64,000 bases of DNA from an uncultured Verrucomicrobiae bacterium (lineage in GTDB: Bacteria > Verrucomicrobiota > Verrucomicrobiia > Limisphaerales > Palsa-1400). Below, piece by piece: positions 1 to 64,000 of the stretch. Location: positions 206,118 through 270,117 of the forward strand of contig CAVPOM010000015.1 of the NCBI GenBank assembly GCA_963707025.1. Direction: 5' to 3'. The position numbers and the translations under genes were made by a program. A model generated the notes under the pieces. That model was not told the origin of the DNA. It saw only the letters and a program-made list of their open reading frames with translations, and did no database searches. Within the stretch, counting starts at the first letter, position 1. Every line of letters begins with the position of its first letter.

Positions 1-1168
1 ACAACCAGACCAGGCCGATGGGCGCCAGATTGAAGAAACTGGAGAGGGTGCGTTCGCTGGCGCGCAGGGCTTGTTCCGCCTCTTTGCGCGCGGTCAGGTC
101 GGAAATCGCCGTCAGGGCAAAGGAAATGTCGTCGCTGACCTGGCTCAGGAGGCTCAATTCGCTTTCATCAAAGGAACCCGCGCGCGACGCATAGACTTGA
201 AAGGAGCCCGTCACCCTGCCCGCGATCCGGATGGGAAACGCCGCCACATAAAACAGCCCGAACTTCATGGCCCGGTCGTGCCATGGGGCCATGCTGGCGT
301 CATGGTCAATATCCTCGATCACGACAGGCTGGTTTTTGCGGATGGCCGTGCCGACCGGCCCGCCCCCTTCCAGCTCGTCGCGCGCCACCACCCGGATGCC
401 CTCAAGATATCCGGTCGCGCCGGCCTGCGCCACCGGTTGCACCGATCCGTCCGGCGAGACCATGCCGATCCAGGCCAGTTTGAAACCGCCGCTTTCCACG
501 GCCACCCGGCAAATCTCATTGAGCAGTTTCTGCTGGTCGGGCACATGGACAATGGCGCGATCCACTCCGCCCAGGATGGCCCGCACCCGGTTGAGTTGGG
601 CGATTCGTTCCTCCGCCCGCTTGCGTTCGGTGATGTCCGTGACGCTGGCCCGGCATTGCTTCCTGGGACTGGCCTTGTCGCGCATCGCCTCGGCATGGAC
701 GAACAGCCGTTTGCCCTGCGCATTGACCAGGTCCAGCTCCACGCTCTGCCGCGCCTTCGCGCTGAACACCTGGCGGCAAAACAAATAAAACGCGTCCTGC
801 CCTTCCGCCGGGACGAAGCGGGAGAACTTTTGCTGGATCAACCGGCCGCGTTCCAGACCGAGCAATTCACCGGCACTCACATTGGCTTCCAGAATCTCGC
901 CTTGCCCGCCCAAGGTGAGGTGGGCCACCGGCGCAAAATTGTAGAGGTCGGCATAGCGATCCATCGCTTGCTGCAATTCCTGCTGCGTCCGGCGCAGTTC
1001 GTCATTCTGCATCTCCAGCTCGATCTGGTGGACTTGCAGTTCGTGCATCACCTTCTGCGCGTCATCCACCGGCATCTGCGCCACTTCGCGCCGCGTCAGG
1101 GCCATCAACTGTTCCGCGCGGGCGCGCAGTCTTCCGGGAGAGACGGAAGGTTTGCGGTGCGCCTTCAT
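1..1168 (-). CDS. PAS/GAF-domain sensor protein, probably a histidine kinase; 3' end lies outside the window
   Basis: Read manually (not in the ORF track): ATG at 1168 overlaps the cheBR stop (ATGA). Translates MKAHRKPS...HELQVHQIELEMQNDELRR...YADLYNFAPV (PAS), then a GAF region (LAWIGMV..., AAFPIRIAG) and a second PAS start; open to base 1. Confidence 0.8.
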   Translation of the reverse strand, partial: MKAHRKPSVSPGRLRARAEQLMALTRREVAQMPVDDAQKVMHELQVHQIELEMQNDELRRTQQELQQAMDRYADLYNFAPVAHLTLGGQGEILEANVSAGELLGLERGRLIQQKFSRFVPAEGQDAFYLFCRQVFSAKARQSVELDLVNAQGKRLFVHAEAMRDKASPRKQCRASVTDITERKRAEERIAQLNRVRAILGGVDRAIVHVPDQQKLLNEICRVAVESGGFKLAWIGMVSPDGSVQPVAQAGATGYLEGIRVVARDELEGGGPVGTAIRKNQPVVIEDIDHDASMAPWHDRAMKFGLFYVAAFPIRIAGRVTGSFQVYASRAGSFDESELSLLSQVSDDISFALTAISDLTARKEAEQALRASERTLSSFFNLAPIGLVWL

Positions 1169-4100
1169 GCCGGCGCCCCCTTTCCACGGCGGCGCGGCTT
1201 CTTTTCCGCTGGCGGTCCGGCGGTTTTATCTTCAAAGGCCAGCAGAATCATTTCCGGCACGCCCGGCTCCCGCTTCAGCCGCCGCGCATTCAAGAGCAGC
1301 GTGCGGCGCCCCAGGCCGGGGAAATCCTGCTCCACCTTGAAATCCTGGAAGCTGGCGTTGCGCGGCAAAATTTCTTCGAGCAGTTTGCGCAGGGCGGGGA
1401 GGTTCCATTGTCCGCCGCCCAGTTCGTAAATCAACTGGCGCTCCACTTTGCGGGCGGTCGTTTTGAAGGTGTGATAGAACGCCGGATTGGCCGAAACCAC
1501 GCAGAGGTTTTCGTCGAGCACGAGCAAGGATTCGCGCACGGTGGCGACGATGCTCTCGGCGTAGGTCCGGGCTTGCTGGGCCGCCCGCTCGGCCAGCTTC
1601 AGCCGGTTGATGTCCACGAACGTCACCACCAGCCCGTCAATCACATTTTCCGTCGTGCGATAAGGCGAGATGCGCACCAGCCGCCACTCGCCCTGGCGCG
1701 TCCGCACCTCCTTTTCCTTGAATCCCAGCTTGCCCAGCACCTCGGCGGCGTCGGCCTGGAGCTGGTCGTATTGGAGATTGGAAGCCAGGTCGCCGATGGG
1801 CCGGCCCACGTCCGAATGGATGAGCTTGACCAGCTTGGTGGCCTCGGCGGTGAAGCGCTTGATGTGCAGTTTCTGATCCAGAAAAATGGTGGCAATGCTC
1901 GTGCTGTTGAGCAGGTTCTGCATGTCGTCGTTGGCCTGCGACAGGTTGTCCAGCTTGCCCTGCAACTGGGCATTGACCGTCTGCAATTCCTCGTTGAGCG
2001 ACTGCATCTCCTCCTTGGACGTTTCCAGCTCCTCGTTGGCGCTCTGCAATTCTTCGTTGGTGGACTGCAGCTCTTCGTTGGTGGATTTCAATTCTTCGTT
2101 GGAAGTCTGCAACTCCTCCACCGTTCTCTGCAAGGTCTCCCGGGTGTAGCGCAACTCCCGCTCCAATTCGGGGGCGCCGCCCGGCAGCGGCCTGGCCGGA
2201 TGACGCGGCGCTTTGCCGGCCGGCCGCTTCACCACCGGCTCGGTCCGGAAGGTCACCAGAAACAAGCCGCGCACCGCTTCCGGATCGGTCAGCTTGGCCA
2301 CGGTCAGCCGCACCGCGGCAAAACCGCCGTTGGTTTTGACCCGCAGGGCTTCGTGGACCACCTCGCCCTTTTGCGCCGCCGCCTGGCGCAGCGCCGCGGG
2401 CAGTTCCAGGCGCAACCCTTCGCGCGCCATTTCCAGAATGTTCCAACGCGGCTGGCCGGTGGCCGGTTCCAGATAATCGCCCGTGCGCCCGTGGATATGG
2501 AGGATGTCGCCGCGATCGTTGACGATGACGCTGGCCGGCGCGTAGCGCGTCAGCAGCACTTTCTCGACCATCGTGGAGAGAAGCTGCTTGGGCGGGTGTT
2601 CCACCGCGTCGGCTGGGCTGCCGGGGCCGCGCTGGCCGGGGCTGCCGCCGCGGTGAATTCAGGAGGCAAGGCATGACCCGCCCCGGCCTCCTGGCGCGCA
2701 AAGATTTTCCATTTCTTGTTCATAAAGGCGAAGTGGCCGCTCAGACCGGTGATGCTCTCGGACGATCCCAAAAACAGGATCCCCCCCGGATTCAGCGCGT
2801 AATGGAACAAGGAGAGAAGCCGCACCTGGGCGGCGGGTTTGAGGTAAATCAGCAAATTGCGGCAGGCGACCAGATCCAGCCTGGTGAACGGCGGATCTTT
2901 CAAAACATTCTGGGGCGCGAACACGACCATCTCGCGAATCTCCTTCTTGATGCGGCAGGCGCCATCCTCCTTGAGGAAGAACCGCGCCAGCCGTTCCGGG
3001 CTCATATCGCCGGCGATGCCCTCCGGGTAAGCCCCGGCGCGCGCGGTGTCAATGGATTCGTGGTCCAAATCCGTCCCGAAAATCTGCACCGGAAAATGCC
3101 GCTTCAGCTTGTCCATCCCCTCCTGCAACACCATCGCCAGGGAATAGGCCTCCTCGCCGGACGAACAACCCGCCACCCACACCCGCACCGGCGCGTCCTC
3201 CGGGTGGCCGGCCAGCAGCGCGGGCACGGCCGTTTTGGCCAGCGCGGTGAAGGCTTCCGCGTCGCGGAAAAAGCTGGTCACACCGATGAGCAATTCCTTG
3301 AACAGCAGGTCCAGCTCATGGGGATTTTCCTGCAACAGGCGCAGGTATTGCTCGGGACCTTTTAATTGATGCATGTTGACCCGCCGTTCGATGCGCCGGC
3401 GGATGGTGTGGGCTTTATAGAAGAAGAAATCGTGCCCGGCGCGCGCGCGCAACAAGACGAGGATTTTCTGCATCGGTTCGGGAAGCACCTCCGCGCCGCC
3501 AGGCCCGCTTTGGCTCGCAGCCAGATACCGCCCCCGGGTGGAGGCGGCCAGTTGTTCGGGCAGCCGTTCCGCCGGCAAAATGTAATCCACCAGCCCCGTG
3601 GCGATGGCGCTGGAGGGCATCCCGGAATACCTGGCCGAGTCCGGCGCCTGGGCCATGGTCATCCCGCTGGCGCCTTTGATGGCTCTCAGACCCAGCGTGC
3701 CGTCCGTGCCCGTGCCGGAGAGCACAATGCCGATGGCCTTCTCCTTCTGGTCCTCGGCCAGCGAATGGAAAAAATAATCAATCGGCAGCCGCAATAAACC
3801 CGGTTCGTCCAGCTCCATGACGTGCAGCGCGCCGTGGAGAATGGCCAGGTAGCCGTCCGGCAGCGACATGTAAACCGCGTTGGGTTCCACCGCCATGCCG
3901 TCGGCCGCGTGCCGCACCGGCATGCGCGTGCATTTGCCCAGCAACTCCGGCAGCAAACTGACGTGACCGGGATGCAGGTGCGTGACCACGACAAACGCCA
4001 TGCCGCAATCGGCGGGCACGTGCAAAAAGAATTTCTCCAGCGCTTCCAGTCCGCCGGCCGACGCCCCCAGGCCGACGATGGGAAAGGATTTGAGGGCCAG

Positions 4101-4214
4101 GGGCGCGCCCGGAAAGGTGGACAGGACGGCGGCAGATTTCACCGGGATTTTCGTCCCCGATTTCTTGCCGCGGATTGATCGGTCTGCTTTCAGCACTTTC
4201 TTATTCCTCGCCAT
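1165..4214 (-). CDS. cheBR: CheB methylesterase-CheR methyltransferase-PAS fusion; one frameshift near 2590-2610
   Basis: ORF 2550-4214 has GLGASAGG, GTGTDG (CheB) and RVWVAGCSSGEEAYS, CRNLLIY (CheR). ORF 1165-2604 has the NEELQSTNEE coiled coil and PAS domains typical of these fusions. Confidence 0.9.
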
Positions 4215-4414
4215 AACACCAGATCAGCTCAGGGATTCTCTGCCATGCACTGAGGCAAGCATAGCAGGCCGGACACACCCGCAAAGAAGATTATTGCGCC
4301 TGCGCCAATTACTTTGCGGCTCAGGGAAATCGTCCCGGCCGCCACCGCCCGCTTCCGACAGGCCCGCCATTTTGCGCTGGCGCAGGGGCGGGCCCCATTG
4401 CCATCATCGGCCGG

Positions 4415-5305
4415 ATGGAATTTATCCGCGATATTCATGCCAGGAAAGCCGCCGCCGGGCAACCGGTCGTCTCCTTTGAGTTCTTTCCGCCCAAAACAGA
4501 CGAGGGCGACCGCACCCTCCTGGAAAACACCCTCCCGGCCCTCAAGGCCGTGCAGCCGGATTATTGCTCCGTCACCTACGGCGCGGGCGGCGGCACGCGC
4601 GAAAAGACGCTCCGGATCGTGGATAGAATCCAGCGCGAACACGGCCTGACCACCATGTGCCACCTGACCTGCGTCCAGGCCACGGTGGAGGAATTGCGCG
4701 GGGTGCTCTTGCAAGCCAGGGGGCTGGGCGTCAAAAATATCCTGGCCCTGCGCGGAGACCCGCCGGGCGGCCACGGCGTCTTCACCCGCGCGGAGGGCGG
4801 ATTTGAGTATTCCTGGCAACTGGTGCAATTCATCAAGGAGATGGGCGGGTTTGGCATCGGCGCGGCTGGTTTCCCGGAGGGCCACATCGCCTGCCGGGAA
4901 GGGCGCGAGGCGGACTGGGACCACTTGAAATACAAGATTGATTGCGGGGTGGATTTCGTCTTGACCCAACTTTTCTTCGCCAACGCGGATTTTTTCCGCT
5001 TCCGCGATTACCTCTGGAAGAAGGGCGTGACCGTCCCGCTTTGCCCCGGCATCATCCCGATCCTGAGCGCGCACCAGATCCAACGCTTCACCGCGCTGTG
5101 CGGCGCGGCCCTGCCCGCCCCTTTGCTGGCCAGCCTGGAAAAATACAGGGATGACGACCAGGCCTGCGCGGAATTCGGCATTGAATACGCCACCCAACAA
5201 TGCGCCGAATTACTGCGCCAGGGCGTGCCGGGCCTGCACTTTTACACCTTGAACAAAGCCCGTTCCGCCGCCGCGGTCGTGCGCAACCTCCCCCTGGGCC
5301 GGTGA
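4415..5305 (+). CDS. metF: 5,10-methylenetetrahydrofolate reductase
   Basis: SFEFFPPKT, SVTYGAGGGT, HLTCV, LALRGDPP, TQLFF, GLHFYTLN motifs. Confidence 0.95.
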   Translation: MEFIRDIHARKAAAGQPVVSFEFFPPKTDEGDRTLLENTLPALKAVQPDYCSVTYGAGGGTREKTLRIVDRIQREHGLTTMCHLTCVQATVEELRGVLLQARGLGVKNILALRGDPPGGHGVFTRAEGGFEYSWQLVQFIKEMGGFGIGAAGFPEGHIACREGREADWDHLKYKIDCGVDFVLTQLFFANADFFRFRDYLWKKGVTVPLCPGIIPILSAHQIQRFTALCGAALPAPLLASLEKYRDDDQACAEFGIEYATQQCAELLRQGVPGLHFYTLNKARSAAAVVRNLPLGR

Positions 5306-5393
5306 CGCCCGCGCTGATCGGCATGGCTTGGTAATCATGGTATTTAGAGATTAAAATCCTTTCTCTGACACGATTCGGTGCGAGATTATCGGC

Positions 5394-6610
5394 GTGCAAT
5401 TCAAACGCTTCATCATCATCGGCGGCGGCATCGTCGGGCTGGCCTCGGCGCTCAAGCTGGCCGCGCGCTTTCCCGGTTCCCACGCAGTTGTGCTGGAAAA
5501 GGAGGGCGACGTGGGGCGGCACCAATCGGGCAACAACAGCGGGGTGCTGCACGCCGGGCTGTATTACAAGCCCGGCTCCTTGAAGGCCCGCCTGGCGGTG
5601 GCGGGAATTCAGGAAATGACGGCCTTCTGCCGGGACAACGGCATTGCCCATGAGATTTGCGGCAAGCTGGTGGTGGCGGTGGACGAAAGCGAATTGGGGC
5701 GGCTGCACCATCTTTATGAGCGCGGCCAGGAGAATGGGTTGAAGGGTTTGCGATTATTGAATCGCGGGCAGATGCGGGAGATCGAGCCGCACGCCGGCGG
5801 CATCGCCGCACTGCATGTGCCGCAGGAAGGAATTGTTGACTATACCGGGGTTTGCCGGGTCATGGCGCGGCAAATCGAAGAGGGCGGGGGGCGGGTGGCC
5901 ACGCGCGCCAGGGTCATTGGCCTGCGGGAGCAGTCCGGCGGCTGGATCGTGCAGACCACGGCGGGGGACTGGGAGGCGGATTATGTGGTTAATTGCGGGG
6001 GCTTGCATAGCGACCGGGTCGCGGCATTGGCGGGGGAGAAACGGGAGGTGCGCATCGTTCCCTTCCGCGGCGAGTATTTCAAAATCAAGCCGGAGCGGCA
6101 ATTCCTGGTGCGGAACCTGATCTACCCGGTGCCCGATCCGCAGTTTCCATTTTTGGGGGTTCATTTTACGCGGCTGATCCAGGGGGGGTGGAAGCCGGGC
6201 CGAACGCGGTGCTGGCTTTTGCCCGCGAAGGCTATGGGAAGACCGATCTCAATCCGCTGGACCTGTACGACGCGCTGAGTTTTTCGGGATTGTGGAGATT
6301 TCTGAACAAACACCGGGCCATGAGTTGGGCGGAAATGAAAAGATCATTCAGCCGCCGGTTGTTTTGCCAGGCGCTGCAACGGCTGGTGCCGGAAATCCGC
6401 CTGGAAGACCTGAGGCCCGGCGGCGCGGGGGTGCGCGCGCAGGCCATGTCGCCGCAGGGGGAGTTGATCCATGATTTCAGCCTGGTGCGCCGTCCGCGCG
6501 CGCTGCATGTGTTGAACGCGCCGAGTCCGGCGGCCACGGCGGCACTGGCCATCGGCGGGCAGATCGCGGAATTTGTGGCGGATGGAAACGCCTTTGGCCC
6601 TGGCCATTGA
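5394..6610 (+). CDS. lhgO: L-2-hydroxyglutarate oxidase; frameshift at the G-run near 6182-6188
   Basis: IIGGGIVGL, HQSGNNSGVLHAGLYYKPGSLKA, YPVPDPQFPFLGVHF in ORF 5394-6278; AGPNAVL, AGVRAQA, HVLNAPSPAATA in ORF 6188-6610. Confidence 0.9.
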
Positions 6611-6790
6611 ACCGGGTTCATAAACAACCACCCCCGTCTGCAAATTCGTGCTGAATCAACAACCATTAAAGAAGTGAGAATTGTGCCGCCGGAGGTTTTC
6701 CGCGATGCGCGAGGGTCTTAATGGCCGGAACGCCAAATCCCGCCCGCCGTGCAGCGGGTGGGATGACTCCCGCGGCGGGTCTTTTCTTGA

Positions 6791-7996
6791 TCAAGGCGCC
6801 GTCAGGCGGAAGAAGGAGTTGGCGCTCGATTCGGGAAGGATCACCTCGCATTGACAGTTGACGAGTTCCGGCACGTTGGTCACATTGCTCCAGGTCGCCC
6901 CGTTCGAGGTCGGGTTGTATTGGAGCCTGTAGCCTGCGGCGGCGGATGGCCAGGTGAGAACCACCGTATTGGTGCCGGTGATGGCGATCCCCAGAGAGGG
7001 CTGCGGCGCAAATTGGACATTGAGCGTTTCCCAGTAGATTTGGTAGTATTGACCCTGGCCGCTGGAATAGGTGGCGTCATAATTGATGTTCTGGGAAACG
7101 TGGAAGATGCCGTGGGGGCGGCCCGGGGTTGTGCCCCAGGAATTGACCATAATCCAGGTTGGTCCGGCCGGATCCGTGTCGTCGTAACCCACACAGAGCG
7201 CGGCATGCGCGCCGCCGGAGGAGGTCCACCGCCCGCCGCAATCGAAATTGGTCCATTGGGCGCTTTCAGGCTGATTCTCCCAAAAATCATCAAAATTATT
7301 CCAGTCCGTTTCGGTTGGCATGTAGAAGGCGAACCAAACGGCCATGTTCTGGTTCAAAACGGCTTTGATGTTGGCGATGGCCTGGGCCTGGCTGACGCCC
7401 CAGGTGGGAATGGTGGTCGCGGACACGCTGAGGATGGGAAATTGCGGCGCGGTGGCGATGCTGCCGCAGGCGGCGCCGCCTTCTCCTGAGCTGCTGGACC
7501 AGACTCCGTTGGTGTTGTTCCAAGGAACGGCAAAGCCTTCGTAGGAGTAGAATTGCGCCACGTTAGCCAGCCAGCCACCGTCGCAGAGATTGACGAAGGG
7601 GTTGCAGGAATTGAGCAACTGCACCGACAGCCGGCTGGCCACCCCGTTCTGGACGTTATGCGCAATCTCCATCACCCCCGTGCCTGCCCACGCCCAGCAA
7701 TTTCCGCACTCCCCCTGGTCGCGATCCGCGGGAATATAGGGCAGCCAGGAGAGCAGGCTCAGGGAGGGCGGGTAGTTCGGGAGGAGGATGGTACCGACCG
7801 GCACGTTTGGCGTGGCCTCGGCCTTGAGGTGGCTGACCAACATTTGTGTCATCTGATCCGGGGTCAGTCGCATCAAGGGGTGGCGCCCGGACGCGGCAGG
7901 CTGGGCGGATAGGGCCGTCACACAAACCGCTGTCAAACAGGAGAAGATGATCGCCTTGGCCCGGAGGGAGGCGCCGCGTTGTCCGAATTGAATCAA
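6791..7996 (-). CDS. Secreted papain-family (C1) cysteine peptidase with a C-terminal beta-rich module
   Basis: Signal-like N-terminus; DQGECGNCWAWA (catalytic Cys), GAHAALCVGY (His), MVNSWG (Asn). Confidence 0.85.
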   Translation of the reverse strand: MIQFGQRGASLRAKAIIFSCLTAVCVTALSAQPAASGRHPLMRLTPDQMTQMLVSHLKAEATPNVPVGTILLPNYPPSLSLLSWLPYIPADRDQGECGNCWAWAGTGVMEIAHNVQNGVASRLSVQLLNSCNPFVNLCDGGWLANVAQFYSYEGFAVPWNNTNGVWSSSSGEGGAACGSIATAPQFPILSVSATTIPTWGVSQAQAIANIKAVLNQNMAVWFAFYMPTETDWNNFDDFWENQPESAQWTNFDCGGRWTSSGGAHAALCVGYDDTDPAGPTWIMVNSWGTTPGRPHGIFHVSQNINYDATYSSGQGQYYQIYWETLNVQFAPQPSLGIAITGTNTVVLTWPSAAAGYRLQYNPTSNGATWSNVTNVPELVNCQCEVILPESSANSFFRLTAP

Positions 7997-8581
7997 GTTT
8001 TTAATCCAGTGTAAGTGTTGAAGTTTCCATCGTGCCAGGTGGCAACCAGCGCGTCTCTTAAGCGATCAGGCCGGCAAAACCGGCCACCGGAGCCTTTCGA
8101 TGAGGACGCCCTGCTGCCGCACCGGCGCCGTCGGGCTTGTCGTTCCGTCCGAAAGAATCCTCCACTTTGGTCCGTTGCCCGTTGGGCTTTACCGGCGCGG
8201 TCCAGGCGGGGCGGTTGGGCATCGTGTCAATCGTCCCGATCCTTGGGAAAGGCAGCGCTGGTTGCGAAAAACAAGGTCCAAGGTTATTAAGTCCAAACAT
8301 AATTCCATCAAGTCACTAATTCCCGGCACGACCCGCCTCAACGTGTCCCATTTTCGGACGATGTGTCTCATTTTAAACAACTTCGACAGATAAGCATGTT
8401 ACGTGCCTATTGCAAGTGCGAAATCCATGGGAGTCGCTGCGGTCCAGCTCAGGAGGCTATTGAAAGTTGTAATCATCTGAAAGCAATTGACTTACGACAT
8501 AAAAAGCATGTGACCGATCTGGAAACAGGATGGGCGCAGCATGGGAAATGCGACCTTTCAGCCCTTTCTTCGCGCAAGTAA

Positions 8582-8665
8582 GATGCGGACGATATCATCC
8601 AGGCCATTCGTGACGTTCCCGAGCGCCATATTTACGCCGGTGAAGAAGTCCTGGAGAGCACCCAG
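8582..8665 (+). pseudogene. Possible remnant of a NarL-type response regulator (end of the receiver domain)
   Basis: Frame reads DADDIIQAIRDVPERHIYAGEEVLES directly after an in-frame TAA, resembling the 'I..AIR.V..G..Y.S' receiver/linker. No start codon or N-terminal part. Confidence 0.35.
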
Positions 8666-8846
8666 GCGGGCGGCGAAGCAGGCCTGCCGAGGAGGAAGCT
8701 CGCCCGCAGGATCATCCCGCCGGACACAATCAGGGGCTGTGAAGCGGGATTATTCAGGGTTATGGCCATATAACAAAAGCAGCCTGATTTCATACCCGGG
8801 AGTGAGACCAGATTGGGTCCGGTTGATTTTGGAGCGGAGGCGTCAT

Positions 8847-9959
8847 TTACGATCGGGACGCGCCCATGAATTGGCGAATGACGGCGACCACATAGTCCGC
8901 CTGGGCATCGGTCAGTTCCGGATAGATGGGCAGCGGGAGAATTTTGCGGGAGATTTGTTCAGCGACCGGAAAATCACCGGAGCGAAAGCCCAAATCGGCA
9001 TAGACTTTTTGGAGGTGAAGCGGCAGCGGATAATAGATGAGCGTGGCCACGCCCTGGTCGGCGAGGTGTTTTTGCAGGGCGTCGCGCTCTTCGCTGAGAA
9101 CGGCATAGACGTGGAAGACATGCGTGTTGCCAGGGGCGGTGAGGGCAAGCTGGAGGGGAAGATCCCGCAAGCCGGCGGTGTAGCGGCGGGCGATGGCCAC
9201 GCGGCGTTCGTTCCAGAGGCGCAAGTGCGGGAGTTTGACGCGCAGAATCGCCGCTTGCAACTCGTCCAGGCGGCTGTTGTAGCCGTGCAAGTCGTGGTAA
9301 TAACGCCGCTCCATCCCATGCACGCGCAACATGCGCAAGGTGCGGGCCAGCGCCTCATCGCTTGTCACCACCATGCCGCCGTCCCCGCCGGCACCCAGAT
9401 TCTTGGTCGGGTAAAAACTGAAGCAACCGAGCCGCCCGAATTGTCCGACCGGCTGGCCGGCAAAGGTCGCGCCAATGGCCTGGGCGCAATCTTCCACCAG
9501 AGCCAGGCCGTGCTTTTGGGCCAGGGCCTGAAGTTCCGCCAGAGGCGCAGCCTGTCCAAAAAGATGGACGGGAATAATGGCCCGTGTCCGCGAGGTGATT
9601 CTGCGGGCCACGTCAGCAGGGGAAATTTGAAAGGTGGCGGCATCAATGTCCGCAAAGACCAGGCGCGCGCCGACCTGGCAAATGGATTCCGCCGGGGCGA
9701 TGTAAGTGAAGGGTGTGGTGATGACTTCATCGCCCGGCCCGATGTCCAGGGCGCGCAGGGCCAGAGTGAGGGCGTCGGAACCGGAATTCACGCCAATGCC
9801 GAACTTGGTTTGAGTCAAGGCGGCGATCTCCTGTTCCAAGGCGGCGACATTGGGACCGAGGATATAATGGCCGCCGGCCAAAGCGCGTTGGACCACCGGC
9901 AAAAGCTCCGCCTGCAGCGACTGGTATTGCGCGGCCAGGTTTAAGAACGGGACGTTCAT
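8847..9959 (-). CDS. DegT/DnrJ/EryC1/StrS family PLP-dependent aminotransferase
   Basis: VNSGSDAL, IGPGDEVIT, PVHLFGQ, EDCAQA, FSFYPTKNLGAGGDGG, GYNSRLDELQAA. Confidence 0.93.
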   Translation of the reverse strand: MNVPFLNLAAQYQSLQAELLPVVQRALAGGHYILGPNVAALEQEIAALTQTKFGIGVNSGSDALTLALRALDIGPGDEVITTPFTYIAPAESICQVGARLVFADIDAATFQISPADVARRITSRTRAIIPVHLFGQAAPLAELQALAQKHGLALVEDCAQAIGATFAGQPVGQFGRLGCFSFYPTKNLGAGGDGGMVVTSDEALARTLRMLRVHGMERRYYHDLHGYNSRLDELQAAILRVKLPHLRLWNERRVAIARRYTAGLRDLPLQLALTAPGNTHVFHVYAVLSEERDALQKHLADQGVATLIYYPLPLHLQKVYADLGFRSGDFPVAEQISRKILPLPIYPELTDAQADYVVAVIRQFMGASRS

Positions 9960-10161
9960 CAATTTGTCATTTGGTTGCCGCCAGAGCATGAAGGCTGCTG
10001 ACCGTAAATAAAGAAAAAATGGCGGGGAAAATCAGGTGGGGAGAGGAAGTGGCCGGTTGGACCGGAAGTGGGCGGCAGAATCCCCTGATGCAAAACGAAG
10101 GTTTGTTTGACTTTTATTTCATCTTTTCTTCAGCCCCAAAAGAGGCTATACTGGACCCCAG

Positions 10162-11511
10162 ATGAAGTCGTTCATTCGTTTTGCCTTGATGCTGGCCGGC
10201 AGCGCGGCCATCCCGGCTTCCTTGACCGCCCAACCATCGGGCGGGGTGGCGGGGGCGCCTCCCGCGCCCGCCGCCTTCTCCACCAATGGCCAGGAATTTC
10301 CTTCCAATAGTGTGGACTCTAGTTTTTTTCCTCCCGCGCCTTTTGCCATCTCGACCAACGGGCTGGGAGCCAGGATTCAATTCAACACCGAAAACCACGA
10401 TGCCGGCACCAACCTGGCCGGGGACCCGATCCGATACACCTTCCTGGTCACCAACACCGGGGATGAAATGCTCGTTCTGAGCAACGTGCATGCCGGTTGC
10501 GGTTGCACCATCGTCGGCGGCACCACGCCCGCCGCCCTCACCCCGGAAGGGGGAACTGTGCCCGCCGCCACCACCACTTGGACCCACCAAATTGCCCCGG
10601 GCCAAACTGGCATTATCCCGGTTCAGATCATCACCAGCAGCCTTCGGGGACAGATTAACAAGAACGTCACCGTGACTTCCAATGACCGGACGCGCCCCAA
10701 CGTGGACCTTCACATCAGCGGCGTGGTCTGGCTGCCCATCGAGGTCGCGCCCACCATGGCCTCTTTCAGCCTCATGCCGGACGCGACCAACCTGAACACC
10801 CAGGTGCTCAGAATCTTCAACCGGATGCAAACGCCACTCACCCTTTCCGACCCGCAGAGCAACACCAACGCCTTCTCCGCCGTCCTCAAGACCAATCTTC
10901 CCGGGCAGGAGTTTGAATTGACGGTCACGGCGGCGCCCTCTTTCCACTTGCCGCCCTCTCTCGGCATGACGGTCATTCAGGGACAGATCGCCCTGAAAGC
11001 TTCCGCCACCAACATGAATCCCCTCAAGATCAGCGTTTTTGAGACCATCTACCCGGAGATCACGATTTTCCCGCCCAACATCCAATTGCCCGCCGGACCA
11101 CTGGCCCAGCCCAGCACAAGCCACCTCCACATCCGCGGCAACGCCGCCAATTTGACGCTGTCCGACCCCGTGGTGAACGCGCCCGGAGTGGAGGTTGCGG
11201 TCAAGGTGTTGCAAACCAACCGTCAATACTATCTTGACATTGTTCTTCCCGCCGGCTTTGAAGCCCGCACCAACCGGAACCTCGTGCTGACCGTCAAGAC
11301 CGACAACCCGCGCTTCCCCACGATCAGCGTCCCGGTCACGCCCGTGCCGGGCATGGCGCAACCGGTGCGGTCTCCGGTTCCGGCTCCGCCCGTGCGGACC
11401 AGCCTCCTGTCCCTTGGCGCCCGGGCCGGCCTGGCCGCCCCGGCGGCGGTCACCAACGCCCCGGCCTCATTGCCCAACCCGGCCCTGCGCGCCAACCCCC
11501 TTCAGCCCTGA
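10162..11511 (+). CDS. Secreted DUF1573-like Ig-fold repeat protein, paralog 1
   Basis: Signal peptide; YTFLVTNTGDEMLVLSNVHAGCGCT...IAPGQTGII...KNVTVTSND is the DUF1573 pattern. Confidence 0.75.
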   Translation: MKSFIRFALMLAGSAAIPASLTAQPSGGVAGAPPAPAAFSTNGQEFPSNSVDSSFFPPAPFAISTNGLGARIQFNTENHDAGTNLAGDPIRYTFLVTNTGDEMLVLSNVHAGCGCTIVGGTTPAALTPEGGTVPAATTTWTHQIAPGQTGIIPVQIITSSLRGQINKNVTVTSNDRTRPNVDLHISGVVWLPIEVAPTMASFSLMPDATNLNTQVLRIFNRMQTPLTLSDPQSNTNAFSAVLKTNLPGQEFELTVTAAPSFHLPPSLGMTVIQGQIALKASATNMNPLKISVFETIYPEITIFPPNIQLPAGPLAQPSTSHLHIRGNAANLTLSDPVVNAPGVEVAVKVLQTNRQYYLDIVLPAGFEARTNRNLVLTVKTDNPRFPTISVPVTPVPGMAQPVRSPVPAPPVRTSLLSLGARAGLAAPAAVTNAPASLPNPALRANPLQP

Positions 11512-11593
11512 AGCGGCGGCCCAGCGCCTTCGGCCGCCGGCCTTGCATGCCGCGGGAACGGGCCGCCCGGAGCGGAACCGCCCCCTTCCCCCT

Positions 11594-11622
11594 TTTACTT
11601 CCGCTGGAAAGGAGGCTATAAT
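11594..11622 (+). promoter_or_regulatory. Sigma70-like promoter of the second DUF1573 gene
   Basis: TTTACT (11594-11599), 17-bp spacer, TATAAT (11617-11622). Paralog 1 has the same GAGGCTATA(C/A)T context at 10142-10152. Confidence 0.5.
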
Positions 11623-11634
11623 CAATGCCACAAC

Positions 11635-12843
11635 ATGAAATCGTTCCTGCGATTTGCCCCGATCCTGGCCGGCACTTTGGCCGCCTCTGCATTTTTGCGC
11701 GCCCAGACGCCTCCGGCCCCCGCCGCGGCCACAAATCATGCCGGACCCGCCATCCAGTTCAACACCGAGAACTACGACTTTGGCAAAATCCTGGCCGGCG
11801 ATCCCGTCAAATATACCTTTGTGGCGACCAACACCGGGGATGACACCCTGGAAATCAGCAACGCCAGGGGATCCTGCGCTTGCACGGTGGTGGGCGAGGG
11901 TTCGGCCAAAAACGCCTGGACCCTGCAAAGAGTTGCGCCCGGCCAAACCTGCCGGATCCCCGTCGAAATCGCCACTTCCAACTACGGCGCCCAGACCATC
12001 GCCAAATTCGTCACCGTGACTTCCAATGCCAAGGCGCGCCCATTGGTCAACCTGCAGATTCACGGCAAGGTCTGGCTGCCCATTGAGGTCAGCCCCGCCG
12101 CGGCGGTTTTCACTCTCGTGCCCGGCGCCGCCACCAGCAACACCCAGGTCCTCAAAATCTTCAATCGGATGGAAAAGCCGCTCACCCTTTCCGACCCGCA
12201 AAGCACCACCAACGCCTTCTCCGCCGTCCTCAAGACCAATCTTGCCGGCCAGGAGTTCGAATTGGCGGTCACGGCGGCGCCCCTTTCCAATCGGCCGCCC
12301 GTTTTCAGCACGACCCTGATTCAAGGGGGAATCTCGCTGAAATCTTCCGCCAGCAATATGAATCCCTTCAAGATCAGCGTTCTGGAGACCATCTACCCGG
12401 AGATCGTGGTTTACCCGGCCAGCATCCAGTTGCCCCCCGGACCGCTGGCCCAGGCCAACACCAACCATGTCACCATTCGCGGCAACTCCACCAATTTGAT
12501 CCTGTCCGACCCCGGCGCGAATGTCCCCGGCGTGGAGATGTCCGTCACTGTGGTCCAGACCAATCGTCAATACTATCTGTCCGTGGTCTTTCCCAAGGGG
12601 TTCGAAGCCCGCACCAACCAGGACCTCGTCCTCACCGTCAAGACCGACCACCCGGGTTTTCCGGTCCTGAGCATCCCGGTCACCCCCATGCAGACCGTCA
12701 TCAACAGCCTGGCGGCCATCCCTCCGCCCAGGCGGACCAACGTTCTTCCGGCCTCCATTCTGGCCAACGTCCCGACGAATTCCCCAGGCGCCCCGGCCCC
12801 ATCGCCCAATCCAGCCTTGCGCGCCAACCCACCTCACCCGTGA
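11635..12843 (+). CDS. Secreted DUF1573-like protein, paralog 2 (tandem duplicate)
   Basis: Colinear with the upstream ORF (FNTENYDFG, TNTGDD, SCACT, VWLPIEV, LTLSDPQS.TNAFSAVLKTNL). Confidence 0.75.
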   Translation: MKSFLRFAPILAGTLAASAFLRAQTPPAPAAATNHAGPAIQFNTENYDFGKILAGDPVKYTFVATNTGDDTLEISNARGSCACTVVGEGSAKNAWTLQRVAPGQTCRIPVEIATSNYGAQTIAKFVTVTSNAKARPLVNLQIHGKVWLPIEVSPAAAVFTLVPGAATSNTQVLKIFNRMEKPLTLSDPQSTTNAFSAVLKTNLAGQEFELAVTAAPLSNRPPVFSTTLIQGGISLKSSASNMNPFKISVLETIYPEIVVYPASIQLPPGPLAQANTNHVTIRGNSTNLILSDPGANVPGVEMSVTVVQTNRQYYLSVVFPKGFEARTNQDLVLTVKTDHPGFPVLSIPVTPMQTVINSLAAIPPPRRTNVLPASILANVPTNSPGAPAPSPNPALRANPPHP

Positions 12844-12895
12844 AGACATTGCTTCTGCCAGACCGGCCGCCAACGGGAACAGGAACCGCCGGATT

Positions 12896-13561
12896 ATGAT
12901 GGATAACCCGGCTCAACCAGCGTCGCGCGGCTGCGGGTGTCAACTGGGCAGGATCCTGCGCGAAGCCGTGATCGTGGGCGCGCTCGGCCTCGGCTTCGCC
13001 TTTTTGGCCAACCAATTCTCCCCGCGCGGCCTCAATCCGGCCAGAAACTACTTTCCCGGCGGCGCCAAGGCTTCCGCCGTGGCGCGGCCCGCCATCGTGC
13101 CGTCCGGAGCCTCAGGCCCGACCAACGCGTCCTCGCCCGCCGCCTTGCTCGCGGCGCGCCTTAAGGAAAATGGGCTGCATCTCCTGGAACGCGCCGGGGT
13201 GGAAAAACTGTTCCACGACCCTCGCCGGCAGCAGGACGCGATTATGTTTATTGACGCGCGCGACGAGGACGAATACCAGGCGGGCCACATCCCGGGCGCC
13301 TTTGAATTCTACCATTACCACCCCGACAAATACCTGGCGGACGTTCTCACGCCCTGCCAGCTCGCCGAGCAAATAATTGTTTACTGCAACGGCGGCGACT
13401 GCGAAGACAGCGAGTCCGCCGCCCTGTTCCTGCGCGACCGGGGCGTCCCCGCCGGGAAACTTTTCATTTATGGCGGCGGCATGACCGAGTGGGAGGCCGC
13501 CCGGCTGCCGGTGGAAAGCGGCCCGCGCAACAGCGGCAACATTCGCAACCCCGCCCCATGA
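12896..13561 (+). CDS. Membrane-anchored rhodanese-like domain protein
   Basis: N-terminal TM helix; FIDARDEDEYQAGHIPGA, IIVYCNGGDCEDS, YGGGMTEW. Confidence 0.85.
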   Translation: MMDNPAQPASRGCGCQLGRILREAVIVGALGLGFAFLANQFSPRGLNPARNYFPGGAKASAVARPAIVPSGASGPTNASSPAALLAARLKENGLHLLERAGVEKLFHDPRRQQDAIMFIDARDEDEYQAGHIPGAFEFYHYHPDKYLADVLTPCQLAEQIIVYCNGGDCEDSESAALFLRDRGVPAGKLFIYGGGMTEWEAARLPVESGPRNSGNIRNPAP

Positions 13562-14094
13562 AACGGCCCCTTCTGCCGGCCGGCTTGACCGCCCTGGACG
13601 CCGCCACCGTGCTGGCCCGCTGGCTCCTGGGCGGGCTTTTCATCTACCTGGGATGGCAGAAGGCGCTGCATCCGGAACTCTTCCTCAAGTTCGTGCGGGA
13701 ATATCACCTGGTGCAGGGTCCCCTGGCCTTGAACTCAATCGCGATCAGCCTGCCCTGGTTCGAGATTTTTTGCGGCCTGCTCCTCCTGGCCGGCGTGGCG
13801 GTGCGCGGCACGGCTTTGCTCCTGGCCGCGATGCTGGCGGTCTTCACCGCCGTCCTCCTGCATCGCGCTCTGGGCCTGCAAGCGGCGCAGGCCATTGCAT
13901 TTTGCGCGGTGAAATTTGACTGCGGCTGCGGCGGCGGGCCGGAGTTGATCTGCGCCAAGCTGCCGGAGAACATTGTCATGTTTGGCGCAAGCGTCTGGCT
14001 GCTGGCCGGGCGTGGCCGCGCTTTTTGCGCGCTTTACACATGGCCCTCGCGCTCCGGCCCGCCGCGCCCGGGTGCGCTTCACTTTTTTGGGTAG
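13558..14094 (+). CDS. MauE/DoxX family membrane protein
   Basis: ARWLLGGLFIYLGWQK, LPWFEIFCGLLLLAG, DCGCGG. Start overlaps the rhodanese stop (ATGA). Confidence 0.85.
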   Translation: MKRPLLPAGLTALDAATVLARWLLGGLFIYLGWQKALHPELFLKFVREYHLVQGPLALNSIAISLPWFEIFCGLLLLAGVAVRGTALLLAAMLAVFTAVLLHRALGLQAAQAIAFCAVKFDCGCGGGPELICAKLPENIVMFGASVWLLAGRGRAFCALYTWPSRSGPPRPGALHFFG

Positions 14095-14105
14095 CGGTTT
14101 CCTGC

Positions 14106-14245
14106 TCCTAATCCTAATCTTAATCTTGATCTTAATCCTGATCCTAACGGAGAGATTAAGATTAAGATTAGGATTAAGATTAAGATTAGGATTAAGATTA
14201 GGATTAAGATTAGGATTAAGATTAGGATTAAGATTAGGATTAAGA
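14106..14245. repeat. Two opposed hexamer arrays, (TCYTRA)7 and (GATTAR)15
   Basis: 14106-14147 reads tcctaa/tcttaa/tcttga/tcctga x7; 14154-14243 reads gattaa/gattag x15. The arrays are mutually complementary. Confidence 0.95.
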
Positions 14246-14255
14246 ACTGACCAAC

Positions 14256-15222
14256 ATGCGAATTCTATCCGGCATCCAACCCTCGGGCGCGCTCCACCTG
14301 GGCAATTATTTCGGGATGATGAAGCCGGCCATCGAACTGCAGGAGCAGGGCGAGGCCTTTTATTTCATCGCCAACTACCATTCCATGACCTCGCTCCTGG
14401 ACCCGGCCCAACGCCGGCAAAACACCCTCGACGTGGCCCTGGATTTCCTGGCCTGCGGGCTGGACCCGGCCAAGGCGATCTTGTTCCGCCAATCCGATGT
14501 CCCGGCCGTCACCGAACTGGCCTGGATACTGACCACCGTGACCCCCATGGGCTGGCTGGAACGATGCACCAGCTACAAGGACAAATTGGCCCGCGGCCTT
14601 TCCCCCTATCACGGCCTGTTCGCCTATCCGGTGCTCATGGCCGCCGATATTTTGATTTACGATTCCAACCTCGTTCCCGTGGGCCGCGACCAGAAGCAGC
14701 ACGTCGAAATCACCCGCGACATCGCCATCAAATTCAACGAAGCCTACGGCCGGACCTTCGTCGTGCCCGAACCCCGCATCCGCGGCGAGACGGCCGTGGT
14801 GCCCGGCTGCGACGGCCAGAAAATGAGCAAAAGCTATGGCAACACCATTGAGATCTTTGGCGACGAAAAGCCGCAGCGCAAAAAAATCATGAGCCTGGTC
14901 ATGGACAGCCGTTCCCCGCAGGAACCCAAACCGGACGCGGAAAAAAACCTGGCCATTCAATTGCTCAAACTGGTGGCGCTGCCTGGCGGTGTCGGCTGAT
15001 TTTGAAGACCGGCTGCGCGCCGGCGGCCTGGGTTATGGCGACTTAAAAAAGGCGCTCTTCGAGCACTACTGGAATTATTTTGCGGCCGCGCGCACCCGGC
15101 GGGCCGAGTTGGCCGCCAACGTGGATTTTGTCGAAAAAGTGCTGCGCGACAGCGCCCTCAAAGCCGGAGGTGTGGCGGCAAAAGTCCTGCAGCGCGCCCG
15201 CCTGGCATGCGGTCTGGATTAA
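14256..15222 (+). CDS. trpS: Tryptophanyl-tRNA synthetase; frameshift near 14985
   Basis: LSGIQPSGALHLGNY (HIGH), YPVLMAADIL, VPVGRDQKQH, KMSKS. C-terminus GYGDLKKALFE lies in ORF 14989-15222. Confidence 0.93.
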
Positions 15223-15278
15223 TAACTTTTTTTAGGCGCGCCCCCCGCGGGGAAGTCCGGAGTCTTGGGCTTCCGTTT

Positions 15279-17657
15279 TCATGAAGGCACGCCGCGCCGG
15301 TCCGCAACATCCGCCATCATTGTTTGGGCCGCTGCGCCTCCGTCAAAAAGGGACGGCACCCTGGGGATGCAGAGAGGAGGGTCGGCCTGCGGGAAATGGG
15401 CCGGGATACTCACGGCCTGGGGCGCGCTTTTGATCCATCCCATGGCTTCGCGCAGGAGAATCCGGGCTGTGACCCAGTTAAACCAGTATCCCTCCGCCAG
15501 GCCGCCGGCGGTCAGCCCGGCGTGGAATTTGGCTTCGACCAAGGCCCGGCCTTGTTTGAGTTCGGCCAGCGCCTCCCCGGCGTTGCCGAGACGTTGCTGA
15601 CACAGGGCCAGGATCATGTGGACGGTGGCGATCCTGGCCAGATCGGTGTCGGCCCGCGGCAAAGACCGGCACTGCTGGGCCGCCTCGGCCCAATGGCCCT
15701 GGCGATATTCCAGCAACGCCAGGGAAACCAATTTCCAAGGCGCCGCAAGGCTGGAATTGGTGTCAGCATCGCTGCCGGCAAGGGATTTCACCACGATCTG
15801 AGCGGGCCCCTGCAGGGATTGCAAGGTTTCCGGATTGGCCGGCAGGAGCAGGCTGCTGCGGATGAGCCGTTCCGCCGCCAGCGGATCCCGGGTGCTGGCA
15901 AAACGGAGGATCGCCTGCTGGCGAATTACCCCGTAGGCCATGGAGCCGTGCGGACCGGCGGATTCGATCAGGGAGACGCCCGCCTCCAGCAAATCCCAGA
16001 TCGCCGCCCGCGAGTTATAGTTCCGGCTGTACTGGTTGACTTGCAGAAGTCCTCCAAAAAAACTGGCCGCGTCCTTCCACTGTTCATGGATGGCATACCA
16101 GGCGCCGAGGTCGCGGTAAACCTGGGCGGTTTGCAGGGAAGGAGACAGGGCGGCGCCCGGTGGAATCCTTTGCACCAAGGCCGCCGCCTCGGGGAACTTG
16201 CCCGCATCCAACTCCAAGGCTGCCTTCTCGATATTTTGCATGGCTTCATCCTTGGCGCGCAAGTCTTGTTCGGCCTTCTTTTCCCGTTCGGCTTCCTGGC
16301 GGGCGGCCCGTTCCTGGAAATAGAACACGGTGGAGAGGCTCAGCCCCAGGCACAAGGTCGCCAGGACCGCCGCGCCGGCGGCGAACATCCCCTGGTTGCG
16401 CCGGACCAATTTTTGCAACAGGTACATCCGCCCGGGCGGACAGGCCAGCACCGCCTCGCCATTGAGGTAGCGCTGGATGTCCAAGGCCACCTCGTGGGCC
16501 GTCTCATAGCGCCGCGCGCGGTCCTTCTCCAGCGCTTTCATGACAATCCAGTCCAGATCGCCCCGCGCCAGTCCGATGAGCCGGTCCGGCTCGATCCCGC
16601 GCCGCTGGGCGACCGCCGCCAGGTCAACCGCCGGCAGGGCGCCGAGCATGGTGGAGGGCCGGGGCGGCTCCTTTTCCCGCAGCGTGCGCTGCAGTTCCTC
16701 CATGCCGGACTTGACCAGTTCCTTGCCATCGAAAGGCGTATGGCCGGTCAGCAGTTCGTAGAGCAGAACACCCAGACTGTAAATGTCGCTGCGCGTGTCA
16801 ATGTCCATGCCATCCATCTGCGCCTGTTCGGGGCTCATATAGGCGGGAGTGCCGATGAATTGTTCGCAGGCGGTGAACACGGTGTTGTCGGCCAAGCGCT
16901 CGCCGGTGATGGCCTTGGCCACCCCAAAATCAATGACCTTGGGCATCGGCGTCCCATCCTGCGATGTGACCAATATGTTTGACGGCTTAATGTCCCGGTG
17001 GATGATGCCTTTCTGGTGGGCGTGCTGCACGGCGTGGCAAATCAGGATGAACAATTCCAGGCGGCGGCGGATGTCCAGATTTTGCTGATCGCAGTAATCG
17101 GTGATCCTCTCTCCCCGCACCAGTTCCATGACGAAAAAAGGCCGGCCCGTCTCGGTGGCGCCCGCGTCGAGCGCGCGCGCGATGTTGGGGTGGTCCATCA
17201 AAGCCAGCGCCTGGCGCTCCGCGCCAAAGCGGGCAATGAGATTTTTGGTGTCCATGCCCAGCTTGATGATCTTGAGGGCCACCCTCCGCCGCACCGGCTC
17301 CTCCTGTTCGGCCAGATAGACGATGCCGCACCCGCCTTCCCCGATCTTTTGCAAAAGTCTATAATGCCCGATGCGCGCCCCAAGGCGTTCGTCCTCGGGC
17401 AGCTTGACCCGGCTGTCCCCGGCCAGGGCCCCGCCGTTGCCCCACTGGAGGGCCTCGGCGGAAATCTTGAGGGCCGATGCGCCCTCCGCGAAGAACCGCT
17501 CCGCCTCGGCCTGGGCGGACAGCATCTTCTCCACGCCGGCGCGCAACTCGGCATCGCCCACGCAGGCCTGATCCAGGAAGATCTTGCGCTCGCCGGCATC
17601 CTGCACCCGCAGCGCCGCCTCATAAACCAAATCTTCCCATTGTGACGCGGCCTTCAT
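15279..17657 (-). CDS. Hanks-type Ser/Thr protein kinase with TM segment and TPR-like C-terminus
   Basis: IGEGGCGIVYLA, VALKIIK, HRDIKPSN, IDFGVAK, GTPAYMSPEQ, DIYSLG. Confidence 0.93.
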   Translation of the reverse strand: MKAASQWEDLVYEAALRVQDAGERKIFLDQACVGDAELRAGVEKMLSAQAEAERFFAEGASALKISAEALQWGNGGALAGDSRVKLPEDERLGARIGHYRLLQKIGEGGCGIVYLAEQEEPVRRRVALKIIKLGMDTKNLIARFGAERQALALMDHPNIARALDAGATETGRPFFVMELVRGERITDYCDQQNLDIRRRLELFILICHAVQHAHQKGIIHRDIKPSNILVTSQDGTPMPKVIDFGVAKAITGERLADNTVFTACEQFIGTPAYMSPEQAQMDGMDIDTRSDIYSLGVLLYELLTGHTPFDGKELVKSGMEELQRTLREKEPPRPSTMLGALPAVDLAAVAQRRGIEPDRLIGLARGDLDWIVMKALEKDRARRYETAHEVALDIQRYLNGEAVLACPPGRMYLLQKLVRRNQGMFAAGAAVLATLCLGLSLSTVFYFQERAARQEAEREKKAEQDLRAKDEAMQNIEKAALELDAGKFPEAAALVQRIPPGAALSPSLQTAQVYRDLGAWYAIHEQWKDAASFFGGLLQVNQYSRNYNSRAAIWDLLEAGVSLIESAGPHGSMAYGVIRQQAILRFASTRDPLAAERLIRSSLLLPANPETLQSLQGPAQIVVKSLAGSDADTNSSLAAPWKLVSLALLEYRQGHWAEAAQQCRSLPRADTDLARIATVHMILALCQQRLGNAGEALAELKQGRALVEAKFHAGLTAGGLAEGYWFNWVTARILLREAMGWIKSAPQAVSIPAHFPQADPPLCIPRVPSLFDGGAAAQTMMADVADRRGVPS

Positions 17658-17720
17658 GGTTCAAAGATGCATGTCATTTCACGCGCTGGCAAGGCGGACG
17701 GTTCACCGTCTCACCCTGCC

Positions 17721-18278
17721 TCATTTTTGTTCTTGAATCCAGCGGAACAGCCTGGCCTTGGCGCAAGCCCACTGGCGGTCCACCGTTCGCTCACTGATTC
17801 CCATGCTCTCGGCCACCTCCTGGTTGGTCAACCCGCCGAAAAATTTCATCACCACAATGCGCGCCTTTTCCGGGTCCTCCCTTTCCAGCCGTTCCAACGC
17901 GTCATTAATCAGCAACACATCCTCTTCCGGCGCTTTTTCCGCCACCTGCACCTTGTCAATGTCCACCCGCATCTGGCCGCCGCCGTGCTTGAGCCGGGCT
18001 TTGCGGCGGGCGTTATCAATGAGGATGCGCCGCATGGCATCGGCCGCCGCGCCGAAAAAATGGGCGCGATTCTGCCAATGGCGGTCCCCGTTGCCCACCA
18101 ACTGGAGCCAGGCCTCATGCACCAAAACCGTCGCTTGAATCGTCTGACCCGGCCCCTCGCGGGCCATGCGGGCCGCCGCCAGCCGGCGCAGCTCCTCATA
18201 GACCAGCGGCATCAACTCCTCCGACGCGCCTCCTTCGCCGCGGTCCATGGATTGCAGCACCAGTGTGATCTCGTTCAT
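17721..18278 (-). CDS. ECF sigma factor of the kinase-associated type common in Planctomycetes/Verrucomicrobia
   Basis: LMPLVYEELRRLAA, QATVLVHEAWLQL, HFFGAAADAMRRILIDNARRK, GISERTVDRQW; directly upstream of the kinase. Confidence 0.9.
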   Translation of the reverse strand: MNEITLVLQSMDRGEGGASEELMPLVYEELRRLAAARMAREGPGQTIQATVLVHEAWLQLVGNGDRHWQNRAHFFGAAADAMRRILIDNARRKARLKHGGGQMRVDIDKVQVAEKAPEEDVLLINDALERLEREDPEKARIVVMKFFGGLTNQEVAESMGISERTVDRQWACAKARLFRWIQEQK

Positions 18279-18591
18279 GCTAGATAGGAACATACACCGT
18301 TCCCAGTCCGCTGGCGAAACCTGAATTGACCGTCGGGCCCGGCGCAGGCGGGTTCCGTCTGTTTGGAACTGAAAACAACTGGCGGGTTTTGAACTGCCAA
18401 CGCCGAGGCGGATGGGGTAATGGAGTGATGGAGTCATGGGCATGGTGGCTCCAAAAACAGACTTGCTTTTATGGTTTGACCGGTTTGACCAAGCCTGACC
18501 GGGCAAGATTGGGCAAGGGCAGCGCGGAGCGTAAATGGTTCATGGAAAGTCACTTGGCTCGATTTGTTGTAAAAGGCTGCATCCTTCGCCA

Positions 18592-18690
18592 AGCCTACGG
18601 AGGACAGGTCCTCCGTTGCCTGGCCTGCGGAAGACAGGTCCTCCGTGGCTTGGCCTGCGGAGGACAGGCCCGCCATCGCCAAGCTTCCGC
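18592..18690. repeat. Three tandem ~30-bp repeats (GCCTRCGGARGACAGG core)
   Basis: gcctacggaggacaggtcctccgttgcctg / gcctgcggaagacaggtcctccgtggcttg / gcctgcggaggacaggcccgccatcgccaa. An inverted single copy lies at about 50757-50773. Confidence 0.8.
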
Positions 18691-19089
18691 CGTCGTTAAA
18701 ACCATGGCGGACAAGATGGCAGGACAAGCCGGCGCGGCCTTGCAGCATCTCCCGGAACTGCCGGAAGCTCCTTTTCCGGCCCTGCCCAAGCCTGTCCTCC
18801 TCTTTTGACATTGCCCTTCTCACTGAGGAAAGATTAGAGTTTAAGGGCCTGGCGGTCAAAGGAAAAATGCGGATTTTTGCAAGGCGCCAGGCATGGGTGG
18901 CAGGGCGCGTCCCGAAATATCGGGACCCGGCGCACGACGGCAGCGCGACGTTGATTCTTCGTTATTTCAACCCCACGCCCCGGTTTGGGCTTGAACCGCA
19001 ATCCCATGACGAGCTGGATCAAGCCCGGTTGTGGTCTGCCAGGGAAATCCAGAAAACGATCCACCCACGAACAAGGAGGGCCGGTGAAT

Positions 19090-19509
19090 TCAGGGCCAGA
19101 CCACATTTGCCGCCAATCCCTGGAAGTGGCGCGTGTTGCGTGTGATAAGTTGGTTGGACTTCGCCTTATTCGATACCAGGGCGTGCCAATAGTCATAAAC
19201 CCGCGCTCCTTGGACGCCATGGCGCTGGGCCTTGTCCAGGCCGTTCAACGCTTCATCTTTGGTCAACTCCTCAAAATCAAGCTTGTCCGCGAATTCTCTC
19301 AACCAGGTCGCGCATTCATTTTGAGTGAACACCATCCGGTCGGTATTTCCGGCTTCGTCGGTAATCTCGACGCCGCGTCCCGTCATGGTGGCAAAGAATT
19401 CAGCCAGAAGATGCAAGCGGGCCACATGCTCTCCCTTGTCCAGCCGCCGAAAGACTTCAGGCGAGAGGGCGGCGTTGATGGCCGCCGATGTGTCCCAATA
19501 GGTCCTCAT
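19090..19509 (-). CDS. vapC: PIN-domain (VapC-like) toxin
   Basis: YWDTSAAI (PIN N-terminal Asp), LAEFF, VYDYWHAL, LITRNTRHF. Confidence 0.85.
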   Translation of the reverse strand: MRTYWDTSAAINAALSPEVFRRLDKGEHVARLHLLAEFFATMTGRGVEITDEAGNTDRMVFTQNECATWLREFADKLDFEELTKDEALNGLDKAQRHGVQGARVYDYWHALVSNKAKSNQLITRNTRHFQGLAANVVWP

Positions 19510-19763
19510 GAACGGCTATCCTGCTCCTCGGTCACCGCCTTGCCGATAGCTTCCGGGTCGAGCCTGTACCCGGTGGGAACCTGGAAAAACAGCCCTCCTC
19601 CCCGTTTGACCAGTTTGGCAACCACCCGCCTCGGTCCCGGTTTCGGGATCACTGGAACCAGTTTTATCGTCCCGTCCAAGTTCGGTTCGTATGCGAAAAC
19701 CTGTCCCGCCTTCGCTTTTGGGAGTCGAACCCGCTGCCGGTCATCCACAGTCAGTGTCTTCAT
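19506..19763 (-). CDS. Putative AbrB/VapB-like antitoxin
   Basis: 85 aa, MKTLTVDDRQRVRLPKAK...DGTIKLVP; stop overlaps the vapC start (ATGA). Confidence 0.7.
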   Translation of the reverse strand: MKTLTVDDRQRVRLPKAKAGQVFAYEPNLDGTIKLVPVIPKPGPRRVVAKLVKRGGGLFFQVPTGYRLDPEAIGKAVTEEQDSRS

Positions 19764-19836
19764 GTTATGGGGAAATTCCCACAAGACATGGCTTGATTCA
19801 AGTTTTTTGTGTACGAAGAAGGAGGGCCAGTGAAGT

Positions 19837-19915
19837 CGGTAGGGCGAGACTCCGTCGAGGCGAAACTCGATTTACTGGGGAAAAGTCACGGCTCGAACGG
19901 AGTCTCGCCCTACCG
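19837..19915. repeat. GTAG-type REP/REPIN-like palindrome
   Basis: Perfect 19-bp IR CGGTAGGGCGAGACTCCGT (19837-19855 / 19897-19915). A related copy lies at 50163-50246. Confidence 0.8.
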
Positions 19916-19962
19916 TGATATGAAGCAGAGGAAACAGAGTTCTTCTTTCTCCGTTCTCTGTT

Positions 19963-20016
19963 CTGCACCATGCCCAAGTCCACCAGCCAGATTTCACCGC
20001 GCCGGGCGGAGGGCAT
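19963..20016 (-). pseudogene. Truncated MazF/PemK-like toxin (first ~18 codons only)
   Basis: MPSARRGEIWLVDLGMVQ matches the MazF/PemK start 'RGEIWLVDL'. It is coupled to the upstream small ORF by TAATG and then runs into repeat DNA. Confidence 0.7.
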
Positions 20017-20171
20017 TAAGAGCCTGCCTCCTCCTCTTTATCGTAAAGAGAGAAGATTTCGGCGGAAGCATTGACCATTTGCTGATACTCATCCAGCCAG
20101 GCCGCCAGTTCGTTCACCTCAGCAGGCGAAAGCCGCTCAATAGCCGATTCAATCTCTGCGATGGCCGTCAT
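20016..20171 (-). CDS. Small putative antitoxin (51 aa)
   Basis: Manual translation MTAIAEIESAIERLSPAEVNELAAWLDEYQQMVNASAEIFSLYDKEEEAGS; acidic and coupled to the mazF fragment. Confidence 0.6.
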   Translation of the reverse strand: MTAIAEIESAIERLSPAEVNELAAWLDEYQQMVNASAEIFSLYDKEEEAGS

Positions 20172-20279
20172 CGTGGAACGATACATCATCCCCCATGGGG
20201 GAGCAAGCCGGGAACCGCCAGGGGCCGGGACGGTTTTCAGAGTTGATTTTTTGGGGGAAACAAGACGAAACTATGGCCG

Positions 20280-20477
20280 ATGAGTGCCGCCGAAACGACA
20301 GCGGAAGTTTTTGTGACCGCCTTCAAATCGTTGAACCGCCGCCAGCGCGAAGCGGTTCTGGAACGAATGCTGGCGGACGCGGAGCTTTCGGAAGATCTGG
20401 CTGACACGGTGGCCTTGGAAGCGCGGCGGCAGGAGCGGCGTCATTCCTTCCGTCAAACTTTGAGGGAACTGAGATGA
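20280..20477 (+). CDS. Small antitoxin-like protein with no partner toxin
   Basis: 65 aa helical protein (AFKSLNRRQREAVLERML...EDLADTVALEARRQE) within a TA cluster. Confidence 0.5.
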   Translation: MSAAETTAEVFVTAFKSLNRRQREAVLERMLADAELSEDLADTVALEARRQERRHSFRQTLRELR

Positions 20478-20521
20478 TATACCGTTTCCAGTTTGTAACT
20501 GCACTATTGCCAAGGCGATTT

Positions 20522-20545
20522 GCGGCGGTCGCAGACCGCCGCTAC
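20522..20545. repeat. REP-like hairpin
   Basis: GCGGCGGTC-GCA-GACCGCCGC followed by TAC (GTAG on the minus strand). Confidence 0.65.
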
Positions 20546-20630
20546 AGTGCAAAAGCAAACCGGAAAAGGTAATAGTCATTGAACTGAGCATGCCGGATGA
20601 AGTTTACGAGAAGCTGGAAAACCTGGCGTC

Positions 20631-22123
20631 TGAGGTGGACCCCATCCTTTAGACCACGGAGCGCATGAAATAAGCGCGACTTTTGCCGATTGCTGTCATT
20701 ACTAATTGTAGTTGACTACTGTTCATTCCGTGTTTCAAAACCCTTTCGAAAGAGAGAACGAGCGATGCGGAGCACTGCCCGTCCTCCCTCTCCGTTTTCT
20801 TAGGGTTCTCAACTCTACCGCCGCAGGCGGTCTGATTTCAAGCCTTTTCCTGCCGCCTGCCTCTCTGTCAAGTGCTGCGATCGCTCCTGCCTCTGGCAGG
20901 TTGCATCGCTTCCCATTTGGCCGGTTGGGCTCCATGCGTGCCGGGATCAAAATACGCGTCCGCCGGCGTCGCATAGCCCAACGCCTGGTGCGGTCGTTCC
21001 CGGTTGTAGCCGTCAAACCACCGGCCCAGTCCGCGCCCTGCCGCCAACCCGTCGCCATAGTCTTGCAAATAAATGTCCTCATACTTGGCGCTCCGCCACA
21101 GCCGCTCGATAAACCGGTTGTCCATCCAGCGACCCCGTCCGTCCATGCTCACGTCCACCCCCGCCGATTCCACCGCATCGATAAACATCGGGGAGGTGAA
21201 CTGCGATCCCTGGTCGGTATTGGAAATCAACGGCGCCTGACGCCCCGCCCGCAACGCCGCCTCCCAAGCGTCCACACAAAAGTCCGCCTCCAACGTGTTG
21301 CTCAAGCGCCATCCCAGCACGTAACGACTCCACCAATCCATCACCGCCACCAAATACATAAACCCAGTTGCCATAGGCACATACGTAATGTCCGAACACC
21401 AAACCTGATCCGGTCCCGTCACTGCCAAATTGCGTAACAGATACGGATAAATCTGGTGCCCCATCTCCCGCAGACTCGTCTTGGGCTTGGCGTAAATCGC
21501 CTCGATCCCCATCAACCGCAGCAGCCGCACCACCCGTTTGCGATTGATGGTCAAACCCTCCCGGCGCAACAGCACGGTCAGTTTGCGGCTGCCATAAACC
21601 GGGTGGTCCAAATGCATCTGGTCCAACCGCCGCATCAGCGCCAGGTTCTCCTCTGTCTCCGGACAGCACTGGTAATAATAACTGCCACGGCACACCGCCA
21701 GCAGCTCGCACTGGCGCCGCACGCTGAGCTGCGGATCGGGAGCGATTAAACATGTTAAAGCCCCAGTTGCCTGGACTTTTTTTTAAGCCAGTCCAAGTCC
21801 ACCGTCAGTTGGCCAATCTTCTCATGCAGTTGGGCAATCAACTGTTCCTGATCCTCCGTGCGGGGTTGCCCGGGCTCAAACAATTCGGGCATGTGATCCC
21901 GAATCGTCGCCCGCCACTGCGTGACCTGCGCCGGATGCACCGCATACTCTCGCGCCAATTGCGCGACCGTCTTCAGCCCCACCAGGGCTTCGAATCCCAC
22001 TTTGGCCTTGAAGGCCGCACTGTGTCTTTTCCGTTTTGCTTTCATAAGTCTGCTCTTTCTTATCTACAGCAAACCGGCAAAAATCGAAACTTACCTGTGG
22101 TCTAAAAATAGGGGTCCAGCTCA
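20631..22123 (-). mobile_element. IS3-family insertion sequence, copy 1 (no TSD)
   Basis: TG...CA ends with IRs TGAGGTGGACCCCATCCTTTAGACCAC / TGAGCTGGACCCCTATTTTTAGACCAC; contains orfA and orfB. Confidence 0.95.
20868..22045 (-). CDS. IS3 transposase OrfAB (programmed -1 frameshift)
   Basis: OrfA 21755-22045 (HTH); OrfB with WCSDITY, NTDQGSQF, NRFIERLW (DDE). A8G slippery site at 21776-21784, with the -1 frame open into orfB. Confidence 0.93.
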
Positions 22124-22489
22124 CTGGAAAATTACGAGGCGCACTGGTCAAGGTTGGAAGATGGAAGTTCAGATTCAAATTTGGCCCGGTCGAATTCGCG
22201 AAAGAAAACGACATCTCCGTTCAGGAAAGTGAGAAATGCTTGCCCCAGGTCCGGGCAGACGCGCAGAAACGTATGGATATGACGTTGAGGCGTGCGCGCG
22301 AAACCATATTTGAATGGCACGAACAAACAAATGATCAAACCGGCAAAACTCGATTTGTGCGCAGGCTGCGTTTCAGGACTTTTCTCCCAATTGTTGAGCC
22401 TGTCGAGTGGAGTAGGATTTACAAGCGGGTCGAGCTTTGCCCCATGGAGCAAGAATCAAGGCCTAACTCTCCAACCGCAGGCTAAGTTA

Positions 22490-23308
22490 CTAATGGGTGA
22501 CGGTTTTGATGGATTGCCGTTCAAATTTGCAGTTGAAGTGATGCGAAATAATCGCACACCATCGGCCCTTGTGGAACTTCCAACTTTTGTCTTTGTCAAG
22601 AACCTGGATGAAAATGTCCCCCACAAGTGTCAACGAAAGGGCGTGAAAATACACGGCCAGAACAATGTCCAGCGTTCGGAAAACGTCTCGGTTTAGTCAA
22701 TGCAAGTCTTCAGTCGCCTCAAAACCACTAAAGCGTCCCGCCTCGGCCTGTCGTAACCTTTCCTCAAGCTGATGTGCCGAAGGATGAACGAACTCACATA
22801 ACAAAGAATAAAGCTGCGAAACATCGTTGATGAAATCCAATCTCTGAGCATCATCAAATGCCTCGAACTGTGTGTTCGCCAAGAGCTCGATTTTCGGTTG
22901 GCGACCCAGTGACCGCAGAAAAGCCAGCCTCTCCTCCAACGGCTTGTCGAACTGCTGAATATCTACGTAATAGTGGGTGCAAACGGTCTCAAGAACGTAT
23001 CTCAACTCTCGTCTCGTGACGTTCAAAAAACCCTCTGGGACGAGTGCCGCGTACGAGAGAGCCGACTGAAAGATGTCCTCTGCATCGGTGAAAAGAAGGC
23101 TCTTCCGGCAAAGATAAGGAGACGGTGACGAGTAAAAGGTGACAGCCGTAAACGCCTCGAGGAAGCTATCCCGAGTCCGCTGAAGAAACTTCAGCTCGTC
23201 CTGGAACTCTTTGGAATTCCTCAGTTCAACATCTGCTTCAGGGGGTCGCCCTGATTGTTGAGAGGATCCGGCTTTGAAACCGGCGGGGTTGTCGGAGGGC
23301 AATCCCAT
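22490..23308 (-). pseudogene. Hypothetical helical protein with an in-frame TGA at 22697-22699
   Basis: ORF 22697-23308 continues in the same frame for 68 more codons (LNRDVFRTLDIVLAVYFH...) to TAG at 22490; lower GC than the flanks. Confidence 0.55.
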
Positions 23309-23321
23309 AAAAAAGGCGAAG

Positions 23322-23507
23322 TTATTTCAGGCCGTAGCGTCTTTTGACTTCACTGTGGGTGAGGCGCGGTTTGCCTTCGTCGCGCAGGCGGGCTTCGGTC
23401 AAATCCAGATAATCGTTCAGGTCCTCCAGTTCCTCGCGCAGCGTGGCAATTTGCTCGCGCTTCCGGGAAATGGAGCGGACAACGGTTTGTTGCGCGGTTT
23501 TAGTCAT
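23322..23507 (-). CDS. Antitoxin downstream of relE
   Basis: MTKTAQQ...LREELEDLNDYLDLTEARLRDEGKPRLTHSEVKRRYGLK; overlaps the relE 3' end. Confidence 0.7.
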   Translation of the reverse strand: MTKTAQQTVVRSISRKREQIATLREELEDLNDYLDLTEARLRDEGKPRLTHSEVKRRYGLK

Positions 23508-23604
23508 AAACATCTTTCCGATTGCCGATTCTGCGGATCACAATAACACCATCCGCCAGATCAAACAAGATTCGATAATCGCCCATGCGGAGGCGATACA
23601 TGGC

Positions 23605-25098
23605 TGAGGTGGACCCCATCCTTTAGACCACGGAGCGCATGAAATAAGCGCGACTTTTGCCGATTGCTGTCATTACTAATTGTAGTTGACTACTGTTCAT
23701 TCCGTGTTTCAAAACCCTTTCGAAAAGAGAGAACGAGCGATGCGGAGCACTGCCCGTCCTCCCTCTCCGTTTTCTTAGGGTTCTCAACTCTACCGCCGCA
23801 GGCGGTCTGATTTCAAGCCTTTTCCTGCCGCCTGCCTCTCTGTCAAGTGCTGCGATCGCTCCTGCCTCTGGCAGGTTGCATCGCTTCCCATTTGGCCGGT
23901 TGGGCTCCATGCGTGCCGGGATCAAAATACGCGTCCGCCGGCGTCGCATAGCCCAACGCCTGGTGCGGTCGTTCCCGGTTGTAGCCGTCAAACCACCGGC
24001 CCAGTCCGCGCCCTGCCGCCAACCCGTCGCCATAGTCTTGCAAATAAATGTCCTCATACTTGGCGCTCCGCCACAGCCGCTCGATAAACCGGTTGTCCAT
24101 CCAGCGACCCCGTCCGTCCATGCTCACGTCCACCCCCGCCGATTCCACCGCATCGATAAACATCGGGGAGGTGAACTGCGATCCCTGGTCGGTATTGGAA
24201 ATCAACGGCGCCTGACGCCCCGCCCGCAACGCCGCCTCCCAAGCGTCCACACAAAAGTCCGCCTCCAACGTGTTGCTCAAGCGCCATCCCAGCACGTAAC
24301 GACTCCACCAATCCATCACCGCCACCAAATACATAAACCCAGTTGCCATAGGCACATACGTAATGTCCGAACACCAAACCTGATCCGGTCCCGTCACTGC
24401 CAAATTGCGTAACAGATACGGATAAATCTGGTGCCCCATCTCCCGCAGACTCGTCTTGGGCTTGGCGTAAATCGCCTCGATCCCCATCAACCGCAGCAGC
24501 CGCACCACCCGTTTGCGATTGATGGTCAAACCCTCCCGGCGCAACAGCACGGTCAGTTTGCGGCTGCCATAAACCGGGTGGTCCAAATGCATCTGGTCCA
24601 ACCGCCGCATCAGCGCCAGGTTCTCCTCTGTCTCCGGACAGCACTGGTAATAATAACTGCCACGGCACACCGCCAGCAGCTCGCACTGGCGCCGCACGCT
24701 GAGCTGCGGATCGGGAGCGATTAAACATGTTAAAGCCCCAGTTGCCTGGACTTTTTTTTAAGCCAGTCCAAGTCCACCGTCAGTTGGCCAATCTTCTCAT
24801 GCAGTTGGGCAATCAACTGTTCCTGATCCTCCGTGCGGGGTTGCCCGGGCTCAAACAATTCGGGCATGTGATCCCGAATCGTCGCCCGCCACTGCGTGAC
24901 CTGCGCCGGATGCACCGCATACTCTCGCGCCAATTGCGCGACCGTCTTCAGCCCCACCAGGGCTTCGAATCCCACTTTGGCCTTGAAGGCCGCACTGTGT
25001 CTTTTCCGTTTTGCTTTCATAAGTCTGCTCTTTCTTATCTACAGCAAACCGGCAAAAATCGAAACTTACCTGTGGTCTAAAAATAGGGGTCCAGCTCA
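23605..25098 (-). mobile_element. IS3-family insertion sequence, copy 2 (3-bp TSD GGC)
   Basis: Near-identical to copy 1 with identical ORF translations; GGC at 23602-23604 and 25099-25101. Confidence 0.95.
23843..25020 (-). CDS. IS3 transposase OrfAB (programmed -1 frameshift)
   Basis: Same ORFs and slippery site as copy 1. Confidence 0.93.
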
Positions 25099-25300
25099 GG
25101 CCTCGGCTTCGTGCAGACGTTTGATGTTGCCGTGCAATCCGTGTTCCAAGCGTTGGATCTTTCGGAGAATTTGCGCGCGCTCGCGTGCGGGCAATCCATC
25201 GAGGTCATCCAAAGCCGAAGCACCGTATTCAATTTGGCAAGGATGACCGTTCATGGTGGTTCATTACAATTTCGTCAACTGCGTGCGTGAAAAGTGGTGA

Positions 25301-27589
25301 CTACCTCCCGCCCGCCGCCAGGTACTGTTCGAAAAAGCCGTAGCGCAGGGTGTCGCGGTGGGTGAAGTCCCGCGGGGTCAGGCCGTGGCGGCGGTTGGGA
25401 TACTCCATGAAGCTGAATTGTTTGTCCAACCCGATCAGTTTGTTGATCAGGCGCTGGGTGCCCTGGAAATGGACGTTGTTGTCCCCGGTGCCGTGGAGGA
25501 TGAGGAGCTTGCCCGTCAGTTGGCCGGCATAGGTGATGGGGGAGGCGGCTTTGAAACCGGCGGCGTTGTCCGCGGGCAGACCCATGTAACGTTCCTCGTA
25601 AATGCTGTCGTAGAGGGACCTGTCCGGCACGGGCGCGCCGGCCACGCCGACTTTGTAGAGTTCCGGCGAACGGAAAATGAGGTTCAAGGTCATGGAGCCG
25701 CCGCCGCTCCAGCCATAGACGCCAACCCGGTCCAGGTCCACATAAGAATGCAGCGCGGCCAGCGAGCGGACGGCCGCGGCCTGTTGTTTGGAGGAGAGCA
25801 CGCCGACCGAGCCGTAAATGGCCTTGCGCCAGGCGCGGCCCTTGGGCGCGGGCGTGCCCGCGTTGTCGAAGCTGGCGATGAGGTAGCCGTCGTCGGCCAG
25901 CGCCGCCAGGAGCAGCCGGTCGTTGCCGCCCCAGCTATCGTTGACCGTGGTCGCGGCCGGCTCGCCATAGACATAGACGATGAGCGGGTATTTTTTCCCG
26001 GGGTCAAACTGGGACGGGCGGATGAGCCAGCCGTCCAATTTCGCGCCGTCGCCGCCGTCCACCTGGAAAAATTCGGTGCGGCCGGCGAGGATGGGGGCGA
26101 CCTTCGCCTTGAGGGCGGCGTTGTCCTGCAACACGCGCACGGTGCTGTGCTCCGGCAGGCGGATCAGCTCGGAAATGCCCGGCTCGTCAAACTTGGAATA
26201 GTTGTGGAAGGCCCAATGGCCGTCGGGCGAAATGGTGTAGGCGTGAGTGCCGGGCTGGCTGGCGGGCGTCAGCCTTTCGGGCCGGCCCGTGCCGTCCAGG
26301 CGGGAGCGCCACAGATAGCGTTGCGTGGCGTTGTCGGGCGAGGCGGTGTAATAGAGCCAGTGGTTGGTTTCATCCACCAGCGCCAGGGCGACGAGATCAA
26401 ACGGCCCGGTGGTGATGAGCTGCGCCGCGCCGTCGCGTCCGACCGCGTAGGCGTGGCGCCAGCCGTCGCGCTCGCTGAGAAAAAGCAGCTTTTGGCCGTG
26501 GTCCAGCCAGATGAAACTGTCGTTGTAATCAACCCAGGCGTCGTCGCGGTCCTGGAACATGAGGCGGACCCGGCCGGTTTTGGCGCTGGCCAGAAAGAGG
26601 TTGTTGGTATTCTGCAGGCGGTTGAGGTGCTGGAGAATCACCTCGTCGGAATTGCCGGCCCAGTCCATGCGGGCGATGTAGGTGTTGCGCGGATCGCCGG
26701 GGGTTTTGATCCAGCGCGTCGCGCCGCCCTTGGCGCTGACGATGCCCACGCGCACGGCGGCGTTGGTCTGGCCGGTTTTGGGATAGGGATACCGGGTGAT
26801 GACGGGATAGAGGGAGTCGGTGTAATTGATGAGGGCGAACTCAGGCACTTTGCTCTGGTCAAATTGGAAATAGGCGATCTTGCTCCCATCCGGACTCCAG
26901 GCAAAGCAGGAGGCCAGGTCCAGTTCCTCCTCATCCACCCAGTCGGAGGTGCCGTTGATGATCATGGGCGAGCCGTCGCGGGTCAGGGGCGTGATCCTGC
27001 CGCTGTGGACATCCTCCACATAAATATTGTTGCCGCGCACGTATGCGGCGCGCGCGCCGTCGGGGGAAAGTTTGGCATAGAGCAGGCCGTTGGTGGATTC
27101 TCCGCCGAGCTTGTGCCAGGAGTTGTCCTTTTTATCCAGCACCCAATTCTCGTAGGCGGTCTTGCGGATCATGGTGGGATGCGGTTTGGTGGCGAAGAGA
27201 AGGTACCGGCCATCGGCGGAGGCGGCGCGCTCGTTCAAGGACAGCGGGCTGCCCAGTCCGGGGGGCGTCAGTTGCTCCGCCGTCATGGACAGGAGGATTT
27301 TGCGCTCGCCTGTGGCGGTGTCGTAACGGACGAGGTCGCTGCCGCCGTTGGTCCCGCGCTCGACGGCGGTGTAGCCCGCCCCGCCGTCCACCCATTCGCC
27401 GCCGCCGGCACCGCGCCCGGCGGCCCGGCGTCCGCCGCCGGCGCCGCGCGGGCCGCCGCTGAATTCCCCGGAGTTGAGGCGGCGCATCCAGGCCTGCACG
27501 TTGGTGGAAAGCTGGGCCGAAGCCGGCAGGAGCCCGGCGAGCAGGAGCAGCGCCGTCAGGGCGGTGCGGGGGGAGGTTTGATTTCGCAT
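25301..27589 (-). CDS. S9B dipeptidyl peptidase IV-like protein
   Basis: Signal peptide; NGTSDWVDEEE, WSPDG, YPYPKTG; GWSGGG nucleophile elbow, HGTGDNNVH, YPNRRHG. Confidence 0.92.
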   Translation of the reverse strand: MRNQTSPRTALTALLLLAGLLPASAQLSTNVQAWMRRLNSGEFSGGPRGAGGGRRAAGRGAGGGEWVDGGAGYTAVERGTNGGSDLVRYDTATGERKILLSMTAEQLTPPGLGSPLSLNERAASADGRYLLFATKPHPTMIRKTAYENWVLDKKDNSWHKLGGESTNGLLYAKLSPDGARAAYVRGNNIYVEDVHSGRITPLTRDGSPMIINGTSDWVDEEELDLASCFAWSPDGSKIAYFQFDQSKVPEFALINYTDSLYPVITRYPYPKTGQTNAAVRVGIVSAKGGATRWIKTPGDPRNTYIARMDWAGNSDEVILQHLNRLQNTNNLFLASAKTGRVRLMFQDRDDAWVDYNDSFIWLDHGQKLLFLSERDGWRHAYAVGRDGAAQLITTGPFDLVALALVDETNHWLYYTASPDNATQRYLWRSRLDGTGRPERLTPASQPGTHAYTISPDGHWAFHNYSKFDEPGISELIRLPEHSTVRVLQDNAALKAKVAPILAGRTEFFQVDGGDGAKLDGWLIRPSQFDPGKKYPLIVYVYGEPAATTVNDSWGGNDRLLLAALADDGYLIASFDNAGTPAPKGRAWRKAIYGSVGVLSSKQQAAAVRSLAALHSYVDLDRVGVYGWSGGGSMTLNLIFRSPELYKVGVAGAPVPDRSLYDSIYEERYMGLPADNAAGFKAASPITYAGQLTGKLLILHGTGDNNVHFQGTQRLINKLIGLDKQFSFMEYPNRRHGLTPRDFTHRDTLRYGFFEQYLAAGGR

Positions 27590-27750
27590 GGGTAGAAGCA
27601 ATAAAGGAAAAATGCCAATTGCAAAATGATAAAATTCGGCCCGGCCCGCCCAAACCCCATCGTTCCTGTTTGGCAGTGTCCCAACTTTCGGTCGTGTACT
27701 ACCAGATTGTTGATGAATTTGCAAATTGTGGGCAAGATTCAGAAAAACCC

Positions 27751-28119
27751 ATGAAATTTAAAATTGAATTGGATGACGACTCCGCCCGCCTGCTTCTGGC
27801 GGCAGAGCCACCGCCCGGCGTCACGATCAAGGGTCCGCCACCCATCAACCCCGACGCCATAATAACAACGCGGCTGGGCGTGCCCCAGGAAACAATCCAC
27901 GCGCTGACCATTTTAGCGGTAAAGGTTGGAACGGGCGTCACGATTTCTTTAGTTTCGGGGTGGCTTCTCAAGGTGCTGAAGAATCAACCAGCCGATCAAC
28001 CAGCCCACAATAAACGCAAGATAGTTCTGAAGACAAAGGATTGGGTACTCACGGTAGAGGATGAGATTGGAAAGGCAAACCCCCATTATCCCAGCGCCAA
28101 AACAAAGCGTAAAAAGTAA
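27751..28119 (+). CDS. Hypothetical passenger protein with one hydrophobic segment
   Basis: 122-aa ORF from MKFKIELDD, with ILAVKVGTGVTISLVSGWLL. Confidence 0.55.
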   Translation: MKFKIELDDDSARLLLAAEPPPGVTIKGPPPINPDAIITTRLGVPQETIHALTILAVKVGTGVTISLVSGWLLKVLKNQPADQPAHNKRKIVLKTKDWVLTVEDEIGKANPHYPSAKTKRKK

Positions 28120-28246
28120 GGATTTGTTCATTCTTGAAGAATGGCGGGGGCGGACAGCCCAAAATCCATCCAGTGGTATAGCTGGTGATAGGACGCCGCT
28201 TGTTTACGGCTGGGATGTCCACGCCCCCTTAAAGATTTAAGGCGGA

Positions 28247-28399
28247 TTACTTCCGCACGCGCCATCGGATGGAAATCTGCACTTTCTGCTGCGGCGCGTT
28301 TTTTTCGACCTCGGCGGGGGTTTCCGAAAGAATCTGCTCAATTTGAGCGTGGGTGAGGCGCGGCCCCTGCGGGCGGCGGATTCGGGGCTTGGTTTTCAT
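28247..28399 (-). CDS. Small basic hypothetical passenger protein (50 aa)
   Basis: MKTKPRIRRPQGPRLTHAQIEQILSETPAEVEKNAPQQKVQISIRWRVRK. Confidence 0.4.
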   Translation of the reverse strand: MKTKPRIRRPQGPRLTHAQIEQILSETPAEVEKNAPQQKVQISIRWRVRK

Positions 28400-28479
28400 G
28401 TTCAATATCTTAGTGCGGGCTTCGATTGTCAGTGGGTTCATTTTTAAGATTGCCCTGATCGGGCAGCAAGAATAGCCTT

Positions 28480-29929
28480 CACAGCCATCCCACAGGAAAT
28501 TGGAAAAAAGTGTTGGCTTGACCATTTGAACCTGCCACAAGGCAGGCATGAAAAACAAAAAAATCAAACCGACACGGTCCCGGTTTAACGTTTTGCGCCA
28601 GATTTGCAATCTCATTCCTGCGCATGAAGTCTCCAAAATAGCGCGGGAGACCGGGCTCTGGATAAGTCGCGCACCTTCAGTCCGTGGAGTCACACGGTCA
28701 GTTTGCTGGACGCGCAACTCACCCATTGCATCGGACTCAACGATCTGTGCGACTCGCTGCAATTGCATTCCGGGCCGCTGTCCACTTTGCGCGGCGCCAG
28801 CGCCCCCAGCCGCAACGGCCTCTCCCACGCCAACCGGGAGCGTCCGGCCCAGATGGCCGAACAACTCTTCTGGCGGGTCCTGGAGCATTTGAAAGCACAG
28901 ACGCCCGGCTTTGCCGCGGGCCAGCGCCGTGGCCCCGCCTTCCGTTTCAAGATGCCCATCCATGTGATTGATAGCACGACCATGGAACTGGTGGCCAACT
29001 GCCTGGACTGGGCCAAGCACCGCCGGCGCAAGGCCGCCGCCAAAACCCATATGCGGTTGAATCTGCAGAATCTTTTGCCCGGTTTTGTCATTGTGGACAC
29101 TGCCGCCGAGCACGACAACCGACGGGCGCGGGAACTGTGCGCCGACTTGAAGAGCGGCGAAATCGCCTTGTTCGACAAGGGTTATGTGGACTTCGGCCAC
29201 TTGCGGGATTTGGACGGGCGCGGGGTCTTTTGGGTGACGCGGGCCAAGGAGAACATGGGCTATGAGGTGGTGCGGAAAATGCCCGCCTCCAGAGACCCGA
29301 AGATTTTGCGCGACGAAGTGATCGTCCTGAGCAACGAGAACAAACCCGCGCCGGAGTTGATGCGCCGGGTGGTGGCGCTGGTCGAGATTGATGGAGAGGA
29401 ACGGGAAATGACCTTCCTGACCAACAACCTGGAGTGGAGTCCGCGCAGCGTGGCCGACCTTTACCGCTGCCGCTGGCAGATCGAAGTCTTCTTCAAACAA
29501 ATCAAGCAGACCTTGCAGTTGGCGGATTTTCTGGGCCACAACGCCAACGCCGTGCGCTGGCAGGTGTGGACGGCGCTGTTGACCTACGTGCTGTTGCGCT
29601 ACCTCAGTCACCTCTCCAACTGGGCGCACAGCTTCACCCGGCTGTTCACGATTTTGCGGGCGGCGCTCTGGGAGAAATATGATCTGCTCAATTTGCTGGC
29701 GTGCTATGGGACAGCAGGCGGCAGCTTTCGCCACTTGGCGCGGCCCGAGCAGGCGTATTTCCCCGGCTTCCAATAAAGCTATGGGACAGCACACGCGCCC
29801 AAACAGGCGCATACCACACCCAAAAGCCAAACTCGGAAAAATCAAAATCTCATTTTACCCCGAAGACCAATTAAACCCTTGCAAATGAACAGGTCAGCAC
29901 CAGACTTTTCCCCTTATGAGACGGGTGTG
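28480..29929 (+). mobile_element. IS4-family element nested in the IS1 transposon
   Basis: 9-bp TSD AATAGCCTT (28471-28479, 29930-29938); imperfect IRs CACAGCCATCCCACAGG / CACACCCGTCTCATAAG. Confidence 0.85.
28548..29776 (+). CDS. IS4-family DDE transposase; frameshift near 28655
   Basis: VIDSTTM, LFDKGYVDF, LYRCRWQIEVFFKQIKQ (YREK motif); N-terminus in ORF 28548. Confidence 0.9.
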
Positions 29930-29955
29930 AATAGCCTTCATAAACTCCTTATTTT

Positions 29956-30276
29956 ATGACCGACAACGAAACTCGCCTCAACGAGCAATCCATTTTTGAC
30001 ATTCTGGATGATCTCCGGCGAGCCGGATTTGTTGAGAGTTTCGTCATCAAGGAAGGGAGCGTCCGTGTCGAAGAAGCCAGGATCACCTTCACCGAAAAGG
30101 GCCGACATTTGATTTCCGCATATGGAGACGCTTTCAGTTGCCTTGGGGACCACGACAAGCGGCACATAGAAACGCTTGACGAATTCCTCCGTGCGTTTGC
30201 GGCCCAGCAAATCCGGTATATTTCCGGGCAAAGGCTTATCCGGGCCGCAGATGGTGGCTATATCCTCAGCCGTTAA
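29956..30276 (+). CDS. Hypothetical passenger protein
   Basis: 106-aa ORF (ILDDLRRAGFVES...ITFTEKGRHLI, wHTH-like ending), convergent with the transposase. Confidence 0.5.
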   Translation: MTDNETRLNEQSIFDILDDLRRAGFVESFVIKEGSVRVEEARITFTEKGRHLISAYGDAFSCLGDHDKRHIETLDEFLRAFAAQQIRYISGQRLIRAADGGYILSR

Positions 30277-30369
30277 GGTAATGGTTTTAGGAATTATCCG
30301 CTGAATCCTTATTGAAATTCTCAGGTACGGAGTAAAATCGTGCGTGGCTTTTTGGTATGGCATTTGAAT

Positions 30370-31364
30370 TTAGGTTGTTGATTGTGTCGTTTGTTCGATC
30401 AATTCCTCTACCGACCAAGAGTGGTCGGTGAGTTTCGCGCCCACAGCGGGCGTACATCCCAAAGTTGAATGGACCTTGCAGAAATTATAGGCCGCCACAA
30501 ACAGGCTGTTCGCCGCCTTGTGGTTTTCCAGCTTGCGGGACCAGCCGAGGCCGAGGCGCACAAACCGCTTGTTGAAATGCCGGACGGTCAAATTGGCCCG
30601 TTCAACATGGCTGGTGCAAATTCTGTCCCGGCGTGGATTACCCGCCTTCACCCGAACCTTGACGCCGACGAAGGGGGCGGGTGAATATCGCCGGGCAGCT
30701 TCGACTTGGCCAAGCGGGGTGGCGAACTGCTTTACCATAACGGCATAATCCAGCCGCTCCAAGAGGTATTGGCGGATGATGGCCGGGTATGCCCGAAAGG
30801 CGTCGCTGGTGATTTGGATGCGCCCGACGATTCGGGAGGCCAAATCCTTTACGAAAACATCTGTATCTCGGCATCCCGTTTGCCCGTGTAATGGCTGACA
30901 ATCAGCTTCTCCCGCGCCGCGATACCCAGGAACGTGTAAAAGTCGCCGCGCTCGGTGTCATCTTCCGTTGTGCGGCTCTGGCGGATTGCGACCCGGCTCC
31001 AGAGTTCGTCAACCTGAACCGAATCGGTGGTGATATTGCGAACGAGCCGATCATGCAGGCCAGCGCAGGCGGTGCCAACTTCCGACAGGACACCCAAAAC
31101 CGTCCGGGTGTGGCAATCGGTTAATCGGCTGATGGCGCGGACTCCGCATCCCTCGGAGAACAGGCGGACAATCTGGACAATCTTCCCATGCTCGATCCTC
31201 ACGCCTTCCAACGGCTGGGATTCGGAAAATGTTTTCCCACACCGGACGCAGCGGTAACGCTGGACGATTCGGTTGCGGTTCTCAAAATGGCCGAAACGCT
31301 GGGTTTCGCCCTGACAGCAATGACAATTCAACTTGCCTTTCCGGGCAGGATGAACTACTGTCAA
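30370..31364 (-). CDS. IS1-family transposase (Zn ribbon-HTH-DDE); frameshift near 30865; true start may be TTG 31331
   Basis: CHCC...QRYRCVRCGKTF, EGCGVRAISRLT, VQVDELWS, ITSDAFRAY, TSHVERANLTVRH...RFVRLGLGWSRKLENH, YNFCKVH. Confidence 0.88.
31333..31361 (+). promoter_or_regulatory. Antisense (pOUT-like) sigma70 promoter over the transposase start
   Basis: TTGCCT (31333-31338), 17-bp spacer, TACTGT (31356-31361). Confidence 0.5.
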
Positions 31365-31564
31365 GTCTGCATCTAGCGATGTGCGACCGAACGCAGTTCA
31401 CGCTGCGCTTTGTTGCGCCCTGCCGGTGTTCAAGCACTGGCAGGGCAGTTTAAATTTTAGGATCAGGGCGGGGTGTCTCCGGCTAATGAAGCTGGGATTT
31501 ACCGTCTAAGGGAAGCCTTGCAAGCTCCCCGCCCGTTCCTGAAATTACTTCGCAGAACGGGGGT

Positions 31565-31592
31565 AGTTTACCACATCCACCTTAAGACGCAA
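31565..31592 (-). promoter_or_regulatory. Candidate transposase promoter
   Basis: Minus strand TTGCGT, 16-bp spacer, TAAACT with an extended TGn motif. Confidence 0.45.
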
Positions 31593-31652
31593 GCAAATGT
31601 TTATTGCGAATAGGGCATGTGCTTATGATGTAAAAGATTGTGCGAAATGGCC

Positions 31653-31681
31653 TTGACATCCATAAGCATGAGGCTTATCGT
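31653..31681 (+). promoter_or_regulatory. Promoter for a probably leaderless wHTH gene
   Basis: TTGACA (31653-31658), 17-bp spacer, TATCGT (31676-31681); ATG follows 6 nt later. Confidence 0.55.
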
Positions 31682-31687
31682 GCGGGT

Positions 31688-32089
31688 ATGGTTGATGATA
31701 AATTTGACATTTTAAAATCGAAATACTCGGAGCGCCTTCGCCAGGCAGAGCGCCAGGTGTCCGAATTAAAAGAGAAGCTCCGCCTTATCAAGGAACTGGA
31801 AGTTGAGGCCAACGCCCAAGCGGTGAATGGGGCCGACGCTGTGGATGGCCAATATAAAACCGCCACTCTTACCCCCGCCATTTTTGATGCCCTGTCGGTT
31901 CTGGCTAAATCCGATTGGATCACCGGCGGTGCGATAAGGAAACATCTCCTGGCGCACGGGTTCCAGCCGAAGGGAAATCATTTTTCCACTTCGGTCAACC
32001 TGACGCTAAGGCGGCTGGCGAAAAACAAGCAAATCCAGACAAAATTGGAGGAGGGAAGCCGACTTTACCAGAGCATCGAAAAGAAATGA
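31688..32089 (+). CDS. Coiled-coil plus winged-helix-like protein, putative regulator
   Basis: N-terminal heptads (LRQAERQVSELKEKLRLIKELE), then AIFDALSV...GGAIRKHLLAHGF...SVNLTLRRLAKNKQI...SRLY; divergent from the transposase. Confidence 0.6.
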   Translation: MVDDKFDILKSKYSERLRQAERQVSELKEKLRLIKELEVEANAQAVNGADAVDGQYKTATLTPAIFDALSVLAKSDWITGGAIRKHLLAHGFQPKGNHFSTSVNLTLRRLAKNKQIQTKLEEGSRLYQSIEKK

Positions 32090-32172
32090 TTGCAGAAAAG
32101 GGGCGCGGAGGATAGCGTGGCACATTCACTTGCATCATTAGCAAGAGACAACGCGCCCCTTTTCTGCAATCA
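32079..32172 (-). ncRNA. Candidate small structured RNA (~90 nt)
   Basis: Perfect 21-bp stem (32087-32107 / 32152-32172) around a 44-nt interior. Minus-strand promoter TTGACT-17-CATACT (32207-32179) points at the stem start, and a TTTCTTTT tail follows. Confidence 0.55.
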
Positions 32173-32325
32173 CGAGACAGTATGGCTTTTTGCAATGCGA
32201 AAGTCAAACAGAGTTTTAAACGAAGGTCCACACCGTGGGGCGGGACCGCCTTCGGGGAAAAAGGCAGGGTTTTTTGGAGGATTTTTCATTTGATTTTAAA
32301 AGTGAAAAATCTTTAAATCACGCCT

Positions 32326-32790
32326 ATGGAACCGTTGAAGCCTTCCGACCCTGATTATCTTCCGCCCACCAAGGGCAAGACACCGGAAGAAATGGCGGAC
32401 TGGATGGCCAAGAATATGCCGGGTAAGCCGGAATATCTGACATGCCTTTGCAGGGCGTGCTCTCAAAAATTGGAATTTCCCGTCGAATTGTTTTTCCAGA
32501 ATTTTAAATGCCCGACGTGTGGAGAAGTGACGCGACTTTTCAATCGAGAATATGGCGATCTCGTCACGACGGAAATGGGGAGGCGGGTTGAAGCATATTC
32601 ACGCAGGGTTGGATGTCCAAATTGCGGCTGCTTGGATTATGATCTCTATGAACCAGCAAGGCCGGTCGTTTTTGGTTCGATGACTTTCACGGGCCAGCTT
32701 CTCGCCGGAATTTCAAACAGCATGGCAGATGCCATGTTCAAGCCGGAAAAGGTGTGCTGTAAATGTGGCCAGCACAGGCCAGATTTTTAA
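32326..32790 (+). CDS. Multi-CxxC zinc-ribbon passenger protein
   Basis: CRAC, CPTC, CPNC, CCKC pairs; ends 2 bp before the right IR. Confidence 0.65.
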   Translation: MEPLKPSDPDYLPPTKGKTPEEMADWMAKNMPGKPEYLTCLCRACSQKLEFPVELFFQNFKCPTCGEVTRLFNREYGDLVTTEMGRRVEAYSRRVGCPNCGCLDYDLYEPARPVVFGSMTFTGQLLAGISNSMADAMFKPEKVCCKCGQHRPDF

Positions 32791-32888
32791 GCATTTATCA
32801 ACAATCTGGTAGTACACGACCCAACTTTCCACGGCTCCGCTTTTCCTCTTGCCTCTTGGCGCCGTCGGCGCAACATCCGCCCATCACT

Positions 32889-34438
32889 ATGAAAATACTA
32901 TGCCTCCTTCTGGTTGTGACCGTGCCGGCTTTCGCCCAGGGCCGCCGCGGGCGCGGCGCGCAAATTGATGCCACCGTCCCGTCCCAGCGCTCCGGAAGCG
33001 TTGACACCAATACTCCCGTCTCGGAGAAGATTGATGAAACGCCGGTCATCACGCATCACACCAATACGGTCGGCGGCAGGACGCTGGTCTATACCGCCAC
33101 GGCGGCGGAGATGCCGATTTTCAACGCGGTCGGCGAAGTGGAAGCGCACATGTTCTATGTCGCCTACACGCTGGATGAGGCCAGCAATAATCCGGCCCGG
33201 CGGCCGGTGTCCTTTTCCTTTAACGGCGGGCCGGGCTCGGCTTCGGTCTGGGTCCACATGGGTGCCTTTGGCCCAGGCGGGTGAACCTGACGGACAGCGG
33301 CGACATGCCGCCGCCGCCCTACCATTTGGTGGACAACGAAGACACGCTGCTGGATCAAACGGACCTGGTGTTCATTGACGCGGTGGGCACGGGTTTCAGC
33401 CGCGCCAAATCGCCGGAACTGGCGCGCAAATATGAGGGGGTGCAGGGCGATTTGACGGCCTTCGGGGAATTTATCCGCCTGTATTTGACACGCAATTCGC
33501 GCTGGCTCTCGCCCCTGTTCATCGTGGGGGAAAGCTACGGGACCTTCCGGGCGGCGGGCCTGGCCGGAACCCTGGTGGAACAGGGGATCGCGCTCAACGG
33601 CGTGGTTTTGGTTTCGACCATTTTATATTACGAGACCGCGCGCGCCAGCCTGGCCAACGGGCTGCCTTATGCCTTGAACATCCCAACCTACGCCGCCGAC
33701 GCCTGGTATCATAAGAAGCTGGCCCCGGACCTGCAACGGCTGGAGGTGCCGGTCTTGACCAAGGAAGTCGAGGGCTGGGCCATGACCGCCTATCTCCAGG
33801 CGCTGAACAAGGGGGACCAATTGCCCGACGGCGAACGCAAGGAGGTGGTGGCCCGGCTGGCGAGATATACCGGGTTGAGCACCAATTACGTGGACCAAAG
33901 CAACCTGCGCTTCGGCGTCGGCCAGTTCACCCGCGAATTGTTGCGCGACGAAAAATTGACCATTGGCCGCTACGACGGGCGGCTGACCGGGCCGTCGCCG
34001 TTGAACATGGGGGAAACGTCGGATTTCGATCCTTCCGGCTCACTGCCCCTGCCGCCCTTCCGGGCGACGTTCATGGATTACGTGCGCGGCACCTTGGAAT
34101 TCAAGACGGACATGACCTATTATATCAGCGGCGGCACGGTGGGATGGGATTGGGGCGTGGTCAACGGCTATGTTGAAACCGGCAGCCTCCTGCGCAGCGC
34201 CTTTCAGAAAAATCCGCATCTGAAAGTGCTGGTGTGCGCCGGCTATTTCGATTTGGCCTGCCCCTACTTCGACGCCGAATATGCGCTCAACCACCTGGGC
34301 ATTCACCCCGAGACGCAGAAGAACATCTCTTGGGCCTTCTACGAAGCTGGCCACATGATGTACATTGACCGCAAATCGCACGCCAAGCTCAGGCACGACA
34401 TCGCCGCGTTCATGCAGCAGAACGTCCCGGCGCAGTGA
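32889..34438 (+). CDS. S10 serine carboxypeptidase; frameshift near 33272
   Basis: Signal peptide; FSFNGGPGSAS, LVFIDAVGTGFS, VGESYGT, GYFDLACP, YEAGHMMY. Confidence 0.9.
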
Positions 34439-34499
34439 GGACCGAGGACGAACGAGCCAAGAAAGCTTGCAAGAATTGGCCGAAGCATTACGTTGCCGG

Positions 34500-35156
34500 G
34501 TGTGCCGGGTACTTTTAACGGTTCAGTTTCTCCGCGACGAAGCAATTGCCTTTGCCAGAGTGGAGTCAAAATTCGCCGAGCCGTCTCTGTTTGGGGTTAC
34601 GGATGGAAAAGCTGTCGGGACTTATCTTGAGCACAAGTTTCAAGCGTACCTACAAAGCAAATATCAATATGCCAAGGGAAGTTCGGCCAGGGGAATTGAT
34701 TTCCCGGAATTGGATGTTGACATAAAAGTCACCAGCATTCGCCAGCCACAGTCCTCCTGCCCGTTCAAAAGCGCCCGCCAAAAGATCTACGGTCTTGGCT
34801 ACTCACTGCTTGTTTTCGTCTATGACAAGCACGATGATCCGCAGACTCAGACGGGCCGCCTGGAATTGCAGCACACGATTTTTGTCGAAAAAGAACGCAC
34901 GGCCGATTATCAGATCACCGTTGCCTTGCGGAACATGATTGAGAACGGCGCGAATCGTGATGACATTCTCGCCTGTTTCGAAGAACGTCTTTTGCCGGTT
35001 GACAATGTTGAAGCGGAAGCGTTGGCCGAGGAGGTTCTACGGAATATGCCGCCGATCGGCTATTTGACGATCTCGAACGCCCTCCAATGGCGGCTTCAGT
35101 ATTCCAGGGTGATTGAACAAGCCGGAAAAGTGGAAGGAGTTTTGCGGCTGGAATGA
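34500..35156 (+). CDS. Putative type II restriction endonuclease (start uncertain)
   Basis: PD-(D/E)xK-like GIDFPELDVDIKVTS; GVTDGKAVGTYLEH; stop overlaps the MTase start. Confidence 0.7.
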   Translation: MCRVLLTVQFLRDEAIAFARVESKFAEPSLFGVTDGKAVGTYLEHKFQAYLQSKYQYAKGSSARGIDFPELDVDIKVTSIRQPQSSCPFKSARQKIYGLGYSLLVFVYDKHDDPQTQTGRLELQHTIFVEKERTADYQITVALRNMIENGANRDDILACFEERLLPVDNVEAEALAEEVLRNMPPIGYLTISNALQWRLQYSRVIEQAGKVEGVLRLE

Positions 35157-36693
35157 GATCGAATGCGAAAGTTGAGTTTGGGGATTTTCAGACCCCGCAG
35201 GCGCTGGCCAACCAAGTTTGCGCGCTGTTGGCGCGACGCCAAATTGTTCCGGACTTCGTTCTCGAACCAACTTGCGGAGTTGGCTCTTTTCTTGTGGCGG
35301 CCGCCCACTCGTTTTCCCGCGCGCAATTGTTCGGCTGGGACATCAATGGCGATTATGTGGAAAAAACGCGCGCCGCTCTCCGCCAGGCAGGCGCGGCTGG
35401 GCGCTCTACGGTTGCGCGGCAGGATTTTTTCAAACACAACTGGGAACGGGAACTGGCCGGTTTTAAGGGCGAACTTCTCATTCTCGGCAATCTTCCTTGG
35501 GTCACAAATGCCGCGGTTTCCAGTCTCAACGGGGGCAATGTGCCTGTCAAGCGCAATTTTCAAGGATTTCGCGGCCTGGAGGCTCGCACCGGCAAATCCA
35601 ATTTCGATATTTCGGAATGGATGCTGATTGAGCTGATAAAATCCCTGCGTGGAAGGCCGGCGACCATCGCAGTACTTTGCAAGACGGCCATCGCCCGAAA
35701 ATTGCTTCGCTTCGCATGGCAGAATGACGGACGGATCACGGCGGCATCGCTTTATCTCATTGACGCCAAAAAGCATTTTGAAGCAGCAGTGGATGCTTGC
35801 TTGCTTTTGGCGCGAACCGGCTCGGCAGGTCCGACGGAAGCGGCGGTTTTTGACGATCTGCAGGCCCAAACGCCAGCAAAGGTTTTGGGCTTGGCCGGCC
35901 AGGATCTTGTCTCCAATGTCCGGGATTACGAAAAGCTCAGGCATTTGGAGGGACTTTGCCCATATCAATGGCGGTCCGGTGTCAAACATGATTGCTCCTC
36001 GGTGATGGAACTCTGGCTCGAGGGGGAAACGTGCTGCGCAACAAACTCGATGAGAAAGTGGAACTCGAACCGGACTTTTTGTTTCCGCTCCTAAAATGCT
36101 CCGACCTGGCAAATGGCAGAACCGAGCCGGAGCGTTTTGTTTTGGTGACGCAAACGCGGGTTGGCGAAGATACTTCCGGGATTTCCACCAAAGCTCCTCT
36201 GACCTGGAATTATCTGGATTCACACAGAAGACTTTTCGAGGCGCGAAAGAGTTCCATCTACGCCAGCCGGATTCCGTTCGCGCTTTTTGGCATCGGCGAT
36301 TATTCATTTGCGCCGTGGAAGGTGGCGATTTCGGGATTCCATAAGACACCGCGCTTTGTCCGGGTGGCGCCTTGGCAAGACAAGCCGGTTTTTTTTGATG
36401 ATGCGTGTTATTTTCTGCCGTTTCAGAACCTGGAAGAAACCGAAGCCGTCGCCGATATTCTAAATTCCGAGCCATGTCTGCGTTTTATTGCGTCGCTTTT
36501 GTTTGAAGATTCCAAGCGCCCGATTACGGTTGAACTGCTGCAACGGCTCAACCTTTACGCAATCGCAGAAGAAGCGGGTTTGGCCGATAGATGGGCATCC
36601 GCTCGCAATCAGCGGAATTGTTATCCTTGTGAGAGCGAGTCCCGGCAAGCTGAATTCCTGATGGAACGACCAGCGTCCTCACGGCAAAAATGA
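35153..36693 (+). CDS. Amino (N6-A/N4-C) DNA methyltransferase; frameshift near 36022
   Basis: FGDFQTP, VLEPTCGVGSF (motif I), ILGNLPW (motif IV variant); target-recognition part in ORF 35992-36693. Confidence 0.8.
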
Positions 36694-36848
36694 TGCCGCG
36701 GAGCACGCTTGGGGTGCTTTGCCGTCCGGATTGACGAGCCGCGAAATGCCGGATTTCTCCGGAGGGTGCGGGTTGCAGACGCCCGGGGGTTGCCAGGCCG
36801 GGAAATCACCGTTGCCGCCCGCCCCGTCCTGACGGACACGATGGATTC

Positions 36849-39178
36849 TCATTTGGTTTCGATTTTGAAAAGGGCAGAGGCGTTGGCCGCGAGATCAAGG
36901 GGGAATTCGGTGACGCCGTCGGCCACGACCGAGTTCTGCAAAAGGTCGGTGACGCGCGACGGGCGCGGCAGCTTGATGCGGCGCGAACCGCCGCCCGGCG
37001 CGTAAACGCCCAGGAAATCGCCGCCGGCGGAGACGACATCGCCGGCGTCGCTGTATATGTGACAGCCGGCGGCGCGGGCGATGTTGCGCAGCAGGTCGGC
37101 CGGAAGAATCGGCGCGCTGGAATAGACGGAGGTCCAGCCCGCCTGCTGCTTGACAACCAATCCGGGCCGGGCCAGTCCGGCCAGTTGGCCGAGAACGGCC
37201 GCGTCCGGGTCGGCGCCGAAGAAGCGCGGGCTGATGCGAAAGCCGGGCAGATCGCGTTGCAGGCCCGGATCGCGCGGGTCTTTGAGATAAACCTGGTGAT
37301 CGTAGTAGCGGATGATGTCCTTGACGTTGACATCCGTGCCGTAGGCGGAATTCTTCAGGCTCCGGGTGTAAGGGGAGTTGGTCTCGGTGATGTCCACATG
37401 CAATTCGCCGGCCGTCAGGCTCTCTGCCAGTGTGATGCCGGCCAGGGCGCTCATGCTGTCCACGGAAAGTTGGTCGGTGATGTAGCCGGGGGCATAAACC
37501 CAGACGGCGGTGGCGTGGTTGCGTTTGAGTTTGGCGTGGATGGCGTCGCGCTGGGCGGGGGTGACGTGAAAGGTGTTCAGAAAAAGGTAGAGTTTGTAGT
37601 CTTTGAGATCCGGGTTGTCCAGGTCGCTCAAAAGCTGCGGTTCCCAGGGCGCGCCGAGGAAGCCCAACTGCCATTGCTTTTGCGCTGTCAATAATGCGTT
37701 GAAGAGCGGCTCGCCATCGCCGCAATACATGAAGCCGGATTCGTCGAGCACCACGGCAATTTCTGCGGCGGACTTTTTATTGCTGTCGAGGGATTGCGTG
37801 TCCACCTGGCGCAGGGCGGCGAGGAGGCTGATGATCCGGTCGTCGTGGTAATCGCCGCCCAACAGGTCGGTCCACCAGAGTCCGAAGCCCTTGCTCAGGG
37901 AGTAGGCGTAATCGCGGATGAGCAGGCCGCGGGTTTCCTCGAAGCTGACGGGGAGATGGAGGCCGTTGCCCCAGCGCCACTGGCGTTGCTGGAGGTGCGT
38001 TTCGGTGTCCACCTCGTTGAAGTAAAGCTTGCCGTGCATCTGGGCCGCTTCCGGCAGGGACTGGGAATTGTCGGGGCCGCCAATTTCCTTGTTGTCATAA
38101 GTATAGGGGCTGGCCAGAAAATTGACTTCGGGCGCGGCCAGCACCTTGGTCAGGCCAAGCTGCCCGGAGTGAACCGCGCTGAGGTTGGGGAAATTGCACC
38201 AGAGATAGCCGTAAAAGGCCCCGGTGATTTTTTGGTGATGCGTGATTTCCTGGAGCCAGCGGCAATTCTCGATCAGCACCGAGGCGACGGAATCGTTGTA
38301 AAACTCAAAAAAATCCGGGACGCGCCTGCTGAGGGCCGGATCGAAAAAAATGCCGTGGGTGGTGGTGTATCGCGCTTTTTCATCGGGGGGCTCGGCGGCA
38401 TCGAGGCTGGTCTTGGGGTCGCCCCAGGCGCGGCGGAGGGCCTCATCGGTTTTATACTTGTCACCAAGCCAGCGGCGGAAGGCGGTTTTGGCGGCGGGGC
38501 TGTAATCTTCCACGCCGAATTTGGCGGGCGGCGGGGCCCGGGCGGGACTTCCCAGAAGGAATTGAAAGGGAGCCATTCGCCGCCGAAGCCGTTGCCGGCC
38601 TGGTAGCCCGCGATATTGTCCCCGTATTTTTCCTCCAGGTGGGTGACCAGCGCCTTCATGGCCTGGCGCGATAGTTCCCGGTAATGCTCCGAGGAAAAAG
38701 AGGGATGGGTGCGGCCGGCGGGCATGCCCGCCGCAGAACCGTCGTCGCGCCGGGTGATTTCGTCCGGATACTCCCGCGCGAACCATTCGTCGGGGGTAAG
38801 GAGGACGCGGCCGATAAAAAGCGCCTTGGGATTTATTTTCAAATAGGCGTCCAGCCGCGCGTCCAGGCGCGAGAAATTGTATTGCGCGTCGGAGGTCCAG
38901 GCGAAGCGGAAGTAGATGTTGTAAATTTGGATGCCGGCGCGGAGGAAATCGTTGTAGTCGTTGGTGCCCGCCTGGTAGGGGGCGGCCGCCATCTGGCTGG
39001 CCGGCTGGCCATTGATGAAAAGAGCCGGCACGCCGTGGAGCAGCTTGACTTCGGTGACCAGGGCGGCTCCGGCCTGGGGCTGCAGGGCGAGAGCAAGCAA
39101 CAGGCAAAATAGAATACTCGCTTTTTTCACGACGACTGGTTCGCCCGCAGGGTAGCAGGGCGGGGGGAAATGCAACAT
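36849..39178 (-). CDS. Secreted GH42-like beta-galactosidase/glycoside hydrolase; frameshift near 38530
   Basis: Signal peptide; YNFSRLDARL, HPSFSSEHYR, GNGFGGEW, FRRWLGDKY...LRRAWG, LYFNEVDTET; C-terminal trimerisation-like domain. Confidence 0.7.
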
Positions 39179-39259
39179 GCAAAATGCGGAATGATCGCGG
39201 ATAGGGATGCGCCCGTCACACCTTGTCGAAGTGGCGCCTGGCAGCGCCGCTTTGCAGGC

Positions 39260-39361
39260 AATTGAGAATTGAAAATTGACAATTTCTAATTGGTAATTGA
39301 GCGGTCGGGGAAGTGGTCTTCAATTGTTAATGACCAATCTTCAATGACCAATTCTCAATCC
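39260..39361. repeat. Opposed AT-rich heptamer arrays
   Basis: aattgag/aattgaa/aattgac... facing ...caatgac/caattct/caatc. Confidence 0.7.
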
Positions 39362-39412
39362 GAATCGGCCTTGGTCCGAATATAAAATCGGAGGTTGTTT
39401 TTGCAGGGATCC

Positions 39413-40609
39413 TTATCTCGGGTCCTCAATCGCGCCATGGAAAAGAATCGCGCCGGTCTGGTTTTCCCGGATGGCCACATAAAAAGGCCGGTCCACGATC
39501 ATGGTGAAAGGAGGCTCGGGTTCGCGCCGGACCAGCGAGGGCCTCATCGCGATGCCGCTGGCGGCGGCGGCTTCCGTTCCCTCCTCGTTCACCTCCACAA
39601 AGGTCTTTTGCACCACCTGGCTGATGTGCAAAGGCTCCTCGGAAATGCCGGCAAACTCCGCTTCGCGGCTGAAGGCGCGCGGCATTCCCAGCGCCTTGAG
39701 TTCCCCGTTCAGCTCATATTTGTTTTCCAGCTTGAAGCGCGGCAGTTCCAGCGTTCCCTCCCTCGCACGGAACTGCGCCATGCATTGCTCCCAATTTTCC
39801 GGCGTGAGGTCCTGGATAAACTTGTCCAGGTTTTCCTTGGGCAAAAAGACGCACAGGCTAGCCTGCCGGCTGGCGTAAGGCAGCATCACCGCCTGGAAAC
39901 CGGCGCTCTCCAAATAGCTCATCCGGTCCTGGCGAGTCATTCGCGGATGCGGCACCGTTTGCCCGGCGCGCAAGGTGAAAGGCTGGTCGCGCGTCAACTT
40001 CTTGTCGAACGGCGTCTCCCAACTTCCCTTGAAATAAATCGCATCGAGCAGGATGAGGCGCAGATCCGGCGGCAGCGGCGGGTCGAAGATGGAGGGGATT
40101 TTGCCGTGGGTGTTTTGGCCCACCCAATCATTGATTCTCTTCACCGTGGCCGGATCTTTAAAATCCACCCCGGCCACTTCCGCCCGGTACGACTTCTCGC
40201 AACTGGAGACAAAGTCCGGCTTGATTTTTGCGTCCGCCTGCGTCCAAAGACTGTTGGCGATTTCCAGTTTGATTCTCGCATCCAGTCCCAACAGATGGTC
40301 GAGCAACAATTTGTTGCCCTCATTCCAGGCCGGGGCCGCCACTCCCGGCATTTGCAGCGTCCCGGCCATTTGCTCCAAGGTCTGGCCGCGCGCGCCGTTG
40401 CCGGCCATGGCCAGCGCCAGCGCCATTCCCACCGGGCTTTGAAAGACGTTGCGGCCGGGCGCCTCTTTTCTGGTTTCCGCCAGCAATTTGAAGCCGAAGG
40501 CGTTGTCCGCCCGCGCCGCCCTCTCCAGCGCGGGATTAGACCCCGGCAACGCTTGGGCGGACGCCAGTTCAGCAACCATCAAACAACCAAGCAGGGCCAG
40601 GATCTTCAT
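39413..40609 (-). CDS. Secreted serpin
   Basis: NVFQSP, INDWVGQNTHGKI, AIYFKGSW, LPRFKLE, VNEEGTEAAAAS, VDRPF. Confidence 0.95.
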   Translation of the reverse strand: MKILALLGCLMVAELASAQALPGSNPALERAARADNAFGFKLLAETRKEAPGRNVFQSPVGMALALAMAGNGARGQTLEQMAGTLQMPGVAAPAWNEGNKLLLDHLLGLDARIKLEIANSLWTQADAKIKPDFVSSCEKSYRAEVAGVDFKDPATVKRINDWVGQNTHGKIPSIFDPPLPPDLRLILLDAIYFKGSWETPFDKKLTRDQPFTLRAGQTVPHPRMTRQDRMSYLESAGFQAVMLPYASRQASLCVFLPKENLDKFIQDLTPENWEQCMAQFRAREGTLELPRFKLENKYELNGELKALGMPRAFSREAEFAGISEEPLHISQVVQKTFVEVNEEGTEAAAASGIAMRPSLVRREPEPPFTMIVDRPFYVAIRENQTGAILFHGAIEDPR

Positions 40610-40801
40610 AGTGGTAGGGCGGGCCCCGGCCTGCCGGGACCCGCCGCTGGGATAATCTTATCACAAACTGCAAGCGGCGCAATCCGCCACCCCCCATCAC
40701 CGTTGGGTGCCTCGGACAGATCGGTCGGATTGGTCGGATCGGTCGGATCAAGCCCGGAAGTCGGGATTGAAAAAGCCGCGGCCCACTGGCAACCTGTGCC
40801 C

Positions 40802-41782
40802 ATGAATCATCTGGCGCGCGCGCGCAAAGTCTTCGACATTGAATTGCAGGCCCTCAAGGCCGTGCGGGCCCAACTGGACGGCGCGTTCGCCGCCGCGGTG
40901 GAAATCGTCGTCGAATCCCTCAAACAGCGGGGCAAGATCATCGTGGTCGGCATCGGCAAATCCGGCAACGTCGGCCAGAAAATTGCCGCCACCCTCACCA
41001 GCACCGGTTCCCCCAGCGTCCTGCTCAACAGCGTGGACGCCCTGCACGGCGATCTGGGCCTGGTCAATGACGGCGATGTGGTGCTGGCCCTCAGTTATTC
41101 GGGCGCCTCGGAAGAGCTGCTCAACCTGTTTCCCGCCCTGAAACGCTTTTCTGTCAAAATAATTTCCTTCACCGGCGCCCCCAAGTCCCCGCTGGCCAGG
41201 TACAGCGACGTGGTGCTGAACATCAAGGTCCCCCGCGAAGCCTGCCCCTTCAACCTGGCCCCCACCTCCAGCACCACCGCCATGCTGGTGCTGGGCGACG
41301 CCCTGGCCATGGCCGTCCTGCAGGCCCGCGGCTTTGCCGAAAAAGATTTCGCCAAACATCATCCCTCCGGCGCCATCGGCCGCGCCCTGCTCCTCACCAT
41401 CCGCGACATCATGCGCACGGGCGCGCGCAATGCCGTGGCCGGCGAAGACCTGACCGTCAAGGAGGCCCTCCTGGTCATGGTCGCCGCCAAGTCCGGCAGC
41501 GTCGCCGTCGTCAACCCACGCGGCCAATTGACCGGCGTCTTCACCGATGGCGACTTCCGGCGTCAGATGGCCCGGGAAAAGGACGAGGGCGCCGCCCTGG
41601 CCAGGCCCCTGGGCAGCGTCATGACCCGCCACCCGGTTTGCGTTCGCGACCAGGCCCTGGCCGTGGAAGCGCTCAAAATCTTCAACCAGCGCAACATTGA
41701 CGATCTCATCGTCGTCAACGCCCGGCGCCAGCCGGTCGGTTTGATTGACCTGCAAGATTTGCCCAAACTGAAGCTGGTGTGA
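40802..41782 (+). CDS. kdsD: KpsF/GutQ arabinose-5-phosphate isomerase (SIS plus CBS domains)
   Basis: GIGKSG, ALHGDLG, SYSGASEE, EACPFNLAPTSST, HPSGAIG. Confidence 0.93.
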   Translation: MNHLARARKVFDIELQALKAVRAQLDGAFAAAVEIVVESLKQRGKIIVVGIGKSGNVGQKIAATLTSTGSPSVLLNSVDALHGDLGLVNDGDVVLALSYSGASEELLNLFPALKRFSVKIISFTGAPKSPLARYSDVVLNIKVPREACPFNLAPTSSTTAMLVLGDALAMAVLQARGFAEKDFAKHHPSGAIGRALLLTIRDIMRTGARNAVAGEDLTVKEALLVMVAAKSGSVAVVNPRGQLTGVFTDGDFRRQMAREKDEGAALARPLGSVMTRHPVCVRDQALAVEALKIFNQRNIDDLIVVNARRQPVGLIDLQDLPKLKLV

Positions 41783-41797
41783 AGCAACGCAGAGGCG

Positions 41798-42406
41798 TCA
41801 CATCGGCCGGTAATAGTCCGCCCGCCGCAAAACCGCCCGCACATACTCGCGCGTCGTTGGAAAACCAATTTGCCCGACGAAGATCCCGCTCTGCCGCGCC
41901 CCCGGCCCGTTGAGCCACTTGAGCACGTTGCTGCGTCCGGCATTGTAATCGGCCAGGCCGTAGGCGGCGGGATTGTCCGTGTCCTGATAACGCAGCAACA
42001 GCTTTTTCAAATACCACGCCCCGGCCAGCGTGTTGGTGGCCGGGTCCAGACAGGCCCGGTGTTCAAAGGAGGCCAGGTGCTCCGCCTTGGCCCATTCCGC
42101 CGCGGCCGGTTCGCGGATTTGCATCAGGCCCAACTCCCCGGCCCGTCCGCGCGCGTCCGGATTAAACCGGCTCTCGCGCCACACCACCGCCTTGACCAGC
42201 GCGGGATCGATTTGATAGCGATTGGCCGCCGCCACAATGACCGAATCAAACCGGCGCTCGCGCCAGTAATCCCAGCCCCAATACGCCATCACGCCCAGCG
42301 CGAGCAGCACTGCCATCCATCGTAAACGGCGTCGCAATTTCAATTTGGCAAAAGTTTGTTCGGGCCCGGTTTTGAGCACTGAACACCAAAACGCCGCCAC
42401 TGGCAA
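41798..42406 (-). CDS. Lytic transglycosylase (SLT domain); start uncertain
   Basis: AVVWRESRFNPDA, GLMQI, LDPATNTLAGAWYL, DYNAG, TREYV. Confidence 0.88.
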   Translation of the reverse strand: MPVAAFWCSVLKTGPEQTFAKLKLRRRLRWMAVLLALGVMAYWGWDYWRERRFDSVIVAAANRYQIDPALVKAVVWRESRFNPDARGRAGELGLMQIREPAAAEWAKAEHLASFEHRACLDPATNTLAGAWYLKKLLLRYQDTDNPAAYGLADYNAGRSNVLKWLNGPGARQSGIFVGQIGFPTTREYVRAVLRRADYYRPM

Positions 42407-42443
42407 CCTTCCCCTTCATCGGGCAGTGCCCTGAATTGATTGT

Positions 42444-42492
42444 TGTAGTGTCGGCGCTGTGCGCCGATGTCGAGCCACAGGCTCGACGCTAC
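42444..42492. repeat. REP-like GTAG...CTAC double hairpin next to IS630
   Basis: tgtagtgtcggcgctgtgcgccgatgtcgagccacaggctcgacgctaca. Confidence 0.55.
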
Positions 42493-42501
42493 ACCAGATT
42501 A

Positions 42502-43505
42502 GAGCGTTTCCATAAATGATATAGCTTGACTGGGGCGAGAGGGCTGGCAGGCTTGAGCCATGCGAGCGATACCCGTGTCTGCGCGCGAGCGCATCCTGCA
42601 ACTCTATGAACAAGGCAAAAGCACCCGCGAGATCGCGGACTTTTTCGGCTTTTGCGTGGCGGCGGTGCGCCGGGTCCGACAGCAGTTCCAAGAGCGCGGC
42701 ACGCTCCAGCCGCAAACCCATTTGTGCGGGCGCAAAACGCTGCTGAACGCCGGACGCCAGGCTCGCCTGCAAAAGCTGGTGGCGGCCCAGCCCGACGCGA
42801 CGTTGGCCGAGTTGGGGGCGCGTCTGGACCGCCCTTTCGGGACCTCCACTGTGGATTTGTGGCTGCGCAAACTGGGGTTGAGCTATAAAAAAAACGCTCT
42901 GCGCCGCCGAGCAGAACCGTCCGGACGTGGCCGAAAAGCGGGCCCATTGGCATGAGCGTCTGGCAAGTGACCCACCTGCCCGACTGGTCTTCGTGGATGA
43001 AAGCGGGGCCAACACCAAGATGACCCGTTTTTGCGGGCGGTCACCCGTGGGCCGAAGACTGGCGGCCCACGTCCCGCAGGGACATTATCAGACCACCACC
43101 CTGGTCTGCGCCATTCGTCTGGCCGGGCCTGCGGCCCCCTGCCTCTTTGAGGGGGCCATGGACGGGGAAATGTTTTTGGCCTGGATCCAGCAGGGGCTGG
43201 TGGTGGAGTTGCGCAAGGGTGACTTGGTCATCATGGACAACTTGGCCACGCATAAGGTGACCGGAGTCCGCCAAGCCATCGAAGAGGCCGGGGCAACGCT
43301 GCTGTATCTGCCGCCCTATTCGCCAGACTTTAATCCCATCGAAAATATGTGGAGCAAGGTCAAACAAATTATGCGAGGTCTCGCGCCGCGAACCGCCAAG
43401 GAACTGCTCCAAGCGGCGAAGATTGCCTTTGAAGCCATCTCCACCGCCGATTGCCGGGGCTTCTTTTTAAACGCCCGCTACGCTACATGATTTATGGAAA
43501 TGCTC
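42502..43505 (+). mobile_element. IS630-family insertion sequence
   Basis: TA on both sides (42500-42501, 43506-43507); IRs GAGCGTTTCCATAAATGAT / GAGCATTTCCATAAATCAT. Confidence 0.92.
42560..43490 (+). CDS. IS630 transposase (two ORFs joined at the A8 run 42887-42894)
   Basis: HTH ORF ending SYKK; DDE ORF with VFVDESG, VIMDNLATHK, LPPYSPDFNPIE. Confidence 0.92.
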
Positions 43506-43605
43506 TAGGATACTACCCTTCATCGGCAGGGCGGGACTCCGCCGCGCCGCGACTGGATTGCACAGGCGGCGGGCATGGCTCCTTCCTTCCTCTCTCCCGG
43601 CAGGT

Positions 43606-44369
43606 TCACCACCATGGGTTCGCTATACTGACCGGCATGTTTCCAGGAGTGGCGAGCGGAATGCTGAAGGCGGCGACGTGGCTGTCGCCCCACAACATGA
43701 CCGTCCAGCTTTGCCCTTTGTAATTGTGCCAGACGCTGCGCACGTCGGTGTTCCCTCGATTGGGATGCCAGATCCAGTCGCCTTGAATGATCTTGGTGCC
43801 CGGCCTGACGGCGATGTCGCCGCTTTTCATGGATTTGCCTTGGTAGGTATCGGCCGGGCTGCCAAGGTCGCCAAAGGGGTGCTCCACCCCAAAAGCGTCG
43901 TTGGCCCAATTCACCAAGTAGCTGGTCCCAAAGACACTCCAGCAATTCGAGCCGGGCGGTGTAGGATGGGCCGGGAAGTCGTCACCCTGGTCTGCCGGGC
44001 ATTGAAAAACCTGGCTGTTCCCTTCGTAGCCGTAAAGCCCCCGGTCAGCGGTCGCGACGAAGAATTCGTATGTGCCGTCCTGGCCGCCCAGCGCGTTCCA
44101 GTCCCAGATGCGCGGCAGGATGTCAGAGTTGTCGCCCGTATAAAGCGCCAGGGCGATGCCAATTTGCCTTTGGTTGGACACGCATTTCTCCTGCTGCGCC
44201 TTCTTCTTGGCGTTCGACAAGGCCGGCAGGAGCAGCGCCGCCAGTATGCCAATGATCGCAATCACCACCAGCAATTCCACCAGCGTGAAGCCGCTGGCGC
44301 GTTCTCCCGCCGGGCCGGGCTTGGGGCGGCGAACTGCCGCGAAGGCGGCTTTTTGTTGGTCAGGCGCAT
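43606..44369 (-). CDS. Prepilin-type N-terminal cleavage/methylation protein (H-X9-DG-like); probable frameshift in the leader
   Basis: [54 protein letters not shown]. The nearest ATG (44369) is out of frame with GFTL. Confidence 0.85.
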
Positions 44370-44373
44370 TGTG

Positions 44374-46413
44374 TTAGTTCCCCCGGATTCGATAATACGC
44401 GCGGGAGCTGGCATTGGTGGTGGTCAGGCGAAACTGGCTGTTGCTCACCACGGTTTGCAGCGCGGCAAGGGTATCTGTCGTCCAGAGTCCGTTCGGGTCC
44501 ATCGCGGTCAGCACCAGCAAGGGCATGCCATTGCGGTAATTGCCGACATTAAAAACGGCTTGCACCTGGTTGCCGGAACGGCTGGGCGAACCGGCAAATT
44601 GGATCGTCACCGGCGGCAGATTGCTGGCCGCGACCTGGGTCACCGGCCCCCACGGCAGCGCCCGTCCGGGCAGCAACGCGCGCGCGCTCAACTGATAGAT
44701 GCCGGCGTTGGTGGGATCGAAGACCAAGGAGGGCCCGGGGATGCTGTTGGTGACAGAGCCTCGCGTCTGCAGCGCACCGGAAATGGCAATGTTATCCAGA
44801 CACAGGCCAACGTCGGGGTCCGTCTGGGGATAATAGCTGCCGCCGATAAACTCCCACGCAAACTGGAACTGGGCGGTAAGGCCCGCATAAGCAGCCAGGG
44901 AATTGGTGATGTTGACAAACGAACTGTCCGAGGTGTTGCCGCCCGCCTCCACCCAGAGGTCCACCCAGGACAGGCCGCCATTGGTCGAAATCTGCGCATG
45001 CGCGACCTGGCTGCTGGTAGCCAAGCCCAGCATTTTTTCGAAAGTGAGCTGGCTGCCGGCCGACAGCACCAGGGCCGGTTGGAGGGTTAGATATTGCGAG
45101 GTGGGTGGAGTAGGCTGGGCCAGATGAAAACAATAATTGCCCGGCTCCCCGGGGGTGTTCGTAATCACAGAGTAAGTCCCCGAACTGATCACGGCGAAAT
45201 TGGTCAATCCGTTCGGGGCCGCTACGACCTGAGTGTAGGGCGTCAGGAAAGTCTCCAGCCACTCATAATTGGTGGCGCCGCCAATGGCATGGAAGGAATA
45301 GGCGTTGCTCTCATTGAGGGCGGCGGGATTGGATCCCACCAGCACGGGCGGCGAGTAGGCCGGGACAAAATCCACTTTCACATTGGCCAGGCCGGAGACG
45401 GTCGCGACCTGTTGCGTGGTCGTGAAGCCGGCGCCGGAAAAAATGATCGTATAATTTCCGTTGGTCGTCACGGGAACGGTGTAGCCGCCCGAATTGGCGG
45501 TGAGGGCGAAATAGGTGGAGCCGGGGACTTGCACGGTGACCCCTCCGATCCCCTCCCCCGGATCGTAAAAGCCGTTGCCGTTCAGGTCGTAATAAGCCAC
45601 CCCGGTGAGAAAGGGGGTGCCGGAAAAAGTCGCGCCGAAGTCCTGCGTGACCAACTGCGGCCCCACCGGCCCGTGGGAGCCGTCCACCACGCCGACCCCC
45701 ACTTCGCGGAAGGCGCTGTCGTGGATATTCTCGCGGTGCCCGGGCGGGCTTTGCATGCCGCCGGTCGCGGCCGAACCGCCCCAATCCACCTCAAACCCGG
45801 CGTGACCGTAAAAGACGGAATAGGAATAAGCGAAAACATTCTCGCCATAAGTGGACCAGTCGTAACCCTGGGCCATGATGCGCTGGCCCGGATCGGTGCC
45901 ATCGCTGTTGGTGTGGCCCTGATACTCGTTGGTGAACATGTCCCCGCTATGCAGCCGCGCCGCGGTCATCAGCTCGACGTTCATGGCCAGCGGTGGCGCC
46001 GCGGCGATGGCGTCAAACTGGCTCTCCATCAGGCTCAGGTTCACCCCGAAGTAAGAGTAGGCGGCCAGGACGTTTGTATCGGTGGTGCTGGCGAGAATGG
46101 CCCCTTCGGCGGGCGGGTTGGCCCTGGCCCGGTTGAGGTACTCCAGATACTGCTGTTCCTCATCGGTCGGCTGCCCTATCGAATAAGGCGTGGCCCCTTC
46201 CGGCGCAGGCGTCTGTGGGATCGGATGAGAGCGAGGCTTGGCCACCATGATCGGGGGCGCGGTGGGCGGGGCTTGGGGCGGACGGGCATCGCCCGGCACC
46301 GGAGCCAATTGAGCCGCGGCGCAAAGCGGGAGCCACGCCCCGGCCACAGCCGCCAGGATGGCAGCGGCTCTTCTCCCGGTTAAGTGCAATGCCTCAAGGC
46401 TTGATGTCTTCAT
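44374..46413 (-). CDS. Secreted CAP/SCP-domain protein with C-terminal beta modules
   Basis: LEYLNRARANP, LMTAARLHSGDM, YGENV, SPPGHRENI, FREVGVG, VTQDFG; GVAYYDLNGNGFYDPGEG. Confidence 0.85.
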   Translation of the reverse strand: MKTSSLEALHLTGRRAAAILAAVAGAWLPLCAAAQLAPVPGDARPPQAPPTAPPIMVAKPRSHPIPQTPAPEGATPYSIGQPTDEEQQYLEYLNRARANPPAEGAILASTTDTNVLAAYSYFGVNLSLMESQFDAIAAAPPLAMNVELMTAARLHSGDMFTNEYQGHTNSDGTDPGQRIMAQGYDWSTYGENVFAYSYSVFYGHAGFEVDWGGSAATGGMQSPPGHRENIHDSAFREVGVGVVDGSHGPVGPQLVTQDFGATFSGTPFLTGVAYYDLNGNGFYDPGEGIGGVTVQVPGSTYFALTANSGGYTVPVTTNGNYTIIFSGAGFTTTQQVATVSGLANVKVDFVPAYSPPVLVGSNPAALNESNAYSFHAIGGATNYEWLETFLTPYTQVVAAPNGLTNFAVISSGTYSVITNTPGEPGNYCFHLAQPTPPTSQYLTLQPALVLSAGSQLTFEKMLGLATSSQVAHAQISTNGGLSWVDLWVEAGGNTSDSSFVNITNSLAAYAGLTAQFQFAWEFIGGSYYPQTDPDVGLCLDNIAISGALQTRGSVTNSIPGPSLVFDPTNAGIYQLSARALLPGRALPWGPVTQVAASNLPPVTIQFAGSPSRSGNQVQAVFNVGNYRNGMPLLVLTAMDPNGLWTTDTLAALQTVVSNSQFRLTTTNASSRAYYRIRGN

Positions 46414-46817
46414 AATCGTATTGGCGGCGGAAACTTTGTTCGGCACCCGTCCCGAAAGCATGCCAGTTGCTGATTCTGTTTGCAATCCCGCCGCGCCCAA
46501 CTCATCGCTCATCACTGTCCAAACCCCTCAGCATTCTCATTTTACCATTCGCCATTCAAAATTCACCATTCCTCATCGAGAGAGGGCGGCGGGCCAGACG
46601 GCTGGCGACCAAGGGAATATGCGACGATGCGGGCCTGACCAGTCTCGACTCGTTTCTGGCGAAAAGAACTTAAACAAGCCAATAATACGGTTTGGCCCCG
46701 ACGACGTGCCGAAAATACCTCACCACCCGAAAAGGCCAACAAACGGGCAGTAATTGCCAAGAATAGGGGAGCTTTCCACACGATGCCCGGGCGATATTAT
46801 CAATAGGGTTACGAATC

Positions 46818-48823
46818 ATGGTTTCAAGAAATCGCAATCCAAGGAAGGTAAAGACGCAAACTTTAAACGCTTCATTCGGCGTAGGCATTCTCATTCTGGC
46901 AGGCTTGTTGCCCGGCCCACTCCAGGTTTGCCGCGCCCAAATCCTGGTCGGCGGATTCACCAACCAATCGGACACGCTGGCGCCACTTTCCACGGTCCCC
47001 GCAAGCGGCACGTTTTGGAGCGCGCAACTGAACATGCCGCCGTGGCCGGTTGACTGGCTTCCGCAATTGCCGGTCTATGCGTATGGACCCGCAGCAACCA
47101 AATGTTCGTCATTGACGACCGGAATTGGGATTACCCCTCGTATTGGGCCTCCGTGGCGGCGACCGCCACAAATTACGGCGGGATGGGCGCAATGATTGTC
47201 GGTGGCCCTCCCCCGCTGCCGACAAATGCCTGGACCAACTCCTCAGGCGGCGGCGGCGTGCCCAGTTACGCATTTCCGATGTACTTGCCCGATGATTTAT
47301 ACCTCACGAACTTCGCGCTGGCCAACGGGACGACGGCTGAGTTCGTGATTCATCAGCCTTCCAACATTACCGCCACGAACGGCATGTGGGATGTTTTTTA
47401 CACGACCAACCTTGCGCCGCCGATCTCCTGGCAATGGGTGTTGACGAACGCGCCGGGGTTGACGACCCTGTACGTGACCAACGCGACGAACGCCCAAGGC
47501 TTTTACACCATCGGTTTTCCATCTGCGGGCACGGATTTCTGGCTTGCGTTTATGAATACCGAACAAGAAGGAAGAGGTTCCTACATGCTTTACATTTCCA
47601 GTCAGGTGGCAACCAGTGGAACCGTGTGTAATCCCTCTGTACAGGGAACCGGCTTTACAAACAATTTCACCCTAATGCCTGGGACTGTGACCAACATAAT
47701 TATTCCAAACGGGGTTCCTATTAACCCGGACTTTTATGATGAGACTACACCCAACTATGCCATACATGTCATGGCCACCCTCCCGGTTTCGGTGTACGCG
47801 CTAAACCACCTTTACGCCGCAAGCTGGGCTTTTAGCGCTTATCCGACGCCGATGCTGGGAACCAATTACCGCGTCATGGCCCGTCCGGCTCTCGACGACT
47901 GGTACTACGGTCATTCCCAGTTTGCGATTGTAGCAACCGTCAATAATACCACGGTGTGGATCACACCTTCAACGAACGCCAATCTGCTGGCATATTCCGG
48001 TGGAACCTACAGCAACACGTACCCCATCACCATGAACCAAGGAGACGCATATCAAATCTACAGCAGCAGCAATACCGACGATGTGACTGGAACACTGATC
48101 AGATCCACTAGCCCAATTGCGGTATTCGCAGGTGCGAATGATGCTTATGTTCCCGCCACGACCAATGGGGACTCAAATCCACTGTGCCAAGAGCAATTGC
48201 CGCTCGGCTCCTGGGGGAACCAAGCGCTGGCTCTGTGCTTTGGTCGGCCGGGTGGCGACAGCTATCGCGTCCTCGCAGCGACTGACGACACGACCCTGAC
48301 CACAACGACCAGCAATGGCGTGGTGACCAACAACCTCGTGGCCGGCCAGTTCTTAGACACCATTCTGGATGGCTGGGTTGAATTCCAGGCAAACAATCCA
48401 ATCCAAGTAGCCCAATTCGCCCAAGGAGGCAAAAGCGACTACGATGATGGAGATCCATGCGAAATGTTGTTGCCTCCCACTGGTCGTTATTTGTCCTCCT
48501 ATACCATCGCCATTCCGCCCTGTCCTTTCCCTGAAGGAGGAGGCTTTAACAACAATTTCCTGAATCTTATTGTTCCACAGTCAGCGATAACAAACACGTT
48601 TGTCAACGACGAACCCCTAACCAATTTGGTGGCGATTAGCAATTTCGTGGCGATCACGAACAGCGGTTACTGGGCAGCGCGACTGTCGGTACCGGCTGGA
48701 ACAAATTATACGATCAACTCTTCGCAACCGCTTGAAGTCCAGGTCTACGGATTTGCCGATAGCGCTTACACAGGATTTGATGATGCCTATTGCTATATTG
48801 GCGGGTTCACTGTTTTTCCGTAG
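46818..48823 (+). CDS. Secreted protein with an IgGFc-binding-protein N-terminal-like domain; frameshift near 47095
   Basis: Signal in ORF 46818; SAGTDFWLAF, PVSVYALN, LGTNYRV, SQFAIVAT, DVTGTLIRSTSPIAVFAG, EQLPLGSWG, GDPCEMLLPP. Confidence 0.75.
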
Positions 48824-48869
48824 GCAAAGCACTCTGAAAGATCGCTATGAAGAGAAAGAACGAACTATT

Positions 48870-50024
48870 ATGAAAAGGGTGATGATCGTCGCGAGGATTG
48901 TTTCGATGGTGGCGCTGTTAGCAGCGCCGGCAGTGGTGCAAGCCCAATACAGTTTCACCACGAATGCTGACGGCATCACTGTCACCCTCACCGGGTATTC
49001 AGGCGTTGGGGGAAATATAACCATTCCAGCCACGAACGACACCGGCCTGACCGTCACGAGCATCGGGACCAATGCGTTCGCCAACCTCACCAACCTGACC
49101 GGCGTCGCGATTCCAGGCAGCGTCACCGAGGTCGGGGATTCTGCGTTCCAGAACTGCTACTTTCTGATAAATGCCACCTTTGCCAACGGCCTGGTCAGCA
49201 TCGGGGACTATACGTTCGAAGCCTGCACTAGCCTGACCAGCGTCACCATCCCTGGCACTGTCACCAACATTGGGGATTCTGCGTTCGGGAACTGCTACAG
49301 GCTGACAAACGCCACGTTGCTCAACTGCCTGCTCAGCATCGGGGATTCGGCGTTCTCTGGGTGCATTAGCCTAACCAGCATCGCGATTCCCGCCGGCGTC
49401 ACCAATATCGGGGATTCTGCTTTCGCGGGATGCACCAGCCTGACCAATCTTATCATCCCCACCAGCCTGACCAGCATTGGCAACTCTGTATTCATGAATT
49501 GCAGCGCCTTGCCCAAGCTCACGATTCCAGGCAGCGTCACGAGCATTGGAGACAATGCGTTTTCTTGGTGCAATCACTTGACGAACATGACGATTCCCGC
49601 CAGCGTCACCAATTTCGCGGCTGATGCTTTCGAAGCAACCCTCCTGACCAGCCTCCACTTCCAAGGCAATGCTCCAACCATTAGTCCGCCCAATGGGCCG
49701 CCTGTCGGAATTCCCCTCATGGGGACGGTCTATTATTTACCGGGTACGACCGGGTGGAGCAACTCCTTCGACGGATGTCCCGCCGTTCTCTGGAACCCGC
49801 TAATCCAAACCGGCGATGGCAGCTTTGGCGTGCAGAACGGTCAATTTGGCTTCAACATCACCGGCACCACCAATATCCCCATCGTGGTGGAAGCCTGCGC
49901 CAATCTCGCCGGCCCCGTTTGGACTCCGCTGCAAAGCCTCACCCTGACCAACGGCGCGTATTATTTCAGCGAACCTTTTCAGCCAGGCAGCGTCGGACGG
50001 TACTACCGCATCAGTTCCCAATGA
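48870..50024 (+). CDS. Secreted BspA-type leucine-rich repeat protein
   Basis: About 9 repeats of VTSIGDSAFxxCxSLTSVTIP; signal peptide. Confidence 0.92.
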   Translation: MKRVMIVARIVSMVALLAAPAVVQAQYSFTTNADGITVTLTGYSGVGGNITIPATNDTGLTVTSIGTNAFANLTNLTGVAIPGSVTEVGDSAFQNCYFLINATFANGLVSIGDYTFEACTSLTSVTIPGTVTNIGDSAFGNCYRLTNATLLNCLLSIGDSAFSGCISLTSIAIPAGVTNIGDSAFAGCTSLTNLIIPTSLTSIGNSVFMNCSALPKLTIPGSVTSIGDNAFSWCNHLTNMTIPASVTNFAADAFEATLLTSLHFQGNAPTISPPNGPPVGIPLMGTVYYLPGTTGWSNSFDGCPAVLWNPLIQTGDGSFGVQNGQFGFNITGTTNIPIVVEACANLAGPVWTPLQSLTLTNGAYYFSEPFQPGSVGRYYRISSQ

Positions 50025-50917
50025 GGCGGCCGCAACGAGATTAAGCGCAGCGGACAACGACCTATTGGGAAGGAATCCGAGGCGCAGACCCTTGGCGGCC
50101 TGCCGCCCCAACTCAGCCGCCCTCCTCCAACCACCGTGCAGTGCAATGCGGCCGTCATGGGTGGTAGGGTCCCGATTCATCGGGATCGAGCCGATATTCG
50201 ATTTCTTGAGATAAAGCCACGGCTCGAACAGAGTCTCGCCCTACCGGGGAGGGGGGGTGGTGGGGCTCCGTCCTGGAAAAATGACCTTGCGGAGTTGAGG
50301 CATATCACAGGGGCCGTCCGTTGGTCACTTTTACGGCGCGCTGGCCCGCCCGAAAATGGCTCCTCTGGCGCAGTGCGCCGCTCGGACCCTTGCAGATTGG
50401 AGCCCTCCCAATATTGCCCCTGTGAGCGTTTTTTGGAACAGAAGCAACCAATGTGAACGCGCAGAAACAGCTTCCAGACATCAGGCGTCATGCAAACCTT
50501 TGCCAACTGAAAACGATGGCAGAAAAATGGAGGCAGAAAAATGAAATTGGCCAGCTTCGCTCTGAACGGGGGGGGGGCAGGGCGTTTTATATTTCTGCCC
50601 CGGATATTTCTGACATCCTCTGAGAGAAAGATCGGAAACTGCTTTTGCGCGCGCCCAAAAGAAACGAAGAGCGGCAATCCCCGTTGCCTTCGCTGCCTTC
50701 TGTTCGCATTGGCGGCTTTGCGTTGAAATGTCTTTTTTATCCGTGGAATCCGTGAAACCTGTCCTCCGTAGGCCGGGCGAAGAAGGATCGCGGTTCAATT
50801 TCTTGGTTTGCCGCCGGCCACCCGGCGCGGGTTGTCCTCAACTATGGGGATATCTAGATGTGTAAGTATCTAATGCTTAGAACCTTGCAACAATCCGCAT
50901 TCTTTCGCACTTTTCCG

Positions 50918-50945
50918 TTGACATCCCTTCCCTATATGCTAAAAT
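50918..50945 (+). promoter_or_regulatory. Sigma70-like promoter upstream of priA
   Basis: TTGACA (50918-50923), 16-bp spacer, TAAAAT (50940-50945) with TGn. Confidence 0.5.
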
Positions 50946-51114
50946 TCGCATAGTGAGAAGAGGGAAGGCACAATGGAATCAGACGGCGACGGGTCCAAGA
51001 CGGGATTCCCCACGTTTTTCTGCCGGCGTTGGCCGCGCCGATGCCGTCACTGCATCCCTCCATGACTCCATCACTCCACCCGGGGTTCGCGGTTCGAAAT
51101 GGATGGCGGCTGAT

Positions 51115-51181
51115 TTCAGTTTCATTTCACCTAATTTCACCTGGTTTCAGCTAGTTTCACCTGGTTTCACCTGGTTTCACT
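51115..51181. repeat. Decamer tandem repeat (TTTCACCTGG-like)
   Basis: tttcacctaa/tttcacctgg/tttcagctag/tttcacctgg/tttcacctgg. Confidence 0.8.
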
Positions 51182-51301
51182 TCCCGACCCAAGGGGGGGG
51201 CCTGGCATGCACCCAACGGCATTTCCCGTCGAAACGGTCGAATTGGCGGATGGCTCCCATTTTGCATTTTGCAATCAACCTTTTGCCTTTAGGATTTCCC
51301 C

Positions 51302-53524
51302 ATGATCGCTCGTGTCACCCTGGATCTGGCTCTGGGCAAAGAGTTCGATTACCTCATCCCCGCCGAACTGGCCGCGCAGGTGGAGGTGGGCACGCGGGTC
51401 AAGGCGCCGTTTGCCCGCCGCCAGGTCCTGGGCTGCGTCACCGCGCTGCTGGAAACCTCGCCGCATCCCAACCTGCGCCCGCTCCTCAAAGTGATCGGAC
51501 GCCAGTCGCATGTCAGCCCGGCCATCCTGCGGCTGGCGCGCTGGATGGGCGAATACTATTGCTGCGGGCCGGAAGCGGCCTTGAAAACGGTCCTGCCCGA
51601 GGCGGTGCGCAAAGAGAAGGATGGGTGGCGCGAACAATTATTCGTGCGCGCCCTGCCGCAGCACAGCCCCGCGCCGAAGTTGAGCCGGCGCCAGGAGGAG
51701 ATTTTGGAATTTGCGCGCGCCCATGCCGAGGGGCCGTTGCAGGAATTGCTGCGCGCCACCGGCGCCGCCGCCCAAACCGTGCGGCGGTTGGAGGACAAAG
51801 GGTTGCTGGCCATCGCCCCCAAGATATCCGAACGCGACCCTTACGCCCGGGAGACCATTCTGCCCACCCAAAGCCTGACGATGAATGCCGAGCAGGCGCG
51901 CGCCCTGGCGGAAATCAGCGCCGCGCTCCAGGGCGGCGGGCCGCCCCACCGCGCCTTCCTCCTCCACGGGGTGACGGGCAGCGGGAAAACGGAAGTTTAT
52001 TTGCAGGCGATGGCGCTGGCCCTGGAACAGGGCAAGGGCGCGATTGTGCTGGTGCCGGAGATTTCGCTCACGCCGCAAACGGTGGAACGCTTCAAGGCGC
52101 GCTTCAGTTCCGGGCCGCAGCAAACCCTGGTGGCGGTGTTGCACAGCCATTTGTCCGCCGGCGAACGCCATGACGAATGGCATAAAATCCGCCAGGGCCG
52201 CGCCCGCATCGCCATCGGGGCGCGCTCCGCCGTCTTCGCGCCGGTGGAGCGGCTGGGCCTGATCATCGTGGACGAGGAGCATGAACAGTCCTACAAACAA
52301 GAGGAAGCGCCCCGCTACCACGCCCGCGACGTGGCCGTGGTGCGCGCCCAAATGGAGGGGGCGGTGGTGGTGCTCGGTTCCGCCACCCCCAGCCTGGAGA
52401 GCTTTTACAACGCGCAAAAGGGAAAATACCGGCTCCTGCAAATGCCCACCCGCGCGGACGACAAGAAAATGCCCATCGTCCGGGTGGTGGACATGCGCCA
52501 GGTGGCGCGGCACGAAAAGAAAAACCACATTTTTTCGCCGGTTTTGAAGGAGGCGATCCTGCAACGGCTGGAACGCAAGGAACAAACCATCCTTTTCTTG
52601 AACCGCCGCGGCTACGCCACTTCCCTGCAATGCGAACGATGCGGTTACGTGGCGCAATGCCCGGATTGCAGCGTCTCGCTGACCTGGCACCGGCAGGAAC
52701 AAAAATTGAAGTGCCACATCTGCGGCCATGAACAAGCCGCCCCGCTGGTCTGTCCCGAAGCCAAATGCCGCAATCCGGCCATCCGTTATTCCGGCCTGGG
52801 AACCGAACGCGTCGAGTCCACCCTGGTTGCCATGTTCCCCCGCGCGAGAATCAAGCGGATGGACTCCGACACCTTGAAGCGCAAGGAGGACTACCGGCGG
52901 GTCCTGGGGGACGTGCGCACAGGAAAGATAGACATCCTGGTCGGCACGCAAATGATCGCCAAGGGGCTGCATTTCCCCAATGTCACCCTGGTGGGCATCG
53001 TTCACGCCGACCTGGGCCTGCACATCCCCGATTTCCGCGGCAGCGAGCGGACATTCCAATTGTTGACACAGGTGGCCGGGCGGGCCGGCCGCGGGGACGT
53101 GGAGGGCGAAGTTCTGGTCCAGGCCTTCACCCCCTTTCATCCCGCCATCCAGTACGCCCGCCGCCACGATTTCAACGGCTTTTACGAGCAGGAAATGGAG
53201 TTCCGCCAGCAACTCAAATATCCCCCCGTCAGCCGCATCGCCCTGGTCCTCCTGCGCGGACGGAACGAGGAAAAGGTGAAATTCTCTGCCGATTACCTCA
53301 AGGGTGAGCTGGTCAAAAAAACGGCGGGCCTGGCCGGATTGGTCATCAAAGGCCCCGCCGCCGCGCCGCTGGCCCGCACCAAAACGGAGTACCGCTTTCA
53401 AATCATGTTGCTCACCCGCCAAATGAGCCGCCTGAGCCTGCTCCTGGCCCAACTGAGCGCCTCACTCACCTTGCCCGAAGAGGTAAAAATGACGGTGGAC
53501 ATTGATCCGGTCAATTTGATGTGA
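51302..53524 (+). CDS. priA: Primosomal protein N'
   Basis: LHGVTGSGKTEVY, VPEISLTPQ, IVDEEHE, GSATPS, two Zn-finger Cys clusters, QVAGRAGR. Confidence 0.97.
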   Translation: MIARVTLDLALGKEFDYLIPAELAAQVEVGTRVKAPFARRQVLGCVTALLETSPHPNLRPLLKVIGRQSHVSPAILRLARWMGEYYCCGPEAALKTVLPEAVRKEKDGWREQLFVRALPQHSPAPKLSRRQEEILEFARAHAEGPLQELLRATGAAAQTVRRLEDKGLLAIAPKISERDPYARETILPTQSLTMNAEQARALAEISAALQGGGPPHRAFLLHGVTGSGKTEVYLQAMALALEQGKGAIVLVPEISLTPQTVERFKARFSSGPQQTLVAVLHSHLSAGERHDEWHKIRQGRARIAIGARSAVFAPVERLGLIIVDEEHEQSYKQEEAPRYHARDVAVVRAQMEGAVVVLGSATPSLESFYNAQKGKYRLLQMPTRADDKKMPIVRVVDMRQVARHEKKNHIFSPVLKEAILQRLERKEQTILFLNRRGYATSLQCERCGYVAQCPDCSVSLTWHRQEQKLKCHICGHEQAAPLVCPEAKCRNPAIRYSGLGTERVESTLVAMFPRARIKRMDSDTLKRKEDYRRVLGDVRTGKIDILVGTQMIAKGLHFPNVTLVGIVHADLGLHIPDFRGSERTFQLLTQVAGRAGRGDVEGEVLVQAFTPFHPAIQYARRHDFNGFYEQEMEFRQQLKYPPVSRIALVLLRGRNEEKVKFSADYLKGELVKKTAGLAGLVIKGPAAAPLARTKTEYRFQIMLLTRQMSRLSLLLAQLSASLTLPEEVKMTVDIDPVNLM

Positions 53525-53839
53525 GAGCGATTGCCAATGATCATTAGCTCCAACCATCCGCTGTCTTTGGCAAACAAGCCAGGAAATGCGCCAACAAGCC
53601 TCCAAATCAACGCGAAAGGGCCTATCCATGTCCAAATCTTGGACACTTGCCTCCCTCTTCTTGAGCATTTTGAGCTTCTGCAAAGACCTTTTAATTTCAG
53701 CCAGGATGAATGTGTCAGGATTGAGAGCAGAAAGCGGAGACCTTCTATCTGCCGCCCCAGGAACGGCCGGCGCCAACTCGCCTTGTCACCGTCACGGCTC
53801 GATGCAGTCCCGCCCTGCCGAGGCCCTTCAATGGCCTGG

Positions 53840-54550
53840 TCACTTGGTATTCTCGACCAGTTCCGGGTTGAGCTCCGGTTGCGGCTCCAGAACGGCCGGG
53901 GCGGAGGCTTGGAAGGAAAGCAGGATGGAGGTGCCGGAACCGGGCGCGGTGGACAATTGCACCGAGCCGCCCATGCGCGTGACTCGCTCGTGCAGGGAAA
54001 GAACATCCAAGTCGCGCTCCGGATCGCTTTTCCGGCCAAAACCGTTGTCATCGCCGAGCAGGCGCAGCCAGAACAGCCCGTTGGATTGTTCGGCCCGGAT
54101 GTCAACGTGGGAAGCGCCGATGCGCGGGTAAAGTTGCGTCAAAAGCTCGCGGCAAATCGTGAACAATTCGGCGGCGATCCCCGCCGGCAGCGGGATGGCC
54201 TTGCACGGCGGGGTAAAGGAAAAACGCAGGTCCGTCCCATGCGTCCGCGCGTACCATTGCAACACCGCCATCAGCCCAAGTTGATCCAGCAGACGGGGTT
54301 GCAATTCGTCGGTGATCTCGCGGACGGATTGGCAAAGATCGTTCGCCATGGCGGACCACTCCTGACACTTCTGCTTCCATTCCGGTGGCGATTCTTCGTC
54401 AGTTGAATCAAAGGACAACTGGAGGGCGAGCAGGGTGAGTTTCTGGGTGATCTCGTCGTGTATTCTGTGGGCAAGTCGCTGGTGCTGTTCGGCGAGAAGG
54501 GACTGCCGGCGGACGAGGAGCAAGTTAAGTTGGTCTGGCGAAGGTTTCAC
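53840..54550 (-). CDS. Sensorless HisKA_3-type histidine-kinase-like protein with degenerate ATPase boxes
   Basis: LAHRIHDEITQKL (H-box), LQPRLLDQLGL, ERVTRMGGSVQLSTAPGSGTSI. Confidence 0.7.
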   Translation of the reverse strand: MKPSPDQLNLLLVRRQSLLAEQHQRLAHRIHDEITQKLTLLALQLSFDSTDEESPPEWKQKCQEWSAMANDLCQSVREITDELQPRLLDQLGLMAVLQWYARTHGTDLRFSFTPPCKAIPLPAGIAAELFTICRELLTQLYPRIGASHVDIRAEQSNGLFWLRLLGDDNGFGRKSDPERDLDVLSLHERVTRMGGSVQLSTAPGSGTSILLSFQASAPAVLEPQPELNPELVENTK

Positions 54551-55066
54551 GTTATGACGCGCGATAAAATCCGGTTCAATTGGTTTGGCACCCGCAGGCC
54601 CGCGGCCTCAATAACGCAGGGCGCAGCTTTCGGAAATGCAAAATTGTTCCGCCCCATACCACTCATGCCCGGAGCCAGGCAGCCGTTAAAACTGCCCAAG
54701 AACACTGTCAGTTGTCTTAGCAATTCAAATGCCAAACCACCATGACCACAGCCGGAATGGAAGACTTCCCTTGCAAATCATTCTGCAATAAAGGGATGGG
54801 AAAGCACTTTTGCAAGGGGTCGCCATGACCATTGTCAAACCGCTTCTTGCAGGATTGTTTTTGAGTCGTCGCATGGCAAATAGTTTCTCAAACTGGATAA
54901 AAGGCGAATAAATCGGGCAATGGATCGTCCAATTCTTGGAAAAGTGTCCCAAAAAAGGACAATCCCCTTCCTGTTCAAGGCGATCAGCTCAAATTCAAAT
55001 CACCAAGCTGTTCTGCATTGCCGATGTCCAAAGGTGCAGCAGGAACGGAGGATGGATCGCTTTGGC

Positions 55067-55375
55067 CTAAACCTTGAGGGCGGCTGCTTTTCTAACGAGT
55101 TTGGCCCCGTTTGTCCTGAGGTATGCCTGAACCGCGGCAATGCCGCCGAGGCTGATCGGCACTCGTTTTTGGTTTTGAAAGAGACGATAGTGGGTAAGCG
55201 TCTTGCCCACTTCCATGATCTCGATGTGTTTGTCCTCCATCTTCCAAAGCTGGCCTTTTGCCAGCGGAACCATGGCGAACTTTTTGGACTTCATACTTTT
55301 TCCTGTTGTCGAGCGCTTCCCCCGGGCGACGCGACTCCCGCCCTTGCCAGCCGCCGATGCGGGAGTTTTTTTCAT
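55067..55375 (-). CDS. Small basic hypothetical protein
   Basis: Lys/Arg-rich tail plus a compact core LAKGQLWKMEDKHIEIMEVGKTLTHYRL. Confidence 0.6.
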   Translation of the reverse strand: MKKTPASAAGKGGSRVARGKRSTTGKSMKSKKFAMVPLAKGQLWKMEDKHIEIMEVGKTLTHYRLFQNQKRVPISLGGIAAVQAYLRTNGAKLVRKAAALKV

Positions 55376-55522
55376 GGTGTTTCTTTCCGTCCCGGCATTA
55401 AAACACAGGCCGGCCAAAAAAGAAACATAAATCTTTGGCCGCGTTCCATTTCCGGCGGCGATGGAGCTTTGGCGGCCGAGGCCGGCCGGGCAGCCCGGCC
55501 AACTGCCCTCCCGCTTCCTCAA

Positions 55523-56566
55523 TTAATTAATGATGGAGCCGGGCTTTTTGGGAAAATCCAGAATCACCTTGGGCTGCTGCCGCTGCGCTCCCCCCGGCGA
55601 CGCGGGAGAAAGCGGTTTGCGCTGGGCAGGCTGGGAAGCCTGCAGATTAAAGCCAGGCGTATCCCCCCACACGCTCAACCCAGGCAGTCCGCGCGAAAGC
55701 CCTTCATCCGCCTTGTCAGGGATTTTGCCGGGAGTTAAAGACGGTGTGCGGCCAGCCTGCTCTTTGTAACCATTGTAGCCCGTCGCCATCCCATCCAGCG
55801 GCGATATCAGGGGCGAAGCGGAAGGCATGAGCGAAGAGAACATTGAGTCGCCGGAGGCCTTGGAGCCGGAAAACGGAGAGAGTGACTTGAACAAGCCGGG
55901 CCTGTTTTCCAGGAGCGGCTTATTCTGTTTCTGGAGCAAGTCAGCCAGGGACGTTCCGCCGCCGGGACCGTTGGCATCATTCGTGCGGGACCCCAAGGAC
56001 CTGTTCCCGGCATTGCCAAAACCCAAATCGTTTTGCCGGTCACGCCTCTCCGCCGGGGTGAGCGATTCCAAACGCGCATCGCCCTGGCCGTAACGCGAAT
56101 CCAGTCTGTCCAGGCCGCGCCCAAGGCCATCCGGGTTCTCCGATGTTCCCGAAGCTTTCATCGCATTGAAATAGTTGCTGGCCGGCTTGGAAGAATAATC
56201 AGTGGCATACGTCCCCCAAACGGGATTCTCAAAGCTGTCGTTTAGCCCGAACCTCGCCAGATCCGATCCCAAATCGCCATTCCCGTTCCGGGCATTGCGC
56301 TCACCAGCTCGACGGGCGGGCGCCTCGGTGGGGAGGGACATCACAGGGTAGATTATCTGTGCCGGCGGCGCGGAATTCCTGAAGGCAAAATCGGAGGAAT
56401 CATCCGCCGCTTCGCTCTTCGGGCGATCCACCGTCGGCAGCGCCAGAGTCTCGGATGCACGCGAAAATTCAATTTTATCCCCAGCCTGGGCCGACGCAGG
56501 CAACCCGCCCGACACCCCCGCCCCGAGCAGCAGCGCCAAAAATGACCTTGACCGGCAGATTGACAT
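55523..56566 (-). CDS. Secreted low-complexity hypothetical protein
   Basis: 347-aa ORF with a signal-like N-terminus (FLALLLGAGVSGGLPASAQA), rich in S/G/P. Confidence 0.6.
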   Translation of the reverse strand: MSICRSRSFLALLLGAGVSGGLPASAQAGDKIEFSRASETLALPTVDRPKSEAADDSSDFAFRNSAPPAQIIYPVMSLPTEAPARRAGERNARNGNGDLGSDLARFGLNDSFENPVWGTYATDYSSKPASNYFNAMKASGTSENPDGLGRGLDRLDSRYGQGDARLESLTPAERRDRQNDLGFGNAGNRSLGSRTNDANGPGGGTSLADLLQKQNKPLLENRPGLFKSLSPFSGSKASGDSMFSSLMPSASPLISPLDGMATGYNGYKEQAGRTPSLTPGKIPDKADEGLSRGLPGLSVWGDTPGFNLQASQPAQRKPLSPASPGGAQRQQPKVILDFPKKPGSIIN

Positions 56567-57025
56567 ATTTAAGCAAGTTCATAGCGCAACCAGGGCAAAA
56601 CGTCAATTCAATAAAAATCGCCAAATGGACCAACGCGCCGGTGAACAAACAAAGACCAGCGGCAACGCGGCCAATTCGCCGCGCTCAGGGGCGGCAAGCA
56701 AACGAATTGAACCGTCCCGATGGAATCGGGAGATGCCACGGATGCGGACAGGACGAACGAAGGCTTTTGAAAAGGATCAACCGCAGGAAACGGAGAAGGA
56801 AAAATCTTGCCAGAAATGCGCAATTCTCGTGGATCGCAGTGCAAAAGAAAAAAACACCATAAGTTCTTGTCTTTGTGTTCCTCGCGTGCCTTTGCGGCAA
56901 AAGCATTTCAATGCGAAAAGAAGACAACCAAGGCAACGAATCCCGATTCACAATCGGGACTCTTCGTTTCCTTGGTTTGCTTCTGTTCCAAATATGCGCC
57001 TCAAAGAGGCAAACTTGGAATAACC

Positions 57026-60000
57026 TTATTGATCGACCAAACGGAAGTACACGTTGGTCTGGGTCCGATCAATCGTGATGGTCTCGCTGGTCTTGGACGT
57101 CGAGCCGGGATAGGCGAACCAGTCACCTGCGTTCGAGAGGTCAATCGAATTGGTTTCCAGTGTCCAGCCCAGATGGTCCGCCGGCCAAGAGAGGGTGAGT
57201 TGGTTGTTCGACACGCTCAAAGACAGGTTGATCGGCGTCGCGTTCACTTCCACGGTTTGGGCCAGTGCGGAGCTGGTGCTGGGGGCATTGGTGTCGTCGC
57301 CAACATAAGTCGCCGTGATTGAATAAAGGCCCGGCGGCAGACTGCTGATGGTCAGACTGGCCACGCCACCGACTGTGGTGTTGGTCGAAATCGGAACCGC
57401 ACCCGCGTAGAAAACAACCGCTTCCCCATCGGGCGGCGCCGGGCTGACGGTCGCCGTGATGCTCAACGGACTGCCATAAGTGGTGGAACTGCCGCCGGAC
57501 AGCGCCGTCGAGGTGAGATTCAGAATGTTCAGGAGCACGGCGTCGCCACTGATGGCCATGAAGTTGGTCGTGCCCGTGGCCGGGATAGCTGTGCCGGTCA
57601 CAGCGGGCGCGACGGTGCCGCTGATATCTCCACTGTATTGGATGATGACGATGTAACTGCCGGCGGACAAGGCCGAACCGCTAAACGTGTTGACCGTGAA
57701 GACATTGTCATGGAGCGATAAAGTGCTTTGCTCAATGACGAGGGAAGGAGCCAAGCCGTCGTAGTCCAAGGTAATCGGGAGAGAACCCATGTTCACTGTC
57801 CCGTGGGCTGGGCCCAGAATGGTGGCGGGGGCGTCGCCGCTGGCGGTGAAACTGGTGCCGGGCATGTTAAAGGTGGCCCCAGCCCCCAGCCCGGAAACAT
57901 CCAACGTTGCTCCCGCCCCGATGGTGATGCCAGAGGTGTCGGCAATCGAACCCCCGCCGCCCAAAGCCAGGGTGCCGCTACTGATGATCGTTCTGCCAGT
58001 GTAGGTGTCGGCAGCCGTGAGCGTCAGTGTGCCGGTGCCGGACACGCTCAGCACGCCTGGTCCGGACACGACTCCCAACAAAGTCTCCGGGGCCGAACCG
58101 TCGTAGTTCAAGATAGTGTTGTCGATGATGTTGCCCGAGTAAGTGCCGCCGGCCAATACTATCGTCAGCGCGCTGGCATTGGCCGACGCCTGCACAAAGG
58201 TGTAATTGCTGGCCGTCAGCCCGGAGCCGGTGATGGCGTAACTGCCCACCGGGCTGACTGGCGTCGTGGCGCTGGTAAAGGCCAGTGCGCCGGCCGTGGC
58301 GCTGGACTGGGTGTCGCTGTAAACAAAGCCCGTCACCGTGCCGGCGAAGCTCGTGTTGGCCGAGCCATAAGGCTGGCTGGCCGCCGTGGCCGCGTAGGTC
58401 AGCGTGGCCGGGTTGATGGCCCCGGTGAGGGAAGGTTCTGTCAAACTGTAGTTGGTAGCCTCACTGCCGCCCAGGCTCAGGCCGGCCACCGTGACCGGCA
58501 CCGCCGGATTGGCGTTGGTGTCGGTAAACGCCGCCGTGTAGCCGTTGGTGACCAAAGACACGCTGCCGAGGTCCTGCGCCACAACGCCCGTCAGAACCAC
58601 GTTGTTGGAACTCAAGCTCGCCGCATCCAGCCCGCTCAACGTGCCATAAACCACCCCATCCACCGTCAACCCCGAGGCAATCGTCACCGGCGCCGGCGTG
58701 ATGGCCGCGCTCAACACCGGCTGCGTCAGAGTATAATTGGTATAATCGCCGCCGGTCAAAGTCAGGCCGGCCACCGTCACCGTGATGTTGGTGGTCGCGT
58801 TGGAATCGGCAAAGGTCGCCACGTAGCCATTGGTGGACAAGGTCACGCTGCCCGCGTCCCCGCCGGCCAGGCCCGCCAAAACCACGGTGTTCGTCAAACT
58901 CAAGGTCGCCGTATTGGTGCCGTCATAGACCTTGTCGTCCGCCGTCAGTCCCGAAACTATCGTCACCGTGTCCGCCGTTATCGTCAGCGCGCTGGCATTG
59001 TCCGACGCCTCCACAAAAGTGTAGTTCACAGCGGCCAGACCCGAGCCGGTGATGGCGTAACTGCCCACCGGGCTGGCGGGCGTCGTGGCGCTGCTGAACT
59101 CCAGCGCGCCGGTCGTGGCGCTGGCTTGGGTGTCGCCCGCCACAAAGCCGGTCACCAGGCGGCGAAACTCGTGTTGGCCGAGCCATAAGGCTGGCTGGCC
59201 GCCGTCGCCGCGTAGGTCAGCGTGGCCGGAGTGATCGTCAGCGCGCTGGCGTTGCCCGACGCCTGCTCAAAAGTGTAGTTCACAGCGGCCAGACCAGAGC
59301 CGGTGATGGCGTAACTGCCCACCGGGCTGGCTGGCGCCGTGGCGCTGCTGAACTCCAGCGCGCCGGTCGTGGCGCTGGCTTGGGTGTCGCCCGCCACAAA
59401 GCCCGTCACCATGCCGGTGAAACTCGTGTTGGCCGAGCCATAAGGCTGGCTGGCCGCCGTCGCCGCGTAGGTCAGCGTGGCCGGAGTGATCGTCAGCGCG
59501 CTGGCATTGGCCGACGCCTGCACAAAGGTGTAATTGCTGGCTGTCAGCCCGGAGCCGGTGATGGCGTAACTGCCCACCGGGCTGACTGGCGTCGTGGCGC
59601 TGCTAAAGGCCAGCGCGCCGGCCGTGGCACTGGACTGGGTGTCGCTGTAAACAAAGCCCGTCACCATGCCGGCAAAGCTCGTGTTGGCCGAGCCATAAGG
59701 CTGGCTGGCCGCCGTCGCCGCGTAGGTCAGCGTGGCCGGGTTGATGGCCCCGGTGAGGGAAGGTTCTGTCAAACTGTAGTTGGTAGCCTCACTGCCGCCC
59801 AGGCTCAGGCCGGCCACCGTGACCGGCACCGCCGGATTGGCGTTGGTGTCGGTAAACGCCGCCGTGTAGCCGTTGGTGACCAAAGACACGCTGCCGAGGT
59901 CCTGCGCCACAACGCCCGTCAGAACCACGTTGTTGGAACTCAAGCTCGCCGCATCCAGCCCGCTCAACGTGCCATAAACCACCCCATCCACCGTCAACCC

Positions 60001-63000
60001 CGAGGCAATCGTCACCGGCGCCGGTGTGATGGCCGCGCTCAACACCGGCTGCGTCAGAGTGTAATTGGTATAATCGCCGCCGGTCAAAGTCAGGCCGGCC
60101 ACCGTCACCGTGATGTTGGTGGTCGCGTTGGAATCGGCAAAGGTCGCCACGTAGCCATTGGTGGACAAGGTCACGCTGCCCGCGTCCCCGCCTGCCAGGC
60201 CCGCCAAAACCACGGTGTTCGTCAAACTCAAGGTCGCCGTATTGGTGCCGTCATAGACCTTGTTGTCCGCCGTCAGTCCCGAAACTATCGTCACCGTGTC
60301 CGCCGTTATCGTCAGCGCGCTGGCATTGTCCGACGCCTCCACAAAAGTGTAGTTCACAGCGGCCAGACCCGAGCCGGTGATGGCGTAACTGCCCACCGGG
60401 CTGGCGGGCGTCGTGGCGCTGCTGAACTCCAGCGCGCCGGTCGTGGCGCTGGCTTGGGTGTCGCCCGCCACAAAGCCGGTCACCAGGCCGGCGAAACTCG
60501 TGTTGGCCGAGCCATAAGGCTGGCTGGCCGCCGTCGCCGCGTAGGTCAGCGTGGCCGGAGTGATCGTCAGCGCGCTGGCGTTGCCCGACGCCTGCTCAAA
60601 AGTGTAGTTCACAGCGGCCAGACCAGAGCCGGTGATGGCGTAACTGCCCACCGGGCTGGCTGGCGCCGTGGCGCTGCTGAACTCCAGCGCGCCGGTCGTG
60701 GCGCTGGCTTGGGTGTCGCCCGCCACAAAGCCCGTCACCATGCCGGTGAAACTCGTGTTGGCCGAGCCATAAGGCTGGCTGGCCGCCGTCGCCGCGTAGG
60801 TCAGCGTGGCCGGAGTGATCGTCAGCGCGCTGGCATTGGCCGACGCCTGCACAAAGGTGTAATTGCTGGCTGTCAGCCCGGAGCCGGTGATGGCGTAACT
60901 GCCCACCGGGCTGACTGGCGTCGTGGCGCTGGTAAAGGCCAGTGCGCCGGCCGTGGCGCTGGACTGGGTGTCGCTGTAAACAAAGCCCGTCACCGTGCCG
61001 GCGAAGCTCGTGTTGGCCGAGCCATAAGGCTGGCTGGCCGCCGTGGCCGCGTAGGTCAGCGTGGCCGGGTTGATGGCCCCGGTGAGGGAAGGTTCTGTCA
61101 AACTGTAGTTGGTAGCCTCACTGCCGCCCAGGCTCAGGCCGGCCACCGTGACCGGCACCGCCGGATTGGCGTTGGTGTCGGTAAACACCGCCGTGTAGCC
61201 GTTGGTGACCAAAGACACGCTGCCGAGGTCTTGCGCCACAACGCCCGTCAGAACCACGTTGTTGGAACTCAAGCTCGCCGCATCCAGCCCGCTCAACGTG
61301 CCATAAACTACCCCATCAACCGTCAACCCCGAGGCAATCGTCACCGGCGCCGGTGTGATGGCCGCGCTCAACACCGGCTGCGTCAGAGTGTAATTGGTAT
61401 AATCGCCGCCGGTCAAAGTCAGGCCGGCCACCGTCACCGTGATGTTGGTGGTCGCGTTGGAATCGGCAAAGGTCGCCACGTAGCCATTGGTGGACAAGGT
61501 CACGCTGCCCGCGTCCCCGCCGGCCAGGCCCGCCAAAACCACGGTGTTCGTCAAACTCAAGGTCGCCGTATTGGTGCCGTCATAGACCTTGTCGTCCGCC
61601 GTCAGTCCCGAAACTATCGTCACCGTGTCCGCCGTTATCGTCAGCGCGCTGGCATTGTCCGACGCCTCCACAAAAGTGTAGTTCACAGCGGCCAGACCCG
61701 AGCCGGTGATGGCGTAACTGCCCACCGGGCTGGCGGGCGTCGTGGCGCTGCTGAACTCCAGCGCGCCGGTCGTGGCGCTGGCTTGGGTGTCGCCCGCCAC
61801 AAAGCCGGTCACCAGGTGGCGAAACTCGTGTTGGCCGAGCCATAAGGCTGGCTGGCCGCCGTCGCCGCGTAGGTCAGCGTGGCCGGAGTGATCGTCAGCG
61901 CGCTGGCGTTGCCCGACGCCTGCTCAAAAGTGTAGTTCACAGCGGCCAGACCAGAGCCGGTGATGGCGTAACTGCCCACCGGGCTGGCTGGCGCCGTGGC
62001 GCTGCTGAACTCCAGCGCGCCGGTCGTGGCGCTGGCTTGGGTGTCGCCCGCCACAAAGCCCGTCACCATGCCGGTGAAACTCGTGTTGGCCGAGCCATAA
62101 GGCTGGCTGGCCGCCGTCGCCGCGTAGGTCAGCGTGGCCGGAGTGATCGTCAGCGCGCTGGCATTGGCCGACGCCTGCACAAAGGTGTAATTGCTGGCTG
62201 TCAGCCCGGAGCCGGTGATGGCGTAACTGCCCACCGGGCTGACTGGCGTCGTGGCGCTGCTAAAGGCCAGCGCGCCGGCCGTGGCACTGGACTGGGTGTC
62301 GCTGTAAACAAAGCCCGTCACCATGCCGGCAAAGCTCGTGTTGGCCGAGCCATAAGGCTGGCTGGCTGGCGTGGCCGCGTAGGTCAGCGTGGCCGGGTTG
62401 ATGGCCCCGGTGAGGGAAGGTTCTGTCAAACTGTAGTTGGTAGCCTCACTGCCGCCCAGGCTCAGGCCGGCCACCGTGACCGGCACCGCCGGATTGGCGT
62501 TGGTGTCGGTAAACGCCGCCGTGTAGCCGTTGGTGACCAAAGACACGCTGCCGAGGTCCTGCGCCACAACGCCCGTCAGAACCACGTTGTTGGAACTCAA
62601 GCTCGCCGCATCCAGCCCGCTCAACGTGCCATAAACCACCCCATCCACCGTCAACCCCGAGGCAATCGTCACCGGCGCCGGCGTGATGGCCGCGCTCAAC
62701 ACCGGCTGCGTCAGAGTATAATTGGTATAATCGCCGCCGGTCAAAGTCAGGCCGGCCACCGTCACCGTGATGTTGGTGGTCGCGTTGGAATTGGCAAAGG
62801 TGGCCACGTAGCCATTGGTGGACAAGGTCACGCTGCCCGCGTCCCCGCCGGCCAGGCCCGCCAAAACCACGGTGTTCGTCAAACTCAAGGTCGCCGTATC
62901 GGTGCCGTCATAGACCTTGTCGTCCGCCGTCAGTCCCGAAACTATCGTCACCGTGTCCGCCGTTATCGTCAGCGCGCTGGCATTGTCCGACGCCTCCACA

Positions 63001-64000
63001 AAAGTGTAGTTCACAGCGGCCAGACCCGAGCCGGTGATGGCGTAACTGCCCACCGGGCTGGCGGGCGTCGTGGCGCTGCTGAACTCCAGCGCGCCGGTCG
63101 TGGCGCTGGCTTGGGTGTCGCCCGCCACAAAGCCGGTCACCAGGTGGCGAAACTCGTGTTGGCCGAGCCATAAGGCTGGCTGGCCGCCGTCGCCGCGTAG
63201 GTCAGCGTGGCCGGAGTGATCGTCAGCGCGCTGGCGTTGCCCGACGCCTGCTCAAAAGTGTAGTTCACAGCGGCCAGACCAGAGCCGGTGATGGCGTAAC
63301 TGCCCACCGGGCTGGCTGGCGCCGTGGCGCTGCTGAACTCCAGCGCGCCGGTCGTGGCGCTGGCTTGGGTGTCGCCCGCCACAAAGCCCGTCACCATGCC
63401 GGTGAAACTCGTGTTGGCCGAGCCATAAGGCTGGCTGGCCGCCGTCGCCGCGTAGGTCAGCGTGGCCGGAGTGATCGTCAGCGCGCTGGCATTGGCCGAC
63501 GCCTGCACAAAGGTGTAATTGCTGGCTGTCAGCCCGGAGCCGGTGATGGCGTAACTGCCCACCGGGCTGACTGGCGTTGTGGCGCTGCTAAAGGCCAGCG
63601 TGCCGGCCGTGGCACCGGACTGGGTGTCGCTGTAAACAAAGCCCGTCACCGTGCCGGCAAAGCTCGTGTTGGCCGAGCCATAAGGCTGGCTGGCCGCCGT
63701 CGCCGCGTAGGTCAGCGTGGCCGGGTTGATGGCCCCGGTGAGGGAAGGTTCTGTCAAACTGTAGTTGGTCGCCTCACTGCCGCCCAGGCTCAGGCCGGCC
63801 ACCGTGACCGGCACCGCCGGATTGGCGTTGGTGTCGGTAAACGCCGCCGTGTAGCCGTTGGTGTTCAAAGACACGCTGCCGAGGTCCTGCGCCACAACGC
63901 CCGTCAGAATCACGTTGTTGGAACTCAGGCTCGCCGCATCCAGCCCGCTCAACGTGCCATAAACCACCCCATCCACCGTCAACCCCGAGGCAATCGTCAC
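57026..64000 (-). CDS. Giant repetitive surface adhesin (MBG-like and YDG-like repeats, passenger beta-strand repeat, Ig-like domain); 5' end outside the window; three frameshifts
   Basis: ORFs 63137-64000, 61809-63140, 59152-61812 and 57026-59155 are consecutive pieces. Motifs: DKVYDGT (YDG), LTITPATLTY..YG...VTGFV.GDT..SPVGSYAIT (MBG), GTGTLTLTAADTYTGRTIISSGTL. Confidence 0.88.
58160..64000. repeat. Near-identical ~1329-bp tandem repeat, more than 4 units, with internal 258-bp subrepeats
   Basis: Equivalent positions at 59155, 60484, 61812 and 63140; 443-aa protein period. Confidence 0.92.

What the first reader, a model, noticed from the sequence alone, without database searches (positions are those of the whole stretch)
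31453..32207. Candidate trans-acting antisense sRNA that targets the leader of an IS1-family transposase (C4-like control)
Seen: a minus-strand promoter (TTGACT-17-CATACT, 32207-32179) points exactly at a perfect 21-bp stem (32172-32087) that is followed by a U-rich tail. Its interior reads UGUCUC-UUGC-UAAUGAU-GCAAG. The same motif, with different but still pairing stem bases (TGTCTC-CGGC-TAATGAA-GCTGG, 31474-31495), sits in the opposite orientation inside a second long stem (31453-31546) in the transposase 5' leader. The sRNA segment (32150-32132) can therefore pair with the transposase leader mRNA (31492-31474) at 17 of 19 positions, one being G-U. A second interior segment, AUGUGC, is complementary to the mRNA at 31379-31384 near the start region; this 6-nt match is weak. 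Known: phage P1/P7 C4 RNA and P4 CI RNA act through loop complementarity to leader sites. Inference: a similar RNA switch controls this transposase. I do not know of one described for IS1-family elements.
Basis: partly seen in the sequence, partly recalled or inferred. Interest (0 to 1): 0.8.

Follow-up and report, generated by a model that had tools for sequence, protein, structure and literature searches.

The report
Transposon's paired tRNA-shaped small RNAs
A jumping gene carries two inverted copies of a small, tRNA-shaped RNA of unknown function, each apparently matched by an RNA from the opposite strand, so the supposed 'switch and target' are really two relatives of one conserved RNA family.

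Summary
The sequence features are real, but the C4-like reading mostly fails. The flagged 'sRNA' (H2) and 'leader site' (H1) are inverted copies of one ~85-nt structured module, H, inside a 5,132-bp IS1-family cargo transposon (27690-32821; 25-bp IRs, 8-bp TSD; transposase frameshifted). I found 21 distinct H copies in one Verrucomicrobiota order. They covary, have no Rfam match, and keep AUG/CAU in a 7-nt loop in all 21; 15 of 20 sit right behind a cargo gene. H2 pairs as well or better with 6 of 19 foreign copies as with H1, gains no cofolding energy on the leader, and no recurring cis target exists. Sister elements hold a degenerate tRNA gene in this slot, often faced by an antisense promoter (7 of 13; 0.55 expected), the same layout as H2. 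The working strand is unresolved and no expression data were listed. The better candidate for transposase control is a separate, strongly covarying ~80-nt RNA from an outward promoter at 31333-31361. The scan noted odd tRNAs in IS1 elements before, on other DNA.

The parts
27690..27714 (+). Left terminal inverted repeat of the whole element (25 bp perfect); 8-bp target duplication CAACTTTC at 27682-27689
27619..28119 (+). Passenger ORF of unknown function (listed from its first TTG; the real start is probably later)
   Evidence: not studied further
28703..29776 (+). Unrelated DDE_Tnp_1 (IS4-type) transposase lying inside the element, probably a nested insertion
   Evidence: Pfam PF01609 E 6e-27; its ends were not resolved
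29956..30276 (+). Small passenger ORF, weak PadR-like HTH match
   Evidence: E 0.042
30370..31331 (-). IS1-family single-ORF transposase, frameshifted near 30860 (2 nt shorter there than the C2 copy); likely start TTG 31331-31329
   Evidence: NF033558 E 1.4e-13 but below its cut-off, halves scanned apart; PF03400 weak
31333..31361 (+). Outward sigma70-type promoter P_out (TTGCCT-17-TACTGT); its -35 overlaps the transposase ribosome-binding site
   Evidence: same pattern at the same place in 19 of 41 loci examined, all 19 among the 25 closer loci
31368..31452 (+). ABC RNA: ~80-nt outward RNA, antisense to the transposase leader (5' hairpin, internal-loop stem, terminator-like hairpin C at 31417-31446)
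   Evidence: model R2; 92.7% of cells paired, 18 of 25 pairs with two-sided changes, 0/500 shuffles, G-U/A-U exchanges fix the strand (alignment fitted to the model)
31453..31546 (.). H1, first copy of module H (core stem 31466-31473/31527-31534; arm 31479-31495; loop AUG on +, CAU on -).
31565..31573 (-). Weak candidate inward promoter (extended -10 TG-G-TAAACT) for the transposase leader
   Evidence: read by pattern; fails the scanner's consensus rule; inference
31653..31681 (+). Cargo promoter TTGACA-17-TATCGT, 6 nt before the ATG (leaderless mRNA); a short palindrome overlaps it
   Evidence: sequence
31688..32089 (+). Cargo gene, 133 aa, coiled-coil plus probable winged HTH; its stop codon is the first three bases of the H2 stem
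   Evidence: no Pfam or NCBIfam family; Atlas neighbours hypothetical, HTH leads only; relatives
32087..32172 (.). H2, second copy of H, inverted. On + (cargo strand) it parses as acceptor 32101-07/32152-58, D-like arm 32110-27, arm 32129-45 with CAU at 32136-38, 6-nt linker, no T arm.
   Evidence: cloverleaf fold -18.3 vs minimum -19.5 kcal/mol
32179..32207 (-). Promoter TTGACT-17-CATACT facing H2; predicted start at the first base of the stem
32326..32790 (+). Zn-ribbon passenger gene; its promoter region is shared with the C2 copy
32797..32821 (-). Right terminal inverted repeat; duplication CAACTTTC at 32822-32829

Best explanation
H is a tRNA-shaped RNA module carried by this IS1 subfamily, and each copy is covered by its own antisense transcript. 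On the cargo/transposase strand H folds as a 7-8-bp stem opening with GGG, a variable D-like region, a 5-bp arm with a 7-nt loop Y-U-C-A-U-W-A like a methionine anticodon loop, a 6-nt linker and no T arm. It is transcribed behind a small leaderless HTH cargo gene, in the slot where sister elements carry a degenerate tRNA gene. It cannot decode. It most likely acts in trans through its CAU loop (on start codons, the initiation machinery or tRNA-Met-recognising enzymes), and is held off by the opposite-strand RNA: read-through from P_out for H1, the 32207-32179 promoter for H2. Shown: the family, its covariation, its position, the element's ends, the lack of a specific H2-leader fit. Inferred: transcription of either strand, processing, the working strand, tRNA ancestry and any trans action.
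For: CAU at loop positions 3-5 in 21 of 21 copies, including 7 of 7 found without an H pattern or model; U33 16/21, pyrimidine 32 18/21, A38 18/21; the host tRNA-Met loop is CUCAUAA. G-U pairs in this arm favour the CAU strand 12 cells to 1; 5/5 pairs in 14 of 21 on that strand against 7 of 21 on the other. 15 of 20 copies lie 49-155 nt behind a cargo stop; L060 has H plus cargo without a transposase hit. Cargo relatives without H (L208, L209, L210) have a tRNA-like gene behind them on the cargo strand. 13 of 69 distinct transposase leaders carry a tRNA-like gene on the transposase strand, 7 of these 13 with an antisense promoter pattern 10-20 nt past the 3' end (0.55 expected; host tRNAs 2 of 77); H2 and L060 have the same geometry (19 and about 13 nt). 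Terminator C is followed directly by TTT in 2 of 17 leaders with H and 11 of 17 without, as expected if P_out reads through into H. A model of the sister tRNA-like genes puts 13 of its 32 weak hits on H copies, including the five best.
Against: No Rfam tRNA hit and ARAGORN in mitochondrial mode finds 0 of 21 on either strand. The H profile against the 78 host tRNA calls gives only 5.4 bits (tRNA-Met, CAU strand), reached by 1 of 60 shuffled sets; pairwise tests did not single out any tRNA. Position 37 is U in 11 of 21, unlike tRNAs; no CCA follows the stem on this strand. The outer helix favours the AUG strand 20 cells to 6 and the tRNA-like model scores the AUG strand slightly higher (8 of 13 hits, best 15.7 bits, E 0.036). 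The promoter pattern was written after seeing five of the 13 cases; among the eight unseen it hit four. The U-tail contrast rests on an automatic parse with several mis-parsed stems and on related elements (at least 4 changes on the tree). The window's transposase is broken, so the element may be decaying.
Confidence: 0.4

Rival explanations
1. The AUG strand is the working RNA: a four-armed, tRNA-shaped small RNA made from P_out read-through or its own promoter, which presents AUG in a loop to a host partner such as the initiator tRNA anticodon, a ribosome or a protein; it is only incidentally antisense to the cargo transcript.
For: Predicted promoters point along this strand and start at the first base of the outer helix in H2 and L060. 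Outer-helix G-U pairs favour it 20:6. A third hairpin with loop CU-NNN-AA abuts the closing stem as a T arm does. Best scores with the tRNA-like model; collinear similarity to tRNA-Gly(UCC), mean z 1.9 against 0.8 for the next other tRNA. Some elements do carry tRNA genes on the outward strand (L008, L163, L236).
Against: The AUG-bearing arm is better paired on the other strand. The tRNA-Gly likeness was not recovered by the profile search. ORFs from the loop AUG are not conserved (4-116 codons, frames differ; five are 7 codons). No terminator-like U run after most H1-type copies.
Confidence: 0.3
2. H is mainly a cis processing or termination structure at the end of the cargo mRNA (an RNase III/RNase P-type hairpin; for H2 a terminator of the opposing transcript) that lowers read-through into the transposase; the loop is conserved for a protein that binds it.
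For: Position directly behind stop codons; long closing helices; U run after H2 on the minus strand; other long multi-branch hairpins occupy neighbouring positions in L006, L007, L008, L011, L027, L028, L053, L098, L102.
Against: An invariant triplet in a fixed 5-bp/7-nt arm and conserved single-stranded linkers across three families are more than a terminator needs; no U run on the cargo strand.
Confidence: 0.17
3. One reading: H2 RNA is a C4-like trans regulator that pairs with the H1 site in the transposase leader to control transposase expression.
For: 17/19 complementarity; both 7-nt loops are predicted unpaired and can kiss at 6 of 7; the three-helix shape resembles C4 as described in PMC5320573 (passages).
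Against: No net cofolding gain, no cognate preference; two-copy layout in 1 of the loci scanned; no C4 or other Rfam hit; the site is 140-160 nt from the start codon; a perfectly complementary cis RNA from P_out would out-compete it.
Confidence: 0.07

Closest known systems
IS10 RNA-OUT and IS200 art200 (cis-encoded antisense RNAs of insertion sequences; passages of PMC4513863)
   Same: An outward promoter near the transposase start makes a short structured RNA fully antisense to the transposase leader; this fits the ABC RNA.
   Different: RNA-OUT blocks ribosome binding; the ABC RNA is predicted to start about 25 nt upstream of the SD and not to cover it. No Rfam match. No tRNA-shaped module in those elements as described in the passages seen.
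C4 antisense RNA of phages P1/P7 and the C4-like Group 1 sRNAs of Acinetobacter (passages of PMC5320573; C4 and c4-a1b1 alignment heads in the supplement of PMC2864571)
   Same: About 80-90 nt, closing stem with two inner hairpins, GG at the stem start, probably cut from a longer transcript; the Acinetobacter RNAs also have antisense partners.
   Different: No C4 model hit; no separate a/b target sites; the loop is invariant rather than variable and target-specifying.
Passenger-carrying insertion sequences (tIS; passage of PMC7986276) of the IS1 family
   Same: Terminal IRs starting GG, 8-bp duplication, IS1-type Zn-finger/HTH/DDE transposase, passenger genes.
   Different: Cargo on both sides of an internal transposase, an array of structured RNA modules in the leader; this copy is frameshifted.
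tRNA genes on mobile elements (phage tRNAs against anticodon nucleases, PMC10264068, search listing and start of abstract only); T-arm-less tRNAs of nematode mitochondria (recalled, no call)
   Same: tRNA-like geometry on a mobile element; sister IS1 elements here carry degenerate tRNA genes.
   Different: H has no canonical T loop or CCA, is not detected by tRNA finders, and is faced by an antisense promoter.
Type VIII toxin-antitoxin systems, RNA toxin with RNA antitoxin (passages of PMC11951105; CreTA, SdsR)
   Same: Two convergent small RNAs on a mobile element, one bearing a start-codon/anticodon motif.
   Different: No toxicity shown; no CRISPR link; purely an analogy.

Membership tests
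C4 antisense RNA (RF01695) | Match to the C4 covariance model | tested here: not met
   No hit at gathering score or at E<=10/5 in the window region and 12 related loci
C4 antisense RNA (RF01695) | Three-helix fold of about 77 nt with a closing stem | tested here: met
   shape only
C4 antisense RNA (RF01695) | Separate target sites complementary to the loops, co-varying with them | tested here: not met
   No recurring site in 20 loci; no cognate preference
C4 antisense RNA (RF01695) | RNase P processing from a precursor | not testable with these tools
   No RNA holder listed
IS cis-antisense RNAs (RNA-OUT/art200 type), for the ABC RNA | Outward promoter and full complementarity to the transposase leader | tested here: met
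IS cis-antisense RNAs (RNA-OUT/art200 type), for the ABC RNA | Pairing covers the ribosome-binding site | tested here: not met
   Predicted start about 31368, SD at 31336-31342
IS cis-antisense RNAs (RNA-OUT/art200 type), for the ABC RNA | Repression of transposase expression | not testable with these tools
   needs reporter assays
tRNA (RF00005) | Detected by the tRNA model or ARAGORN; T loop and CCA | tested here: not met
tRNA (RF00005) | 7-bp acceptor-like stem and 5-bp arm with 7-nt loop, Y32 U33 | tested here: met
   (purine 37 only 9 of 21)
tRNA (RF00005) | Sequence homology to tRNAs | tested here: inconclusive
   weak, on both strands
IS1 family, passenger-carrying | IS1-type transposase | tested here: inconclusive
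   best family NF033558 but below cut-off, gene in two pieces
IS1 family, passenger-carrying | Terminal inverted repeats, 8-9-bp target duplication, passenger genes | tested here: met
   also two complete H-bearing relatives, L146 (3165 bp) and L130 (2860 bp), each with an 8-bp duplication
Type VIII toxin-antitoxin | One RNA is toxic and the other neutralises it | not testable with these tools
   layout only

The most novel reading that the evidence does not exclude
IS1-family cargo transposons carry an RNA-only addiction or defence module: a tRNA-derived effector (degenerate off-code tRNAs in sister elements, a minimal T-arm-less initiator-tRNA mimic in the H elements) made behind an autorepressed HTH gene and silenced by a dedicated antisense RNA; loss of the element or of repression frees the mimic to jam translation initiation or to decoy tRNA-Met-cleaving enzymes.
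Probability: 0.13. Interest if true: 0.9.

Novelty: new variant of a known kind. Interest (0 to 1): 0.6.

Why it matters
Two conserved structured RNA families (ABC and H) with no Rfam match ride on a single transposon subfamily, and the sense/antisense layout around H repeats that around the odd tRNA genes of sister elements. That turns the puzzle of why insertion sequences carry defective tRNAs into a testable question: the tRNA-like RNA seems to be regulated as something to be kept off. If H is a minimal initiator-tRNA mimic it would be a new kind of RNA effector; if only ABC matters, it extends antisense control to IS1-type transposases with a mechanism that does not cover the ribosome-binding site.

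Tried and rejected
No RNA holder was listed for the region; this says nothing about expression. Rfam: nothing at gathering score in the window; only chance microRNA-like or IRES hits at loose E-values. Pattern scans were mostly chance: 0 of 4 viral hits, 7 of 93 metagenome hits, 5 of 16 genome hits, 0 viral hits with the second pattern were H; loci repeating one already in hand were counted once. Weak model hits L155, L156, L159, L164, L165, L203 were dropped after reading their context. H was not found outside the order in 150 genomes of the phylum sample, nor ABC+H1 in the plasmid and phage collections; no viral relative of the cargo protein. A conserved leader peptide from the loop AUG: frames and lengths differ. 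Pairing of the loop or linkers with the cargo start region or any fixed cis site: no pattern; one 11-nt match to hairpin A in L008 only. A trans target in the host genome for the linkers: only scattered 1-2-mismatch matches. A bridge-RNA-like match to the element ends: the IR sequence does not resemble the H loops (judged by eye). H as an abundant repeat or MITE: only 2 copies in this genome. Literature searches returned no description of these RNAs or of tRNA-like genes with antisense promoters in IS1 elements; the library lacks most subscription papers and bioRxiv supplements were closed. No structure or complex prediction was run.

Full report
1. Observation. All described features are present. 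The arms 32087-32107 and 32152-32172 are perfectly complementary and fold far better than shuffles on both strands. The promoter at 32207-32179 is found by the scanner and is unlikely by chance in that position (0.7% of shuffles). The 19-nt segments are 16/19 identical and pair at 17/19. I call the stem at 31453-31546 H1 and that at 32087-32172 H2. Rfam has no match.

2. The element. Both stems lie in a 5,132-bp insertion, 27690-32821, with 25-bp perfect inverted repeats and the 8-bp duplication CAACTTTC. Its transposase (30370-31331, minus) is IS1-type and is frameshifted near 30860, where it is 2 nt shorter than the sibling on contig C2; close relatives have one open frame of 315-375 codons. 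Passenger genes lie on both sides. The closest named records are Verrucomicrobiota (record titles).

3. H1 and H2 are one family. Relatives of the transposase showed H1-like stems in L004, L006, L007, L008, L011 and L028. Pattern scans added seven, model R1 five and one lay behind an ABC hit: 21 distinct copies with the two in the window. The structure covaries (15 sequences, 84.5% of cells paired, 13 of 24 pairs with two-sided change, 0/500 shuffles; relatedness inflates this). R1 found H in three families of the order and no credible copy in the 150 other genomes of the phylum sample. This genome holds only H1 and H2. In 15 of 20 copies a cargo gene ends 49-155 nt from the loop, reading towards it; the cargo proteins differ and match at most HTH families. 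H1 in the window, L028 and L102 lack such a gene; in the window the cargo with H2 faces the other way. So H belongs to the cargo's 3' end, and the window has two inverted copies.

4. The C4-like model. If H2 had evolved to hit H1, it should fit H1 best. It does not: the antisense of L008 pairs at 18/19 and five other foreign copies at 17/19. Cofolding H2 with the leader gains nothing, whereas the outward RNAs gain -90 and -224 kcal/mol. The single-stranded parts of 20 copies have no recurring complement within 1.5 kb. Only the window shows two copies among the 54 sources scanned. C4's described features, variable target-specifying loops and separate target sites (PMC5320573, passages), are not met. 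A 6-of-7 loop kiss is still possible.

5. The likelier transposase regulator. A promoter whose -35 overlaps the transposase SD points outward (31333-31361); the pattern is at the same place in 19 of 41 loci examined. It predicts an ~80-nt RNA, ABC, with strong covariation and G-U/A-U exchanges that fix its strand (alignment fitted to the model, two partial antisense rows included), with cUUCGg and GNRA-type loops in several copies. It was found in 35 loci, with and without H. It works like IS10 RNA-OUT or IS200 art200 in layout (PMC4513863, passages) but would not cover the SD. Its last hairpin is followed directly by TTT in 11 of 17 leaders without H and 2 of 17 with H (automatic parse with some errors, one locus unparsed; at least four changes on a tree of 20 transposases plus an outgroup, the window's broken gene left out). 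I infer read-through into H1.

6. What H looks like. On the cargo strand all 21 copies parse as a stem opening mostly with GGG, a 13-39-nt variable region, a 5-bp arm with a 7-nt loop, about 6 nt, and the closing strand. CAU is invariant at loop positions 3-5, in 7 of 7 copies found without an H pattern or model; the flanks (Y32, U33, A38) mostly match the host's tRNA-Met loop, position 37 mostly does not. H2 can form a canonical four-pair D arm, 1.2 kcal/mol above its minimum. Cargo relatives without H have tRNA-like genes behind them on the same strand. Among 69 distinct leaders, 13 have a degenerate tRNA on the transposase strand; 7 of 13 face an antisense promoter pattern (0.55 expected, host tRNAs 2 of 77; four of the eight not seen beforehand) and most have a hairpin with a U run beyond it (by eye). 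H2 and L060 have this geometry.

7. Limits. tRNA finders do not see H, and sequence homology to tRNAs is weak. A model of the sister tRNA-like genes hits H weakly on both strands, 8 times on the AUG strand and 5 times on the CAU strand. G-U counts split: arm 12:1 for the CAU strand, outer helix 20:6 for the AUG strand, core 3:3. That fits two RNAs, each under selection, but does not say which acts. No RNA run was listed.

8. Mechanism and odds. Next (0.3) the AUG strand is itself the working RNA. An invariant triplet argues for a partner in trans, because a cis-encoded sense/antisense pair compensates any change by itself (inference).

9. Novelty. Ten literature searches found no description; of PMC2864571 I saw passages and supplement excerpts, where Soil-1 and Solibacter-1 do not resemble these RNAs; of PMC7986276 and PMC11951105 passages. 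The scan has noted odd tRNAs in IS1 elements on other DNA but nothing like this DNA. I rate it a new variant of a known kind, interest 0.6; the boldest reading, an RNA-only toxin-antitoxin or defence module built on a tRNA mimic, 0.13.

Noticed in passing
window 31333-31452 and 34 other loci: The ABC RNA and P_out are the constant part of this subfamily's leader; ABC or its hairpin C also occurs without a transposase, behind small HTH genes (L178, L190, L192, L193, L197, L199-L201).
   Followed up: partly
L012, L015, L031, L210, L212, L219-L221, L235, L247, L248, L258, L259: Sister IS1 elements carry degenerate tRNA genes 130-450 nt upstream of the transposase, bracketed on the opposite strand by a promoter (7 of 13 by pattern) and, by eye in about 10 of 13, a hairpin with a U run. 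Several seem to lack a D arm.
   Followed up: partly
L008 2983-3066, L163 881-956, L208 977-1061: tRNA genes with odd body/anticodon pairs beside the cargo: long variable arm with CUG or UGG loops, and an ACU anticodon.
   Followed up: no
L006, L007, L008, L011, L027, L028, L053, L098, L102, L202: Further long multi-branch hairpins of other types lie between H and the cargo or at the cargo's end, so the leader looks like an array of swappable RNA modules; L245 has ABC followed by the sister subfamily's terminator hairpin.
   Followed up: no
window 31653-31690; L004, L007, L008, L074, L102, L139, L143 and others: Cargo genes are mostly leaderless: a -10 box 6-9 nt before the start codon, often with a palindrome over the promoter (read by eye).
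   Followed up: partly
G000:C6:428398, C9:299175, C15:454: Three copies of a ~50-nt repeat with a perfect TTGACA and an ATG/GTG start 7 nt after a weak -10; its complement resembles the H core over 14-15 nt, probably by chance.
   Followed up: partly
G000:C2:89923-95217: A complete sibling element with its own 8-bp duplication, ABC but no H, different cargo and an IS3-like insertion.
   Followed up: partly
window 34365-36693: Just outside the element: ORFs that look like a restriction endonuclease and a methyltransferase split over two frames (labels recalled, not tested).
   Followed up: no
window 32763-34438: A peptidase S10-like gene directly right of the element appears split over two frames near 33280 (label recalled, not tested).
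   Followed up: no
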